Under the pieces are notes generated by a model that was not told the DNA's origin, did no database searches, and worked only from the letters and a program-made list of their open reading frames with translations. Position numbers and translations under genes: made by a program. Positions 1-64,000 of a DNA stretch of 64,000 nt are shown one piece after another. The DNA is from Deltaproteobacteria bacterium (GTDB lineage Bacteria; Desulfobacterota; DSM-4660; Desulfatiglandales; HGW-15): assembly GCA_019310485.1 (NCBI GenBank), contig JAFDEF010000033.1, positions 17,174-81,173 on the forward strand. The letters are read 5' to 3'. Positions within the stretch are counted from its first letter, which is position 1, and each line of letters starts with the position of its first letter.

Positions 1-333
1 GTAGGCGTGTTCCCCTAAGATAAGAAAGGGATCCCGCATAAAAGGTCTTGCATCATAACTTGTATCTGACGCATAGTAGAGTCCACCGGCTGCCACATAC
101 GCCTTCCCATCCTTAATATAGCTTCTACGAAGAACAATACATTCAGCCAGATCTCTCTTCTGCCCATATTGGTTACGTAAAGTCCTATTCACCAGCCCTC
201 CCAGTTCCGGCATATAGGTGGCATCTCTCCAGGGATCCAATCCTCTGGGATTGTCTTCCCCTGCTGAGAGTGAAGAGAAACTCATTAGACAGAAAGCAAT
301 GAAACCGATGATGAAAATTTTTCTTCTGAACAT
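1..333 (-). CDS. hypothetical exported protein, N-terminal part only (gene continues past the window start)
   Basis: The minus-strand frame is open from ATG at 331-333 (alternative in-frame ATG at 345) to position 1. My translation, MFRRKIFIIGFIAFCLMSFSSLSAGEDNPRGLDPWRDATYMPELGG..., has a signal-peptide-like N-terminus. It is absent from the ORF track because no stop lies in the window. No family recognised. Confidence 0.5.
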   Translation of the reverse strand, partial: MFRRKIFIIGFIAFCLMSFSSLSAGEDNPRGLDPWRDATYMPELGGLVNRTLRNQYGQKRDLAECIVLRRSYIKDGKAYVAAGGLYYASDTSYDARPFMRDPFLILGEHAY

Positions 334-529
334 CTCGTAGCACATCTTAGGGTAATATTTTTGAAAAAACACATTCACCTCCTGCATACAGAACAAGGAG
401 CTTCCTCTTATCATGGACGCTCACGCACACCTCTCTTCTCGCTCAAGTTTCAGTATATCCTTTGCTCGCGTCTTTTTGACTGCATCCGGATCTCTAGCTG
501 ATTCTATTGAATTCCTGTCCCGCAAGTCG

Positions 530-563
530 AAAAAGGTGAAGCGTGAACAATTCACCCTTCACC
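530..563 (-). terminator. Rho-independent terminator downstream of the ComEA-like gene
   Basis: On the minus strand, GGTGAAGGGTGAA-TTG-TTCACGCTTCACC (13-bp stem, 1 mismatch) is followed directly by TTTTT. It lies 18 nt after the stop at 581-583. Confidence 0.65.
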
Positions 564-580
564 CGCTGTAATCTTGAAGT

Positions 581-967
581 TTAGCACTTTGAAGGGCTGA
601 GCAGCGGCTCCTCTTCCTCCTCTTCGTCCTCTTCGCTTCCTTTGCCCGGAACGCAGTAAATTTCACCTTCGGGACTTACCTGGGGATTAAGTTTTTTATA
701 GATGTCCTTTGTGATGCCAGGCACCTTCAGAAGGTCTTGCGGCTTTTTGAAAAAACCAACCTTTTGCCTGTATTCCACAATGGCTTTGGCAAGTTCCTCT
801 GTCATCCCCGGGATCTTTAACAATTGTTTTTCCGTTGCTATGTTCAAGGGGATCTTCTTAATGCCAAGCCCCCCTTCATGCTGCGCCGCTGCGGACCCGG
901 GGAAGGCCATAAGCATTCCCCAAAGCAACAGGGGAACTAATATGATCAAAGTTTTTATTCTTTTCAT
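581..967 (-). CDS. comEA: ComEA-like helix-hairpin-helix DNA-binding protein, exported
   Basis: 128-aa ORF with a signal-like N-terminus (MKRIKTLIILVPLLLWGMLMAFPGSAAA). It has two HhH-like segments (EKQLLKIPGMTEELAKAIVEYR and PQDLLKVPGITKDIYKKL) and a poly-Glu tail. GGAGG lies about 9 nt upstream of the ATG. Confidence 0.7.
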   Translation of the reverse strand: MKRIKTLIILVPLLLWGMLMAFPGSAAAQHEGGLGIKKIPLNIATEKQLLKIPGMTEELAKAIVEYRQKVGFFKKPQDLLKVPGITKDIYKKLNPQVSPEGEIYCVPGKGSEEDEEEEEEPLLSPSKC

Positions 968-1031
968 TCTGATTGACCTCCTTTACGCTAATTACTTCCT
1001 ATAAATCTCGGGCACCTTCCCATTCTCTAAG

Positions 1032-2411
1032 TTAAGGACTAGCCATAAGATCCTTAAGTCTCAGGGTGTGGTTCTCAGGGGGAATAACAGGTTTTTCCAC
1101 AGGCTTTTCCAACTGCGGAACATAATCGTAGGGTACCCTGTAAGCACGATATACTAAGTTGAAATTTTCACTCTTGTTGTAATAGGGACTCATGTACTCC
1201 CAAACCGTCTTATAGTCCGGGGTCACCTCGAAAATCCGCCCGACTGACCCTTCCGTGATCAAGGTGTTCCCATTGGGAAGCCGCTGGGCTGAGCTCACAT
1301 AGTCCGAATAAAACTTATACTTATCTCTGTTTCCAGCCTTTTGGGCGGTATATTCCCAAACCACCTTTAGTGTCACGGGGTTGATTTCTATAACCCTGGA
1401 ATAATCCCTTTTATCTACGTTTACACCATAGGGGGCAGTCGAACTGGGGACGCCATACCCGCCGTATCCGCCATTATCAAAAATGAGAATGTTTCCTTCA
1501 CCAGGCAGCCCCTTTGGGATCATGTGGGCATGGTGCTGGCCGATGATTTGTCCAAGTTTCCGAAGGCGCCTGGTCCTCGTATAATCGGGGCCTAGGTGCC
1601 ATACAATCTTCCCCGTCTTCCTGTCGATGATTCCCATGGTATTAGTCTGGCGGCCGCTATAGATGATGTTTTCTGGGTTAAAGCGCTCATCGCCAGAGTC
1701 ATACCATTTGTTCGGTCCAAGCCAGGACGCACTGTTGATATGGATCCAGTCGCCACCTACCACTCCCGGTGTACGCGTCATGGTATAGTTCGGATATCTG
1801 TACATCACAATCCTGGCAAGCCGGCTAAATCCCATTTCCCTGACGTGGTCGCTCGCCAGCCATTCAAATAAGATCTTGCCACTATAATCCACTTCAAGGA
1901 TTACATCGTCGTAGAGGGGCTTGTCGCTAATCCTCTTATTCTTGACTATCTTATGGGAGACAAACAAAGTTCTTCCTTTGTCTACGTAAGGGTCCATTCC
2001 TGGGACGTAATATCCAACCGGATTTCCCTCTCTCTGGAAATCGTGGTGGACTCCCGCCCTTTTCCAGGTCCACACAATGTTACCGTGCCAGTCTACAACA
2101 GAGAGATCATTCGACTCCTCATCGCCCAGCAACCTTCCCCGTTTACCAGTAGCTCCCATGGCATAGCCCCCAGGGAGAAGCTTTGCAGGGTGTTCTTCAT
2201 TACACAGATTTTTCCAGTGATGGACAACATTGCCGTTCATGTCGATCAAAACAGTCTGGTAACCTTCGGCCGTAAATATTGTGAATCCATTAAAGCATTT
2301 TTTAGGCTTATAGATCGTTGTGCCATGGGGAAAAACCGACGGAAACGCAAAAATCGTGGACGGCACCAGGACCAGTAAAATTAATGCCGAAAGACCGATT
2401 AATTTTTTCAT
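1032..2411 (-). CDS. arylsulfotransferase (ASST)-like beta-propeller protein, exported (paralog 1)
   Basis: The ORF track gives 1032..2489. I prefer the ATG at 2411 (MKKLIGLSALILLVLVPSTIFA signal peptide, GGAGG upstream). ASST-family-like motifs are present (VHHDFQ, WIHINS, IFDNGGYG, AQRLPNGNTLITEG...FEVTP...VWEY). It shares clear similarity with the ORF at 3035..4357. Confidence 0.55.
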   Translation of the reverse strand: MKKLIGLSALILLVLVPSTIFAFPSVFPHGTTIYKPKKCFNGFTIFTAEGYQTVLIDMNGNVVHHWKNLCNEEHPAKLLPGGYAMGATGKRGRLLGDEESNDLSVVDWHGNIVWTWKRAGVHHDFQREGNPVGYYVPGMDPYVDKGRTLFVSHKIVKNKRISDKPLYDDVILEVDYSGKILFEWLASDHVREMGFSRLARIVMYRYPNYTMTRTPGVVGGDWIHINSASWLGPNKWYDSGDERFNPENIIYSGRQTNTMGIIDRKTGKIVWHLGPDYTRTRRLRKLGQIIGQHHAHMIPKGLPGEGNILIFDNGGYGGYGVPSSTAPYGVNVDKRDYSRVIEINPVTLKVVWEYTAQKAGNRDKYKFYSDYVSSAQRLPNGNTLITEGSVGRIFEVTPDYKTVWEYMSPYYNKSENFNLVYRAYRVPYDYVPQLEKPVEKPVIPPENHTLRLKDLMASP

Positions 2412-2495
2412 TTTGAGCCTCCTCTTTGTACACTTAAATACAGGAGTTTTGCATCCCGCAAATATTCGCTGCTTTTGTTGCGTTACCAAGAATTC

Positions 2496-3002
2496 TTAAT
2501 AGGCGGGCAGACCGCCTTCTTCCCTCTCAAGATCAAACCAGTCGGCAAACATGTCAAACCACTCATCCTTCGAAGCCTTCCTTGCTTCTTCCGCAGCTTT
2601 GAAATTTGAGCCCGCAATAACAATAACCGTCTGTCCTCGTGTCCATACATCTGATTTTACATACATCTTTCCATACCCTTCCTGGCTTATCCACCGGATT
2701 TCATTTTTCGTGAGCACCTTTTCTAACAGGTCTTTTATGCCCCGGGGTTCATTTATACCGCCAATAATCACAATGTAATTCTCCTTCTCATGACCCGCAA
2801 ATTCCTGTGGAGTGAAAACCCTTAGTGGAACTTCTTTGGATTTCAAGAACGTGAACCAGTGCTGGGAGGCTTGCTGGGTTGTCTTGGTTGCCACAACAAT
2901 AAGGTCACTTGCCATTGCACTGGACGTAAAGACAATACAAATAATGGCTGCAAGTAACAAAACAATAAACCTCTGATTTCCGTTTATTTTTATTGTTTTC
3001 AT
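2496..3002 (-). CDS. hypothetical exported protein between the two ASST-like genes
   Basis: ORF 2496..3011 starts at a GTG. The ATG at 3002 has AAGGAGGG 8 nt upstream. It has a hydrophobic signal/anchor (FIVLLLAAIICIVFTSSAMA). No family recognised. Confidence 0.55.
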   Translation of the reverse strand: MKTIKINGNQRFIVLLLAAIICIVFTSSAMASDLIVVATKTTQQASQHWFTFLKSKEVPLRVFTPQEFAGHEKENYIVIIGGINEPRGIKDLLEKVLTKNEIRWISQEGYGKMYVKSDVWTRGQTVIVIAGSNFKAAEEARKASKDEWFDMFADWFDLEREEGGLPAY

Positions 3003-3034
3003 TTTCTTCACCCTCCTTTTTTGAAAAAAGTTTT

Positions 3035-4357
3035 CTACTTCATTCCTTTTGCCGGTATTCTTAAATCCGAATTACTGGGCGGAATAACAGCAGGCCCCTT
3101 TGCCGGCGGCAAGTTTTTGAACTGGGGACAAAAGTCCGGCCCGTAACGGTGGGCCCTGAAGACCATCCCGCCCGTAAAAGTCTGGCCGTCACGAGGATTG
3201 ATGTATTCCCATACAGTCTCCTTTGCCGGTGTTACCTCAAAAAACCTGCCGTTAGCTCCTGCGCAGATGAGGGTATTGCCATTCGGCAAACGCTCGGCGC
3301 CGCTTATGAAGCTTGAAAAATGCCTTCGTGTAATTTTGGGCCCGGGGCCCCTACTGGAGGCTGATTCCCAGACTACCTTACCTGTCTTGGGATCTACCTC
3401 TACTGCCCTCGATGTATCCACGTACATACCATTGTCATAACACAAAAAGTGGCCGGCGCCCGGAAGGCCCGGGGCTATTTCATTACAATCATGCGGGCCG
3501 CCCATTGTCTTATTCTTGGTGCCTAGCTGCATGGGACCCGTCCTCCTGAATTCAAGAGCCCCGGTCTTTTTGTCCAGGTATGCAACATTTCCCCATCTCC
3601 AGATAATATTCTTTGTCTTTTTGTCAATGACCATCATGGAATCCAGGTGCCGGAAATCGGTCAAGATATTGCCGTTTTCCATAACATCTATGTTATTACA
3701 ATGATCCCATTCGCTCCTGGGGTGGATCGGGCCAATGATGTCTATATCCGTATCAAAGTGCTTGTAGGCGTGCCATTCCCACACGGTCTTACCCTGCGGT
3801 GTAACCTCCCTGAAATAGGTGCTGAACATGCTGCCGTCTTTGAACTCGGTGCCCTTCTGGCCGCCCCTGACTTTCTTCTGGATATCCTTGGGCACTTTTT
3901 CCCAGGCGACGTAAATATAGTCGCCATTCGGCAACTTGTCGAAGTCATGGTTGGAATTCAGGTCCTTATACTGGAACACGATGTTTCCGTCCCAGTCCAG
4001 TTCAAACAGATATCCGGCTTCACCGCCCATGTGATACTTACCGACTCCGGGCCTGCCCGGTGCAGCCTCCTTCGTTACGCCGAGCATAAGGTAATGCCCG
4101 TTCGGCAGAAGCACCCCGTGATCCCCTGGAGGAAACGGCAGTTTCCATGTGTGAACCACATTTCCGTTCATGTCTATCAAGAAGGCCTTAGCATCCGTGT
4201 CATAAGGTTTTAATGCCTTTCCCTTTGCATCATTGGGGGCGTAAAGGGTGTAGCCATTGAATGCCTTGTCCGGCTTATACAGGGTTGTGCCTGTCGGAAA
4301 CACGGCAGGCCATGCATAAACCGAGACGGCTACCGCCATCACCATTAAGAATGCCAT
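3035..4357 (-). CDS. arylsulfotransferase (ASST)-like beta-propeller protein (paralog 2)
   Basis: 440-aa ORF with the same motif set as paralog 1 (SNHDFD, WDHCNNID, CYDNGMY, AERLPNGNTLICAG...FEVTP...VWEY). It has a short hydrophobic N-terminus, MAFLMVMAVAVSVYA. The start codon lies inside a 19-bp tandem duplication. Confidence 0.55.
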   Translation of the reverse strand: MAFLMVMAVAVSVYAWPAVFPTGTTLYKPDKAFNGYTLYAPNDAKGKALKPYDTDAKAFLIDMNGNVVHTWKLPFPPGDHGVLLPNGHYLMLGVTKEAAPGRPGVGKYHMGGEAGYLFELDWDGNIVFQYKDLNSNHDFDKLPNGDYIYVAWEKVPKDIQKKVRGGQKGTEFKDGSMFSTYFREVTPQGKTVWEWHAYKHFDTDIDIIGPIHPRSEWDHCNNIDVMENGNILTDFRHLDSMMVIDKKTKNIIWRWGNVAYLDKKTGALEFRRTGPMQLGTKNKTMGGPHDCNEIAPGLPGAGHFLCYDNGMYVDTSRAVEVDPKTGKVVWESASSRGPGPKITRRHFSSFISGAERLPNGNTLICAGANGRFFEVTPAKETVWEYINPRDGQTFTGGMVFRAHRYGPDFCPQFKNLPPAKGPAVIPPSNSDLRIPAKGMK

Positions 4358-4383
4358 ACTCGAATAAGAATGCCATACTCGAA
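4346..4383. repeat. perfect 2 x 19-bp tandem duplication spanning the start codon of ASST-like paralog 2
   Basis: The plus strand reads taagaatgccatactcgaa at 4346-4364 and again at 4365-4383. Each copy carries a minus-strand ATG (4357 and 4376). The unit is 19 bp, not a multiple of 3, so the upstream ATG is out of frame. Confidence 0.95.
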
Positions 4384-4647
4384 AATAATGCTTTTCTTAT
4401 TCTTCCCTCCTTTTTCGCAAATCCTAACAATTAAAGGTTGTTAATATTTCGCGATTCGAATGATTTTTTCTGTCCGAGCCTCACCTCCCTTCTCGCGAAA
4501 CACAGCCTTGTTACCCATGATTTTTCCCCGGAAAGGGAGGGCATCCAGAGCAGCAAGAAAACACCACCAAACTTGAGCAATTCTGGTATCAAAACCGCAA
4601 AAGCCTTACTACATTTGAATTATCATTCTGCCTGCACAGTTTAGTAA

Positions 4648-4663
4648 AGCGAAAAGCATGCCA
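4648..4663 (-). promoter_or_regulatory. candidate sigma-54 (-24/-12) promoter facing the ASST-like operon
   Basis: The minus strand reads TGGCATGCTTTTCGCT against the consensus TGGCACG-N4-TTGCW. The GG and GC dinucleotides are in place with correct spacing. It lies about 290 nt upstream of the ATG at 4357, adjacent to a sigma-54-dependent response regulator gene. Confidence 0.45.
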
Positions 4664-4806
4664 GGAAGGAGGGGTTATCGAAGATTGATGAAGTACCTGA
4701 ATTAAAAGGAATTCTCTTTGGCATCGATTGATGCGGAAAATTCAGCCGGAAAATATTGGGAAGAGAGCTTTACAGTTGTGCGAATAGCTTCACAGTATAT
4801 CAACAC

Positions 4807-6168
4807 TCAATCAAGATCATAAGCCGCCATCTTGTCATACAGCGCCCTCCGGCTGATTCCAAGCAGCTGAGCTGCCTTGCTGCGATTATCATTGGAGGAT
4901 TTAAGTGCCTGTAAAATAGCCCTTTTCTCAGCTTCCTCAACTACCTGTTTGAGAGGTAATGCCACTTTGTGCTCTCGGCTTGAGGCATCACGTGCTCGCA
5001 AGTTTGCACCTAAAATGCAATTCATGGTGATGACTTCATTTTCAGCAAGAAGAACTCCCCTTTCCAGAATGTTGGCCAGTTCGCGGATATTTCCCTTCCA
5101 TGGAGAATTGTGAAGCATATGTAGCACTTCAGGCCTAATATAGCTGATCTTTTTTTTGTACTTTTTGCAAAACTTTTTTAAGAAATGCTCGACGAGAAGG
5201 GGAATGTCTTCCCTTCGCTCCCGCAGAGGCGGGAGACAAAGCGGAACTACGGCAAGGCGGTAATAAAGTTCCTCTCGAAATGTGCCTTTTACCACCTCTG
5301 CTTCGAGGTCGCGGCTGGTAGCGGAAATGAAGCGCACATCAATATTAACGATTTGGTTACCACCCACCGGTTTTATCTCGCCCTCCTGAATTGCCCTTAA
5401 AAGTTTTACCTGCGTTGGGGGCCTAATTTCACATATCTCATCCAAGAACACTGTGCCACCTTGTGCTTCCTCCAAAAGCCCTCTCTTGGCACGCAAGGCA
5501 CCCGTAAAAGCGCCCCTGACATGACCAAAGAGTTCACTCTCTAAAAGCGTTTCCGTAAGCGCCCCACAATCAATAGTCAAAAAAGGTTTATTTCTTCTGG
5601 AACTGCTGTAATGAATTTTTTCAGCCAACAGAGACTTGCCGGTACCCGTTTCGCCCTGGATAAGCACAGGCGCCAGGGAGTCGGAAACTTTCTCCACCGT
5701 GCGCATTAAGTCCTGCATGCTCCTACTGGTACCAGTGAGCATCCGGGGCAACTTTTCCTCCTCGGCATGAGGGAGGCTAAACTTTTCAAACTTTCGGCGT
5801 AGCCTGCCATATTCCAGAGCCCTCTCTCCCAGGATCTCAATATCTTTGTTTCTAAAGGGTTTTGTGATATAATGAAAAGCTCCCATTTGGATAGCCTGCA
5901 CCGCACTCTCGATTGTCCCAACACCAGTAATGACGATAAATGGGGTCGTATCGTCCACCGAGCGCAGCCGTTTAAGCAGTTCAAGGCCGCTCAGATCCTC
6001 CATGGCCATATCGGATATAATAAGATCAAACATAGTCTGCTCGATACGCCTCCAGGCATCCTCCCCGCATTCAGCACTATGAACCTCATAGCCTTTTCTC
6101 TTGAAAAGACGACCTAAGACCTGAAGCATTTCTGGCTCGTCATCAACAATAAGGATCTTTTCCGGCAA
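4807..6168 (-). CDS. sigma-54-dependent Fis-family response regulator (NtrC/AtoC type)
   Basis: It has a receiver domain (ILIVDDEPE...DMAMEDLSG) and an AAA+ sigma-54 activator core (GETGTGKS Walker A, GAFTGA loop). The C-terminus is an HTH (AAQLLGISRRALYDKM). TTG start with GGAGG 7 nt upstream. Confidence 0.9.
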   Translation of the reverse strand: MPEKILIVDDEPEMLQVLGRLFKRKGYEVHSAECGEDAWRRIEQTMFDLIISDMAMEDLSGLELLKRLRSVDDTTPFIVITGVGTIESAVQAIQMGAFHYITKPFRNKDIEILGERALEYGRLRRKFEKFSLPHAEEEKLPRMLTGTSRSMQDLMRTVEKVSDSLAPVLIQGETGTGKSLLAEKIHYSSSRRNKPFLTIDCGALTETLLESELFGHVRGAFTGALRAKRGLLEEAQGGTVFLDEICEIRPPTQVKLLRAIQEGEIKPVGGNQIVNIDVRFISATSRDLEAEVVKGTFREELYYRLAVVPLCLPPLRERREDIPLLVEHFLKKFCKKYKKKISYIRPEVLHMLHNSPWKGNIRELANILERGVLLAENEVITMNCILGANLRARDASSREHKVALPLKQVVEEAEKRAILQALKSSNDNRSKAAQLLGISRRALYDKMAAYDLD

Positions 6169-6222
6169 TCTTAATCCTCCAATCTGTAAAAAGCTTGGAC
6201 AGAATTCCGAGGAAAAAGCAGA

Positions 6223-8190
6223 TCAAACTGGGAGCTCGAGAGTCATCACAGTTCCATGCCCCAATTTTGAACGAACATGCAAATCTCCATGGTGCTTCCT
6301 GGCAATGATTTTTGAAGTAAAAAGGCCGAGCCCGAACCCTTTTTTCTTTCTTGATGTAAAAAAGGGGTCGAAGATTTTTGGCAAATCATTTTCTGGAATA
6401 CCAATCCCGTCATCCTCGACTTCCAGGTTGATTTTTCTTTTTCCATCATTTTCTTGAAGAAATGCACGAACCCTCACAGTCCCCCCGTGGGGCATAGCCT
6501 GAATGGAGTTGAGCACAAGATTAACCAATAGTTGTTGGAGCAGGTTTTCATCCCCATGAAATATAAGCCCGTCACAAGGAAAGAATTTTTCAATCTTGAT
6601 CTTGTTCTGCCTTAGCTTGTGCCGCAAAAAAAGCAGGGTCTCGTCAACAAGCTGCGCAAGGTCTATCGGTGTTTTTTCACTTGGATTCGGGCGGGTAAAG
6701 GAAAGCAAGTCTTCAATGATTTTCCCAGCGCGAATAGCATTTCGCTCAATCGACTCCAGGCTCTGGCGGATGGTTTCTGTATCCAAATCGTTATGAAGTA
6801 CGTCATCCGCGTTAGATAGAATTATGCCGAGAGGATTATTGATTTCATGAGCAATTCCCGCAGCCATCTGTCCCATAATAGCCAGTCTATCCGACTGAAT
6901 CAAGTCCTCCTCCAATTTCTTTCGCTCCATCATATCACGCGAGAAGCAACATGCAAGGGGCTCTGCAGCATTCAATCCGGCAATAGTTGTAGCCATCATT
7001 TCCACATAAATCCTTTTTCCATCTTTGGACTTAAAAACAAATTCCTTATGGCGAAAACCTTTACGGAAAACAGTCTTCACAAATGAGATTACCTCATCAT
7101 ATTGCTCCGCAATTATGAGATCGGGAAGTTTTAGTGAAATGATTTCGTTTTCATTGTATCCAAGTTTCTGTAAGGCAATCCTGTTCGTGAGTTTAACAGC
7201 ACCGTCGGAAGATATAAGGTGAATCATGTCAGGTGAGGATTCTATTAAATCGCGGTATTTCTGTTCCGAGCGTTGTAAATCAATGGTGATCTGTCGAACC
7301 TTTCTCTTGAGTGTCAGGCTCCAGAAAATGGAGGCCGCTAATACAAACGCGCCAATACCTATACCACCCATGATGAATTTTACGTATTTGTTCCATGCAC
7401 TGTACTGGACGTTCTGACCTAACCACTTGCGATAGATTACATCAAAGGTTTTGTTCTCCAGGATTTTCCCGAAAGCGACGCTCAAAGAGGTCAGCAGTTC
7501 CGGGTTATTTGTGGGCACGGCCAAAGCTAACGGCACGGTCTCAATGGGCATACCCACTTCCTTGATGTTTTCCAAACCAGCCTTTTGGATAAAATAAAGG
7601 GAACAGAGCCTACAATTTGAAATGTATACCTGGGCCGTTCCACTATTGACCATAGAAAGGGCCTCTTCCTGCGAATCTGCAGTGAGAAAACTGATGTTCT
7701 CAAGGATGGGCACAAGCTTGGCAAGCCTGCGGCCCTTCTCTAGCGCAACGGTATGTCCAGGGAGGTCTTTGTAACAAGTAACTGTTAGGCATTCCCTGTT
7801 TACAAAATATTTCCTCTCTACGTAAATAGGAACTTCAATAAGATTTACACCGTGTATGCTCCCCGGCCGGATCATGATGCCGCTGATCAAATTTATTTTT
7901 CCCTTGTCCAGGGCATTCAACAAACGCGACTCGTCCATAGCATAAAACTCGACCCCTGCTCCCATATTGCCCGCCAGCAGCTTCGCCAGATCCACACTGA
8001 AACCCCGAAGGATTTCGGCCTTTTCATCAACAAAGGAAAAGGGGGGACAGTGCCGGAGAACCCCGACTTTGAGCTTTTTACTACCTACTGCCCCTGCGGG
8101 ACTCGATAGGAAAAATATGCCGGTCATTGAAATAGTTCCGATAAATGCAATAATTAGACAGATGACACGGGCGTGGATCCGTTTTTCCAT
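6223..8190 (-). CDS. sensor histidine kinase with periplasmic solute-binding (SBP_bac_3-like) domain, PAS, HisKA and HATPase_c
   Basis: 655 aa. Order of parts: N-terminal TM, SBP-like segment (KVGVLRHCPPFSFVDE...), second TM (FIMGGIGIGAFVLAASIFW), PAS-like region, H-box (AAGIAHEINNPL), and ATPase G-boxes (DDGIGIP, GFGLGL). Confidence 0.85.
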   Translation of the reverse strand: MEKRIHARVICLIIAFIGTISMTGIFFLSSPAGAVGSKKLKVGVLRHCPPFSFVDEKAEILRGFSVDLAKLLAGNMGAGVEFYAMDESRLLNALDKGKINLISGIMIRPGSIHGVNLIEVPIYVERKYFVNRECLTVTCYKDLPGHTVALEKGRRLAKLVPILENISFLTADSQEEALSMVNSGTAQVYISNCRLCSLYFIQKAGLENIKEVGMPIETVPLALAVPTNNPELLTSLSVAFGKILENKTFDVIYRKWLGQNVQYSAWNKYVKFIMGGIGIGAFVLAASIFWSLTLKRKVRQITIDLQRSEQKYRDLIESSPDMIHLISSDGAVKLTNRIALQKLGYNENEIISLKLPDLIIAEQYDEVISFVKTVFRKGFRHKEFVFKSKDGKRIYVEMMATTIAGLNAAEPLACCFSRDMMERKKLEEDLIQSDRLAIMGQMAAGIAHEINNPLGIILSNADDVLHNDLDTETIRQSLESIERNAIRAGKIIEDLLSFTRPNPSEKTPIDLAQLVDETLLFLRHKLRQNKIKIEKFFPCDGLIFHGDENLLQQLLVNLVLNSIQAMPHGGTVRVRAFLQENDGKRKINLEVEDDGIGIPENDLPKIFDPFFTSRKKKGFGLGLFTSKIIARKHHGDLHVRSKLGHGTVMTLELPV

Positions 8191-8394
8191 GATCTCACCT
8201 TGAACATTTTCCTGAGTTATCCTAATTATGGCAAACTGAATTTGCGTGCTTAGACATTACCAAAAATAGCATATCAATTTAATATTTTGGAAGAAAAAAA
8301 GCTTTCCAAAAGGCGACCGCTTTGCTTGCTCCTATTTTTGGAGGGCCGAGCACCAAATCCATGTTAAGAAATTCTTAAAAAGATTTGCCATTAG

Positions 8395-8841
8395 TTGGAT
8401 GCCAAACTATTCTATGACATGCATAGGGAACGGATTATAGCATTGATCTCGGCGATTCGGGACAAAGCCAACAGGTTTCTCCTCAAGCGACTAGATTCTC
8501 ACAGTATTAAAGACATTGCTCCTGCCCACGGGGGCATTTTCGTTCATCTGTTTAGAAATTCCAAACTCACCATGGGAGAAATAGTTCGACTAATTGACAG
8601 GGAAAAGTCCACAGTCACTACACTGGTGGATAAATTGGTGAGGCTCGGCTATCTTGAAAGGGAAAAGGATGTCGCGGATAATCGTGTAACAAAGGTCAGG
8701 CTAACAAAGAAAGGAAAGAAACTTGAAGCTGATTTTGGTGATATTTCAAAGCAGTTGCTCGATCGCGCTTATGCTGGTTTCACGGAAAAAGAAAAGGACG
8801 CAATCATACGCCTGTTAACACGGGTCAATAACAATTTCTAG
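8395..8841 (+). CDS. MarR-family transcriptional regulator
   Basis: 148 aa with a winged-helix pattern typical of MarR (LTMGEIVRLIDREKSTVTTLVDKLVRLGYLEREKDVADNRV). It starts at TTG 8395; an in-frame ATG at 8419 is an alternative. Confidence 0.75.
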   Translation: MDAKLFYDMHRERIIALISAIRDKANRFLLKRLDSHSIKDIAPAHGGIFVHLFRNSKLTMGEIVRLIDREKSTVTTLVDKLVRLGYLEREKDVADNRVTKVRLTKKGKKLEADFGDISKQLLDRAYAGFTEKEKDAIIRLLTRVNNNF

Positions 8842-8874
8842 GCCTTAATTCACCATCATTTAGCCTATGTTGGC

Positions 8875-9147
8875 ATGCATGCGCCGATGTTTCCGATTCC
8901 TCCCCGGATAAGAATGTTAAAATCACTAAGAGGAAAAAATTACAAATGGATCATGCCCGGGCATGTTATGCCCATGGGCCCTGAATTTTTTGATAAGGCA
9001 ATTCAGTATTACGAAACGACACTAAAAATAATTGGAGAATCGCCCGATGTGAAAACGGCGAATGAAAAGCTGATCAAGGCATATCCCCGTTATGGCGGAA
9101 CTTTTTTGCTTGATTTGTTCTTACCGGCTTTCTATAAAAATAAATGA
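8875..9147 (+). pseudogene. 90-aa ORF, possibly the C-terminal remnant of an MBL-fold hydrolase (uncertain)
   Basis: The sequence ...WIMPGHVMPMGPEFFDKAIQYYETTL... resembles the last His-ligand region and C-terminal helix of metallo-beta-lactamase-fold proteins. The N-terminal approximately 200 aa of such a fold are missing. A hairpin at 9152-9183 follows the stop. Confidence 0.3.
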
Positions 9148-9411
9148 GTCTTTTGAGAGTAGGGGCTCGCTCCTGCTCTCAAAGCAGCAATTTCACAATC
9201 GTCTTTTAGCGGATAGGAAATAGTCACTGCTCAGGTGGATAGGCTGAAGGAAAAAATGCTGTGAAATTCTCTCCTTGTATGTGTTTCCATCCAGGCAAGT
9301 ACAATCTTCCTGCATTTGAGTTCGCTGAAAGGGAAGCAGGCCTGCTTTACTCATTGAAAATACTTCCGTCTTCAGTCCTAAACCCGAATACCCGGGTAAT
9401 TGGAGGGAATA

Positions 9412-10635
9412 ATGAAAGAAAAAGAACCAAACTGTGCCAGCCCCGGGATGAGCCGACGTGAATTTATACACCTTATGGCCATAAGTCCTGTCGCTGCAAT
9501 TATGCCCTGGAGCCGGGTCAGCGCCGCTGGAAAAATATTTAGATCCCGGCAGCATGCCAGGGTGAGTTTAGCCGGAGTAGTACGTGGAACCACTCAAGAC
9601 GACATCCTGGAAGCGATCCGGCATGCAGCCGAGGCAGCGACTGATTTCTCCTGGCTATCACGCGGCGATTCTGTGCTGATAAAGCCGGTCGTCAACTCGG
9701 GAAACCCTTATCCTGCCACTACCAGCCCGGTTTGTGTGAAAGCCATGGTTACTCTTCTTAAAGAAAAGGGCGCAAAGCGGGTGATTGTAACTGATTTGTC
9801 TGGTATTGAACATGTCAAGCTCTCGCCCGACAAAAGGAAAGGCAGCACAAGAAAATTGATGGAGCGCTGTGGTATATCACAGGCAGCCGTGGCTGCCGGC
9901 GCGGAAATAGTGCTTCCCGAAGAATCGGGCTGGGACGACTTTTACGAAGATGGCCCTGCAAATGGAACTAGCTGGAAGGCCGGAATCATGATGCCCAAGA
10001 TTATCAAGGAGGTGGATCATATAGTGCTCCTCCCTCGCTGCAGCCGGCACGCCCTGGCGGGTTCAAGCCTGGGCATGAAGGCTGCTGTGGGCTACTGGAG
10101 AACCGATACGCGCCTTGAGTACCACCGTGATGCCGCAACTTTCCAGGAAAAGACGGCCGAGGCAAACACAGTGGCAGGTTTAAGGGAAAAACATCGACTG
10201 ACACTGACCCTGGCAGACAAGATTCTGGCCACCTTGGGCCCGGACAAGGGCTATGTTGTTACGCCTGAGACCGGACTCATCCTGGCTTCCGAATCTCTTG
10301 TTGCCCATGACATGGTCTCACTGGCCTGGTTATTGGAGTCAAGACGAGCTGCACCTCAAGAAGAAAAGGAAGGCCGACGTGATCCATACACTTCACAGTT
10401 TCTTGTCAACACGATCAACAAGGTTGTTGTTAAAAAGCTAGGTGGGATGGGACAAGCGATTAAATCAGAGAAACTCACCAGAAACGATATAAAAACAATC
10501 TGGGATGATCGCGTCTTAAGACGAGCATTTCAGATATTTGGGGGAATTCCTGAATTGAAGCTTGTTGAAACCAACTCTAAAGTTCCCTCCCGTGTAAGGC
10601 GTCGTCTACTTAACATGACCACCCCAAGATCATAA
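9412..10635 (+). CDS. DUF362-family protein with twin-arginine (Tat) signal
   Basis: The ORF track starts at TTG 9400. The ATG at 9412 has GGAGGG 4 nt upstream. A Tat-like motif (SRREFIHLMAISPVAAI) is present, and the core resembles DUF362 (VLIKPVVNSGNPYPATTSPVCVKAMVTLLKEKGAKRVIVTD). Confidence 0.65.
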   Translation: MKEKEPNCASPGMSRREFIHLMAISPVAAIMPWSRVSAAGKIFRSRQHARVSLAGVVRGTTQDDILEAIRHAAEAATDFSWLSRGDSVLIKPVVNSGNPYPATTSPVCVKAMVTLLKEKGAKRVIVTDLSGIEHVKLSPDKRKGSTRKLMERCGISQAAVAAGAEIVLPEESGWDDFYEDGPANGTSWKAGIMMPKIIKEVDHIVLLPRCSRHALAGSSLGMKAAVGYWRTDTRLEYHRDAATFQEKTAEANTVAGLREKHRLTLTLADKILATLGPDKGYVVTPETGLILASESLVAHDMVSLAWLLESRRAAPQEEKEGRRDPYTSQFLVNTINKVVVKKLGGMGQAIKSEKLTRNDIKTIWDDRVLRRAFQIFGGIPELKLVETNSKVPSRVRRRLLNMTTPRS

Positions 10636-10643
10636 AATGGTTT

Positions 10644-10754
10644 TTTACCCCGCCCGCAGAAAGCCACGGCTTTAGCCGTGGATGAATGCGGTTAAGGGCG
10701 GGCGGGATGTCGTACCACTAAGTCCCGCCGATTGCGAAGCAATTCGGCGAGACT
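10644..10754 (+). repeat. 111-nt structured intergenic repeat, family F3, copy 1
   Basis: Identical (111/111 by eye) to 51326-51436. It contains nested hairpins: CCCGCCCGC...GCGGGCGGG enclosing CCACGGC-TTTA-GCCGTGG, then GCCGATTGC-GAA-GCAAT(T)CGGC. It starts 8 nt after the DUF362 stop. Confidence 0.9.
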
Positions 10755-11073
10755 GTGGTGCCACGGGCTTGCCCGTGGGGCTCCACCAAAGAATCGCCCC
10801 TTGACAAGAAACGCGAGTAGCCTGAGTCAATAAGATGTCCTGCCTGATGCATGCCGGTAATGCGATAGGGCATCTCACACTTTCTGTAGCTGTTTTCGCG
10901 AATGAAGCTTTCGATGTCCGGGCCATTTAGGCAGGGCTGCCTGTCGTGACGGATAACCTGCAGGAGCGCAAGCAATAATGCACGGGTCTCACGGTTTAGC
11001 CAGCCGCGTCTGCGTCGGAGTTTTGCCAAATGACTATAACTTTAGCGCGAATTGAAGACTTGTGGAGGCAAAC

Positions 11074-11688
11074 ATGAATGAAGTGACAAAAAAAGCCTTT
11101 AGGCTTCTTAGGGAAGTCAAATCGGTTTCTTGCGCAACAATAAATAAAGGTGAACCGGTTATTCGGATTGCCGATGTGATGCTTGCAGGGGAAGACGGCC
11201 TTTATTTTCTAACTGCGAGAGGAAAGCCCTACTATAAACAGCTTAAAGAAAACCACAGGCTGGCGATTTGCGGGATGGACAAAAATTATGTTTCTGCCCG
11301 CATTGTCGGTGAAATTCAATTCTGTGGGGATAGAAATATAGTAGATAGGATTTTCCAACATAACCCGATGATGAATGATCTGTATCCTGGTGAAAAACGA
11401 GACATTCTGGAGGCGTTTCAAATGTACCGCGGCAAAGGTGAAATATTCGACCTTTCAGTCGAGCCGCCCGGACGCGAGCGGTTTTCCTTTGGCGGTGAAA
11501 CGGTTAATCCATCAGGGTATCTGATAACCGACAAATGTACTGCCTGTGGTATATGCCTGGAGTCGTGTCCTGTAGGAGCAATTTCAGAAGGAGATGTGTA
11601 TAAAATTGACGGAAGTCATTGCCTTGAGTGTGGACGTTGCGCGGAGGTATGTCCAGAAAGTGCCATCCAATCTTCTCCGGGAATATAA
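11074..11688 (+). CDS. pyridoxamine 5'-phosphate oxidase-like FMN-binding protein fused to a 2x[4Fe-4S] ferredoxin domain
   Basis: The ATG at 11074 has GGAGG 5 nt upstream (the track starts at GTG 11062). The C-terminus has CTACGICLESCP and CLECGRCAEVCP cluster motifs. The N-terminal approximately 130 aa are PNPOx-like. Confidence 0.7.
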   Translation: MNEVTKKAFRLLREVKSVSCATINKGEPVIRIADVMLAGEDGLYFLTARGKPYYKQLKENHRLAICGMDKNYVSARIVGEIQFCGDRNIVDRIFQHNPMMNDLYPGEKRDILEAFQMYRGKGEIFDLSVEPPGRERFSFGGETVNPSGYLITDKCTACGICLESCPVGAISEGDVYKIDGSHCLECGRCAEVCPESAIQSSPGI

Positions 11689-11700
11689 GGAAATCCGGAT

Positions 11701-12918
11701 TTAACTTTCAGCGATTTTACGAATGGCTCCGGCAACCACTTCCATTTCTTCAATTGTATTAAAATACCCCATACTGAGCCGCACCGTTCCATCTGGGTAC
11801 GTTCCGAGCGTTTGATGTGCCAGGGGGGCGCAATGAAGGCCTACCCGCACGAAGATATCGTATTTCTTGTTCAAGATGCCCCCGGCTTCACTTGGGGAAA
11901 GACCATCCTCCAGCCATCCGAGATTGATTGCTCCGCAGCCGCTGGGCAAATGCTCAGTGCCGGTCGGTAGGATAGTTTCAAAGGTCACTGAGACGGTGGC
12001 GGTCTGTTTTTCCGCCTTAAGGGGGCCGTAGATCGTGAGACCCTGAACATCAAATAGGTTTTTCAGAAGCGTGGAGGTGAGCACTTGCTCGTGTTCCCTG
12101 ATTTTGCTTATACCTTGCTGAAGGATAAAATCAACACCCGCACCGAGACCCGCAATGCCCACGTTGTTTTGCGTGCCACTCTCCAGTGCATCCGGTAAGA
12201 AGTCAGGCTGGGTTATCTTTTCTGATATACTGCCTGTCCCTCCCCTTTTAAGAGGCCTCAGGCTTAGGCCCTCGCGGATGTACAACCCTCCTGTTCCCTG
12301 GGGGCCCAGGAGAGCCTTGTGTCCGGTAAAGCCAAGGAAATCTATTCCATCTCTTTCCACATCAATCGGGTAGCATCCAGCAGTTTGCGCTGCATCAACA
12401 AGAAGAGGAACCTCCCGTATTGCTTCTTTCACGGCTCTAATATCCTGGATTGTCCCACAGACATTGGAAGCATGGTTTAAGACCACCAGTGCAGTGTTTT
12501 TCTTAATCAGACGGGGAAGTTCCTCAGTATCCAAGAAACCTTTGTGATCGCATGGGGCTATGCTTAGTGAAACAACACCGCTTTCTTCGAGATACTTTAG
12601 GGGCCGAACCACAGAATTATGCTCCATCGAGGTTATTATCACGTGATCACCCCGTTTCAGAAACCCGTTAAAAACAGTATTGAGGGATTCTGTGACATTC
12701 ATCGTGAAAACAATGCGTTCAGGATTCTTTATGTTAAATAGAGCTGCCAGTTTTTCACGAGTGTTTTGCACTATCCGGGATGCTTCAAGGGACAGGGGAT
12801 GACCTGATCTTCCAGGATTGGCCCCTACCTCCTTCATAAAATGTTCCATGGCTTTGAATACCTGCGGAGGTTTGGGAAAAGAAGTCGCCGCATTATCCAA
12901 GTAGATAAATTTCTTCAT
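11701..12918 (-). CDS. class V aminotransferase / cysteine desulfurase-family PLP enzyme
   Basis: IYLDNAATSFPKP N-terminus, a GHK PLP-lysine motif (FTGHKALLGPQGTGG) and a RLSMGYFNT C-terminus. ATG 12918 is preferred over the track's TTG 12936. Confidence 0.85.
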   Translation of the reverse strand: MKKFIYLDNAATSFPKPPQVFKAMEHFMKEVGANPGRSGHPLSLEASRIVQNTREKLAALFNIKNPERIVFTMNVTESLNTVFNGFLKRGDHVIITSMEHNSVVRPLKYLEESGVVSLSIAPCDHKGFLDTEELPRLIKKNTALVVLNHASNVCGTIQDIRAVKEAIREVPLLVDAAQTAGCYPIDVERDGIDFLGFTGHKALLGPQGTGGLYIREGLSLRPLKRGGTGSISEKITQPDFLPDALESGTQNNVGIAGLGAGVDFILQQGISKIREHEQVLTSTLLKNLFDVQGLTIYGPLKAEKQTATVSVTFETILPTGTEHLPSGCGAINLGWLEDGLSPSEAGGILNKKYDIFVRVGLHCAPLAHQTLGTYPDGTVRLSMGYFNTIEEMEVVAGAIRKIAES

Positions 12919-13141
12919 TTCTCTCCAGGCCGACAAAAGCTTTCACTAATTCTTGAAAATATACTTCTTTTATAGTGTATAGCAAGAAAATCTTTCTCCT
13001 TATATGCTCAAACGGAGAGACAAGGGTAAAATCCTATTTCAAAAAGTTGCACATGATGATAGGTAATACAAGAAGGCGGAGGATTCAAATGACCGACACG
13101 TCTTGCTGCCTAAAAATCAATAACTGGAGAAGTGCTGGATC

Positions 13142-13429
13142 ATGCAAAGCAAAGAGAAAATCATCGACCTGCGTAGCGACACGGTTACCAAACCAACCCC
13201 TGCGATGCGCAAAGCAATGGCTGAGGCTGAAGTCGGAGATGATGTCTACGGGGAGGACCCCAGCATAAACCGGCTCCAGGCCATTGCCGCAGAAATGACG
13301 GGGAAAGAGGCATCCATTTTCGCAACGAGCGGCACACAGAGCAATCTGCTTGCACTGCTGAGCCACTGCGAAAGGGGCGACGAATACATAGCCGGGCAGC
13401 AGGCCCACGCCTACGCGAAGAAGGGCTAG
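13142..13429 (+). pseudogene. ltaE: 5' fragment of a low-specificity L-threonine aldolase gene (truncated)
   Basis: The 95 aa ([20 protein letters not shown]...[15 protein letters not shown]...[12 protein letters not shown]) match only the N-terminal approximately quarter of the ~340-aa threonine aldolase family. The frame ends abruptly at TAG and abuts the 3' end of the convergent dsrE-like gene. Confidence 0.7.
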
Positions 13430-13459
13430 CCAAGCCCTGTGCACGTCTGTAAACAGCCC

Positions 13460-13810
13460 CTAGAAATTGAATACCTTGGCCTCTGCCGCGAGGTCAATAA
13501 GATGAGGGGCGCCGTCCAGCACCATATTTGAAAAAAACTTACTCTCGTCTAACTGGCGAGCCTTTGCACAGGGAATTCAAACACCAATGGGGACATGATT
13601 TTCCACCAGGTAGGGCAGATAATCATTCGGGCAATCACCTGTCCCTGCTTTCAGGGAGAAATTCCTTGTGGAATCAGCCCACAGAACCCCTCCATCAATA
13701 AAAAACAAATTGGTCTTGTGTCCCTTGGAGTGTGCAATCTTTGCAAACTGAAAGCACCTTGTCGCAGCCTCGTTATCATTTTTACTGAGCACAAATAAGA
13801 AGTTAGCCAT
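13460..13810 (-). CDS. DsrE/DsrF-like sulfur-relay family protein, probable selenoprotein (in-frame UGA at 13577-13579)
   Basis: The track ORF 13577..13810 (77 aa) ends at TGA. The same frame stays open for 38 more codons to TAG at 13460-13462. The joined protein reads ...LVENHVPIGV-U-IPCAKARQLDESKFFSNMVLDGAPHLIDLAAEAKVFNF. U-I-P-C sits where this family has a V-C-x-x-C-x-x-x-R motif. A hairpin, CUCGCC-AGUUA-G(A)CGAG, lies 17-33 nt after the UGA (13544-13560). Confidence 0.7.
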
Positions 13811-13848
13811 AATGAACCTCCTTTCATATTCTCATGCACTTTGGCGTT

Positions 13849-15600
13849 CTACCCTGTTCCTGCGAGCCTGCCTTCCTTGGCAAGTCGTAATTCCAGGTCG
13901 CATTGAAGACACCTTTTCGCCTCGCGGAGGGCTTCTTCATCTCCCAAACCAAGGTTTACCTCGCTAAAACCGGAATGCCTTTCAGAAATGGGGAGAGTGA
14001 GCATCCTTACTCTTTTAAGATCAGCAAACCCTGTTTCCCTTTTGCCCGTATAAGATTCCGTATCCACTCTTTCCGCTAAGGTCTCATCCAGGGTTCCTTG
14101 CCCACCAAGGGATTTGTCAATTGCTATTGCCGCTTTACGTCCCGTTGCTATAGCCTCTATAATAGAGCTGGGGCCTGTTGCAACATCTCCCCCCGCAAAA
14201 ACGCCCGGGACGCTTGTCTGCATTGTTCCAGGATCAGTCTCAATCAAACCTCCCCCAGACCTTATCTGCTCTTGGCCGGAAATGAAAGACAGATCTGCAG
14301 CTTGGCCTATTGCCAGTATTACCTGATCAGCATTAACCGTCATTTTCTCTTCACCAAAAGCCGGGCAGAAGTTCCCCCCCTCGTCAAAGACAGACGTGCA
14401 TCGGACAAGTTCAACTGCACTTACCCTCCCATTGTCTCCTATGATTCGATGAGGTCCCCAGGAGGTCATAAGCTTTACTCCCTCTTCCAGCGCTTGCTCT
14501 ATCTCCCACGGGCTGGCGGGCATTTCTTCCCTGCTCTCCAGGCATGCCATAGTGACCTCTTTTGCCCCCGTTCTCAAGGCGCTCAAGGCCACGTCCACAG
14601 CCACATTACCACCCCCTACGACAAGCACTCTGTTTTTAAGCCGGACGTTATTCCCGACATTGACATCTGCCAGGAAATCCACTCCCCAAAAGACATCTTC
14701 CAGATCAGTCCCTTCGAGATCTATTTTTCTGCTTTTCTGAAGCCCGGTCGCTACAAAAATAGCTTGGAATCCCTCTGCCTTTAACTGGTCAAGGGTAAAA
14801 TCAACTCCAAGCCTTTTCTCATTTTCAAGCCTGATCCCAATGCTCAGCACCTGGTTTATTTCTTTCTCCAAGACCTCCTCCGGCAACCTATAATAAGGAA
14901 TGCCATAACGCATCATACCCCCAGCCTTGGCTCTAGCCTCAAATACAGTGACATCATGCCCCATTTTCCTGAGATAAAAAGCAGCTGTTAATCCTGCCGG
15001 TCCAGCACCAATAACAGCGATCTTATGGCCTGTACTTTCTTTAACCTTTGAAGCTCCTTTGAACGCTCCGTCTGCTTTATCCGCTGCATACCTCTTGAGA
15101 GCGCAAATGGCAATCGGCTCATTAACTTCGCCTCTTCTACACTTACTTTCGCATGGGTGCATGCACACCCGTCCCAAGATACCCGGAAATGGAACTTTCT
15201 CGAGAATAAGTTTGCAGGCTTCCTCAGGTTTCTCTTGGGCAATTAGCCGGAGGTACCCCGGCACATCGATACCGGCAGGGCAGGCAGCAGTGCACGGCGG
15301 GACCTCCTCAGGCATAAAGTCTTTAGGTGTCATAGAGCGCAGAGGTCGCACAATGTCCAGGATCGCTATGCCGTTCGGACACACGCTTTCACACCGACCA
15401 CAGGTGGTGCACTGCCATGGAAGTGAGCTATTGGCTATCTCTTCAATTAGATCAAGCTCCACAAATCTTATGATTCTCCTGATATTGAAGTCATCCACAC
15501 CTGTAATAGGGCAACCAGAACTGCAGCATCCGCACTGTTCGCAAGTCCTGAACATGGTTACATCACTAAATTTCTCTGCTAAAGCCGTATTCGAATCCAT
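13849..15600 (-). CDS. fusion of a 2x[4Fe-4S] (HdrC-like) domain with a GltD/NfnB-like NAD(P)H-dependent FAD oxidoreductase
   Basis: [12 protein letters not shown] and [12 protein letters not shown] motifs come first. They are followed by a glutamate-synthase-small-subunit-like Fe-S region ([17 protein letters not shown]...[12 protein letters not shown]) and two Rossmann motifs ([23 protein letters not shown]). ATG 15600 has AAGAGG 9 nt upstream and is preferred over the track's TTG 15621. Confidence 0.85.
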
Positions 15601-15604
15601 CTCA

Positions 15605-17674
15605 TCAAACCTCTTTTGCAAGATGAAGCTCTCTTACCATTTCCCTCATCGTGTTTGCGAACTTTGGCCCGTCCGCCGCTGAGCACCAAATATTCCATAG
15701 CTTATCAGGGTCAAATCCTTTCTTCGCCAGTATCTTCTTGGCCCTATTTACCCTTTTTTCCGCAGCATAATTCCCTGAAATGTAGTGACATGTTGGGAAT
15801 TCACAGCCTGCCACAAGTACGCCAGCAGCCCCTAAGTCAAAAGCCCTTTGAATGAACTTAATTGAAACCCTCGCCGAGCACATCACCCGTATTAGTCTCG
15901 CATTGGGCGGGTACTGAAGCCTGCTCACTCCTGCCATGTCAACGCCGCCAAGTGCGCACCAGTGACAGACAAAGGCAATTATTTTGTCTGCAGGGTTCTC
16001 CTCCAAAGCAGCTTCTACCTGAGCCAAAACCTGGTCGTCGGAATAGTGAACGATGCTAATGCATTCTTTAGGGCAATCTGCTGCACAAAGACCGCAACCT
16101 TTACAAAGCGCTTTTACCACCTGGGGTTCTTTGTTCTCATTAACACGTATGGCACCATACGGACATCTCTTCCAGCAAAGACCGCAACTATTACAGTTCG
16201 CAAGATCAATATCAGCCACGATCCCCTCTGCCTCAATATACCCATTGTTCATTGGAATGGAGACCCTCATAGCCGCCCCCATACCTTCTTCGATGGTCTC
16301 TTTCAGGGTTTTTGGATTCTTCGCACACCCACAAAGGGCTATGCCGTCTGCCGGAAAATCTAGGGGGCCCAGTTTGATATGACGTTCTTGAAAGAACCCC
16401 TCCGCGTTGCTCGAAACCTTAAGATGCCCTTTGATCTTTTCAATGGTCTCATCCCCTTCAAAACCAGCGGTAAGAACAAGAAGATCAGCTGATAGAAGGA
16501 AAGCCCTTCCACTTAGTATGTCGTATACGTTTATCACCAGGTTCTCATTGTCTTTGGTAACTTCTGGATACCTGTCGTCCGGAAATCTCAAGAACTTCAC
16601 CCCAGCGGCTTTAGCCGCGTCTATGTGAAAATGCTCTTCCTTAACCATGCTTAGGTCTCTGTAGAGAATATATACCTTCGCTTCTTTATTGACCCTTTTG
16701 ATTGCAAGCGCATTCTTTATCGACACGTGGCAGCCAATATTGCAGCAACCACGGGTTTCATTTTTTGACCCGACACAATTAACCATGACCACGTTCTTGA
16801 CATCTCCGAGCTGATTATTCTTAAGAATCCCTTCCAGCTCAAGCTGTGTAACTACGCGAGAATCGCTCCCATAAAAGAACTTTCCCTCTAAATTCAACTC
16901 TCTCATTCCAGTAGCGACAATAACCGTTGACACATCAAAATTGTTTCTTGTTCCATTAGATTTAATTGTTACGCTGTAATTGCCGATGTAGCCGTCCACA
17001 TTTTCAATCTCCGCGTTAGTGTAAACCACTACATTAGGGTGAGTCTCAACAAGCTTTGCCTGCCCCCTGACAATCTCTTCAGCGCTTAGTAATTCCTTGT
17101 CGCTAGAAACTGTCGAGATTAGGTTTAGTAGCCCTCCTAGCTGCGGCCTTTTCTCAACGAGGACTGCTTTGAAACCTTGGTTAGCAAGGCTGAGGGCGGC
17201 TGTCATACCCGCCATGCCGCCCCCGATGACCATACAGTCTTTTCCAACCGGCAGCCTGATCTCTTCACCTTCCTCAAGCAAGGCAGCTTTGGCTACTCCC
17301 ATCTTGACCAAGTCCTTAGCCTTCTGCGTTGCTATTTCCGGTTCATTCATATGAACCCAGGAAACCTGCTCCCTTATGCTCACGAATTCCAGCAAGTATG
17401 GGTTTAGCCCCGCTTCCTTAACAGTTTGTTTAAACAGAGGTTCATGGGTTCGGGCGGTGCATGATGCAATAACAACTCGATTTAATTTATGCTCCTTAAT
17501 GGACTCCTGCATCGAGCTGAGAGCATCCACGGAACATGACCATTTACCCTCGTCAACGAAAACCACGTTCTTCAGTCCTTTTGCGTAGTTCACAACCTCG
17601 GGTACATTGACCACCCCCGCAATATTTGAACCACAATCGCACACAAATACCCCAATCCGGATTTCTTCAGTCAT
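15605..17674 (-). CDS. HdrA-like FAD/Fe-S flavoprotein fused to a C-terminal MvhD-like domain
   Basis: 689 aa with an HdrA-type N-terminal Cys domain ([14 protein letters not shown]) and an FAD motif ([13 protein letters not shown]). A ferredoxin insert follows ([24 protein letters not shown]). The C-terminus is an MvhD-like module ([18 protein letters not shown]...[10 protein letters not shown]). Confidence 0.85.
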
Positions 17675-17803
17675 TGAGTTTACCTCGACTCAACACAAAC
17701 CATATTTTTGCATTTTTATTCATCAAACAGCTGAGTTTCTGTCCATTAGAGCAATCGAAGCAACAGAGTGCCTTCGATATTGCCGTAGTGAAGTCCACCT
17801 ACT

Positions 17804-19150
17804 TTATCTTGGTGAGACAGCTTTCAGGCTTGCGGCAGTCGCCTGAACCACTGACTCAGAGATATCTATCGGGCCAGTTGCTCCACCGCAGACATATATC
17901 CCCTCCACCTCTGTTTCCAATGGAGCGGAGATGGGATCCTTTTCTTTAAAAAACCCAAGCTTATCCAATTGGATCTTCAGAATCTTGGCTAACCTCTCAT
18001 TCCTGCTGTTTGCGACAAGACCAGTGGAAAGAACAAGAATTTCTACCTCATCGTACCTAAGCTCACCGCTGTCCAGATCCTCATATCTAACTGTCAAGTT
18101 CTTTGTCTCAGGATCTTCAAAGACGTCATAGGGCCTAGCTCTTACGTATTTGACACCGTTTTCCCTGGCCTTCTCATAGAAAGCCCAGAAGCCCTTGCCA
18201 TAGGCCTTTAGATCATTGTAGTATACCGTGGTATCCACTTGAGGGTCATGTTCCTTTGTTATGATGCTCTGTTTGGTTGCGACCATACAGCATACTTTTG
18301 AACAATAAGGAACTCCTCCCTCCAACCCTCGACCCGCACATTGTATCCATGCAATTCTATGAGCATGTTTACGGTCAGAAGGCCTTATAATCTGTCCTCC
18401 TGTCGGGCCTCCTGCATTCATGAGTCTCTCAAACTGAGTATATGTAACAACATTATCATAGAGATCATAACCATATAGGCCGCGTGGCGGCTTAGCATCT
18501 GCAATACCCGTTGCGATTACAATGCTTCTTACAGCGATATTTATGTTCTTGTTGGCCTGCCAGAGCCGCACTGCATCTTTGCCCTCTTTTCGGCATGCGG
18601 CAACACAGAGCGCAATAGGACATTCACGGCACTGACTGCAGTCGACAACACACCCACCTACACATGCTCCTTTATCGCGCATCCTCCCATAACGGCAGTC
18701 GGGATCTATCACCATTACGTTGGGTACCGCTTGAGGAAAGGGAATTGAAATCAGTTTTCGAACCCCACCTATCTTACCGTCCAGCTCGTCAGGGACAGTA
18801 ACTGGGCACGCTTCCAGGCATGCACCACATCCGGTACATTTCTCTTCGTCAATAAATCTGGCTTTTTTTATGAGTCTGACACTGAAACCGCCGTCAGCCT
18901 TTTTTACCTTTCTGACCTCTGTGTTCGTTAGAATATCTATATTGGGGTGATTGTCGACCTCATACATCTGAGGAGCCTCAATACAGATAGAACAGTCATT
19001 CGTCGGAAAGGTCTTGTCCAGCCTTGCCATCATGCCACCTATGCTTGGCGTGTCATCCACAAGGTAAACATGTGTGCCGTATTTGGCAGCATTCAACGCG
19101 CAATTAATTCCCGCAACTCCTGCGCCGATTATAAGTATTGAGTTATCCAT
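17804..19150 (-). CDS. HdrA-like FAD-dependent Fe-S oxidoreductase (second paralog)
   Basis: 448 aa with ILIIGAGVAGINCAL, the HdrA-typical LDKTFPTNDCSICIE, the ferredoxin motif CTGCGACLEACP, and a C-terminal IYVCGGATGP. Confidence 0.8.
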   Translation of the reverse strand: MDNSILIIGAGVAGINCALNAAKYGTHVYLVDDTPSIGGMMARLDKTFPTNDCSICIEAPQMYEVDNHPNIDILTNTEVRKVKKADGGFSVRLIKKARFIDEEKCTGCGACLEACPVTVPDELDGKIGGVRKLISIPFPQAVPNVMVIDPDCRYGRMRDKGACVGGCVVDCSQCRECPIALCVAACRKEGKDAVRLWQANKNINIAVRSIVIATGIADAKPPRGLYGYDLYDNVVTYTQFERLMNAGGPTGGQIIRPSDRKHAHRIAWIQCAGRGLEGGVPYCSKVCCMVATKQSIITKEHDPQVDTTVYYNDLKAYGKGFWAFYEKARENGVKYVRARPYDVFEDPETKNLTVRYEDLDSGELRYDEVEILVLSTGLVANSRNERLAKILKIQLDKLGFFKEKDPISAPLETEVEGIYVCGGATGPIDISESVVQATAASLKAVSPR

Positions 19151-19336
19151 GAACTTACCTCAGAATCTGCAGATCAGAGTATTCACATTTTTCTTTTGAA
19201 TCTACTCACCGCTTTAAGGGAGGAAGAAGCCTTTGTACTGGCACAGAGGCGATAGGCAAAAAGCTCATAACAAGACTTACTTGTAGGACAAAAAATCCAC
19301 TATGCTATCTCGGAAAGGGGACCCAGCTTGATCATC

Positions 19337-19373
19337 TAAAAAGCATCCTTCTCTGTTCTCAGAGATGGATGCT
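19337..19373 (-). terminator. Rho-independent terminator separating the OYE/ferredoxin operon from the Hdr-like operon
   Basis: The minus strand reads AGCATCCATCTCTG-AGAA-CAGAGAAGGATGCT (14-bp stem, 1 mismatch) followed by TTTTT. It lies about 36 nt after the ferredoxin stop at 19409-19411. Confidence 0.75.
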
Positions 19374-19408
19374 CCTGCACCATGCAAAAAATCCGACGAG
19401 GTGTCATC

Positions 19409-19618
19409 TCATATTTCAGTAATAACGACAGCCTTCGACTTGCATACTGCTTCGCACGTTCGGCACCCAAGACAATTCCTTGGTCGCACAGGGTACGCCT
19501 TGGTTGAAAAATCGAAGACATCCACTGGACAATATCTAACACATTCCTCGCATCCATCACATTTGTCCGCGTCAACGTACACGAGGTAAACTTCAAAATC
19601 TATGTATTTTTTTGCCAT
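19409..19618 (-). CDS. 2x[4Fe-4S] ferredoxin
   Basis: 69 aa with CDGCEECVRYCP and CLGCRTCEAVCK motifs. Confidence 0.85.
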   Translation of the reverse strand: MAKKYIDFEVYLVYVDADKCDGCEECVRYCPVDVFDFSTKAYPVRPRNCLGCRTCEAVCKSKAVVITEI

Positions 19619-19815
19619 ACAAGAGCCTTTTTCCTCATTCCAAACACCTTCCCACTAAACAGAAGGAGCACTGCCTGCCTCTTCCTTACCTCGTCAACAC
19701 CTTCATGAACTCTTTAACAGGAGTGTTTTTGTTACATCAGCCCACCAGCCTCCGCAGGCAGATTAATCGCATCCCTTTTTTCAAGATTCACAAGAACCGG
19801 ATTTTCCTCCCAGAT

Positions 19816-20253
19816 CTAACCTTTCTTAAGTTCATCCCACTTATAGTCTATCAGCTCCAGCAAGACGCCGTTCATTTTCTTAGGATGGATGAAGGCAAAT
19901 TCACAATCTCTGAAAGGCCTTGCGACCTCCCCCCGTTTGTCAGGGATGAAAGGATAGTTTTTCTTTTTCAACTCATCAATGGCTTCCCGCGTGTTATCCA
20001 CGTTGAAGCTTATTAACATAATGCCTTCGCCATTTCTCTCAATGAACTTGGCGACATCACCATCCGGCGAGGTAGATTCCATCAGCTCAAAGCCCACTTC
20101 GCCCACCCAGTACCTGGCAACTCTTATTTTTTCAGGCTCATCAACATAGGGGTCATCCGGCTCAGACTTGCCTAAAATGGGTTCCCAGATCTTCCTCGCT
20201 TCCTCCAGGTTCCTTACGGCAATACAAATATGGTCTATCTTATTCACCTTCAT
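19816..20253 (-). CDS. VOC-family (glyoxalase / methylmalonyl-CoA-epimerase-like) protein
   Basis: 145 aa. The N-terminus KIDHICIAVRNLEEA and the FELMES...GEGIMLISFNVDN pattern are typical of the vicinal-oxygen-chelate fold. GGAGG RBS. Confidence 0.75.
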   Translation of the reverse strand: MKVNKIDHICIAVRNLEEARKIWEPILGKSEPDDPYVDEPEKIRVARYWVGEVGFELMESTSPDGDVAKFIERNGEGIMLISFNVDNTREAIDELKKKNYPFIPDKRGEVARPFRDCEFAFIHPKKMNGVLLELIDYKWDELKKG

Positions 20254-20333
20254 ATCTATCGCCTCCTCAGTAGTGGCAACCTCTCATCTCAGTTTTCCAT
20301 TGAAATTAAGGGAAAACTTTCTTCAAAACGCTT

Positions 20334-20540
20334 TCAAAAGGTTACCTTTTCAACAGAAACTGTTATGGCCCTGTCTGGACAAACAACTCCACACTCATTG
20401 CAATCTTCACACAAAAACTCAGTGACCACAATCCTGTCATCCTGCACCCTTATTGCTGAATCAGGGCAAATCTCCACACACAAAGGTTGGACCACGCCTC
20501 CACACTTATTACACTTATTTAAATCCACCTGAGCAGCCAT
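20334..20540 (-). CDS. 2x[4Fe-4S] ferredoxin
   Basis: 68 aa with CNKCGG...CVEICP and CEDCNECGVVCP motifs. Confidence 0.8.
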   Translation of the reverse strand: MAAQVDLNKCNKCGGVVQPLCVEICPDSAIRVQDDRIVVTEFLCEDCNECGVVCPDRAITVSVEKVTF

Positions 20541-20562
20541 TTTTGCACCTCTCTTCTTGACG

Positions 20563-21090
20563 TTATTCTACTTTGTACAGTCTTCTCAAACAAACGCCCT
20601 GGCCCCTTGGAATGGCTTTCAGCGTCTCTATTTTGTAATTCACATTGAAAAATACATTCACGTCCGGAAGTATGTTTTCAAGAATCTTATCACAACACAA
20701 CACGTCTTCTTCCATCTTAACACCATACTGTTTGGCATAAGAAGGCCATGGACACCTCTCCCACTTGATGAACATCTCGAAGGGCTTTTCTCCTGGCTCT
20801 ACCTTGACAATAGCCCCTTGTGTAATCCACTGAAGAGCAATCCCTCCGGCAAAACTTCTCAACCAAGCCTCCTCTCCCTTTAGCCAGTTTAACCTTGGGA
20901 GGGAAGCTTTCCCCAATTCTTTGCCAATTATTTCCGCTGCCTTCAGACTGACGTCAAGCGGGTTGGCATCAGGCCCCGCCAGTTCTAATGCCGCCTGGCG
21001 CCACCTATAGTACATTCGACCAATTTCAGCTTGCGCATTGTGGAGATTCCCCCACAATTTGCTGATCTCTTTTTCCGCATCAAAAGACAT
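20563..21090 (-). CDS. hypothetical protein, possibly ATC-hydrolase-like (L-2-amino-thiazoline-4-carboxylate hydrolase family)
   Basis: 175 aa with a strong GGAGG RBS overlapping the upstream stop. The C-terminal pattern RCPW...YG...LCCDKIL...PRGQGVCLRRL resembles that family from memory. The function is uncertain. Confidence 0.45.
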   Translation of the reverse strand: MSFDAEKEISKLWGNLHNAQAEIGRMYYRWRQAALELAGPDANPLDVSLKAAEIIGKELGKASLPRLNWLKGEEAWLRSFAGGIALQWITQGAIVKVEPGEKPFEMFIKWERCPWPSYAKQYGVKMEEDVLCCDKILENILPDVNVFFNVNYKIETLKAIPRGQGVCLRRLYKVE

Positions 21091-21104
21091 TTTTGACCTC
21101 CTCT

Positions 21105-23093
21105 CTAAATCCTAATCCCAATTCGAAAACCGTCATGCACTGCGCTGGAAATATTCCGCGGCACAAGGGCATCGCCAATAACAAAAAGCTCGATACCCTC
21201 CCCTTGAACTACGTTCTTAAGGTTTTCATTCAGCTCCCTTTCAGTAAGTACAATAGTGTCGAATTTTAAAGGGAACCGGTACCCGTCATATGTCTTCACT
21301 ATAAGCTCACCTTCGCTGACCTGCTCTATCTGGCAGTCGTTATACGTCTTGATCTTGTTCTGTCTCATGTAAATCAGATACCGCCATTTGAAGGACGGGT
21401 TCACGTCAAAGCCCGCTGATTTCTCTTTCCCCACCATCGTAACTTTTTTCCCCTGTTTGGCCAGAAATAGAGCCACTCCAATGCCGGGTTTCCGGTTGCC
21501 CCAGACGACCACCTTGTCTCCGACTTTCGCATCACCTCTCAACACATCCAGTATACTTACCACCTTATCCTTAACTGATTCTGGAACTTCCAGCTGAGGG
21601 TATGTAGGTCCTGTAGCCAGAACTACGCTGTCGGGAAGCTCATCTCTGATTAAGTCTTCATTGACTTCGGTACCCAGATGAAAATGAACTCCCGCCTTCT
21701 TGCACTGGGTCTCCTGGTATTTAATGCAGGTAAGGAGCTCATCGTCGCCGTAAGGGGCTTTTGATGCCTCTAGGACTGTTCCCCCGACTTGGTCCTTCTT
21801 ATCATAGACATGCACTTCATGCCCCCTCTGGGCAGCCACATACGCGCATTCAAGACCTGCCGGCCCGGCCCCCACGATCATAATGTTCTTTTCCTCTTCA
21901 GGGGGAGGTGGATCTGTATATTTGGGATCATGTTCATGAGCACAAAGGGGATTGATGTAGCAGGTCATTGGTGCATCTCGAAAGAGCCTTGCAAGGCACA
22001 AGTTGCAGGCCACGCACCATCTTATATCTTCCTCCTTCCCCTCAAGAACTTTCAAGGGCATGAGAGGATCTGCAATCATAGGCCGGCACATTTGCCACAT
22101 ATCCAATTCGCCCTTTCCAATGGCCTCGTTCGGAAGTCTCGGATCAAAGAGCCTATAAGCCATCATAATAGGAACTTTCACGTTTTCCTTAGCCCGTTTT
22201 GCCAGGTAAAGCCAGCTACCCTGAGGCACGTCTCGGCTGATAACCGGAACAATGGACTCTTGCCATCCGGCAGTTACGCTAATGTAGTCAACGCCAGCTT
22301 CTTCCGAAATCTTATACGTCTCCATGGATTCCTCGGGTGTATTCCCCCGAACATCATCTAGGAGCTCTTCAGCGCAAAGACGAATACCAATGGGCACATC
22401 TGGGCCGCACACCTCCTTGAGTCCCTTGATAATATCCACGACAACCTTCATTCTGCCCCTTATATCACCGCCATATTCGTCGGTTCTCCTGTTGGTATAG
22501 CTGGAGATAAAATTCGAGATCAGATAACCCACAATGCCTGAAATCTCGATAATATCAAACCCTGCCTCAAGTCCTCTTTTGGCTGCGTCCAAATGCTGCT
22601 GGACCATTTCTTCAATCTCGGCCTTGCTCATCTCCAGTATGGGCCTGAAGATCCTCAGACGCTGAGGAACAGCCGAAGGGCCATGGCCATATTCTACATC
22701 TACTGCTCCGACTCGACCGCAATCCATCAGTTGAAAACCTGCAATCGCCTTTTGGCTGTGGATAGCATCGGCCAGCCGCTTTAAGCCTGGAATATACTTG
22801 TCATCCCATGCCGCGGCTTGCCCAACATATCCCTGCCCCTTGCGAGGTTCATCCATGTAGACTCCCTGCATGAAGCAGATACCGCCAACAACTCCTTTAG
22901 CCCTGTTTGTAATGTAGGCCACATCAGCATCTGTTACAAAACCATCGTGGGTGTTCAAGTTGTCTTCGGTAGCCGCATACACGATTCGGTTTGGAATCGT
23001 AAGGGCCCCAATATCAATTGGTTTAAACAGATGCGGGTACTTCTTGGCCCCAGGATACGATGAATAATCCCATTCAAATAATTGCTTAGCCAT
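21105..23093 (-). CDS. Old-Yellow-Enzyme-family FMN oxidoreductase with C-terminal FAD/NAD(P)-binding domain (FadH / 2,4-dienoyl-CoA reductase / aryl-CoA reductase-like)
   Basis: 662 aa. The N-terminus is an OYE TIM-barrel (LFKPIDIGALTIPNRIVYAA...). Central Cys motif: CVACNLCLAR...MTCYINP. Rossmann motif IMIVGAGPAGLECA. GGAGGGG RBS. Confidence 0.85.
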   Translation of the reverse strand: MAKQLFEWDYSSYPGAKKYPHLFKPIDIGALTIPNRIVYAATEDNLNTHDGFVTDADVAYITNRAKGVVGGICFMQGVYMDEPRKGQGYVGQAAAWDDKYIPGLKRLADAIHSQKAIAGFQLMDCGRVGAVDVEYGHGPSAVPQRLRIFRPILEMSKAEIEEMVQQHLDAAKRGLEAGFDIIEISGIVGYLISNFISSYTNRRTDEYGGDIRGRMKVVVDIIKGLKEVCGPDVPIGIRLCAEELLDDVRGNTPEESMETYKISEEAGVDYISVTAGWQESIVPVISRDVPQGSWLYLAKRAKENVKVPIMMAYRLFDPRLPNEAIGKGELDMWQMCRPMIADPLMPLKVLEGKEEDIRWCVACNLCLARLFRDAPMTCYINPLCAHEHDPKYTDPPPPEEEKNIMIVGAGPAGLECAYVAAQRGHEVHVYDKKDQVGGTVLEASKAPYGDDELLTCIKYQETQCKKAGVHFHLGTEVNEDLIRDELPDSVVLATGPTYPQLEVPESVKDKVVSILDVLRGDAKVGDKVVVWGNRKPGIGVALFLAKQGKKVTMVGKEKSAGFDVNPSFKWRYLIYMRQNKIKTYNDCQIEQVSEGELIVKTYDGYRFPLKFDTIVLTERELNENLKNVVQGEGIELFVIGDALVPRNISSAVHDGFRIGIRI

Positions 23094-23194
23094 TTATTAC
23101 CCCTCCTTTTCAATTTGTCTGGTGAACATTTTCTTGTTTAACCCCAACTACTTTACGAGATGCCAATTCTTCAACTCCAGATCGCCACTCTGGA

Positions 23195-23869
23195 TTAGGC
23201 GAGAGCCTCTCGATCCCCGCCGTTTTCACTACCAACACCCACTGCTTCATTGTGGAGATTGTTCAGCATTTCGGAATTATGTGCTTTAAATGCATCGGTC
23301 ATAAGCTCAAAGATATCTTCCAGGTTTTCAAACAAGGAGTATGACATATCTTTCAAAAGCCAGCGCGTAATTATATGATCCATGGTTCCAACAAATATAT
23401 CCCTCGCAAAACGAGGATTCAGGTCTCCTCTCATCTCACCAGAAGTCCGTCCTTCTTCAAATATGTCCAACAAGTACGAGTATAACTTCCTGACGTTGGA
23501 GTAAACTTGGGTGTTCAAGAAATTTGCGTTTGTCTTCAGAAATAGATATACGATCTTTGCATCCAGGGGCGATTGTTCAACACGTCGCATGTACCACCAC
23601 AGGTACTTCCTGAGCTTGCCGAACGCACCCTTTATGCCGAATAATTGTTCATCCAGGTCCTTGAGAAGTTCAGATACCCACAAATCAGGAATAGTAAGCA
23701 GCAGATCTTCCTTGCCCTGGAAGTATTCGTAAAGGGCAGCTTCGGAAAGCCCTGCCTGCTTTGAAATATCCACAACTGTGGTTTTCTGGTATCCCTGTTC
23801 GGCGAAAAGCTTTTTCGCTGAACTAATAATTCGCTCTCTCGTATTTTCTTTTTGGCTTCTATTTGCCAC
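23195..23869 (-). CDS. TetR/AcrR-family transcriptional regulator
   Basis: N-terminal HTH (RERIISSAKKLFAEQGYQKTTVVDISKQAGLSEAALYEYF). It lies directly upstream of, and co-oriented with, the OYE operon. Confidence 0.9.
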   Translation of the reverse strand: MANRSQKENTRERIISSAKKLFAEQGYQKTTVVDISKQAGLSEAALYEYFQGKEDLLLTIPDLWVSELLKDLDEQLFGIKGAFGKLRKYLWWYMRRVEQSPLDAKIVYLFLKTNANFLNTQVYSNVRKLYSYLLDIFEEGRTSGEMRGDLNPRFARDIFVGTMDHIITRWLLKDMSYSLFENLEDIFELMTDAFKAHNSEMLNNLHNEAVGVGSENGGDREALA

Positions 23870-24316
23870 TATTACCTGTCGAAGATTACTAGGAAGTTTT
23901 TAAGGATATCTCTGGAAACAACACTATCTATCTGATTTTCCTATATTTATTTCCCTAATCACCCTATCCGTATGGCTCCTTTAACTTATCTCTACACAGC
24001 TTCTTTGGTTCCTGGAGAAACCACCTTGAGGAATAACAGATGAAAATAAAGTTCAAGATCGCTCAGATCTATATTGACGTTAGGAAGCTTAACCAATTGT
24101 TTTTATAGCCAGTTTTGAGCGTAATGACCTGCTGATTTCATAGGACCTAATATCATTAGGTCTCCCGTGTGTCAAGAAAAAATTGCAAAAATCTCGGGAC
24201 AGGTTATATGCTTATTGAGGCACTCCTCTTCCCTTAGCAAAACCCGCTACGGGGTTTCCCGTGGTTTAATAGAATTTGCTGCTTGGATTAAAATTTTTGC
24301 AAAAAGAGGGTGGAAA

Positions 24317-24595
24317 ATGGATCTAAAGACACTACTGACCACATTCGGGATGATTTTCCTTGCCGAACTGGGCGATAAAACACAGCTGGCAACATTTGCC
24401 TTCTCTGCTAATACTCGCTCACCCCTGTCCGTCTTCGTCGGTTCTGCCAGCGCGTTGATACTCACATCCCTTCTTGCAGTGCTGCTGGGAGCAGCCATTG
24501 GAAGAGTGGTGCCCCAGAATTATATTAAGACTGTGGCAGGGCTACTGTTTGTAGGCCTGGGTTTGTGGATGGTAATTCTTCCAGGAGGGAAGTAA
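24317..24595 (+). CDS. TMEM165/GDT1 (UPF0016) family membrane protein, single-domain
   Basis: The track ORF starts at GTG 24167. The ATG at 24317 gives a 92-aa membrane protein with the family signature ELGDKTQ and three hydrophobic helices. Confidence 0.75.
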   Translation: MDLKTLLTTFGMIFLAELGDKTQLATFAFSANTRSPLSVFVGSASALILTSLLAVLLGAAIGRVVPQNYIKTVAGLLFVGLGLWMVILPGGK

Positions 24596-24631
24596 ACCCT
24601 GTGGGATTTCGCACGGGGCATTGAACCCCGT

Positions 24632-24703
24632 GCGAAAAAGCGGGAAAAAACTTTATTTACCATCCCCGTGCTCCCGCACGGGGCATTCCTGCGGGGTAAA
24701 GGC
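24632..24703 (+). repeat. ~72-nt hairpin repeat, family F4, copy 1
   Basis: gcgaaaaag...atccccgtgctcccgcacggggcattcctgcggggtaaaggc aligns with the reverse complement of 51248-51319. The core hairpin is CCCCGTG-N6-CACGGGG. A related perfect 11-bp-stem hairpin lies at 24608-24636. Confidence 0.8.
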
Positions 24704-24746
24704 AAGGGCGGCGCGGGCAAGTGTGTCCCCCGAAGCTCGGTTCACA

Positions 24747-25157
24747 TTACTCTTTGCTGGCATCTGAAACTTGATTCACAAACCGATGAAAAGCTGCAGA
24801 AATATGAACCCATGCCGTCAGAGCCATGCGAGTGGCAGCCTCAGCTATCGCCTCTGTTCTGTCAATTCTCTCCTGCCCCTGATCCTTCCGTGGGACTCCC
24901 TTTTCACCTCCTTTTCCCCGGGCTCCAGGCTCTTTCCTGTCAGCGGTATTTTGCCCGGTATCGAGACGGATCCGCAGCGTATCGTAGGCGGCATTGATCT
25001 CTTTTAACTTTTGCTCTGCCTTCCTTTTTAGCCGGGGCTTGTTGCTGAATCTGTCAGGATGCCAAATATTTACCAGGTCCTTGTACGCCTCTTTCACTTG
25101 CTGAAAAGACGCATTTCGATCAAGGTCAAGGATTTTATAACAATGCTCAATATCCAT
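24747..25157 (-). CDS. J-domain (DnaJ-like) protein
   Basis: N-terminal J domain with the HPD motif (CYKILDLDRNASFQQVKEAYKDLVNIWHPDRF...AYDTL). The remainder is low complexity. Confidence 0.85.
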   Translation of the reverse strand: MDIEHCYKILDLDRNASFQQVKEAYKDLVNIWHPDRFSNKPRLKRKAEQKLKEINAAYDTLRIRLDTGQNTADRKEPGARGKGGEKGVPRKDQGQERIDRTEAIAEAATRMALTAWVHISAAFHRFVNQVSDASKE

Positions 25158-25420
25158 TCTGCACCGTTTGGCTTCCTGGCGTGTACTGCTCTAGCATCGT
25201 GTTGCGCTTTCGGCTCATGAAGTGATTCAATGTATAACAAATGAAACCTTTCTTGTGAAGAACTATTGTAGAGCGCGAACGGCAAGAAATTCTTCTCCAA
25301 AATGCCCCAATACCTGAATTCCCCTTGTTTTGCAGATAAAATTCTGGTAGCTATTCAGGTGCTTAGACTGAGGATTTACCCGCATGTCTTGTAGCGAGAA
25401 AAAGGCCCAGGAGGTGTTTC

Positions 25421-25999
25421 ATGGACACTAAAGTTCCGAGTCGAGAAGAGGCTTTTCGGTTGCTGACCAAGTACAACAAAAATGAAAGCCTTATCAAGCA
25501 TGCGCTGGCCGTGGAAGCGGTGATGCGCTACTTTGCCAGAAAACGAGGCGAAGACGAAGACAAATGGGGCATTATTGGCCTTATTCACGACCTTGATTAC
25601 GAGAAGTTTCCTTCAGAGCATTGCCATAAGACAGAGGAAATTTTGCGTGAGAATCAATGGCCCGAGGAATACATCAGGGCTGCGATCAGCCATGGATGGG
25701 GGATTTGCTCCGAAGTGGAACCCAAAACTGAACTTGAAAAAGTCCTCTATGCTGTTGATGAACTGACAGGCCTTGTCGTTACAACAGCCCTTGTCCGCCC
25801 TTCCAAGAGCATCCTGGACACCACGACAAAATCCGTCAAGAAGAAATGGAAGGACAAAAGGTTTGCTGCAGGGGTCAACAGGTCTGTTATTGAAAAAGGG
25901 GCCGAAATGTTGGGCATGGATTTAGGAGATCTGATTACGGATACAATCAAAGGGATGCAGGAAGTTGCAGAAGAGATAGGGTTAAAGGGTACACTGTGA
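25421..25999 (+). CDS. HD-domain metal-dependent phosphohydrolase
   Basis: 192 aa. H...HD pattern (IKHALAVEAVM...GLIHDLDY). GGAGG RBS. Confidence 0.8.
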   Translation: MDTKVPSREEAFRLLTKYNKNESLIKHALAVEAVMRYFARKRGEDEDKWGIIGLIHDLDYEKFPSEHCHKTEEILRENQWPEEYIRAAISHGWGICSEVEPKTELEKVLYAVDELTGLVVTTALVRPSKSILDTTTKSVKKKWKDKRFAAGVNRSVIEKGAEMLGMDLGDLITDTIKGMQEVAEEIGLKGTL

Positions 26000-26300
26000 T
26001 ACCCGCGCTCGAACACAAAACTTTCTGTCTTTCGCTGTCAAGCTACAACGCAAGGCGGTCATGGGTATCTCTCCACTCCGGTGCTGCACCCGTGCTTGCA
26101 AAGCTAATATTGATTTCGCTTTGCCGGGGCAACAGTAAGACTTGGAATATTTCCTTAGCCACAATGCCATGCTTCCCTGTGAATCCTTGTAACCTAAGAA
26201 AATTCCTTGACAAAATGAACAACTGAGGGTAATTTGTTCCTGCCAAGTCAAAAATACCCCTAGGAACAAAGAATATCTTTCCCTAAAGGAGTAAAGGCTT

Positions 26301-26588
26301 ATGACTGTGACAAAAGATCACATCGTCAATTCCCTTTGTAATGAGTTGGAACTACCTAAAAAACGAAGTGCCGAGCTACTCGAATCACTTCTAAAGCTCA
26401 TTACAGGCTCGCTTCAGAATGGCGAGGATGTGCTGATCAGCGGATTTGGGAAATTTTGTGTAAGATACAAAAAGGAAAGAAAAGGAAGAAATCCGGCGAC
26501 AGGGGAAGATTTGATGCTTAGCCCTAGGAGGGTTGTTACTTTTAAATGCTCTCCAGTCTTGAGGGCCAAGGTAAATCAAAATCAATAG
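26301..26588 (+). CDS. IHF/HU-family DNA-bending protein
   Basis: 95 aa with the family signature (GFGKFCVRYKKERKGRNPATGEDLMLSPRRVVTFKCS). AAAGGAG RBS. A possible TTGACA-17-TAATTT promoter lies at about 26205-26233. Confidence 0.9.
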   Translation: MTVTKDHIVNSLCNELELPKKRSAELLESLLKLITGSLQNGEDVLISGFGKFCVRYKKERKGRNPATGEDLMLSPRRVVTFKCSPVLRAKVNQNQ

Positions 26589-26710
26589 ATTGTATCCTAG
26601 GACGTTCTTTTCTTCCCTTATTTCTCGAACCATCGGGTAGGGTCACATCTCATGAAAGACAGTCTTTTTCGTAAATAGTGATAAATCCGACCCGGTATTG
26701 TCCAGTCTTT

Positions 26711-27055
26711 TCACCCATCATGAATTTCCAGCCCCACAAGGTAATGCCCTCTCAACCGGCCTTGATCATTTTTTACTATGCGGCTGACCTCTGCTGTGTG
26801 GCAATTTGAAGGTGTTGCTGATCCACGATAATAATACTTGGCTTTTAAAGAGACCCCCACCTTTAAGCGAGGCACAAGATTGGAATTCTCATTGACCAGA
26901 ACACACATTGAGCCATGTTCCAGATCCCAAATTTTGAACTGATAAGGCAGCTCAACTCCGTCTATATTTAACTCAACGCTATGGCATGCTCCCGGCCCTT
27001 GTGTTCCAGAATGACCCTGCCTCGACTGCGTGGCTGAAGGTCGATTGTTTTTCAT
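26711..27055 (-). CDS. hypothetical protein, weakly PilZ-like
   Basis: 114 aa with a GGAGGAAAAC RBS. It has a beta-rich C-terminal part and a D-x-x-x-G-S element (WDLEHGSMCV) but no clear RxxxR, so PilZ assignment is tentative. Confidence 0.4.
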   Translation of the reverse strand: MKNNRPSATQSRQGHSGTQGPGACHSVELNIDGVELPYQFKIWDLEHGSMCVLVNENSNLVPRLKVGVSLKAKYYYRGSATPSNCHTAEVSRIVKNDQGRLRGHYLVGLEIHDG

Positions 27056-27423
27056 GTTTTCCTCCTTTCACCTTGTAGCCACCCCTAGGACAGTGCTGGA
27101 GCACGTCCACTTATCGCTAAATCGAAGCACTTGAGTTTCACCCAGGGGCTAGCACGAGGCAACACCACTTGAGTGTAGGTTTTTCTTTTCTACCGATTTT
27201 TGCGAAACCACTCCTATTTCTGAATTGCAAACCCATTAGTACCCAAACTCAGTTAATGAATAGATATCAACTGAAAGAAAAGGATTCATGAGCATCTCTT
27301 TACAATTTGGAGACAATCCCTCACACTGTGCAATAGAAAATACTGTCAATTAGCATTCCATTTGGATCAAGCATTTGACGAAGAAAAGAATTTGTACTAA
27401 GCAAGGGCTGGATGGAGAGGGTA

Positions 27424-30400
27424 ATGCGTAGTGTGAGAATTTTCATTTTCTTATGCTTTATTATGTTTGTGCCTCATTCGCGGGCTGAGGCGGTTTCTAT
27501 TTCCGCCATCAATGTTGATGTCCACGAGTTCAAGCTGAAAAACGGCATGCAGTTTCTCATTGTTGAACGCCATATTGCGCCCCAGGTAGCCTGTCGTGTT
27601 GCTATTCGTGCCGGATCAGCGCTTGAGGAAGCAGGCAAAACAGGAATTGCCCACATGGTAGAACACATGATGTTCAAGGGGACAAAGAATTTTGGCACTC
27701 TAGATCCCGAAAGAGACCAAAAGCTGCAGAGACGGATTGAGGCTGCGTACCGGGTGGTGTTGAGGGAGGAGGGCAAGCGCAAGCCAAACCAAGAGCTTAT
27801 CAGGGCAAAGCTTGAAGAAATGTCAAGACTTCGGTTGGAGGTCCAGAAGATTTACGTGCCCCAAGCTTTCTCATCCCAGCTTGCAAAGAACGGTGCCGTA
27901 AACATCAATGCCTTTACCACAAAGGACCAGACCCAATATTTTATGTCGATCCCTTCCGACATGATTGAGCAGTGGTTTTCCATTGTCAGCGAACAGCTGT
28001 TTGAGCCTGCATGGCGGGAATTCTACGTCGAGAAGGAGGTAGTTCAGCGTGAATGGGCCTTTCGTTACTTGAATAACCCTGACGGCGCTGCATGGCTTGA
28101 TCTCTATGCTACGATGTTCAATGCGCATCCCTACCACAATCCAACTATCGGATGGAAATCTCACATGGAAAAATTCAGTGCAACGGACGCTATCCAATTT
28201 CACAGGAAATACTACAATCCTACAAATGCGGTGTGTGTTCTTGTTGGGGATGTCACCGTAGAAAAGGCAAGAGCACTGGCCCAGATATATTTCGGCAGAT
28301 ATCCACCAGGTGAAAGGGCTCCCGAGCACGTCAGCTCGGATTTGCCCCAGCAGGGCCCGAGAAAAAGTATCAGATTTTTGAAAGGCGCACGAACCCCAAG
28401 GGTTCTTATTGGTTTTCATGCTGCTAGAATGGGTACCGAGGATTTCTATGCGCTTGACGTACTCAGTATGATTCTCAGCCACGGCCGGGGGGCCTTGCTC
28501 AACCAACAAATCGTGAATAAGGGTTTGGCTGTTGAGGCATGGGCTGCAAATCCTGATAACCGTTACGGCGGTATATTCATACTGGGGGGCTCTCCCAAAG
28601 AACCCTCTGGGCTGAAGTCAAAGCAAGTAGAGGAGAAGAGGAGAAGAGGGGCTTACATAGAATTTTGTAGAGAGTTTGAAGAACTAGTTCTTGGAGAGGC
28701 AGAAAAACTAAAAAAAGAATTGGTGAGCGAGCGAGAGCTTAAGCGAGTTCAAAAACTGGCTTACCGCGATTTGCTGGACAGCATACAAACCAACGAAATG
28801 CTTGCGCGCACTCTGGCGACTTTTGAAGTGCAAGTGGGGTGGAGGTACTTACTTTCGTATCTGAAGAAAATATCGGAAGTGACCCCTTATGATATCAGGC
28901 GCGTTGCGAACAGGTTCCTTTGCGCCGAAAACAAAACAAGCATTTATGTTATCCCTGGTGGGAAGCTTTTAAGACCCCCTGAGCCATATCGGGAAATCAG
29001 GTCGCTAAGCGGGTCAGCTGCTGCCCGTACTTCATTGAAGCCCACAACCTTCGTGAATCATTCTATTTATCCAACCCCCAAAGGCTGGAAACATCCTCTC
29101 TCTTTTAACCGCAGACCCACCAAGATCAAATATAGAAAGGCTGAAGAAGCACACGTCAGGGGAGCAACAATTTTCTTTCTGCCGGATCGAGAATTACCCC
29201 TGGTGCAACTAACACTCCTTGTAAAGGCTGGCTCGGTAGACATATGCGATGCCAAGTATGGATTGGCCAAGGTTTTCAATGAGTCCTTGGTTCCCGGTGG
29301 AACCCAGAGGCATTCACCTTCTGAGCTGGCCAGGATCCTGGATGAAAACGCTATCAGAATAAGAGTTTCTGTTAGGGAAGAAGATACTGCCGTAAAACTC
29401 TCAGTGCTGGAAGACGATTGGTCAAAGGGGCTTGAACTGCTCAAAGAGATTCTAACCGAGCCTCGTTTTGATGCAAAAGTTCTTGAGGCTGCTAAAAAAC
29501 GAATTATGACCTCAATAAAACGGCAAGGAGGAAACGCGCACGTTGTAAGTGCAAGGGAGGCAATGATCTGGCATTTCAAGGGGCACCCTTATGGACGTGA
29601 CCCCCTGCTAGCCCTCAAGACCATCCCCGGAATTACCGCACAGGATCTTGAGTCTTTCTTGAAACGATTTTTCGTGCCCTCTAATATGGTTTTTTGCATT
29701 TCAGGCGACATTGAAAAGGAACGTGTGGTAAATGGGGTTGAAAAGCTCCTCCAGGCTTTCCCGGGAACCAATGCCCCTGAAAGAAGGCTCAGAAAACCTT
29801 CCCCTACTCCGCCCGTACTTGCCTTTATTCATAAAGATGGGCAGGTTCAAAGCCATGTAACTATGGTGCTTGGCACCATGGAAAGGACGCAGCCTGGTTA
29901 CTGGAAAATGAGCTTGCTGGCTGACCTGTTTGGTGGAGCCGATTCCCTGACGTACACAAGACTGCGGGAAGATCTTGGCCTAGCGTATGCTGCATGGTTT
30001 TACCAGACTTACAGGTGGAAAGCCGGGCTGCTTTTGGGATACATTGGGTGCAAGGCCGGGCTTTCTGCCCTTGCTATAAAAGAGACCGTCAACATTATGA
30101 AGAGCCTTAGAAAAAAGATACCTTCCGCGGAACTGGAGCGTAAGCGTCTGGATGTGCTTAATAGCTTTGTCTTTAACGTAGACACACCTGATGAACTTGT
30201 GGAAACCTATGGCCGCTATTACTTGCGAAAAGAACCACTAGATACCCTAGAGAGGATCCAGGAAGCATACATGTCCGCCAAGGCCAGTGAACTTTTAAAC
30301 CTTGCCAGGGATTTCCTTGATCCTGCGAAACTGCAGATCTTTGTTGTGGGAGACAAGAACTCCAGTGTTGAAACCGAAAGCAGTACCACCACAACCCTTG

Positions 30401-30465
30401 AAGACAGCCTAGTTGCCCTGAGCAGAAGTCTCGGTCTACCATTCAAGGAAATTCCACTGCGCTGA
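27424..30465 (+). CDS. M16 (pitrilysin/insulinase) family zinc peptidase, double-length (two M16 pairs), exported
   Basis: HxxEH zinc motif (AHMVEHMMFKGT). The signal peptide MRSVRIFIFLCFIMFVPHSRAEA starts at ATG 27424 (the track begins at ATG 27412). A second inactive-type M16 half occupies the C-terminal approximately 480 aa. Confidence 0.85.
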   Translation: MRSVRIFIFLCFIMFVPHSRAEAVSISAINVDVHEFKLKNGMQFLIVERHIAPQVACRVAIRAGSALEEAGKTGIAHMVEHMMFKGTKNFGTLDPERDQKLQRRIEAAYRVVLREEGKRKPNQELIRAKLEEMSRLRLEVQKIYVPQAFSSQLAKNGAVNINAFTTKDQTQYFMSIPSDMIEQWFSIVSEQLFEPAWREFYVEKEVVQREWAFRYLNNPDGAAWLDLYATMFNAHPYHNPTIGWKSHMEKFSATDAIQFHRKYYNPTNAVCVLVGDVTVEKARALAQIYFGRYPPGERAPEHVSSDLPQQGPRKSIRFLKGARTPRVLIGFHAARMGTEDFYALDVLSMILSHGRGALLNQQIVNKGLAVEAWAANPDNRYGGIFILGGSPKEPSGLKSKQVEEKRRRGAYIEFCREFEELVLGEAEKLKKELVSERELKRVQKLAYRDLLDSIQTNEMLARTLATFEVQVGWRYLLSYLKKISEVTPYDIRRVANRFLCAENKTSIYVIPGGKLLRPPEPYREIRSLSGSAAARTSLKPTTFVNHSIYPTPKGWKHPLSFNRRPTKIKYRKAEEAHVRGATIFFLPDRELPLVQLTLLVKAGSVDICDAKYGLAKVFNESLVPGGTQRHSPSELARILDENAIRIRVSVREEDTAVKLSVLEDDWSKGLELLKEILTEPRFDAKVLEAAKKRIMTSIKRQGGNAHVVSAREAMIWHFKGHPYGRDPLLALKTIPGITAQDLESFLKRFFVPSNMVFCISGDIEKERVVNGVEKLLQAFPGTNAPERRLRKPSPTPPVLAFIHKDGQVQSHVTMVLGTMERTQPGYWKMSLLADLFGGADSLTYTRLREDLGLAYAAWFYQTYRWKAGLLLGYIGCKAGLSALAIKETVNIMKSLRKKIPSAELERKRLDVLNSFVFNVDTPDELVETYGRYYLRKEPLDTLERIQEAYMSAKASELLNLARDFLDPAKLQIFVVGDKNSSVETESSTTTTLEDSLVALSRSLGLPFKEIPLR

Positions 30466-30580
30466 GTCTCAAAGAAATGCCGCTCGCATCGGCTGTCGAG
30501 GTCATTGGTGATTACTTTGATCCAGGCTACTGGAGTTTTCCGGACAACTTGAAGCAAGCCAAGGAGAATATTTTAGAGAT

Positions 30581-32584
30581 ATGCATTTCCCTAACCTTTT
30601 TTCCCAAGTACGAATTAACAAACTGACATTGAAAAACCGCATTGTCATGACAGCAATGCACCTGGGGTATACCCCCCAAGGCGAGGTCACAGACCGGCTT
30701 GTTGAATTTTATGCTGCGAGAGCGATTGGTGGGGTGGCTTTAATAATTGTTGGAGGATGCGTTATTGACGAGCACGGTGGCATGGCTAGCATGATTCGTA
30801 TCAGTGACGATTCCAGCATCCCCGGCCTGGCGCGACTGGTGCGTAGCGTCAAAAAGCGTGGAGCAAAGATTGCCGCCCAGCTATACCAGGCCGGGCGTTA
30901 TGCGCATTCTTCCATGATCGGTGGCAGGAAACCTTTCTCAGCCTCAGCGGTCAGGTCACGTCTCACAGGTGAAACTCCAAGAGCACTTGAACTTGAAGAA
31001 ATCCCTCAAGTCCAGGACAAGTTTTCACTGGCGGCACTGCGGGCTAAGAAGGCAGGGTTCGACGCTATTGAGATTCTCGGCAGTGCTGGTTACCTCATCA
31101 GCCAGTTCCTTTCCCCGATTACGAATCTTCGCAGGGACAGGTACGGGGGTTCTTTAGAGAACCGCATGCGTTTCGGAATAGAGGTGGCGGAAAAGGTTAG
31201 AAATATTGTAGGACCCGAGTATCCGGTTATTATGCGCCTGGCTGGTAATGACTTTATGCCCGGGGGCAATTCCAACAAAGAGGCAAGAATTTTCGCAGCC
31301 GAGCTTGAAAAGGCTGGAATAGATACATTCAATGTGACCGGAGGGTGGCATGAGACTCGGATACCACAGTTGTCGACATTTGTACCTCCAGGAGCTTTTG
31401 TATATCTCGCACGGGGCATCAGATCTGCAGTTTCAGTCCCGGTCATTGCCAGCAACAGAATAAATGACCCTCACGTGGCGGAAGCTATTCTTAGAGAAGG
31501 CAGCGCAGACATGGTAACCATGGCAAGGGCCCTCATCGCCGACCCAAACCTGCCGCACAAGGCCATGGAGGGAAAAGAGGAGCAGATATATCACTGCATC
31601 GCGTGTAATCAGGGATGCTTTGATAATATCTTCCGCCTCAAGCCCGTGGAGTGCATGGTCAACCCAGTGGCAGGATTGGAATCCGAGATAAAGATCAGCA
31701 GAACATCACGAAAAAAAAGTGTTCTTGTTATCGGCGGGGGGCCGGCAGGGATGAAAACCGCCTGTACTGCCGCAGAAAGGGGTAACAGCGTAACAATTGT
31801 TGAAAAAAATAACAGGCTGGGAGGACAGCTTCTTCTGAATGCCATGATACCGGGCAGGAAGGAGCTCGTTAGAGCGGCCACCGATCTCGTCAACAACCTA
31901 AAAGCCCTTGGCGTTAATATTCTTCTCAACAGAGAAGCGGATAGGAAACTGGTAAGAGATATGGCCCCTGATGTGGTTATTTTAGCCACCGGCGCTGTTC
32001 CTCTGATACCCCAAATTCCTGGGATTGGAAAAAGGTCGGTTATTCATGCATGGGACCTTCTCTCGGGAAGAGAAAAAGCTGGAAAGCGGGTGGTTGTCGT
32101 TGGCGGCAACGCGGTTGGACTGGAAACTGCCCTTTACCTGGCCCACCAGGGTACAATTTCTCCTGAGGTCCTCTTTTTCCTCATGGCAAACAGGGCTGAG
32201 AGCCAGGATACAATCCAAGATCTTCTAAAAAAAGGGAATAAAGACATTACCGTGCTGGAAATGAGGGAAAAAGCCGGGCAAGATATCGGGAGCTCAACGA
32301 GGTGGACTGTAATGGCTGAGCTCAAAAGGCTCGGGGTCAAACTTATGACCGGCACAGAGGCAAAAGAGATCACGCAGGAAGGATTATTGATAGAAAGGGC
32401 TGGCAAAAGTTCACTTCTTGCCGCTGACTCGGTAGTTGTTGCTGCCGGGGCAAGGCCGCTGAATGGACTCAAGAAGCAGTTAGAAGATCTTGTTCCCCAG
32501 ATCCATGTAGTCGGAGATGCAGTTGAGCCCCGCAATGCTTTGCTGGCAATTAAAGAAGGATTCTTTGCAGGGCTGAAGGTATGA
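30581..32584 (+). CDS. OYE-family FMN oxidoreductase with FAD/NAD(P) domain (FadH-like 2,4-dienoyl-CoA reductase), second paralog
   Basis: 667 aa with a canonical FadH-like N-terminus (LFSQVRINKLTLKNRIVMTAMHLGY). Cys motif: CIACNQGCFD...VECMVNP. Rossmann motifs: VLVIGGGPAGM and VVVVGGNAVGLE. Confidence 0.85.
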   Translation: MHFPNLFSQVRINKLTLKNRIVMTAMHLGYTPQGEVTDRLVEFYAARAIGGVALIIVGGCVIDEHGGMASMIRISDDSSIPGLARLVRSVKKRGAKIAAQLYQAGRYAHSSMIGGRKPFSASAVRSRLTGETPRALELEEIPQVQDKFSLAALRAKKAGFDAIEILGSAGYLISQFLSPITNLRRDRYGGSLENRMRFGIEVAEKVRNIVGPEYPVIMRLAGNDFMPGGNSNKEARIFAAELEKAGIDTFNVTGGWHETRIPQLSTFVPPGAFVYLARGIRSAVSVPVIASNRINDPHVAEAILREGSADMVTMARALIADPNLPHKAMEGKEEQIYHCIACNQGCFDNIFRLKPVECMVNPVAGLESEIKISRTSRKKSVLVIGGGPAGMKTACTAAERGNSVTIVEKNNRLGGQLLLNAMIPGRKELVRAATDLVNNLKALGVNILLNREADRKLVRDMAPDVVILATGAVPLIPQIPGIGKRSVIHAWDLLSGREKAGKRVVVVGGNAVGLETALYLAHQGTISPEVLFFLMANRAESQDTIQDLLKKGNKDITVLEMREKAGQDIGSSTRWTVMAELKRLGVKLMTGTEAKEITQEGLLIERAGKSSLLAADSVVVAAGARPLNGLKKQLEDLVPQIHVVGDAVEPRNALLAIKEGFFAGLKV

Positions 32585-32634
32585 CGAGGATAGTCCCTAA
32601 GGCTACTTACTATTTGTAGAAAAATGGCGCTATT

Positions 32635-33117
32635 ATGAAAATAGGAGTTATATCAGATACCCACCTCATAGATACAACCCCACTACTTGAAGAAACCGTA
32701 AAGAAATACTTCAGCCACGCAGACCTGATTCTTCATGCCGGGGACCTCACCTCCATGTCGGTACTAGATGCCTTTGCAGGGAAGGAAGTTATAGCTGTTT
32801 CAGGCAATTGTGATTCCAGCCAAGTAAAGCAAATGCTCCCAGACAAGAAAGTAGTTGAGGTCAGCAATTTCAGGATCGGCCTGATTCACGGCTGGGGGCT
32901 GCCATTTGGACTGGAAAGAAAACTGGGTTTGCATTTCCAGGGGATTCACTGCCTTGTTTACGGACACAGCCACTGGCCTACCAACCATTACAACAACGGA
33001 ATTCTTTATTTTAATCCCGGGTCCTTCTCCAGAGGCTTGTTCTCGTTGTGGCGCCGGAGCATAGGCCTTCTGGATATCGAAGGTAAACATATCGAGGGTA
33101 GAATAATACGCTTTTAG
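32635..33117 (+). CDS. YfcE/MJ0936-family metallophosphoesterase
   Basis: MKIGVISDTHL...LHAGD...GNCD...GHSH motif series is typical of this family. Confidence 0.85.
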   Translation: MKIGVISDTHLIDTTPLLEETVKKYFSHADLILHAGDLTSMSVLDAFAGKEVIAVSGNCDSSQVKQMLPDKKVVEVSNFRIGLIHGWGLPFGLERKLGLHFQGIHCLVYGHSHWPTNHYNNGILYFNPGSFSRGLFSLWRRSIGLLDIEGKHIEGRIIRF

Positions 33118-33403
33118 TTACTTATAGACGTCAACCTGCCTGCTGCAGAGCCGTGTTGAGCGGGCCTCCCGGAAAAATTTTCTCCTTCATCTTTTTGTGC
33201 CATCAAAGGGGGATTGGTTTTGTTGGATTTCGCCTAAACCTTCTTGAGCTTCCTAGGGGATGCTGCATTTTCTTATTGACAAATCAGAAAAAGATCTTAA
33301 TAAGACCCTATCCACGATATGTTAACTCAACATATGTGGGAGTCGGGTCAAAGCGGGACTGAGGTTTTCTTCCTCGCTTTTTCCCAGAGACTGTTGACTC
33401 GAT

Positions 33404-33524
33404 TTAATCCGCCAGAGGCGGATTAATCCGCCTCTGGCGGACAAGGGTTTGATTCCCCGCCCCTTGGGGCGGTTAAGATGGTTTCCGACTGATTCCCCGC
33501 CCGCTTGCGGCGTGGTAGTTAATT
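33404..33524 (+). repeat. BIME/REP-like mosaic hairpin repeat, family F1, copy 1
   Basis: Two CCGCC-AGA-GGCGG units form an inverted pair. They are followed by ggtttgattCCCCGCCCCttGGGGCGGttaagatggtttccga and a CCCCGCC-CGCTTGCGG-CG hairpin. The same modules recur at 40003, 49029 (inverted) and 51038. Confidence 0.9.
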
Positions 33525-33566
33525 TGCTAGGGATTGAATCTTCTAACCCAGAAAGGAGGGGTAAGC

Positions 33567-33950
33567 ATGGGAACAAGACTTGCGCTTGATCAAAATGTAG
33601 CCCCTTGGGGATTGCTAACCAGTCTCGATCTTTACGAATGCAACCCAGATATTATTCGAGATGCCGGGAAGATAAAAATTTACGTAAAAGAGCTTTGCGA
33701 GCTTTTAGATATGAAACCCTTTGGAGAGTGCCAGGTAGTTCACTTCGGGCAGGATGAACGGGTGGCAGGCTACTCCATGATCCAGCTTATTGAAACGTCT
33801 CTAATTTCAGGCCATTTCGCAAATCTCACTAATGCTGCATACATAGACATATTCAGTTGCAAACCATACGATCCAGAACAAGTTGCAGATTTTACAAAGG
33901 CCTTTTTCAAACCCCGTTCTGTTGAAGTTCACACCCTGGAAAGAATGTAG
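33567..33950 (+). CDS. S-adenosylmethionine decarboxylase-related (SpeH/AdoMetDC class 1-like) small protein
   Basis: The ATG at 33567 has AAAGGAGGGG upstream (the track starts at TTG 33534). It is 127 aa. LIETSLISGHF resembles the E-S self-cleavage site, and AYIDIFSCKPYDP resembles the family's ..DVFTCG.. motif. Confidence 0.65.
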   Translation: MGTRLALDQNVAPWGLLTSLDLYECNPDIIRDAGKIKIYVKELCELLDMKPFGECQVVHFGQDERVAGYSMIQLIETSLISGHFANLTNAAYIDIFSCKPYDPEQVADFTKAFFKPRSVEVHTLERM

Positions 33951-33957
33951 GGGCTTG

Positions 33958-34000
33958 CGGATTAATCCGCCTCTGGCGGATTAATCCGCCTCCGGCGGAT
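33958..34000. repeat. two tandem F1-type hairpin units (attaatCCGCCTC(T/C)GGCGG) immediately after the speH-like stop
   Basis: cggattaatccgcctctggcggattaatccgcctccggcggat. This is the same hairpin unit as at 33411-33440, in the opposite orientation. Confidence 0.85.
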
Positions 34001-34058
34001 CAAAAGCTCACGACGCTTTCTTGTCGCCGCAGGCCTTTTGGGGCGCCGAGAGGGTGGG

Positions 34059-36416
34059 CTACCTGACGCAGACTTTTCGGACTTGCTGAAGGTCTGTAAG
34101 CCCTAGAAAAACTTTTCTGATCCCATCCTGCATTAAGGTTGTCATGCCATCTTTTACGGCCTGCTCTCTGAGAAGTTCTATTCTTGTTTTGTTTTGGATA
34201 AGGGATCTCATCTCATCCGTGCCGTCGAGCAGCTCCATGATAGCTGCTCGCCCCCTGTAACCAGTGTTCGCACATTTATTGCATCCTTCAGCCTTGTGAA
34301 GGGTCAGGTCACCGGTATATGGAAAACCCAGAGCATCGAAACGTTCTCCGTACATACGGCCAATATTCTCATACTCCTCCTTGCCAGGATGATAGGGCTT
34401 CTTGCAGTCTTTGCAGAGAGTTCTAACAAGTCTCTGTGCCAGGATCCCCAATAATGCATCGGCAAAATTGAAAGGATCCATCCCCATATCCAGAAGCCGG
34501 GTGATTGTCTCCGGCGCGCTGTTCGTGTGAAGGGTGCTCAAGACCAGATGTCCTGTCAGGGATGCCTCTATCCCAATGGAAGCTGTCTCCCTGTCTCTCA
34601 TTTCTCCCACCATAATTACATCAGGATCAGCCCTAAGGAAACTGCGCATGGCTGCAGCAAAGTCAAAACCAATTTTTGGAAGTACCTGAACCTGACGCAA
34701 TCCCCTTTGGGTTATTTCCACGGGGTCCTCGGCCGTCCATATTTTTATCTCCGGCTTGTTGATATAGGCCAAAGCTGCGTGCAGAGTAGTCGTCTTGCCG
34801 CTCCCTGTAGGCCCTACAACAAGGACCATACCATAGGGCTTAGTAATCATACTCACCAGGAGGTTATAATTTCGCTCACTCATGCCGATTTTTTCAAGAG
34901 GAATTGGCTCCCCAGCACTCAGTATCCGCAAAACGACGTCCTCCTCTCCTCCCACCGTTGGCACGGTGGCAACCCTCAATTCAATATCAAGGGGGCCGAA
35001 TTTCTTGAACTTAATCTTGCCATCCTGGGGTTTTCTCCGCTCAGAAATGTCCAGATCAGCCATTATTTTTATCCTTGAAGCCAAAGCCCGCCTGTAATTA
35101 TACGGCACCGTCTGGTAACGGTGGCACACACCGTCAATTCTAAATCTTATTTCAGATCCTTCCTTTCCCGGGTATGGCTCTATGTGGATGTCTGAACACT
35201 TCCTATTATACGCATCGATGATAATCTTGTTGACAAGCTGCACAATCACGCTGTCGTCTTCTCCAAGCATCTCGGTACTGCTCTCAAAGTCTTCCTCTTC
35301 TTCTGCTTCGAGTTTTCCCAAAATATCATCGATGGAGCGATCATCCTGAATTGTGGAAGAGCCGTAGAAATAATCCAGAAACTTAAGAATGTCTTCTTTC
35401 AGCCCGACGACAAACTCGTATTCCTGCGCAGGAATCAGTGATTTTACACTGTCCACCTTGTCTAGTTGCATGGGATTATCTATGAGTATCCTCACCTTAC
35501 CACCTTCTCTTGAAAGCGGAACCCACAGGTTCTTCTTGAGATAAACAGGCTTCAACCTGGCGAGGAGGTCTCCCGGAATTGGATAATCGCTGTTGAAAGG
35601 CACATATTGGCAGTTGTAATACTGCGCTATGGACTGCCCGATATCCTCCTTTCTGACTTTGAAATCATTCATGAAAACCTTTTCTATAGCCACCTTTCGA
35701 TCCCTGGCCATTGAAATAGCCTGCTCGAGCTCTCTCTCAGTGATGATGTTGTTATTAAGAAGGTAGTCAAATTTGGTGCGTCTATTTTGCCGCTGGGAGA
35801 GCTTTTTTTGATTAAAAAGAGCAATCCCAAGTACGTTTGCGAGTTCTGTTGCTGATTTCTGGTCTTCCAGCGTAAATCTTTGCCCATTTTTCTTGTTAAC
35901 AAGCTGGAGTACCCCTATGACGTATCTCTTGTAAAAAATAGGCACCGTTAGAATTTGCTTTGTTACATAGCCAAACTTTTCATCCCAGCTCTTGTCAAAA
36001 CGCAATTCTTTGTTTATCAATGCCAGTTCCTTCGAGTCGTATGCATTGGCAATGTTCGTTATCTGGGCATTGTTGGCCGTGTATCCGGCAATGCTTTGGT
36101 TGTTTATCGGCACTCGAATCTCTTCCGGGAAGTTTCCCACTTTGAATCGCGAATAGATTTCCCTGCTTTTTCCATCAACCACATAAATTGTAATGGCATC
36201 GGCATCAAAAAGGCTAAGCATTTGATCCTTTAGATTGACCAGGATCTCATTGATATCTTTCGCAGCATGGATTTGGTTTGCGATATCGTGCAGGGCTTTG
36301 TAATACAACAGCTTCTGCCGATCATCCGAAGTTGTATTAGTGGTCTGCCTTGCCATTGGCGTATAGCCCCCCACATGCTTTCTTAATTCATTTGATACTA
36401 ACTCATTTAGATTCAT
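34059..36416 (-). CDS. GspE/PilB-family type II/IV secretion ATPase with an N-terminal GAF domain
   Basis: 785 aa. The N-terminal approximately 200 aa are GAF-like. A T2SSE_N-like region follows. The ATPase core has Walker A GPTGSGKTTT, Asp/His boxes (MVGEMRD, TGHLVLSTLHTN) and a tetracysteine motif CKDCKK...CNKCANTGYRGR. Confidence 0.9.
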   Translation of the reverse strand: MNLNELVSNELRKHVGGYTPMARQTTNTTSDDRQKLLYYKALHDIANQIHAAKDINEILVNLKDQMLSLFDADAITIYVVDGKSREIYSRFKVGNFPEEIRVPINNQSIAGYTANNAQITNIANAYDSKELALINKELRFDKSWDEKFGYVTKQILTVPIFYKRYVIGVLQLVNKKNGQRFTLEDQKSATELANVLGIALFNQKKLSQRQNRRTKFDYLLNNNIITERELEQAISMARDRKVAIEKVFMNDFKVRKEDIGQSIAQYYNCQYVPFNSDYPIPGDLLARLKPVYLKKNLWVPLSREGGKVRILIDNPMQLDKVDSVKSLIPAQEYEFVVGLKEDILKFLDYFYGSSTIQDDRSIDDILGKLEAEEEEDFESSTEMLGEDDSVIVQLVNKIIIDAYNRKCSDIHIEPYPGKEGSEIRFRIDGVCHRYQTVPYNYRRALASRIKIMADLDISERRKPQDGKIKFKKFGPLDIELRVATVPTVGGEEDVVLRILSAGEPIPLEKIGMSERNYNLLVSMITKPYGMVLVVGPTGSGKTTTLHAALAYINKPEIKIWTAEDPVEITQRGLRQVQVLPKIGFDFAAAMRSFLRADPDVIMVGEMRDRETASIGIEASLTGHLVLSTLHTNSAPETITRLLDMGMDPFNFADALLGILAQRLVRTLCKDCKKPYHPGKEEYENIGRMYGERFDALGFPYTGDLTLHKAEGCNKCANTGYRGRAAIMELLDGTDEMRSLIQNKTRIELLREQAVKDGMTTLMQDGIRKVFLGLTDLQQVRKVCVR

Positions 36417-36613
36417 TATGAAAGCTAAAACGCAATCCGTAATCGCTATGCTGGCTTAATCTGTTGTCTTACTACTGCCTCGCTCACTGTTAGAAGATAC
36501 TCTCTTTTTCTCCACTAGAGGGAACCGGGCGTGCAACCGGAGCAAAAAAATTCCCCATTGCCGCCACAGTATTTTTCTGCTACAAGAACTGGTGCCTATA
36601 TATGAAATGCCAC

Positions 36614-36629
36614 TGGCAAAACCGCTGCC
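36614..36629 (+). promoter_or_regulatory. weak candidate sigma-54 promoter upstream of iorA
   Basis: TGGCAAAACCGCTGCC has GG-N10-GC in the correct spacing and lies about 195 nt upstream of ATG 36824. The match outside the invariant dinucleotides is mediocre. Confidence 0.3.
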
Positions 36630-36823
36630 CCTTATTCATGACCTCTATAGGCCCGGACGTTGATATGGCTAAAAGCATTGATTGTGACTTCACCATGCGA
36701 AAAGGCGGTCGGTGGGGGTGCTGATTTTGCCTCGCCGCTTGCCGGAGAACTGGATTCATTGGAGACTGTGGTGATTTATTACCGGGTGCGGTGAAATTCT
36801 TATGGAAAAAGAGAAGAGATAGC

Positions 36824-38689
36824 ATGAGAGAGGAAATTCTTTTAGGAAACGGAGCCATAGCACTGGGACTTGTTGAGGCGGGATGCCAGGTGGTGACCTC
36901 GTATCCCGGCACTCCCAGTTCTGAAATCCTTCCGGAAGTGGTCAGGCTTGTTAAATCTGAGAAGCTTGACACTTATGTGGAATGGTCTACAAATGAAAAA
37001 GTAGCATTTGATAATGCTTTTGCAGCAAGCATTACGGGAAAAAGGGCAGCCTGTTGCATGAAACAGGTGGGCCTCAACGTTGCTGCGGATTCATTGATGA
37101 GTTCTGCATATTTAGGGGCAGTTGGAGGGCTTCTTATTATATCTGCAGACGATCCTGGCCCGCATTCATCTCAAACAGAACAAGACACACGTTTTATGGC
37201 ACGACTTGCCAAAGTTCCTGTTCTGGATCCCTCAAACCCTCAAGAAGCAAGGGAAATGGTCGGACTTGGATTGGAAATATCTGAAGAGTTCAGAGTCCCG
37301 GTGGTCCTCAGGCCTGCCATTAGAGTATGCCATGCGCGGCAAAATATCGCTTTCGGCAAGATTGAGAAAAACCAGAGCAAAAGTGTTTTCCAAAAAGATC
37401 CCATGAGGTGGGCAGCAACGCCGCGCTTTCGTCTGATTCTTCACGGCGAGCTCAACAAGAAGCTGGACCAAATCGGTGAAAAGTTTGAAGGCCTCTCCAG
37501 GTATAATTTCCACAATCTCCAACCGGGCACCAGTTACCCCCTGGGCATTGTGACGGGGGGAGTGCCTTATGCTGTCATTGTGGACATTCTTTCAGAAGAA
37601 GGCCGCTCCAGCGACATTCCTGTACTTAAGATAGGAACTCCTTTTCCCTTCCCGCAGAAACTGGCCGATGAATTCGTTTCCGCCTGCGAGAAAGTCCTTG
37701 TTGTTGAAGAAACCGATACTCTTATAGAATACCTGCTAAGAGACAGGCACAAGGTGCTCGGGCGGCTTAGTGGACATGTCCCCAAGGAGGGAGAGCTCGT
37801 TCCGGGCGTGGTTCACGAAATCCTCAACAAGGTGCTCCGGGACCTGGGCATGGAAGCACTTCAAGAGGATGATACCGAGGCCGCAGAACTCCTTAAGACC
37901 CTTAACCTTCCTGTTCGAAAACCCACCTTATGCCCCGGATGTCCTCACAGGGCTGCTTTCTTTGCTATTAGGAAAACCAGACCAAAGGCTATATTTACCT
38001 CTGATATAGGGTGCTACACCCTCGGTGTTAACCTGGGTGCGGTTGATACGTGTCTTGACATGGGAGCAGCCATTACCATGGCTTCCGGCTTCTATCATGC
38101 ATTTGAGCAGGATGGCGTTGAAAAACCTATTGTTGCCACCATTGGAGATTCAACCTTCTTTCACTCAGGGACAGCCGGGCTGCTGAATGCCGTGTACAAC
38201 GGTGCGCGATTTATCCTTGTAATTCTGGACAACCTGACAACTGCGATGACCGGCATGCAGCCGACACCTTCTCTGGGCATAAGAGCTGATGGAAGCGAGG
38301 GGAAGGCGATTTCCCTTGAAAGAGCTGTGGCGGGCTGCGGCGTTGATTTCATTGAAGTCGTGGATCCTTATAACATTAAGGAGATGACACAGGCGATCAA
38401 AAAGGCAACCCAATACGTCAGTGAACCCCAGGGTGGGGTAGCGGTTATCATCTCACGGCATCCGTGTCTGATTGCTTACAGAGACGAGGCGATACCAGAG
38501 AAAAAGATTGTTACCGTGAGCGACGATTGCGAAGACTGCAATTTTTGCATTGATCGCTTCGAGTGCCCCGCCCTTTACCATGATCAGGAGCTGGGCCGAA
38601 TAAACATCAACAGGCAGATTTGCTCAAACTGTGGCGTCTGTGTTCAAATATGCCCGAAGGGCGCGATTGTGGAGGTTGATGAATCCTGA
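36824..38689 (+). CDS. iorA: indolepyruvate:ferredoxin oxidoreductase subunit alpha
   Basis: N-terminus LLGNGAIALGLVEAGCQVVTSYPGTPSSEI. TPP motif IGDSTFFHSG. C-terminal 2x[4Fe-4S] motifs (CEDCNFCIDRFECP, CSNCGVCVQICP). ATG 36824 is preferred over the track's GTG 36791. Confidence 0.9.
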   Translation: MREEILLGNGAIALGLVEAGCQVVTSYPGTPSSEILPEVVRLVKSEKLDTYVEWSTNEKVAFDNAFAASITGKRAACCMKQVGLNVAADSLMSSAYLGAVGGLLIISADDPGPHSSQTEQDTRFMARLAKVPVLDPSNPQEAREMVGLGLEISEEFRVPVVLRPAIRVCHARQNIAFGKIEKNQSKSVFQKDPMRWAATPRFRLILHGELNKKLDQIGEKFEGLSRYNFHNLQPGTSYPLGIVTGGVPYAVIVDILSEEGRSSDIPVLKIGTPFPFPQKLADEFVSACEKVLVVEETDTLIEYLLRDRHKVLGRLSGHVPKEGELVPGVVHEILNKVLRDLGMEALQEDDTEAAELLKTLNLPVRKPTLCPGCPHRAAFFAIRKTRPKAIFTSDIGCYTLGVNLGAVDTCLDMGAAITMASGFYHAFEQDGVEKPIVATIGDSTFFHSGTAGLLNAVYNGARFILVILDNLTTAMTGMQPTPSLGIRADGSEGKAISLERAVAGCGVDFIEVVDPYNIKEMTQAIKKATQYVSEPQGGVAVIISRHPCLIAYRDEAIPEKKIVTVSDDCEDCNFCIDRFECPALYHDQELGRININRQICSNCGVCVQICPKGAIVEVDES

Positions 38690-39258
38690 TGGACAGTGTT
38701 GACATTGTTCTTTGCGGACTTGGTGGCCAGGGAATACTTTTCATGACCAGAGTGATTGCACAGGCTGCACTCGATAAGGGTTTAAATATTATGGGCGCAG
38801 AAACACACGGCATGGCCCAGAGGGGGGGATCAGTGGTCTCTCACCTGAGGCTCGGGCAGGCACAAGGGTCTTTGGTGAGAACCGGCTCAGCCCATTTTCT
38901 CCTAGGGCTGGATGAAAATGAGGCATACAGAAACCTGCCCTTTCTGGCAAAGGGAGCAAGCATGTACGTGAACGCTGATCCCAAGAATTTCCCTAGACAG
39001 GAAGTAAGAGATTTCTTGGCCAAGAGAAATGTGACCTATCACGCAATACCTGCTGGAAACATAGCCATGGCACTTAGTGCCCCCCAGTCATCAAACCTGG
39101 CTCTGCTTGGATACTTCTCTGCTTTTAGTGAGGGCCCGGTCAGCAAAGGCGAATTTGTGGCCACCATAGAGCGTCTGAGCCCTGAGCGATATAGAGAGAA
39201 AAACCTTGAAATATTTGAGGCAGGCTTGAGCAGGGGGCTTGAGGAGAAAGGAGCGTGA
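38689..39258 (+). CDS. iorB: indolepyruvate:ferredoxin oxidoreductase subunit beta
   Basis: 189 aa. LCGLGGQGILFMTRVIA...ETHGMAQRGGSV is typical of the 2-oxoacid:ferredoxin oxidoreductase gamma-type subunit. Its ATG overlaps the iorA stop (TGATG). Confidence 0.85.
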   Translation: MDSVDIVLCGLGGQGILFMTRVIAQAALDKGLNIMGAETHGMAQRGGSVVSHLRLGQAQGSLVRTGSAHFLLGLDENEAYRNLPFLAKGASMYVNADPKNFPRQEVRDFLAKRNVTYHAIPAGNIAMALSAPQSSNLALLGYFSAFSEGPVSKGEFVATIERLSPERYREKNLEIFEAGLSRGLEEKGA

Positions 39259-39878
39259 ACAAGATTGCGGGCCTTGTCTTGGCGGCTGGAGCGTCCGCAA
39301 GAATGGGGCAGCCCAAGCAGTTACTCCCTGCAGGAGGCATGGCAGTCCTTGACCGTGTCCTTCAACAGGCCCTGAAATCAAGGCTTGATTTAGTTGTGGT
39401 CGTACTTGGCCATAAAGCTCAAGAAATAAAGAACAATCTGAGCAGCGACTTATCTCATCCTAAGTTCAAAGTTGTTCACAACAAAGACTATAGAAAAGGG
39501 ATGAGCTCTTCTATCATCGCAGGGTTGAGCGCTGTGGAAAATGACTATGATCACATTATGATCATTCTGGGAGACATGCCGCTTGTGAGCTCCGATGTTA
39601 TAGACCATCTCATTGAGGAAGTCCTGAAATCAGGAAAGCCTTTGGGGGCAATAAAGGTTGGGAACAGGCGCTCTCACCCTGTTGTCATCAGCCGCAGCTT
39701 TTACCCCCAGCTTCACCAGCTAAAAGGAGATATTGGGGCCCGACATGTGCTTGCCGAAAACCCTGAGAAAATCTGCTTTGTAAGCCCAGGACAAGACTTC
39801 AAAGACTTGGATATTGATAGTATGGAAGACTACTTAGGGCTCAAGAAATTCCTTGAAGATCAAGGGGAAAAAGAATGA
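39255..39878 (+). CDS. MobA/MocA-like nucleotidyltransferase (molybdenum cofactor cytidylyl/guanylyl-transferase family)
   Basis: The N-terminal signature is IAGLVLAAGASARMGQPKQLLP. The GTG start overlaps the iorB stop (GTGA). Confidence 0.75.
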   Translation: MNKIAGLVLAAGASARMGQPKQLLPAGGMAVLDRVLQQALKSRLDLVVVVLGHKAQEIKNNLSSDLSHPKFKVVHNKDYRKGMSSSIIAGLSAVENDYDHIMIILGDMPLVSSDVIDHLIEEVLKSGKPLGAIKVGNRRSHPVVISRSFYPQLHQLKGDIGARHVLAENPEKICFVSPGQDFKDLDIDSMEDYLGLKKFLEDQGEKE

Positions 39879-40002
39879 ATGAGTCCTGCTCTTCACACAA
39901 TCTGTTTTCGCCAGACTCCCTAAAAGCCCCCAGACAAGCCCCCTTCATCTAAAGCATTGAATGGTGAAAGAGGCATGTCAAATACGTATATCGTGTTCAC
40001 AT

Positions 40003-40117
40003 CAATCCGCCAGAGGCGGACAAGCCCGCCAGAGGCGGACAAGGGTTTGATTCCCCGCCCCTTGGGGCGGTTAAGATGGTTTCCGATTGATACCCCGCTG
40101 CTTGCGGCGGGGAAGTT
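40003..40117 (+). repeat. F1 mosaic hairpin repeat, copy 2
   Basis: Two CCGCCAGAGGCGGAC units are followed by aagggtttgattccccgccccttggggcggttaagatggtttccgattgataCCCCGCTGCTTGCGGCGGGG. Confidence 0.9.
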
Positions 40118-40314
40118 TCATGGGAAGGCGGCCCCAGGACGTCAAAACATAGCCATAAACGTGGCCCCCAGATCCGCTGATTTGCCATAGCCTGGGATAA
40201 TGAAATGAGATGGGATCTTCATCGCGAATCGAATGGATTGCCTTTTTTTAAAGTTGTTTCACTCTTGACAGCATGCCATCCATCTCCCACCAGGTCCTTT
40301 CCATCACCTTTAGG

Positions 40315-40530
40315 CTAAAACATCAGGGCAGCGGGGATCTCGTTATTCAGGCCGGCATAAGACACACTGTACTCCTGCCAGTGCTCTTCAAGGGGTCTCA
40401 ATTGTGGATCATCGCTGGAGAGCACGTGCTGCGAAAGCTCAGGATAGGAGGCACAGGCGGCCATAACACCGAAAAAAATCACCATGAAAGCATAACTTAC
40501 AAGCTTCTTTCCTTTAGTCATTTCTTCCAT
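40315..40530 (-). CDS. small hypothetical lipoprotein
   Basis: 71 aa with a lipobox-like FFGVMAAC after a basic N-terminus. No family recognised, and the RBS is weak. Confidence 0.4.
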   Translation of the reverse strand: MEEMTKGKKLVSYAFMVIFFGVMAACASYPELSQHVLSSDDPQLRPLEEHWQEYSVSYAGLNNEIPAALMF

Positions 40531-40688
40531 CCTTTGGCAGTTTCTACTGTTTAGTTTAAAAATAATAACTCTCTGCGTGTTTCCGATTCATTTTTCTTTG
40601 TGCTCCTTTTGAGGCCGGCCCTCAAGAAATGCTTGACCAATGAGGGAGTTTGTTATACACGTTTACCCACATGACTCCTGGAAAGGGA

Positions 40689-40914
40689 CCCCAATTCACC
40701 ATCAAACACCATCTGCCGTTCGAGAGGCTCACGGCCCTGAGCATAGCCGAAGGGCTGCGTTGCGCTCATACCTCGTCCCTGCGGCGTACGCGGTGAATGT
40801 ACGCCTCGCTTCTCGGGATTTCGCAAGCCTTGCACCTGATGCTTGCTGGTGAACGGGGTTAGTCCTAAAGCATTTGCTTTTGGTAGACAAACCAAAAGTT
40901 GACGGTGGATTTAG
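40689..40914 (+). mobile_element. ~225-bp MITE-like structured repeat, family F2, copy A
   Basis: Roughly 90% identical by eye to 48770-48991 in the same orientation. It has imperfect terminal inverted repeats: ATTCACCATCAA (40694-40705) against the reverse complement of ttgacggtggat (40899-40910), 10/12. There are several internal hairpins and no credible ORF. Confidence 0.8.
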
Positions 40915-40951
40915 AGAGATTACCATAATTGACGAGGAGGCTAAGGTACAA

Positions 40952-41422
40952 ATGGAAAGGAAACTCACCTCTCTTTTTGTAGCAATTCTGGTGGCTTTGG
41001 CAGCTATATCATGCGCTGTCCTGGCGGTTCAGGCTCACGGAGAAAAACTCGCAAATGCAGCAGCCTACAAGGGTGACACGAGTTCCCCAAACCTCGACAT
41101 AATAATAATAAATAATGAAGGCTACGAACGGGACAGAAAAGGACCCGTCACGTTTACCCATAGGAAACACGCCCTGGACTATGGGGTTTCCTGCTGGAAA
41201 TGTCACCATGACTACGAAGACGGGAAAAATTTGTGGTCTCCCTGGGGCGAAACCTTAAAGTGTAGCGAGTGCCACATGCCTTCTGAAGACGTGGACAATG
41301 TGATGAACCTGCAGAAGGCATTTCATGAAAGATGCAAGAACTGCCACAGGGAACTGGCAAAAGAGAAAAAAAAGACAGGGCCCTACCGAAAATGCTATGG
41401 CTGTCACGCAAAGAAAAAATAG
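40952..41422 (+). CDS. tetraheme cytochrome c3-family protein, exported
   Basis: The ATG at 40952 has GAGGAGG upstream (the track starts at TTG 40874). It has a signal peptide and four CxxCH motifs (CWKCH, CSECH, CKNCH, CYGCH) in about 110 mature residues. Confidence 0.85.
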   Translation: MERKLTSLFVAILVALAAISCAVLAVQAHGEKLANAAAYKGDTSSPNLDIIIINNEGYERDRKGPVTFTHRKHALDYGVSCWKCHHDYEDGKNLWSPWGETLKCSECHMPSEDVDNVMNLQKAFHERCKNCHRELAKEKKKTGPYRKCYGCHAKKK

Positions 41423-41521
41423 AACGCTTTTGCAAGAATTTCAGCCACCCGTGTTTCCTGGATAACAAAATCTGGCGATTATCCCATGGAGACCCTTGAA
41501 ACAAACAAGGTCCGGGGGCAA

Positions 41522-43945
41522 TTACCGGTTTGCGAGGTACTTTAGCTGGTAATATCCGGGCTCTATAAGGATTTCTACTGCCCCTCTCCTATCGATGCGG
41601 ACTGTTTTGCACCCGAAAACCCGAAGCCTTTCAAGAGCCTCCTTGTTTGGGAAGTGAAAAGGATTGCCGGCTCCTGATGAAATAATACAGAGCTGAGGTT
41701 TTACATATTCAAGAAAAAGAGTTGAGCACGAAGTCTTGCTCCCATGATGAGGGGCGAGCAAAATGTTACTTCTAAGCTTTGTGCTTGAATTAGAAACAAC
41801 CATTCTTTCACCCGCTGCTTCCAGATCACCTGGAAAGAGACAAGATACGCCGCCCCATGAAAATTTCAGCACCAGAGATCTGTTATTGCCCTTAAGCACT
41901 CCAGCCCCGGGAGGAGGATGAAGGAGTTCCACTTTTACCCCTCCTATCTTCCTGGCTTGCCTTAAGTCGTCAGGAAAAATTTGAAGGAGGTTTTTCGCCC
42001 TGACTGTTTTCATTAGTTCATGAAAGGATTCTGTTTCTACCCATTCTCCGTTACTCCAGAACTCCTTTACGTGAAAATGAGCTGCTAAAAAGCGAAGGCC
42101 GTCCATGTGGTCGGTCTGAGGATGGGTCAAAACAATGTAATCTATGCGCCTTATTTTGGAGTAAAACAAGAAGGGGGCCAGAACTCTTTGCCCAACATCA
42201 AAATTGCCCCCGGAAAAGCCCCCGCCATCCACGATCATTCTTTTCCTTCCCGGGAACTGAACCAGTGCGGCGTTTCCCTGTCCCACGTCAAGATAAGTTA
42301 TCCGCAGATTTCTGTTAAATTGAGTCTTCCACGTCCAAAATGAAACATCCAGTACAATCAAGAGCACAACTCCATAAAGCCCGGGCCGCGCCCATCGCCA
42401 ACGCTTCCTGTAATGAAGGAGAATCAGGAAGGCGTAAAAGAGCACAATTTCAAAAGCATTTGGTGTAACGAGCCATAGCGAAGAAAATCCTGAGCTGCCC
42501 AGGAAATGAACTATAGCAACAACCGTGTTGAGTGCATGAGCATCGAGTTGCAAAAGAAAATGTGCTAATAGTTGCGAAAAAGGTACCAGAAAGGCGACAA
42601 GGAGCCCCAGGGGTAAAACCACTATTCCTAAAATAGGTACTACAATGCAGTTAGCCGGAACTGACACCACAGAGATCCTATGAAAATAAAAGACAGTTAT
42701 GGGAAGCAAAAAAACCGTTGCAGATATGGTAATAGAGATCAGTCCGGCAACATACCGATAGATCTGCGCCCCAACACTTGCTGACTGCTCCGCCAGTGGA
42801 AAAAATCCCACAAACTTGTGGTAGAAATACGGTCCAAGCCAGAGGATGCCCACAACTGCAAGAAAAGAAAGCTGGAAAGATATTCCCAGAAGAGCATGCG
42901 GATCTGCTGCCAGCACTACCAGGGCAGCAAGGCAAAGCGTTGACCACACTTCCCTTTCCCTGCCCAAGATTATCGAAAAAAGATAGGCAACAACCATAAT
43001 CATAGCTCTCTGAGTGGAAACGTGAAATCCGGCCAGAAAAGCGTATGCAATAACAGGAATACATGTCAGAACTGCGGCAAGCCTTCGCACTTCAATTCTC
43101 AGTGCCAGCCTGTAGGAAAAGGATAGTGAAATTTTCAGAATGCTAAAAAAAATCCACGCAACAAGCCCGATATGGAGGCCTGAAACCGCCAGCACATGCC
43201 CCAGACCCGCGGCCTGAAAATCTTCTCTTAGCTCGACATCAATGTTTTGCCTTTCGCCAAGGATAAGCGCGCTGAACAAAGCTCCCTCCTGCTGGGAAAG
43301 CTCTTTGTCAAGGAACATCCTCAGAGGCTTCCGCACTTTCTCTAGCTGCTCGCTGGGAAAGCCCAGTGAGCCTTTTCCCAGAGGCACGACACGTCTTCCG
43401 TCTGATACTGATGCTGCACAAGAAAATCCCTTCAGGCGCATTGCCAGCTCATAGTCATAGTGGCCGGGGTTGGCGAAATTCCTGAAGGGCTTTAGCCTGG
43501 CCGGACAAATGACCCTATCCCCGGGAGCGAATTTCCTGGCACTGTCATAAACTGTCACCACCACCTTTTCTCTGACATGCCTAAGCCTTCCCTCCACAAG
43601 GACCTTGTCTGCCTCTACTGCCAGCTTTGTGTATCTTCTCCCTATCCTTGGAGGTTCCAGCACTACTCCCTGGATAACAGCGATTGGCCGCTGGTCTGCC
43701 AATGTCGCCAGTTCACCGCTGCGGCGAGAACCAAAGTCTAAAAAGACTCCAAAAAGAAAGAACACCGCTACCAGGCATGCCAACTTGAGCCCCGAAGGCA
43801 GGAAGAGGATCAGAACCAGAGCAGCACATATCCAGAGGAAAATGCTGTGAGAAGAATAGAAAGGAAAAGCAGGCAGGCAGTAATACGAAACAAGTATTCC
43901 CGCCAGCATCGAGAAAAGTAAAGGGAGGAGTGGGCGCCCGAGCAT
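41522..43945 (-). CDS. comEC: DNA internalization-related competence protein ComEC/Rec2 (with C-terminal MBL domain)
   Basis: Polytopic competence domain (LAVSGLHIGL...) plus an MBL domain (LDVGQGNAALV...VLTHPQTDHMDG). I prefer ATG 43945 (MLGRPLLPLLF), which lies one nucleotide after the murA stop codon (TAA-C-ATG). The track start at 44095 lies inside murA. Confidence 0.9.
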   Translation of the reverse strand: MLGRPLLPLLFSMLAGILVSYYCLPAFPFYSSHSIFLWICAALVLILFLPSGLKLACLVAVFFLFGVFLDFGSRRSGELATLADQRPIAVIQGVVLEPPRIGRRYTKLAVEADKVLVEGRLRHVREKVVVTVYDSARKFAPGDRVICPARLKPFRNFANPGHYDYELAMRLKGFSCAASVSDGRRVVPLGKGSLGFPSEQLEKVRKPLRMFLDKELSQQEGALFSALILGERQNIDVELREDFQAAGLGHVLAVSGLHIGLVAWIFFSILKISLSFSYRLALRIEVRRLAAVLTCIPVIAYAFLAGFHVSTQRAMIMVVAYLFSIILGREREVWSTLCLAALVVLAADPHALLGISFQLSFLAVVGILWLGPYFYHKFVGFFPLAEQSASVGAQIYRYVAGLISITISATVFLLPITVFYFHRISVVSVPANCIVVPILGIVVLPLGLLVAFLVPFSQLLAHFLLQLDAHALNTVVAIVHFLGSSGFSSLWLVTPNAFEIVLFYAFLILLHYRKRWRWARPGLYGVVLLIVLDVSFWTWKTQFNRNLRITYLDVGQGNAALVQFPGRKRMIVDGGGFSGGNFDVGQRVLAPFLFYSKIRRIDYIVLTHPQTDHMDGLRFLAAHFHVKEFWSNGEWVETESFHELMKTVRAKNLLQIFPDDLRQARKIGGVKVELLHPPPGAGVLKGNNRSLVLKFSWGGVSCLFPGDLEAAGERMVVSNSSTKLRSNILLAPHHGSKTSCSTLFLEYVKPQLCIISSGAGNPFHFPNKEALERLRVFGCKTVRIDRRGAVEILIEPGYYQLKYLANR

Positions 43946-43946
43946 G

Positions 43947-45206
43947 TTAAATTTTTTCTCGCCATATGCTGGCGCCGAGCGCCTGGAATTTCTTTTCCAG
44001 TGCTTCGTATCCCCTGTCCAGGTGGTAAATGCGGTTGACTTCCGTTCTGCCCCCTTCTGCCACCAGGCCGGCGAGCACAAGGGATGCACTTGCACGGAGA
44101 TCAGTTGCCATCACAGGGGCAGGGAGAAGGCGCTCCTTACCTACAACCAGTGCTTGATTGCCCCGGATCCTGATTTCGGCCCCCATCCTTCTTAATTCAC
44201 TTACGTGGATAAACCTGTTTTCAAACACTGTCTCCCTTATTACGCTAGAGCCTTTTGCAATACACATAAGGGCCATAAACTGGGCCTGCAAGTCTGTTGG
44301 AAACCCAGGGAACGGCATGGTCTCAATATCCACGCTTATTATTGGATCCTGTCCCTGAACTACCAGCCCGTTTTGCATTTCCCTGACTGTGGCACCCGCA
44401 CTATGCAGTTTTTCAATGACTGCAGCAAGATGCTCGGGGCGACAACCTTCTATACTCACGCTTCCTTTTGTTATGGCAGCAGCAATCATTAAGGTTCCCG
44501 CCTCAATCCTGTCAGGAATTATCGAATGTTCCGGTGCAGGAGATAGCTCCTTGACGCCTTCCACCACTATCGTATCAGTACCATCCCCCTCGATGTGAGC
44601 ACCCATAGCTCGGAGAAAATCGGCGAGGTCGACTATTTCAGGTTCCTTTGCAGCATTTTCCAGTATCGTAGTCCCCTCTGCCCTGACCGCAGCCATTAAA
44701 ATATTTTCAGTGCCAGTAACCGTTGGAATGTCAAAAAAAATCTTCGCCCCTTTCAGCCTGTCGACAGTGGCGTTAATGTAGCCCCTGTCAAGGAACATAT
44801 CCACGCCCATTGCGGCAAGGGCCCTGAGGTGCAAATTTATGGGGCGGGCCCCGATAGCACATCCTCCTGGCAGCGATATCTTTGCCCTGCCAAGCCTGGC
44901 CAACAAGGGCCCAAGGAGAAGGATGGAGGCTCTCATAGTCTTCACCAGTCCGTAAGGGGCAAAATATCCGCTTACCTCGGCTGTATCAACGGAAAGGACC
45001 CCGTTTTCTTCAGAAAAACCGACTCCCATTCCAGACATAATCGTTTTTATGGTCTGAACGTCCTTGAGGTGGGGAACATTCTTAAGACGGTGTGTTCCTT
45101 GTGCAAGGAAGCATGCCGCAATCACGGGAAGCGCTGCATTTTTAGCACCGCTAACCCTGACGGCTCCTTTAAGTGGGGCCCCCCCCTCAATTACAATCTT
45201 TTCCAT
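43947..45206 (-). CDS. murA: UDP-N-acetylglucosamine 1-carboxyvinyltransferase
   Basis: 419 aa with a full-length MurA pattern (MEKIVIEGGAPLKGAVRVSGAKNAALP...GCAIGARPINLH...). Confidence 0.95.
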   Translation of the reverse strand: MEKIVIEGGAPLKGAVRVSGAKNAALPVIAACFLAQGTHRLKNVPHLKDVQTIKTIMSGMGVGFSEENGVLSVDTAEVSGYFAPYGLVKTMRASILLLGPLLARLGRAKISLPGGCAIGARPINLHLRALAAMGVDMFLDRGYINATVDRLKGAKIFFDIPTVTGTENILMAAVRAEGTTILENAAKEPEIVDLADFLRAMGAHIEGDGTDTIVVEGVKELSPAPEHSIIPDRIEAGTLMIAAAITKGSVSIEGCRPEHLAAVIEKLHSAGATVREMQNGLVVQGQDPIISVDIETMPFPGFPTDLQAQFMALMCIAKGSSVIRETVFENRFIHVSELRRMGAEIRIRGNQALVVGKERLLPAPVMATDLRASASLVLAGLVAEGGRTEVNRIYHLDRGYEALEKKFQALGASIWREKI

Positions 45207-45388
45207 TGGCCAGCCTCCCAGATCCCCCCTCGCTTCCCTTTTTGTGCTCTAAGAAATCTTGCCTCTCACACTTGCTCATAACCTTTCGGCTTGGAGCATT
45301 TTTTTACCCACTGAGCCCAAAACAATCTATAATAAGCAAACAGTGAGAGTCAATAATTTCATCCTTTCCGCACAGCGAAGGTCATGTA

Positions 45389-45847
45389 ATGGGAAAGAAA
45401 TTTGTTGCAGATGCAATGCTTGGAAAGCTGGTAAAATGGCTCAGGGTAATGGGCTACGATGTCCGCTACCAGTCACACTACCCAAGTGGTTTGATTGATC
45501 GGTTGGTCAGAAACGAAGCCAGAACCTTATTATCCCGCAGGCTCAAAACGGTCGCAGGATACCAGGATGCCTTCTTAATCACAGCAGACAGTGTCCGGGA
45601 GCAACTCCTTGAGATGAAAATCCGCGGTCTCCTAACTCTGGGACGGTCCTCGTGGTTCAGCAGGTGCCTGCGATGTAATACGCTGCTAAAGGAGGCAACT
45701 CTAGAAGAGGCCTCCTTTAACATCCCGGACTATGTCCTCAATGAAAAGGTGGGAAAAATCAGCGTTTGCCCTTCATGCGGCCGTTACTACTGGCCGGGTA
45801 CCCACAGGGTGCGCATGGAAAAACAACTCGAGGAATGGGGTTTCTGA
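45389..45847 (+). CDS. Mut7-C RNase domain (DUF82) protein
   Basis: N-terminus FVADAMLGKLVKWLRVMGYDV and a C-terminal zinc-ribbon (CLRCN...CPSCGRYYWPGTH) are typical of this family. Confidence 0.75.
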   Translation: MGKKFVADAMLGKLVKWLRVMGYDVRYQSHYPSGLIDRLVRNEARTLLSRRLKTVAGYQDAFLITADSVREQLLEMKIRGLLTLGRSSWFSRCLRCNTLLKEATLEEASFNIPDYVLNEKVGKISVCPSCGRYYWPGTHRVRMEKQLEEWGF

Positions 45848-45930
45848 GACCATTCCCCTCTCACAAATCCACCTCTTCGCGATCAACACTTTGCGAAAAG
45901 GGCGTTTTGCTAAGGCCCTGGTTCAAAAGC

Positions 45931-45968
45931 AAAAAAAACAAAAGGGCATCCCCCTCAGGGCGTGCCCT
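45931..45968 (-). terminator. Rho-independent terminator of the Lys-rich protein gene
   Basis: The minus strand reads AGGGCACGCCCTGAGGGGGATGCCCT (stem AGGGCA/TGCCCT with an inner CCC/GGG) followed by TTTTGTTTTTTTT. Confidence 0.75.
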
Positions 45969-46001
45969 CACGGTGTAGCGTCTTTGCCGCTCGTCAGAGA
46001 A

Positions 46002-46214
46002 CTATCTTTTTCTCTTTCTGGCTGGAGCTTTCTTTTTCTTGGAGGCCGCTTTTTTCTTGGCCTTTGGCTTTGCCTTGGCTGCAGCCTTAGCTTTCTTAAG
46101 TTGCGCTTCTAAGCTTTTGACTTTTTTCTTCGCGGCTGTGACTTCTTGGTTAAGTTTTGTTAATCTTTTCTTTGCCTGCCCCATCCTGTATTGAATTTGT
46201 TTAACAGTTGCCAT
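46002..46214 (-). CDS. Lys/Ala-rich histone-H1-like nucleoid protein
   Basis: 70 aa. The N-terminus is coiled-coil-like. The C-terminal tail is AAAKAKPKAKKKAASKKKKAPARKRKR. It has its own terminator. Confidence 0.65.
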   Translation of the reverse strand: MATVKQIQYRMGQAKKRLTKLNQEVTAAKKKVKSLEAQLKKAKAAAKAKPKAKKKAASKKKKAPARKRKR

Positions 46215-46635
46215 ACTCTCTCCTTTCTCGTTTACTTAATTAATAGCTTCTTTGGGGTATGACGATATATCAAAATCAACAAAAAGTCAAGAGAAATTAA
46301 ATCTTCGATTGAAAATGTAGGGCAAACTATATTAACTGATTAAGCATAGAGTCTTCTATAGAGCATAATACTTAAGATAACTCTTTTAGGACTTACGCTG
46401 CCCGTGCATAATAAGTGAATAAGAATGTAGATAAAAAACCTCGGCTTCCTATGCTTAATCAATTTAGTGCTTGATGAAACCTGTTTTTATTGGAAAACTC
46501 ACTTGCATTGAAATTAGGGTATATGCAAATTAAGAATACTTTATTTGCCGGCGCAGTTCGTTAGAACTTGACATATCTCCACAAAATCTCTTATTGGAGT
46601 AAGTGTGTGTTTTGGATTAGAGGAGGAGGTCTTGT

Positions 46636-47253
46636 ATGACAGTACTGACTAAAAAGCTAACGGTTCTGGATCAGATAGCTTCTTCTGACACAGTGAGAAG
46701 AAAGATTATCGATAGCGCCAGTATTCTTTATGCCAGGAAAGGATACGGGGCAACATCAATAGAGGAGATCTCCGAAATGGCTGGCGTCAGCCTTCCGGTC
46801 ACCTACCATTACGTGAAAAAGAAATCTGAAATTATGAAAATGATCATGGAGGATGTTCTCAATACCTTTCGAGAAAGTCTTACCAAGCAAATCGAAGGCA
46901 TTGAAGATCCTGAGGAAAAACTTGCCGTGGCAACGGTTCTTTATTTCAGGGTGGTGGAGCAGCAAAGTGACAAGGCTCTCTTAATATACCAGAAGTCAAG
47001 TTCTTTGGATAAACCTGCCAGGACGAGGGTGATGCAGCTCGAGGTAGAGGTCTCAGAAATATTTGGCAAAATCATAAAAGAAGGAATTGAGAAAAATGCT
47101 TTTAAGAACGTGGACGTGGATTTGATGGCATACAACATCATCATGATGGCGCACATGTGGGTTTTAAAGAAATGGCATTTCAAGAAACGCCTGACAATAG
47201 ATAAGTATATTGATCTTCAACTACCGATCATTTTAGAAGCGTTGCGAAAATAA
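46636..47253 (+). CDS. TetR/AcrR-family transcriptional regulator
   Basis: HTH RRKIIDSASILYARKGYGATSIEEISEMAGVSLPVTYHY. GGAGGAGG RBS. Confidence 0.9.
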   Translation: MTVLTKKLTVLDQIASSDTVRRKIIDSASILYARKGYGATSIEEISEMAGVSLPVTYHYVKKKSEIMKMIMEDVLNTFRESLTKQIEGIEDPEEKLAVATVLYFRVVEQQSDKALLIYQKSSSLDKPARTRVMQLEVEVSEIFGKIIKEGIEKNAFKNVDVDLMAYNIIMMAHMWVLKKWHFKKRLTIDKYIDLQLPIILEALRK

Positions 47254-47268
47254 TAAGTTGACCACTCC

Positions 47269-47937
47269 TCACACCTCCCTCTTCAAAAGCATCGTATTCC
47301 TCTCTGATAGCTTACCGGGCAAGGTATAACGGACAGCCTTGTAGACCCTCAATTTGTACCTTTCCATAAGATGTTTTGCTCTGCGAAGCTCCCTGTTTGC
47401 TCCGGCCCCCAAAAATGAGACGAGCATTCCTCCTTGCATCAGGAGCGGGGCACAGTGCTGGATTACCTGCTCTAGGGGTCCGAAAGCTTTGGCTGTTATA
47501 ATACCGAACCTTTCAGAATTAAGGTTACTCCCTTGACTTTCAATTCTGCCCCTGTGAATCGTGATGTCTTTGAGATTCAGGAGACGGGCCACATGTTTCA
47601 AGAAGTTGACTTTCTTAGCATTGGACTCCAGAAGGTGTAGCTTGATGGATGGTCTGTGAATCTTTACAGGAAAACCGGGAATACCGGCTCCAGAACCCAC
47701 ATCGAGCATGCTCCCTTGTTTGGGAAAGAAAGGGACCGGAATCAGAGAGTCAAGGAAAAGCTCGATAACAATGCGCTCCCTGCTGGACAACCCTATCAGG
47801 TTAATATGCTGGGTCCATTCCCAGAGTTCATCCAGATAGATGCTGAACATCTCAAGTTCAGACTCGGTTAACTCTATACCGAAATCTGCTGCACTTTTCC
47901 AAAGAAGCCTGATTTCATCCCCGATGTCTTTAGACAA
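47269..47937 (-). CDS. rsmG: 16S rRNA (guanine527-N7)-methyltransferase
   Basis: GidB pattern (HINLIGLSS...LDVGSGAGIPGFPVKI...LLESNAKKVNFL). Confidence 0.9.
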   Translation of the reverse strand: MSKDIGDEIRLLWKSAADFGIELTESELEMFSIYLDELWEWTQHINLIGLSSRERIVIELFLDSLIPVPFFPKQGSMLDVGSGAGIPGFPVKIHRPSIKLHLLESNAKKVNFLKHVARLLNLKDITIHRGRIESQGSNLNSERFGIITAKAFGPLEQVIQHCAPLLMQGGMLVSFLGAGANRELRRAKHLMERYKLRVYKAVRYTLPGKLSERNTMLLKREV

Positions 47938-48601
47938 TAACCTTCCCCTTGATGATCCGCACTACCTCGGCTGGCGTATCAACCAGGTTGAAGATTTCAA
48001 GATCTGAAGGCGAGATGTATTTCTCTTTCAGGAGAGTGCTTTTTATCCAGTCAAGGAGCCCTCCCCAGTACTTGGAGTCAAACATTACAACAGGAAAGGA
48101 TCTTATCCTCTTGGTCTGGATCAGGGTCAGGGCTTCGAATAACTCATCCATGGTGCCAAAACCACCCGGCATGATAACATAGGCGACGGCATACTTTACG
48201 AACATCACTTTTCTAATAAAGAAATACTTGAAATCCAGCCTGACATTGGCATACTTGTTGGCCTTTTGTTCTTTCGGCAGCTGGATGTGAAGACCTACAG
48301 ACTTGCCCCCGGCCTCTGCTGCCCCTTTATTGGCTGCCTCCATGAGACCCGGGCCGCCCCCCGAGATAATATTAAACCCGTTTTCCACAAGGGATCTCGC
48401 AATTTGCTCCGTGGATTTATAATCTTTATTGTTAGGATGCGCTCTGGAGGAACCGAATATGGTCACCGCCGGGTATACCTCAGGCAACATATCGAAACCC
48501 TCGACGAACTCCGCCATTATGTTAAAGATCCTCCATGTGTCTTGCTTTGTCAGATCGTCCAGCAGATATTGCCTTTCGCGCATAGTTTTATGCCCCGTCA
48601 T
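47930..48601 (-). CDS. LOG-family (TIGR00730) Rossmann-fold nucleotide-binding protein
   Basis: Signature PGGFGTMDELFE plus GGGPGLMEAANKGA. The stop overlaps the rsmG start by 8 nt. Confidence 0.9.
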   Translation of the reverse strand: MTGHKTMRERQYLLDDLTKQDTWRIFNIMAEFVEGFDMLPEVYPAVTIFGSSRAHPNNKDYKSTEQIARSLVENGFNIISGGGPGLMEAANKGAAEAGGKSVGLHIQLPKEQKANKYANVRLDFKYFFIRKVMFVKYAVAYVIMPGGFGTMDELFEALTLIQTKRIRSFPVVMFDSKYWGGLLDWIKSTLLKEKYISPSDLEIFNLVDTPAEVVRIIKGKVIV

Positions 48602-48769
48602 TCAAAGCCGTTTGAAACTTCATCCTTCTCTTTGCCGTCCGAGTAATACCCCTTCAAATAGCACGCCATCAGCAATTGATTCAAGGCCAAATAGCCTCAT
48701 GCAAAACATTTCTCTTGGAGCGTGAGGTATTTGCCAAAACCAATGCGGCCAAGATCCTTGCTTGCCCTT

Positions 48770-48991
48770 CCCCGATTCACCATCAAACACCATCTGCCGT
48801 TCGACAGGCTCACGGCCCTGAGCATAGCCGAAGGGCTCCGTTACGCTCATCCCTCGTCGCTGCGGCGTACCTGAATGTACGTCTCGCTTCTCGTGATTTC
48901 GCAAGCCCTGCATCTGATGCTGCTGGTGAACGGGGTTACCCCCAAAGCATTTAGTTTTGGTAGACAAAGCGAAAGTTGACGGTGGATTTAG
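48770..48991 (+). mobile_element. F2 MITE-like repeat, copy B
   Basis: Aligns end to end with 40689-40914, with about 20 substitutions and one 3-nt indel by eye. The terminal sequences are the same (attcaccatcaa ... ttgacggtggat). Confidence 0.8.
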
Positions 48992-49028
48992 GCCCTTGAC
49001 CTCTTATATGCTAAAATGATAAAAGATG

Positions 49029-49123
49029 AACTTGCCCGCCGCAAGCAGCGGGGTATCAATCGGAAACCATCTTAACCGCCCCAAGGGGCGGGGAATCAAA
49101 CCCTTGTCCGCCTCTGGCGGATT
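49029..49123 (-). repeat. F1 mosaic hairpin repeat, copy 3 (inverted orientation, single CCGCC-AGA-GGCGG unit)
   Basis: The reverse complement reads aatccgccagaggcggacaagggtttgattccccgccccttggggcggttaagatggtttccgattgataccccgctgcttgcggcgggc. It lies 37 nt after F2 copy B. Confidence 0.9.
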
Positions 49124-49163
49124 GAAATGGTAGAAATCTAAAGGGAGCCCAAGAAGGTTGCTC

Positions 49164-49859
49164 ATGCAAGAAAACGACAAAAAAAATGCAGATGCCCGCT
49201 ACCAGGAATTCCTTAGCGACCTTGGAGAGTTCGGTGCGCGAGAAGAAGAAAAAGCATTTATGGACAGTATTGCCCCGCAGGTGGAAAAGGAAGATATACC
49301 TTTAAAAGTTGGGCAAAGGATTCGCAGTGTCAGGGAGAAAAGGGGGCTCAGCCTTGAAAATATTTCTGAGCGCACAGGGATTGATACTCTCCTTCTTTCG
49401 CAAATCGAGGCCGGCCAGATCGCCCCCCCTCTGGGGACGGTCATTAAGCTTGCCAAGGCCCTGGACATGAAAATGGGTTACTTTATTTCCGGAGAGGAAG
49501 AAAAACCTTACACTATTGTACGAAAGGGGGAGCGACGCGTCGTTTCAAGATACGATGCAAAAAAAGCAAAGCGATACGGATACGAATATGAATCCCTAGC
49601 ACCCCAGAAAAAAGACAGGCATATGGAGCCGTTCCTTGTTACGCTTGAACCCGCTGATACTGAAGAGGAAAGATCGAGCCATGCCGGACAGGAATTTATT
49701 TTTGTCTTGGCCGGCAGAATGGAAGTCCGCCTGGGAAAAGAAGTTCATATCCTGGAGCCGGGTGATGCCATTTACTATGATTCCACAGTCCCCCATCTGG
49801 TTAAATGTTTCGGCCCAGAAAAAACAGAGATACTCGCAGTGCTCTATGCCGAAGAGTGA
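49164..49859 (+). CDS. XRE-family HTH plus cupin-domain transcriptional regulator
   Basis: HTH (VGQRIRSVREKRGLSLENISERTGIDTLLLSQIE) and a C-terminal cupin (HAGQEFIFVLAGRMEV...GDAIYYDSTVPH). ATG 49164 is preferred over TTG 49158. Confidence 0.85.
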   Translation: MQENDKKNADARYQEFLSDLGEFGAREEEKAFMDSIAPQVEKEDIPLKVGQRIRSVREKRGLSLENISERTGIDTLLLSQIEAGQIAPPLGTVIKLAKALDMKMGYFISGEEEKPYTIVRKGERRVVSRYDAKKAKRYGYEYESLAPQKKDRHMEPFLVTLEPADTEEERSSHAGQEFIFVLAGRMEVRLGKEVHILEPGDAIYYDSTVPHLVKCFGPEKTEILAVLYAEE

Positions 49860-49947
49860 TACGGAGGACCTGGGAAAGCAATGCATGAGCCGTTACAATA
49901 CTGGGATAGGGGATCGCGGCAATTTTGTTTTTCTAATTGGAGGAGAA

Positions 49948-50376
49948 ATGATCGTATTTGACCTTGAATGCTCACATGGTCACCGTTTCGAAGGTTGGTT
50001 CCAGGACATCCAATCCTTTGAAATTCAAAATAAGAAAAAGCTGGTTAGTTGCCCTTACTGTAACGACACAAGAATAAAGCGCGTACTTTCCCCAGTGGCC
50101 ACAAAAATAACGAACAGGCCCCATCCAAGGGAGGAAGCGGGCAAAGCCATTGACTATCCCCGACTGGCAAGAGAGATAGTGGAATATATTAACAAGAACT
50201 TTGACGATGTTGGCCACAACTTTGCTAAAGAAGCATTAAAAATGCATTACGGTGTCACAGACAAGCGGAACATAAGGGGTTCGGCGACTGAAGAAGAGGA
50301 AAAGATGCTGAAGAAAGAAAAGATCGAATTTTTCAAGATTCCGCTTCCGAAAATCAGTGACGAAGACAAAGACTGA
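49948..50376 (+). CDS. DUF1178-family zinc-ribbon protein
   Basis: The ATG at 49948 has GGAGGAG upstream. The track ORF 49636..50376 overlaps the preceding gene. The family-typical N-terminus is MIVFDLECSHGHRFEGWF...CPYC. Confidence 0.7.
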   Translation: MIVFDLECSHGHRFEGWFQDIQSFEIQNKKKLVSCPYCNDTRIKRVLSPVATKITNRPHPREEAGKAIDYPRLAREIVEYINKNFDDVGHNFAKEALKMHYGVTDKRNIRGSATEEEEKMLKKEKIEFFKIPLPKISDEDKD

Positions 50377-50501
50377 GCAAACGAAAAATCTCTCCCCTGA
50401 GAATATCAAGGGTACGCCGGCATGGTTTTTGTAGAAAAATGCAGGGATCTCTGGTAATGATCTTGTTTTAAAGCGCTCACTGGGGCGTTTGGAACCGGCA
50501 A

Positions 50502-50858
50502 ATGGAAAAAAAAGGCAAAACAATTATTGGAGTTCTGATAGTCTTACTCCTTGTAGGTTTTTTTATCAGTATTTACATTACGGTTGACGAGCAGATTCCT
50601 GGAAATGCCATTGTTGTGGTTACAAAGGAAGACAAACTTTACCATTCCATACATTTCGACTCCATTTGTATCGCCGGCAAGACCGCTCAGACTATGACCC
50701 TTTCTGAGGCAAAGGCGAAAGGTTATAAGCCTGACCCGCATTGCACAGAGCTGGGATATTTTAAGGGGAACAGGCAATTCTTGTTTTATTATTTGCTCTC
50801 CAAGCTTGGCCTCTCCGTGAATAGCCGATGGGACAAGAATGGGAACTGGCTCTGGTGA
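50502..50858 (+). CDS. hypothetical membrane-anchored protein
   Basis: 118 aa with an N-terminal TM helix (IIGVLIVLLLVGFFISIYI). No family recognised. Confidence 0.45.
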   Translation: MEKKGKTIIGVLIVLLLVGFFISIYITVDEQIPGNAIVVVTKEDKLYHSIHFDSICIAGKTAQTMTLSEAKAKGYKPDPHCTELGYFKGNRQFLFYYLLSKLGLSVNSRWDKNGNWLW

Positions 50859-51037
50859 CATCCCCGAACCGCCGAACCTACCTGATCCACATTTTTGTTT
50901 TTGTAAAAAGCCCCGGCCTTTTGTGAAGTTCCCATTCGGTAAATGCTCCATAGGTGGCAGCAAAGCCATTGAGAGAGACAATTAGATTGACACCAGAGGC
51001 AAGATACCCCTATAAATATGGCGAGCAACTTTTCGCT

Positions 51038-51180
51038 TAATCCGCCAGAGGCGGACAAGGGTTCAATCCGCCAGAGGCGGACGAGCCCGCCAGAGGCGGA
51101 CGAGAGTTTGATTCCCCGCCCCTTGGGGCGTTAAGAAAATTTCCGATTGATACCCCGTCCGCTTGCGGCGGGGTAGTTAA
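51038..51180 (+). repeat. F1 mosaic hairpin repeat, copy 4 (three CCGCC-AGA-GGCGG units)
   Basis: aatccgccagaggcggacaagggttcaatccgccagaggcggacgagcccgccagaggcggacgagagtttgattccccgccccttggggcgttaagaaaatttccgattgataccccgtccgcttgcggcggggtagtt. Confidence 0.9.
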
Positions 51181-51247
51181 TTCTTCTTCTTTATGAGAAG
51201 CTTTTTCGCGTTGCGCCGCCTCTATTGTTTTGAGTGCAGGGTGGCAC

Positions 51248-51319
51248 GCCTTTACCCCGGCGGAATGCCCCGTGACGAAGCACGGGGATGTTGAATTAAG
51301 TTTTCGTCCTCTTTTTCGC
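51248..51319 (-). repeat. F4 hairpin repeat, copy 2 (inverted)
   Basis: The reverse complement aligns with 24632-24703: gcgaaaaag...atccccgtgcttcgtcacggggcattccgccggggtaaaggc. Confidence 0.8.
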
Positions 51320-51325
51320 AAGAGG

Positions 51326-51436
51326 TTTACCCCGCCCGCAGAAAGCCACGGCTTTAGCCGTGGATGAATGCGGTTAAGGGCGGGCGGGATGTCGTACCAC
51401 TAAGTCCCGCCGATTGCGAAGCAATTCGGCGAGACT
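51326..51436 (+). repeat. F3 111-nt structured repeat, copy 2
   Basis: 111/111 identical to 10644-10754. It ends 30 nt before the PP2C start codon. Confidence 0.9.
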
Positions 51437-51466
51437 ACCACCCGAGGTATTCAGAAAGAACTATCC

Positions 51467-52228
51467 ATGATACTCAAGTCGTTTGGCTTTTCTGATCCCG
51501 GCCGCCATCGGCATCGAAACGAAGACCGCTATTTGTGCGATGAAAAAGAGGGGCTTTTTCTTGTGGCTGACGGCATGGGTGGGCGTTCGTCCGGAGACAA
51601 AGCGAGCCAACTGGCTGTTGAATCAGTTCAAGAATTTGTCATTCGCTCCAGATCAGAAGACATGGAGTGGCCTGTCAAGAAGAGAAAAAGTCTTAGTCTG
51701 GAACAGAACCGACTTCTCGCAGCCTTTTTTTATGCAAACAACCGTATTTATGAACTCTCTGCCCGCCACCCTTCCATGCGGGGGATGGGGACGACCCTTG
51801 TGGGCGCTCTTGTAGACGGCAAACACCTCGCTATTGCAAATGTAGGCGACAGCCGTTTGTATAGAGTGCGAGAGGACAAAATTACTCAGATTACAAGAGA
51901 TCACTCAGTTGTGGGTGAAAAACAACGCAAAGGGCTCCTATCTGACGAGGAAGCAAGAAGACATCCTGAAAGGCACTTGCTTACCAGAGCCCTGGGAGTT
52001 GAAACAAGGCCCACTGTAGACCTTTTCGCCCATGACATCAAGCCTGGAGATTTGTTCCTCCTTTGCAGTGATGGTCTGTACGGCACGATATCGGACGAGG
52101 CTATCCTCAATATCATAAAGAGTCATGAGCAGGAGGCTCTTTACAAAATCGGAATGTCATTGGTCTTAAAGGCCAGTCTCGAGGATGCAATGGACGACAT
52201 TACCGTAGTGCTGATTCTTTTCCACTAA
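51467..52228 (+). CDS. PP2C-family Ser/Thr protein phosphatase (Stp1-like)
   Basis: SDPGRHRHRNEDRY, LFLVADGMGG, GTTLVGAL and LLCSDGL motifs. Confidence 0.9.
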   Translation: MILKSFGFSDPGRHRHRNEDRYLCDEKEGLFLVADGMGGRSSGDKASQLAVESVQEFVIRSRSEDMEWPVKKRKSLSLEQNRLLAAFFYANNRIYELSARHPSMRGMGTTLVGALVDGKHLAIANVGDSRLYRVREDKITQITRDHSVVGEKQRKGLLSDEEARRHPERHLLTRALGVETRPTVDLFAHDIKPGDLFLLCSDGLYGTISDEAILNIIKSHEQEALYKIGMSLVLKASLEDAMDDITVVLILFH

Positions 52229-52461
52229 GAGCGGCCACACCGTTCCGCAGAAAACCCTATCTAGTTTCCATCCATAAATGGCTATTTTTCACAATCCCAG
52301 CGTCAACCCGCCAAGAGCGGATAAATCTGCGGGATCACTTGTGCGGCGTACTATAGTACGCTTCCGCGCAATCCCTTGATTTCCTTGATCTTGTAAAAAC
52401 TATCTCATTTCAGAATTGGAAACTCGCTAGTGCCCAAAATCTATTTGTGGATGGGCACTAT

Positions 52462-52956
52462 CTAACCTCCTGTAAAGATATAAGTTTTCCCCTCCTTGTT
52501 AAGCATTCCTATCAGTTGTTTGTGGCCGTCTTTGAAAAGAGGGAAACTGGCACTGATTATTATCATGCACACCGGATCATCCTGCTGATCAACGTAAGTG
52601 TATATGTTGTAATCCAGCCTGTGTCCCTGCGGAATCTCTATCTTAAGGGCCTTCTTGACATCCTGTATTGCTGTCGGTGGGGTAGGAGTCCCTTCAGCAG
52701 GAATCAACAAGGATTGGCCAACTTTCGGAAAAAACTCGTCGTTGTTCTCTAGGTAGTAAAGAATCTGACCGTCCATCAACTTCTTCATCATCAGCGAAGC
52801 CTCGGATCCATAAGCCCTCTGCAACCACGTTCGATAAAGCGGAACGGCCGTTAGTGCCAGAATTCCCACCAGGGCTATCACCACCATCAGCTCAATCAGC
52901 GTGAATCCATTTTTTCCTTTTCCCTGACTACCAGATGTTCCTTTACGACCCTTCAT
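52462..52956 (-). CDS. type IV pilin / pseudopilin-like protein (prepilin-type N-terminal methylation motif)
   Basis: Leader [17 protein letters not shown] followed by [17 protein letters not shown] (G-1, F+1, E+5). 164 aa. The start overlaps the upstream gene by 14 nt. Confidence 0.85.
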
Positions 52957-53530
52957 ACTTTATGCCTTTTGGTGAAATAACGATATTCATCTGCCCTGGC
53001 TGAGGCTTGGCAAGAGAAAGCCGGTAACCCAACTGTGGATCCCTCACGTAGACCAGTTTTTTCAAATACTGGGACTCTTCTTTGCTCATGGCCAGATACT
53101 TAGGGATCAGGTCCGTTAGCCGGGCAGGATATTGATTCCCTTCATAGTGATTATATCGCTTGAGCGCTCCATCTACCATGAAGAGAAGCACTCTCGGGCT
53201 ATTGCCCAAATCAGCATTTCCAGTGGGTGCCTTTTGGCCTCCGAAAAGGATGACCCCCCACATCACAAGAATAAGGACGGAACAAACTGCCACAAAATAG
53301 CGGAAAGGCGTCCATTTTTTCTTTTCTCTAGCTTTGCCCTTTCTTTCTGCTGACTTTTCCCGCTTGCTTTTTATACTTGAGCCAACTTCGGATACAGAGG
53401 ACAGCATCGCACACTGAAAACAGTAATACTCTCCAGGGCGAACCTCTTCAGCACAGTCATTGCACAGCGGAATGCCGCATCTTGCACAAAAATGCTCTGC
53501 CTGCCGATCAGGATGATTTTTGCATTGCAT
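52943..53530 (-). CDS. B-box/zinc-finger N-terminal, single-pass membrane protein (unknown function)
   Basis: [27 protein letters not shown]...YYCFQC Cys/His cluster, a TM helix ([19 protein letters not shown]), and a C-terminal extracytoplasmic domain. AAGAGGA RBS. Confidence 0.6.
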
Positions 53531-53643
53531 TCACTCTGTCCTCTTTTTCAAAACGCCAACTACTGGCTATAGGTGTATCTGCCTTAATACAGGAATCAAC
53601 AATTACTAGTCAAGAAAAAATGGTTGGTAGCGTGGGGCATGAC

Positions 53644-55569
53644 TTAAGAAGGTTTTAGATCGTTTCGGCAATAGGGGCATACCACCCACTCGGGCTGAAC
53701 GATACGCCCACAGGAAGCACAGGTCGGAACAAGAGGCTTCTTACAATATGGGCAATCCCTGAAATCCAGGCTTACCCCTCGTCCGCAGTAAGGGCAAATC
53801 GTTGTGAGTTCTTCTTTCTGCTGGACTGCCTTCAAAACTTCCCCAATCGTGGTTATTCCCTTCTCTATTTTTTTCAGGCCGCTTATCCCCAGAGTTGTCA
53901 TGCCTGTTGCCATTGCCGCTTCCCTAATCTCGTCTGCAGTTGCGGATGCCTGGGTTAACTCCCTTATCTTGCGGCTCATCACCATTACTTCTTCTATTAC
54001 TGTACGGCCTTTGAATCCCAGGTTTCCACATCTGGAACACCCTGTACCACGGTAAAACTTGAAGGGGAGCGCTTTACCATCCAGTCCCAGCCGCCCGAGT
54101 AATTCAGGATTCGGAACATACTCTTCTTTGCATTCAGGGCATATCACTCTGACAAGTCTCTGAGCCACAACGCCGATCACCGAGGAGGCAATCATGTACG
54201 GGGCCATCCCAATATCCACCAGACGGGTTATAGCAGAGGGGGCATCATTAGTGTGAAGGGTTGATAATACAAGGTGCCCTGTCAGAGATGCTTGAAGGGC
54301 TATCTCCGCTGTGTCAACATCTCTGATCTCACCTATCATGATGACATTGGGGTCCTGTCTTAGAATAGAGCGCAGAACAAAAGGGAAAGTGAGACCGACC
54401 TTTTCATTGATCTGAACCTGGTTAATGCCGGGTAGCTCATATTCCACCGGGTCCTCTACGGTAATGATATTCAGCTCATCTGATTTGATCGCCTGCATGC
54501 ATGCATAGAGCGTGGAAGTTTTTCCACTCCCGGTCGGTCCGGTGATAAGAAGCATTCCCTGCGGCTGAGCGATGAAATTCTGAATTGCGACCAAGCTCTT
54601 CTCGCTAAACCCCAGCTCCGGCAAAGACATGAATGCTTCCTGCTTGTTTAGAATTCTTATAACCGCTTTTTCACCATAATAAGTGGGCAGGGTGGAAACG
54701 CGGAGATCCACTGAGACGTTCTTAGAGCGCACCTTTATCCTTCCATCTTGAGGAAGCCTTTTCTCAGATATATCCATTCCGCCCAGCACTTTGATACGAG
54801 AGATTATAATAGGCTGTGTCCACTTTGGTAGCTTGATCGAATCCTGGAGCACGCCGTCCACGCGATTTCTAACCCGTACCTGGTTTTCCTGTGCCTCAAT
54901 GTGGACGTCACTGGCTCCTTTCTTTATGGCATTCTTTATTATCAGATCCACCATCTTCACGAACGGCGAATCCTTCATGTCTATGCCATGCTCTTCCTCC
55001 TCTTCTTCAACCTCCTTTTCGGGCAGAAACTCCATAAGTTCTTCACCCATGAACTCATCGGCCACATCCCCGATTGTTTTCTCAGGGTGGTAATACTTCT
55101 CAATCATTTCAATTATTTGGCTGGAGGTAGAAATTGCAGGCTGGATGCTGAACCCGGTTATGAACTGGAGGTCCTTCATCATGTTCAGGTCAAGCGGATC
55201 AGCCATGGCGACATCCAGTACGCTGTTTTTCAAGGCTATTGGAACGCACAAGAACTTGCGCGAAACGCTTTCAGGAATTGTTTCAATCACGTTTTGAGGT
55301 ATCTCAAAGTTACTCAGGTCAACATAGGGGATTTTGAGTTGCATGGCCAGTGCAAAAGCAATTTCTTCTTCAGAGATTAGGTTCATCTCAATCAATATCT
55401 GGCCCAATCGCTTGCCCGAACTTTTCTGCGCCTCGAGACCCTCTGCCAGCTTCTCAGACGAGATAAGGCCCGTCTCGACCAAGATTTCTCCCAGTTTGCG
55501 CCGGGTTACCGGTTCTCTCCTCAACTGTGTCTTATTGATAGGCTCAGTTTTGACCTTTTTATCTTTCAT
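53644..55569 (-). CDS. MshE/PilB/GspE-family pilus or secretion ATPase with an MshEN-type c-di-GMP-binding N-terminus and a C-terminal double zinc ribbon
   Basis: Residues 25-77 are KLGEILVETGLISSEKLAEGLEAQ-KSSGK-RLGQILIEMNLISEEEIAFALAMQ, which is two 24-residue MshEN motifs with a 5-residue spacer. Walker A is GPTGSGKTST. The tetracysteine motif is CPECKEE...CSRCGNLGFKGR. The tail has four extra CxxC pairs. Confidence 0.9.
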   Translation of the reverse strand: MKDKKVKTEPINKTQLRREPVTRRKLGEILVETGLISSEKLAEGLEAQKSSGKRLGQILIEMNLISEEEIAFALAMQLKIPYVDLSNFEIPQNVIETIPESVSRKFLCVPIALKNSVLDVAMADPLDLNMMKDLQFITGFSIQPAISTSSQIIEMIEKYYHPEKTIGDVADEFMGEELMEFLPEKEVEEEEEEHGIDMKDSPFVKMVDLIIKNAIKKGASDVHIEAQENQVRVRNRVDGVLQDSIKLPKWTQPIIISRIKVLGGMDISEKRLPQDGRIKVRSKNVSVDLRVSTLPTYYGEKAVIRILNKQEAFMSLPELGFSEKSLVAIQNFIAQPQGMLLITGPTGSGKTSTLYACMQAIKSDELNIITVEDPVEYELPGINQVQINEKVGLTFPFVLRSILRQDPNVIMIGEIRDVDTAEIALQASLTGHLVLSTLHTNDAPSAITRLVDIGMAPYMIASSVIGVVAQRLVRVICPECKEEYVPNPELLGRLGLDGKALPFKFYRGTGCSRCGNLGFKGRTVIEEVMVMSRKIRELTQASATADEIREAAMATGMTTLGISGLKKIEKGITTIGEVLKAVQQKEELTTICPYCGRGVSLDFRDCPYCKKPLVPTCASCGRIVQPEWVVCPYCRNDLKPS

Positions 55570-56030
55570 CAGGACAATACCTATCGCCTCCCACGAATCC
55601 AGCTCTGCGATACGCTCCCGGCACTATTCGTTCTGAGAGCAGGGAAACCGGTGGAGTCTGTTTTAAGGCCTTGCTACGCACCAGGTTTTTGAAACTCGGC
55701 GTTTACTATTCCAAATGGATTCCTAAACTTTGCTCTCTTTCAAACACGCTGGGCTGCTAAAGAAACATTTTTTATAGTAAGCCCAAAGTCTAATACTATT
55801 TACTTGCTTTTTCAAGCGCAATTGTTCTAAAGAATCTAATCCCTCCTAAGACTTGAATTTTTTTGACAACTAAGACTGGATTTAATATACTTATTTGATT
55901 AAAAACGCGGTAATTTTTGGATAATTCCACTAAGTATTGGCAATTATCTCTTGATCTTATGATCTGCTCTTTACAGGCTTAAGCCTGTTGATTTTGGTTG
56001 AGCCCTGGGTTTTTCAAAACCAAAAACAAG

Positions 56031-58544
56031 ATGAAAAAAATTGTTTTTAACAAAGTACATTTCCTCATAGGCCTCCTAATAGCCTGCGTGTATATTTTTT
56101 TCTCACTCTATCCTATAAATGCCTTCAGGTCTCTGGGAAGGGTAATTTACGGCATTCAAATGCGCTTGGACCTTCCCAGTGGCCCGGGCACAAACAAGAT
56201 AGCGATTGTCAACGTAGATGACAAAAGTCTTAGCCAGCTTGGCCCATGGCCCTGGCCCAGACAGCTGATTGCGCAAATGCTTCCAATTTTAAAGAACAAC
56301 GGGGCCCGACTCATTGCCCTGGATCTTCTCTTCGATAAGAAGGAACAAAATCAGGGGCTCATTGAGATAAAGAAGCTTCAGGAAAAAATTCTTGGCAAAA
56401 TGGGGAAAGCAGCAAAAGATCCCTGGCTTCTCAGTACCCTGGCTGACATAAGCAAAAGGCTTGATAATGATCGCATACTCACGGAAACGGTCAGAAATTG
56501 CGGTAATGTCTATCTCCCGGTCATGGCCACATATGGGAAGTACCACTCCGAGCTTGTATTACCGGAAGATTCTTTCTTGAAAAAAGCCTCTGTAAAAGTT
56601 GGAATGCCACTCGAAAACCTTGTCCAGGCATCCGGGTTGAGGGCACCTTTTACGGAACTGGCGGAAAGCTGTCGGGGCATGGGACATATTAACCTCTCCC
56701 CTGATAAATCAATGCAAGGCCTGGCCCACCTGTTGTTTGTTAACTACAGGGGAAACATCATCCCATCGCTACCCTTTCGACTGGCACTTGATTACCTTAA
56801 CAAAACACCGCAGCAGGCCATTGTGCCGGGAAAAGGGGTAATTCCCGGGAGAAAGCTTATACCCACAAAAAGCGGTGAAGTTCTTATCAAGTTTAGAGGA
56901 TCCAAGCAATCTTTCCCTTATTATTCTTTTGTGGATATTTTGCGTGTCAAGAAAGTACCAGCCGTTTTTGAGGGCAAGATAGTCCTAATCGGGTACACTG
57001 CCCAGGGGTCGCCAACTGTGAGTACTCCGGTTGACCCCGAACTACCCCAGGTTGAGCTGGCGGCAAATGTGATCGACGACCTCGTGAATGGGAGATACTT
57101 GAAGCGCCCGGATTTCATGGGATATCTAGAGATCCTGGTGCTCCTTCTTCTCTCTGTTTTTTCTGCCCTCGTTCTCCCGCGGTTCGCTTTTGCGAATCGC
57201 CTGGCCATAACCGCTGGCCTGGTTTTTCTTGTCTTCCTGCTTAGCCTGGTCGCATTTATGGTCCTGGATCTCTGGTTCAAGATCACATATATTTGCCTGT
57301 CCCTGGTCACAATCCTGGCCGAATACTCTGTGAGGGACATTATTGTGGCGCAAAGGGCCCTTGGCGTCACCTCAAAAGAAAGTATTGAAACAAATAGAAT
57401 GCTAGGGCTAAGCCTTCAGAGCCAGGGGCTTTTTGATCTTGCATTTGAAAAGTTCAGAAAATGCCCCCTGGATGATGCAATGAAAGACGTTATCTATAAC
57501 CTCGGGCTTGACTACGAAAGAAAAAGGATGCTCAACAAGGCGGTTGCCGTTTACGAATACATAAGTCGTGCTGACAGCAATTTTAGAGATTTAAAAACAC
57601 GTATACCCAAGTTGAGGAAATTCGTGGGCCCCCTGGCGCTCTCCGGCCCGGATATGAGGCAGGAGGGCAAGATCGTAATAGCGGAAGACCTTGACGTTAA
57701 ACCAACTGTGGGCCGATACGAGATAATAAGCGAGCTTGGCCAGGGTGCAATGGGGGTGGTCTACAAGGCAAAAGACCCTAAGATTAACCGACTGGTTGCA
57801 ATAAAAACGATACGGTTTTCTGACGAGTTTGAAGACGAAAAGATTAAAGACATCAAGGAGAGGTTCCTTAGAGAGGCTGAAATTGCCGGGCAGCTTTCAC
57901 ACCCCACCATAGTCGCCATATACGATGTGGGTGAGGATTTCGACCTGACCTACATGGCCATGGAGTTCCTTGAGGGAGAGAATCTCCAAAAATACTGCCG
58001 AAAAGGATCGCTCCTTCCTTTGAGGAAAATCCTCTATATAATTTCGGAAACAGCCTATGCTCTGGATTATGCGCACCAGAGGGGAGTTATCCACAGGGAC
58101 GTGAAACCGGCTAATATTATGCTGCTGAAAGACGGCAAGGTAAAGGTAACAGATTTTGGAATTGCCAAGGCGGTTTCTTCTTCACAAACCAAGAGTGGAA
58201 TTGTTTTGGGGACTCCGAACTACATGTCTCCTGAGCAAATAAACGGGTACAAGATTGACGGCCGATCAGACACTTTTTCTCTTGGGGTGGTATTTTTTGA
58301 GCTCCTGACAGGCCAATTGCCTTTTCGCGGGAAAAACCTAACGAGCCTTTTCTATCAAATCACACAGGTCAGGCACCCCTCCCCGCGGGCCATAAATCCT
58401 AGAATCCCGAAACCCTGCGAGCAGATCATTGACAAAGCCCTTGCCAAGGACCCGAACAAGAGATTTCAATCAACGGCAGAGTTTGCGAAATACGCCAGGC
58501 TGCTGGTGGGCAAAATTGATGAAGCCCGCTCCCGATTGACCTAG
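56031..58544 (+). CDS. CHASE2-sensor transmembrane Ser/Thr protein kinase
   Basis: CHASE2-like N-terminus (IAIVNVDDKSLSQLGPWPWPR), a TM cluster, and a Hanks kinase (GQGAMGVVYKAKD, VAIK, HRDVKPANIML, DFGIAK, GTPNYMSPE). ATG 56031 is preferred over TTG 55998. Confidence 0.9.
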   Translation: MKKIVFNKVHFLIGLLIACVYIFFSLYPINAFRSLGRVIYGIQMRLDLPSGPGTNKIAIVNVDDKSLSQLGPWPWPRQLIAQMLPILKNNGARLIALDLLFDKKEQNQGLIEIKKLQEKILGKMGKAAKDPWLLSTLADISKRLDNDRILTETVRNCGNVYLPVMATYGKYHSELVLPEDSFLKKASVKVGMPLENLVQASGLRAPFTELAESCRGMGHINLSPDKSMQGLAHLLFVNYRGNIIPSLPFRLALDYLNKTPQQAIVPGKGVIPGRKLIPTKSGEVLIKFRGSKQSFPYYSFVDILRVKKVPAVFEGKIVLIGYTAQGSPTVSTPVDPELPQVELAANVIDDLVNGRYLKRPDFMGYLEILVLLLLSVFSALVLPRFAFANRLAITAGLVFLVFLLSLVAFMVLDLWFKITYICLSLVTILAEYSVRDIIVAQRALGVTSKESIETNRMLGLSLQSQGLFDLAFEKFRKCPLDDAMKDVIYNLGLDYERKRMLNKAVAVYEYISRADSNFRDLKTRIPKLRKFVGPLALSGPDMRQEGKIVIAEDLDVKPTVGRYEIISELGQGAMGVVYKAKDPKINRLVAIKTIRFSDEFEDEKIKDIKERFLREAEIAGQLSHPTIVAIYDVGEDFDLTYMAMEFLEGENLQKYCRKGSLLPLRKILYIISETAYALDYAHQRGVIHRDVKPANIMLLKDGKVKVTDFGIAKAVSSSQTKSGIVLGTPNYMSPEQINGYKIDGRSDTFSLGVVFFELLTGQLPFRGKNLTSLFYQITQVRHPSPRAINPRIPKPCEQIIDKALAKDPNKRFQSTAEFAKYARLLVGKIDEARSRLT

Positions 58545-58622
58545 GTTCCATCCGGTAGCAGGCTTCACCCACACCAGGAGCTCTGTGGGTGCTCCTGGCT
58601 GTCCGGCCATGTTCAAGTCAAA

Positions 58623-59531
58623 TTACGCAATTCCAAGCCTGAATTTCAGGGAATTCAACGTGTTCCTCATAAGCATGGTAATTGTCATCGGGCCAACGCC
58701 GCCCGGAACCGGGGTGATCCATCCCGCGATTTCCTTGGCTGCATCAAAATCCACGTCGCCTTTCAAGATGGCGATTTTCTTGCCTGTTTTTTCACTTATC
58801 TTTTCGCCAACCCGGTTCACGCCCACGTCAATGACGCATGCGCCCGGTTTTATCCACTCCGGTTTCACCAGCCCGGGAACACCGGCAGCCACTATTAGTA
58901 TGTCCGCCCGCTTGCAATGGAATGCCAGGTCCTTGGTTCTCGTATGGACTACCGTAACAGTGGAATTGGCATTCGGAGCCTTCTGGAGCATCATGATTGC
59001 GATAGGTTTACCAACGATATTCGACCGACCCACAACAACAACCTCTGCACCGTTCGTTTCCACGCCTGCCCTAACGATCATTTCCTGAATACCAGCAGGA
59101 GTGCAAGGAGGAAATTTTACCTCTGAGCCCCCTATCACGAGCCGGCCGACATTGACAGGGTGAAACCCGTCAACGTCCTTGTCTGGATCAATGGCATTGA
59201 GAATTTTTTTCTCATTGATATGCTTGGGCAGGGGCAGTTGAACAAGAATTCCATGAATCGTATCGTCCTTATTGTACTTTTCTATCAAGCCCAATAGATC
59301 CTGCTCTGAGATGTCCTCGGGCTGGTTGTCCTGCACTTCTTTGAAGCCAAGACTCTTTGCTGTCTTGACCTTGGCAGTAACGTAGGAAACAGAGGCAGGA
59401 TTTTCCCCGACAAGGATAGTTACGAGCCCTGGAACAATCCCATGCTCTTGCTTTATTTTTTCAACCTCTTCTTTGATCTCGGACAGGATTTGCTCCCGTA
59501 TTTCCGTACCCTTTATCAGTTTCGCACTCAT
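58623..59531 (-). CDS. folD: bifunctional methylenetetrahydrofolate dehydrogenase/cyclohydrolase
   Basis: The ATG at 59531 (MSAKLIKGTEIREQIL) has AAAGGAG upstream; the track start at 59654 is an unsupported extension. Full-length FolD pattern (PGLVTILVGENPASVSYV...LPLPKHI...GGVGPMT). Confidence 0.95.
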   Translation of the reverse strand: MSAKLIKGTEIREQILSEIKEEVEKIKQEHGIVPGLVTILVGENPASVSYVTAKVKTAKSLGFKEVQDNQPEDISEQDLLGLIEKYNKDDTIHGILVQLPLPKHINEKKILNAIDPDKDVDGFHPVNVGRLVIGGSEVKFPPCTPAGIQEMIVRAGVETNGAEVVVVGRSNIVGKPIAIMMLQKAPNANSTVTVVHTRTKDLAFHCKRADILIVAAGVPGLVKPEWIKPGACVIDVGVNRVGEKISEKTGKKIAILKGDVDFDAAKEIAGWITPVPGGVGPMTITMLMRNTLNSLKFRLGIA

Positions 59532-59886
59532 TTGAAATCTCCTTTCCCAAAATATAATTTGGCCGATTATCCGGCATGGCGAAAAAAGCTTTCGCCTCCC
59601 TAACATGGTGTGACAAAACTGAGTCTGGATAGCACAATCATGGTTGATAATCAATGATTTTCGCGAACAAATGTATTACACAGGTAGAAAAGCCAAAGCG
59701 AAAAAGCTGAAGAGAACATTTCAGTTTTCACTCTCGAATCCAAAAACAAATATGCACATACAAGCAAATGCTGATTGTCTTGACTTGCCAACCCCCGTAA
59801 GTTAATTTTGCCGCTGGCCCCGGAAGTTGTTTGTGGGTGGGTCTGGGCCGAGACGTTAATCTATTGCCATCTAGCGAGAACCGGCA

Positions 59887-60696
59887 ATGAAGCCATGCGG
59901 CATCATTACTTTGACTACTGATTTTGGGCTTACGGATCCCTATGTGGCCATGATGAAAGGAGTGATCCTGTCCATTAACCCGCTTGCGAGATTTGTGGAT
60001 ATAACACACAAAATAGGGACTGGATCGATATTGCAGGCCGGTCTCGTAATCCAGGGATCTTTCTCTTTCTTTCCTGAGGGAACTATTCACTTAGCTGTCG
60101 TGGATCCCGGCGTTGGGACAGAGCGCCGCCTGATGGCCTTGAGTGCCGGAGGCCATTTCTTTGTTGGTCCTGATAACGGTATCTTTTGGCCTATCATAGA
60201 AGAAAACGAAAACATAGTGGCTGTGGAGCTTAAGGAAAAAGCATACTTCTTGCCCCATGTGAGTTCCACCTTTCACGGACGGGAAATCCTGGCACCTGTT
60301 GCCGCTCATCTTTCCCTTGGATTGGGGATGGAAAAGATCGGGCCCCCGCTCCATGATCCCGTGCAGCTTGAAATTCCAAGGCCCTTTGAAAAGGATGGCT
60401 ACCTCTGGGGTCAAGTCATGCTTGTGGATAATTTCGGCAATCTGATCACAAACATAACCAGCAAGCATCTGGCAAAGTTTCTCGAATCAAGCCAGCCCCT
60501 TGTAGAAGTCGGCAATCTTGTCATCAACAGACTCAGCAGAAATTATTCAGATTTAGAAAAGGGAAAGCCTTTGATTCTTATCAATAGCTTCAACCTTCTG
60601 GAGATAGCGGTAAATTGTGCGCGTGCCTCGGAATATGTCGGTATAAACCCTGAAGAAATAGTGGGTACTGTGGTAAAAGTGGGCAAAAGCGGATAG
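59887..60696 (+). CDS. SAM hydrolase / SAM-dependent halogenase family (DUF62, S-adenosyl-L-methionine hydroxide adenosyltransferase-like)
   Basis: The N-terminus IITLTTDFGLTDPYVAMMKGVI and the motifs VVDPGVGT and HGREILAPVAA are typical of the family. Confidence 0.8.
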   Translation: MKPCGIITLTTDFGLTDPYVAMMKGVILSINPLARFVDITHKIGTGSILQAGLVIQGSFSFFPEGTIHLAVVDPGVGTERRLMALSAGGHFFVGPDNGIFWPIIEENENIVAVELKEKAYFLPHVSSTFHGREILAPVAAHLSLGLGMEKIGPPLHDPVQLEIPRPFEKDGYLWGQVMLVDNFGNLITNITSKHLAKFLESSQPLVEVGNLVINRLSRNYSDLEKGKPLILINSFNLLEIAVNCARASEYVGINPEEIVGTVVKVGKSG

Positions 60697-60735
60697 GGAT
60701 AGACAGAGGTTGGTGACGCGCTCAATGGGGCCGCA

Positions 60736-61059
60736 TCAGAGTGGTTCCTTCTGCCCTGCAAGAGATTTCAGGTATTCCTCCCATTCAATGGGCAACAGGT
60801 ATTTCTTCTTTGTGTTGCACTCCTTGCATGCAGGCACCAGGTTTCCCTTGCTGCTTTTCCCGCCCCTGCTCAGAGGCACCACATGATCCATTGTGAGGTG
60901 GGCCGAACCCACTTTTTTGCCGCAATAATAGCATATTCCTTTTCGCGTCTTTCTTCCCCACCAGGCAGTATGCCTCAGTCGGCGAGCCTTCTCCTTCTCG
61001 CGCCTTATGTCTTCCTCACTTACTTCAACACTGTGGAAACCAAGGCAGGCTTCTCTCAT
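60736..61059 (-). CDS. small HNH endonuclease
   Basis: CYYCGKKV...HLTMDHVVPLSRGGKSSKGNLVPACKECNTKK. I prefer ATG 61059 (MREACLG), which forms an ATGA overlap with the PilZ gene stop. The track start is at 61083. Confidence 0.8.
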   Translation of the reverse strand: MREACLGFHSVEVSEEDIRREKEKARRLRHTAWWGRKTRKGICYYCGKKVGSAHLTMDHVVPLSRGGKSSKGNLVPACKECNTKKKYLLPIEWEEYLKSLAGQKEPL

Positions 61060-61757
61060 TCTCCATTCCTTATTGGTTTGCAACTTTCAATGATATCAGG
61101 CGATTCAATGCCAAGGATAAAAGAGCCCTTGTATTTCCCTGCTCTTAGCCTCGTCATGTGCCGTACGATTCCACTAACTCTGATAATGGCCGATTCAGAG
61201 TAAAATGTAATATCCTCCAGCTTATCCCCGGGCCTCAATATCTCAATGAGATCAAAGTCCTTTTTTGTGACTAAGATCCCCAGCCCGTGGGATGAGCAAT
61301 CGTGCACATTGAGCTCATAGATTTTTCTCTTGCCTTTTGCTTTCAGAGAAAATTCAACTGAGACAAATTCAGGGGCATTGTAAACAAACCTCTTTTCTCT
61401 GCGCCTTTCCCTAAATTCAACAAGTTGTGGAAAGCTCACAATGTGCCCAAAATGAGGGGGTGTATTGCTTGTACCCGCATACTCCACCCTGCACCGGCAC
61501 GCCTTCTCATTAAGGAAAAACTCCAAAATCAAATCCGAAGAAGACTGAAGCAGCAAATTGCCTTTATACGGCGCAAGCTTTTCAATAAGAAGCCGGGCTG
61601 GTTTCCCTCCTTCCTTATCTTTCTTGAAACTCGTGATCCTGGAGAAAAAACTCTCAGGCTCTCCTGTGAGAGATACTTTTATCTCTGATTTGGCTGAGAC
61701 AAGCTCTTTTAACATGCCCGCAATCTTTGATCTATCCGTAACTGAATCCCATGCCAT
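61056..61757 (-). CDS. PilZ-domain (YcgR-like, PilZN plus PilZ) c-di-GMP receptor protein
   Basis: RRREKR (RxxxR) followed by DCSSHGLG (DxSxxG) about 35 residues later. The N-terminal approximately 110 aa are PilZN-like. Confidence 0.75.
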   Translation of the reverse strand: MAWDSVTDRSKIAGMLKELVSAKSEIKVSLTGEPESFFSRITSFKKDKEGGKPARLLIEKLAPYKGNLLLQSSSDLILEFFLNEKACRCRVEYAGTSNTPPHFGHIVSFPQLVEFRERRREKRFVYNAPEFVSVEFSLKAKGKRKIYELNVHDCSSHGLGILVTKKDFDLIEILRPGDKLEDITFYSESAIIRVSGIVRHMTRLRAGKYKGSFILGIESPDIIESCKPIRNGE

Positions 61758-62186
61758 CGCACGCCCTTAACTACATCCTCGGAGATGACCTACCTACCCC
61801 AGGATATAAAGATTGAAAGTCTTCCAGCAGGTTTTGTGGCGCGTCATCACGAATCCGCTTCCCTGACTTATAAGTTTACCACCATTATAATAAAACCCAA
61901 AGGCCAAAATCAAAGCAAACTGACTAAAAGACATGTGGAACGCACCCTAAAATCTCTGGACCACCATGCATATCACGTGTAAAAACAATATATTACAGAA
62001 ATCGCCGTTAATCGGAAATGAATCTAGCACCTAAAAACCCCATTCTTTCCACTCCCCGCCCTCATTGAGGCACTGCTGTAGGATGCTCTCAAAAAGTCCT
62101 CTGCTTAAAAATCCGTCAAACTCCTTGCCCCTGTGTGTATACCCGCAGGGGTCGTTAATGCCGCATTGCCCTCGTCATAAGGGGTC

Positions 62187-62732
62187 ATGGGCAGAGCTAT
62201 GGTGTTGACTGCCAAAAATAGAAGTGATAAAAATCAAAAAAGAATGGACTTTTATGCCTTAATGAAAGAGGCTCTTTGGGAGGCACAAAAGGCTCTCAGT
62301 ATTGGAGAGGTTCCTGTCGGAGCTGTTGTGGCAGACACCGGGGGAAAGATTCTGGCCAGAGCGCACAATAGGCCTATTTCCCTCAACGACCCTACTGCTC
62401 ATGCCGAGATCTTGGCTCTCAGGCAGGCTGCAGCTTCGTGTGGAAATTATAGACTTGAAGGTGCAACCCTTGTGGTCACAATTGAGCCGTGCCCCATGTG
62501 CATGGGTGCTGCTCTTCATGCCAGGATATCTCGCCTGGTTTTCGGAGCCTCTGATCCCAAGTGGGGGGCTGCAGGCTCCCTTTTTGACCTGGCGAACGAC
62601 GCGCGCCTCAATCACAGGATAGAGGTCATAGGCGGTGTTATGGATGCCAGTTGCCGGGAAAAGTTGCAGGATTTTTTTCGGGGCCGAAGGGGAAGAGTTC
62701 AAGGGCAAGGAGAGGTACCGAAGTGGTCGTAA
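62187..62732 (+). CDS. tadA: tRNA adenosine(34) deaminase
   Basis: CDA zinc motifs HAEILAL and PCPMCMGA. The start is uncertain (ATG 62187, 62199 or 62244). The last 24 nt overlap the following tRNA-Ser. Confidence 0.9.
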   Translation: MGRAMVLTAKNRSDKNQKRMDFYALMKEALWEAQKALSIGEVPVGAVVADTGGKILARAHNRPISLNDPTAHAEILALRQAAASCGNYRLEGATLVVTIEPCPMCMGAALHARISRLVFGASDPKWGAAGSLFDLANDARLNHRIEVIGGVMDASCREKLQDFFRGRRGRVQGQGEVPKWS

Positions 62733-62804
62733 CGGGGTCGACTCGAAATCGACTTGTCCCGTGAAGAGCGGGGCACGTGGGTTCGAATCCCACCCTCTCC
62801 GCCA
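62709..62804 (+). tRNA. tRNA-Ser (anticodon CGA), CCA encoded
   Basis: Folded by hand. Acceptor GGAGAGG/CCTCTCC. Anticodon stem GTCGA/TCGAC with loop CTCGAAA. Long variable arm (CCCG..CGGG). T-arm GTGGG-TTCGAAT-CCCAC. Discriminator G plus CCA. Confidence 0.93.
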
Positions 62805-62869
62805 AAATAAATTTTTCACATTTTACTCCCCCGAACACCCATGACACAAGGTCACTTTGTTTTAGCTGC

Positions 62870-62964
62870 GGAGAGATGTCCGAGCTGGCCGAAGGAGCGC
62901 GACTGGAAATCGCGTGTACCGCTTAAAAGCGGTACCGAGGGTTCGAATCCCTCTCTCTCCGCCA
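62870..62964 (+). tRNA. tRNA-Ser (anticodon GGA), CCA encoded
   Basis: Folded by hand. Acceptor GGAGAGA/TCTCTCC. Anticodon stem CGCGA/TCGCG with loop CTGGAAA. Long variable arm (GTACCGC-TTAAAA-GCGGTAC). T-arm GAGGG-TTCGAAT-CCCTC. G plus CCA. Confidence 0.93.
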
Positions 62965-63262
62965 TTGCTTATTAATAGCCCCTGCGAGCGGCAAGCTCCG
63001 GCTTTTATTAATATAGTCACGGTCATAGATCACGCGGAACCAATGCCCAGCTTTGCCGTAGTCAAGCCTCCAGCCTTGGGGGGCTTGCGGGCTGCGCAGG
63101 GACACATTTTGTATTTTGAGGACTCGCCATCCACAGGCTGGCAGGAATATGAGTCTCGCTCAAGGCTGGATTTTCTCGTTTGACAGCCTCTTAGTCCGAA
63201 ACCAAAAGCATGCCTTTTCAAAAGGTCTTGAGAAGAATGAAAGGGGTATTACAGTCGCTATT

Positions 63263-64000
63263 ATGGCTTACGAAGTCTTAGCAAGAAAGTGGCGGCCGCA
63301 ACTGTTTTCAGATGTTGTGGGGCAAGAACATGTGACCCAGACTCTGATGAACGCCATTAAGGCCGGCAGGTTGGCACATGCCTACCTTTTTAGCGGGGCA
63401 CGGGGAGTGGGAAAAACCTCTGTTGCCAGAATACTTGCCAAAGCTATTAACTGCGTCCAGGGGGAACCGGGCATCCCATGTAACAAGTGCCACTCCTGCA
63501 TCGAGATAATGAACGGTTCATCAGTTGATGTTCAAGAGATTGATGGCGCATCAAACCGGGGAATAGACGAAATCAGGGAACTCAGAGAAAATATCAAGTT
63601 CATGCCCTCATCCAGCAAGTACCGTGTCTATATCATTGATGAGGTCCATATGCTTACCCTCCCTGCCTTCAACGCATTGCTCAAGACATTGGAGGAGCCT
63701 CCTGCTCATGTGAAGTTCATCTTTGCTACGACCGAGCCGCATAAAGTCCCGGCAACCATCTTATCAAGATGTCAGAGATTTGACTTTCGAAGGATACCTT
63801 TTGCTCAGATTGTCGAACAAATTAAAAAAATATCCGCAGAGGAAGACCTTAAGATCAGCGACGCGGGGATAGCATTGATTGCCCGCCACGCAGAAGGAAG
63901 CATGAGGGATGCAGAAAGCCTCCTTGACCAGGTGGTCTCTTACACCGGCCCTAATGTGGAGGATAAACAGATTGCAGAGATCCTTGGCATTGTTGACAGG
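63263..64000 (+). CDS. dnaX: DNA polymerase III subunit gamma/tau, 5' part (runs off the window end)
   Basis: My translation from ATG 63263 is MAYEVLARKWRPQLFSDVVGQEHVTQTLMNAIKAGRLAHAYLFSGARGVGKTSVARILAKAINC...YIIDEVHMLT, which is canonical DnaX. The frame is open to position 64000. It is absent from the ORF track because there is no stop in the window. Confidence 0.95.
   Translation, partial: MAYEVLARKWRPQLFSDVVGQEHVTQTLMNAIKAGRLAHAYLFSGARGVGKTSVARILAKAINCVQGEPGIPCNKCHSCIEIMNGSSVDVQEIDGASNRGIDEIRELRENIKFMPSSSKYRVYIIDEVHMLTLPAFNALLKTLEEPPAHVKFIFATTEPHKVPATILSRCQRFDFRRIPFAQIVEQIKKISAEEDLKISDAGIALIARHAEGSMRDAESLLDQVVSYTGPNVEDKQIAEILGIVDR

Follow-up and report, generated by a model that had tools for sequence, protein, structure and literature searches.

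A DsrE-like gene with an in-frame UGA in an uncultured Deltaproteobacteria bacterium is probably a selenoprotein gene of a known family, with a putative SECIS element that appears degraded in this species

Standard gene calling in an uncultured "Deltaproteobacteria bacterium", represented by a metagenome contig from hydrothermal sediments, reports a DsrE-like gene of 77 codons that ends at a TGA. This locus raises the question of whether that TGA terminates the protein or encodes selenocysteine (Sec), and whether it still does so in this species. The original prediction held that the frame is read through the UGA to give a selenoprotein with a U-x-x-C motif. In the stretch of DNA analysed here (64,000 nucleotides, hereafter the window, to which all coordinates refer unless another locus is named), the gene starts with an ATG at 13810-13808 on the minus strand and runs for 77 sense codons to a TGA at 13579-13577, and beyond it 38 further sense codons (IPCAKARQLDESKFFSNMVLDGAPHLIDLAAEAKVFNF) follow in frame up to a TAG at 13462-13460; the predicted positions of the ORF, the TGA, the extension and the TAG proved exact to the base. 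An example of the C-terminal peptide encoded beyond UGA78 is FFSNMVLDGAPHLIDLAAEAK. The coding sequence has the following features:

13460-13810, minus strand: predicted DsrE-like selenoprotein coding sequence, 116 codons including UGA78, then TAG (translation; Pfam PF02635; homologs)
13577-13810, minus strand: 77-aa ORF of standard gene calling, a truncated annotation (ORF list)
13577-13579, minus strand: in-frame UGA, proposed Sec codon 78, first residue of U-x-x-C (aligned Cys homologs, Cys78 of 2HY5_A, TGA orthologs)
13568-13570, minus strand: Cys81 codon (TGT), second residue of U-x-x-C, invariant in the homology-based alignments A1 and A2
13817-13821, minus strand: Shine-Dalgarno-like GGAGG, 6 nt 5' of the ATG (direct reading of the sequence)

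A stop-free run of 38 codons is not significant by itself (chance of about 0.16), and the extension downstream of the TGA has neither a start codon nor a ribosome-binding site of its own. The case for recoding rests on homology, and not on frame length or on a hairpin alone. Read-through doubles the DsrE score and makes the domain complete. If Cys is substituted for U, the read-through product matches Pfam DsrE (PF02635) with 69.1 bits over profile positions 3-116 of 116, above the gathering cutoff of 22.7 bits over the whole domain, whereas the 77-aa form scores 35.0 bits and breaks off in mid-domain, at profile position 75 of 116. Of 1385 homologs found by a protein search, the best are of the Cys type, 116 aa long and 72-82% identical over their full length. 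Hundreds of homologs align in frame over the extension, which had been proposed to be the C-terminus of a DsrE-family protein of approximately 115 aa. The UGA had likewise been placed at the first Cys of a V-C-x-x-C-x-x-x-R motif, and when the 116-aa product is aligned with the DsrE/DsrF family, the Cys homologs do align with the U: this column is Cys in all 27 full-length homologs, and in 36 of 36 sequences in alignment A3. The C-terminal extension is among the best-conserved parts of the 27-sequence alignment (e.g., HLIDxAAEAKVFNF). Truncation of the gene at 77 aa by a real stop is contradicted by this conservation.

The alignment profile matches DsrE of A. vinosum (2HY5_A), with column 78 falling on DsrE Cys78; this residue and its TusD equivalent are the persulfide-accepting active-site residues of DsrEFH and TusBCD. 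In the AlphaFold model of an 82%-identical Cys-type homolog, P0001 (pLDDT 94.9; a model of the homolog, not of the window protein), residue 78 is the last of strand 75-78 and adjoins the start of helix 79-84. This model resembles DsrE 2HY5_A, YchN 1JX7 and TusD 2D1P_A with TM scores of 0.77-0.80, and a Sulfolobus DsrE/DsrF-like protein is also among its best structural matches. Based on the homolog model, the read-through product is predicted to have the DsrE/TusD/YchN fold.

The UGA is not peculiar to this genome. We scanned one genome per prokaryotic species (596 Gb) with a TGA-specific DNA pattern, G-[VI]-TGA-x-P-C-A-x-x-R-x-x-D-E, for which approximately 4 chance matches are expected in 596 Gb as calculated from its information content. 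The scan found at least 120 species genomes with a TGA at codon 78 of a DsrE-like gene. All 120 matches listed are DsrE-like frames with the TGA at the same codon, and 118 of them continue for exactly 38 further codons before a stop. Almost all of the matches listed are Desulfobacterota MAGs, and Syntrophobacteraceae, Desulfobacteraceae, Desulfohalobiaceae, Desulfatiglandales and the Olavius Delta 1 symbiont are represented among them. The window protein is 64-87% identical to the 120 Sec-type orthologs listed and is thus nearer to Sec-type orthologs (up to 87%) than to any Cys-type homolog (82%); it also carries the Sec-type signature VPIGV-U-IPCAKARQ. Its nearest Sec-type relative, L023, is 87% identical at the amino acid level and 75% at the nucleotide level, with 20 synonymous and 4 non-synonymous differences in the 38 downstream codons, and 35 synonymous and 11 non-synonymous differences in the 77 upstream codons. 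The extension is at least 90% conserved across species. Since the downstream differences are mostly synonymous, the region 3' of the UGA has been translated over evolutionary time, and by evolutionary identity the gene is a Sec-type ortholog.

The suspected mis-annotation is borne out, as the 77-aa product is on record in JGI, NCBI, ENA and Logan. A length of exactly 77 aa is also found in 113 of the 120 top protein clusters related to this fragment, and truncation of the DsrE-like selenoprotein is systematic in public databases. Several of the 77-aa clusters bear names such as TusD, "predicted peroxiredoxin" or "DsrE family protein".

If the UGA is recoded, a SECIS element should follow it. 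In the 120 orthologs listed, a hairpin core, CGUCAGGUNGACGAG, spans nt 22-36 after the UGA and is essentially nucleotide-invariant, synonymous sites included. For example, Arg85 is CGU in 120 of 120 despite six Arg codons, Gln86 is CAG in 120, Asp88 is GAC in 119 and Glu89 is GAG in 114; the invariant residues Pro80, Cys81, Ala82, Phe92, Asn95 and Asp99 have mixed codons in the same orthologs, and residues 86-87 are free to vary in the Cys-type homologs. The family fold is a stem of 6-8 bp with an A-G-G-U-N loop and a mean energy of -10.2 kcal/mol, 111 of the 120 orthologs listed being at or below -7.5 kcal/mol, and the hairpin of the nearest relative has z = -3.23 against shuffled sequences. 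The published consensus for bacterial SECIS (bSECIS) elements calls for an apical loop of 3-9 nt in which one of the first two nucleotides is G, as a rule with G or U next (PMC13188914, Fig. 2A), and for 16-37 nt from the UGA to the apical loop, an upper stem of 4-16 bp and a minimum free energy of at most -7.5 kcal/mol (PMC13188914). Invariance even at synonymous sites marks the conserved hairpin as the SECIS element of the family, and it fits the published bSECIS model. A search of Rfam found no SECIS family, with nothing but noise either in the whole window at gathering score or in 13400-13700 at a permissive E-value; this null result is uninformative because the bacterial SECIS of the DsrE-like family is not modelled there.

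Several related loci vary on this theme. Two Cys-type genes, L138 and L140 (4232-4276; TGC at codon 78), still have a perfect hairpin, CGUCAGGUUGACGAG; another, L139, has G28A, and in L137 the hairpin is lost. The hairpins in Cys-type members are fossil SECIS elements, and they show that Sec has been exchanged for Cys within the clade. A second Sec-type clade of DsrE-like genes is more distant (L122-L126, from metagenome contigs); it reads MAKFLFVLTRGLED...VPxYx-U-xPCAKARQLDE, and its loop is AGUUG or AGUUA, not AGGUN (CUCGUCAGUUG/AGACGAG), with conserved downstream frames. Among the 120 orthologs listed, a single one, L047 (about 3498-3539, minus strand), has a change at G28, to A; its C-terminus is frameshifted and only 19 codons long, probably reflecting either a pseudogene or an indel introduced by long-read assembly.

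The window's own hairpin departs from this family pattern:

13544-13560, minus strand: SECIS-homologous hairpin CUCGCC-AGUUA-GACGAG, nt 20-36 from the U of the UGA (family core, folding)

The hairpin (CGCCAGUUAGACGAG, with the loop AGUUA at 13550-13554) had been located correctly in the original prediction, and it is the positional homolog of the nucleotide-invariant hairpin of the orthologs. Two of its bases deviate, C24 at 13556 (U24 to C) and U28 at 13552 (G28 to U). Position 24 is U in 120 of the 120 orthologs listed, C24 being unique among more than 125 Sec-type loci, and position 28 is G in 119 of 120. The change of U24 to C turns a U-A pair into a C-A mismatch, leaving a stem of C25-G31, the C24-A32 mismatch and then 4 pairs from G23-C33 to C20-G36, as compared with 6-8 uninterrupted pairs in the family. 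Its minimum free energy of -3.5 kcal/mol (nt 15-44) is the weakest of 121 and no better than that of shuffled sequences (z = -0.13; 77 of 200 shuffles fold at least as well); the single change C24U in silico brings it to -8.6 kcal/mol. When SECIS prediction criteria, a check that the original prediction had proposed, were applied to this hairpin, the outcome was divided. The loop (A-G-U-U-A, with G at position 2 and then U) and the spacing (22 nt, the loop starting at nt 26 from the U of the UGA) agree with the bSECIS consensus, and the energy does not (-3.5 vs. <= -7.5 kcal/mol). An alternative long hairpin (nt 22-60, loop GUAAGU, -8.7 kcal/mol) formally passes the bSECIS filter, and was rejected, with 193 of 200 shuffles folding better.

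The variant hairpin is a property of the species. The identical TGA and hairpin occur in 15 assemblies: the JGI source contig, 4 runs assembled independently from metagenomes of hydrothermal vents and sediments, and 10 other contigs (JGI, ENA, Logan, NCBI MAG). They differ only by A55T and one S94P; within-species diversity is 1-3 SNPs per 561 nt. The species MAG GCA_029932405.1 is among these assemblies. The databases contain no relative between 99% and 86% identity that could date the two changes or show selection for the variant hairpin, and the core is canonical in the closest relative from outside the species (86% identity). Likewise, a metagenome scan for the G28U loop recovered only the distant clade (L122-L126) and no closer relative.

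Several explanations that dispense with selenocysteine can be weighed against these data. It might be argued that the 77-aa ORF is complete, and that the 38 codons are non-coding or form a separate small ORF, since this is what gene callers report; we find this very improbable, because such a product would stop in the middle of the DsrE domain, with the extension matching exactly the remainder, and because the extension is at least 90% conserved with mostly synonymous substitutions and has no start codon or ribosome-binding site of its own. An alternative genetic code, with UGA read as Trp or Gly, has nothing in its favor other than the in-frame TGA itself. TGA is the ordinary stop of 19 of the 57 long ORFs in the window, which excludes a reassigned code, no other gene in the window needs TGA read-through, and homologs have Cys rather than Trp or Gly at this position, so that this explanation has practically no probability. 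The TGA might instead have arisen through an error of sequencing or assembly, or through recent point mutation of TGC or TGT in a Cys-type gene, i.e., a fresh nonsense mutant, as the existence of Cys-type homologs at 82% identity would allow (L138 and L140 even keep the hairpin). The same allele in 15 assemblies rules out an error, and the protein is nearer to the Sec type (87%) than to the Cys type (82%) and shares the Sec-type signature; a mutated Cys-type gene is therefore highly unlikely.

A more serious alternative is that the gene is a selenoprotein gene in decay, in which the SECIS was recently crippled by the changes of U24 to C and G28 to U, the UGA now mostly terminates translation to give a 77-aa product without an active site, and the downstream frame has simply not yet decayed. 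The weak hairpin, well short of the -7.5 kcal/mol criterion, speaks for it, as do the near-invariance of both changed positions in the other orthologs listed (at position 28, but for L047), the frameshifted 3' end of L047, which carries G28A, and a gene remnant immediately 3' of the DsrE-like gene; within-species diversity is too low to show relaxed selection. Against decay, the 38 downstream codons have acquired neither a stop nor a frameshift, V87L is the sole residue foreign to the family, and the lone downstream polymorphism, S94P, leads to a family-typical residue. In addition, the AGUUA loop is in use in another Sec-type clade with conserved downstream ORFs, one C-A mismatch may be tolerated, and the same allele persists in assemblies from different samples. 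On balance, we regard decay as unlikely.

The interpretation of the gene as a selenoprotein gene is therefore supported, and we consider it probable that it encodes a member of the known "DsrE-like, UxxC" selenoprotein family. The related question of whether the window UGA is still decoded receives mixed evidence. The AGUUR loop shared with the second Sec-type clade and the lack of any disabling change in the downstream frame argue for continued decoding; the hairpin energy, the unique C24 and the broken 3' end of L047 argue against it, as does the essential loop G of E. coli fdhF, where mutation of G23 abolishes read-through (PMC8659212). Judging from the sequence, Sec is likely still inserted in this species, perhaps inefficiently, despite the C-A mismatch and a GUU instead of a GGU loop.

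In the mechanism that we propose, a ribosome would reach UGA codon 78 and SelB with Sec-tRNA(Sec) would bind the hairpin starting 16 nt downstream, so that Sec is inserted and translation goes on for 38 codons to yield a 116-aa protein of the DsrE/TusD/YchN fold. Sec78 would be located at the end of a beta-strand and the N-terminus of a helix, in the position of the persulfide-carrying Cys78 of DsrE and its counterpart in TusD, and Cys81, one helical turn away, would resolve the Se-S intermediate. The chemistry of such an active site, inferred here from the fold and the motif, could be a sulfur (or selenium) relay or a thiol-disulfide-type redox reaction. Neither tRNA-Sec (two tRNA-Ser genes were the only tRNA-Ser or tRNA-Sec genes) nor sel genes were found in the 64-kb window, and the 10 kb past its right end contain only housekeeping genes; the protein encoded at its left end has no database record. 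No second selenoprotein gene was found when all TGA-joined frames and intergenic gaps of the 64-kb window were inspected. The TGA-joined candidates turned out to be adjacent independent genes (a histidine kinase and a response regulator; IorA) or non-coding.

The gene neighborhood had been singled out as an operon context of interest, and comprises the following:

13849-15621, minus strand: GltD/YgfK-like NAD(P)-binding FeS flavoprotein, upstream, 38 nt away (Pfam Pyr_redox_2, Fer4_20, Fer4_8)
15605-17674, minus strand: HdrA2-like flavoprotein fused to an MvhD/VhuD domain (Pfam FlpD, Pyr_redox_2; NCBIfam HdrA2, 632 bits, below cutoff)
17804-19150, minus strand: second HdrA2-like protein, matching the N-terminal part of HdrA2 (profile matches)
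11701-12936, minus strand: class-V aminotransferase of the TIGR01977 (EF2568/SclA) family, downstream (459 bits vs. a cutoff of 377)
13142-13429, plus strand: remnant (95 aa) of the N-terminus of a threonine-aldolase-type PLP lyase, separating the aminotransferase from the DsrE-like gene (match limited to positions 1-85 of 288 in Pfam Beta_elim_lyase)

The GltD/YgfK-like protein scores 487 bits against NCBIfam PRK12771 (cutoff 516). The two HdrA2-like genes resemble a split and duplicated HdrA2, one covering model positions 140-557 and the other 313-769 plus MvhD, and both carry Cys at positions that are Sec in some HdrA and MvhD proteins of Desulfobacterota. Upstream of them is a 69-aa ORF for a 2x[4Fe-4S] ferredoxin (19409-19618, minus strand), at which the public gene call is a 73-aa ORF in another frame (19336-19557) without a domain match. 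TIGR01977 is the family of the Enterococcus selenocysteine lyase SclA (selenocysteine lyase/cysteine desulfurase); the aminotransferase reaches 337 bits with the SclA exception model, below the 525 cutoff, and, as the one neighbor with a link to selenium, is a possible selenium or sulfur donor beside the selenoprotein gene. The threonine-aldolase-type remnant is convergent with the DsrE-like gene and occurs in all strain-level contigs, and it looks like a fragment left by deletion or rearrangement.

This neighborhood is constant within the species. However, none of the other 125 Sec-type loci has the Hdr-like, GltD-like and desulfurase neighbors close by, and among the 120 listed any one neighboring gene cluster occurs at 9 loci at most. 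Therefore, the "operon" holds for this species and is not a trait of the family. Partners that do recur at other Sec-type loci are MinD/CbiA-type FeS ATPases, NifX-like and NifU-like proteins and DsrC, as well as an MBL-fold protein and a CoA-disulfide-reductase-rhodanese fusion, and such partners are consistent with a general role in sulfur trafficking, whether persulfide- or FeS-related. For this species in particular, one could imagine that the Sec-containing DsrE-like carrier was recruited into a selenium/sulfur-trafficking redox module together with the ferredoxin, the two HdrA2-like proteins (one MvhD-fused), the GltD/YgfK-like protein and the SclA-family enzyme, in which an Hdr-type, possibly electron-bifurcating complex would reduce a persulfide or selenopersulfide on Sec78, with the non-consensus SECIS being functional. 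We consider such a module distinctly doubtful; if it were real, a working non-consensus SECIS would widen the known tolerance of SelB.

Taken together, these results do not overturn current understanding, and their significance lies in annotation and in the evolution of the SECIS element. Hundreds of such genes are deposited as 77-aa "DsrE family" fragments without the active site, and metabolic reconstructions of sulfate-reducing and syntrophic Desulfobacterota consequently lack a selenium-dependent sulfur carrier. With this locus the family gains a well-populated clade that exchanges Sec and Cys and in whose Cys-type members fossil SECIS hairpins survive, and the window copy provides a natural test of the amount of decay that a bacterial SECIS can undergo before its selenoprotein gene disappears.

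As the original prediction had noted, DsrE-like selenoproteins are documented in published surveys. A "DsrE-like protein, Pfam02635, UXXC" selenoprotein family was described in the Sargasso Sea survey (Zhang, Fomenko and Gladyshev, 2005; PMC1088965), followed by a DsrE-like selenoprotein in Desulfovibrio vulgaris (Zhang et al., 2006; PMC1794560) and DsrE-like selenoproteins in the Olavius Delta 1 symbiont (Zhang and Gladyshev, 2007; PMC1976440), and a 2026 review lists the DsrE-like family and describes the function of such families as uncharacterised (PMC13188914). The window gene thus belongs to a family catalogued since 2005, and it is ordinary for its phylum. It shares with this family the Pfam assignment, the U-x-x-C motif, the Deltaproteobacteria/Desulfobacterota range and a hairpin that comes after the UGA and has G in its small loop, and one of the 120 orthologous loci listed (L075, 84% identical) belongs to the Olavius Delta 1 symbiont itself. 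What differs is the hairpin of the window, with two species-specific substitutions and an energy short of the bSECIS threshold, and the degraded SECIS in this species is the sole unusual feature of the gene.

Compared with DsrE of the A. vinosum DsrEFH complex (2HY5) and TusD of E. coli TusBCD (2D1P), the protein has the same predicted fold (TM 0.77 for the homolog model), and its Sec/Cys78 column falls on Cys78 of DsrE. However, sequence identity to DsrE/TusD is only approximately 20%, and the window protein has an additional Cys81, which creates the UxxC motif. The stand-alone 116-aa form is more alike YchN (1JX7, TM 0.80) than DsrE/TusD. The read-through product scores 20.4 bits with the NCBIfam TusD equivalog TIGR03012 (cutoff 89), and no second DsrE/DsrH-domain gene that could encode a DsrF/DsrH or TusC/TusB partner is present among its neighbors; a role as a DsrEFH or TusBCD subunit is ruled out on these two grounds.

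The SECIS of E. coli fdhF is likewise a hairpin of the coding sequence that closely follows the UGA. Its C20-A21-G22-G23-U24-C25-U26-G27, with an exposed G-U in a small loop, is similar to the family consensus C-A-G-G-U-N-G, whereas the family loop is one nucleotide shorter, lies approximately 4 nt further from the UGA and has no obvious bulged U. The window hairpin differs further from fdhF in its A-G-U-U-A loop and in the C-A mismatch two pairs below that loop.
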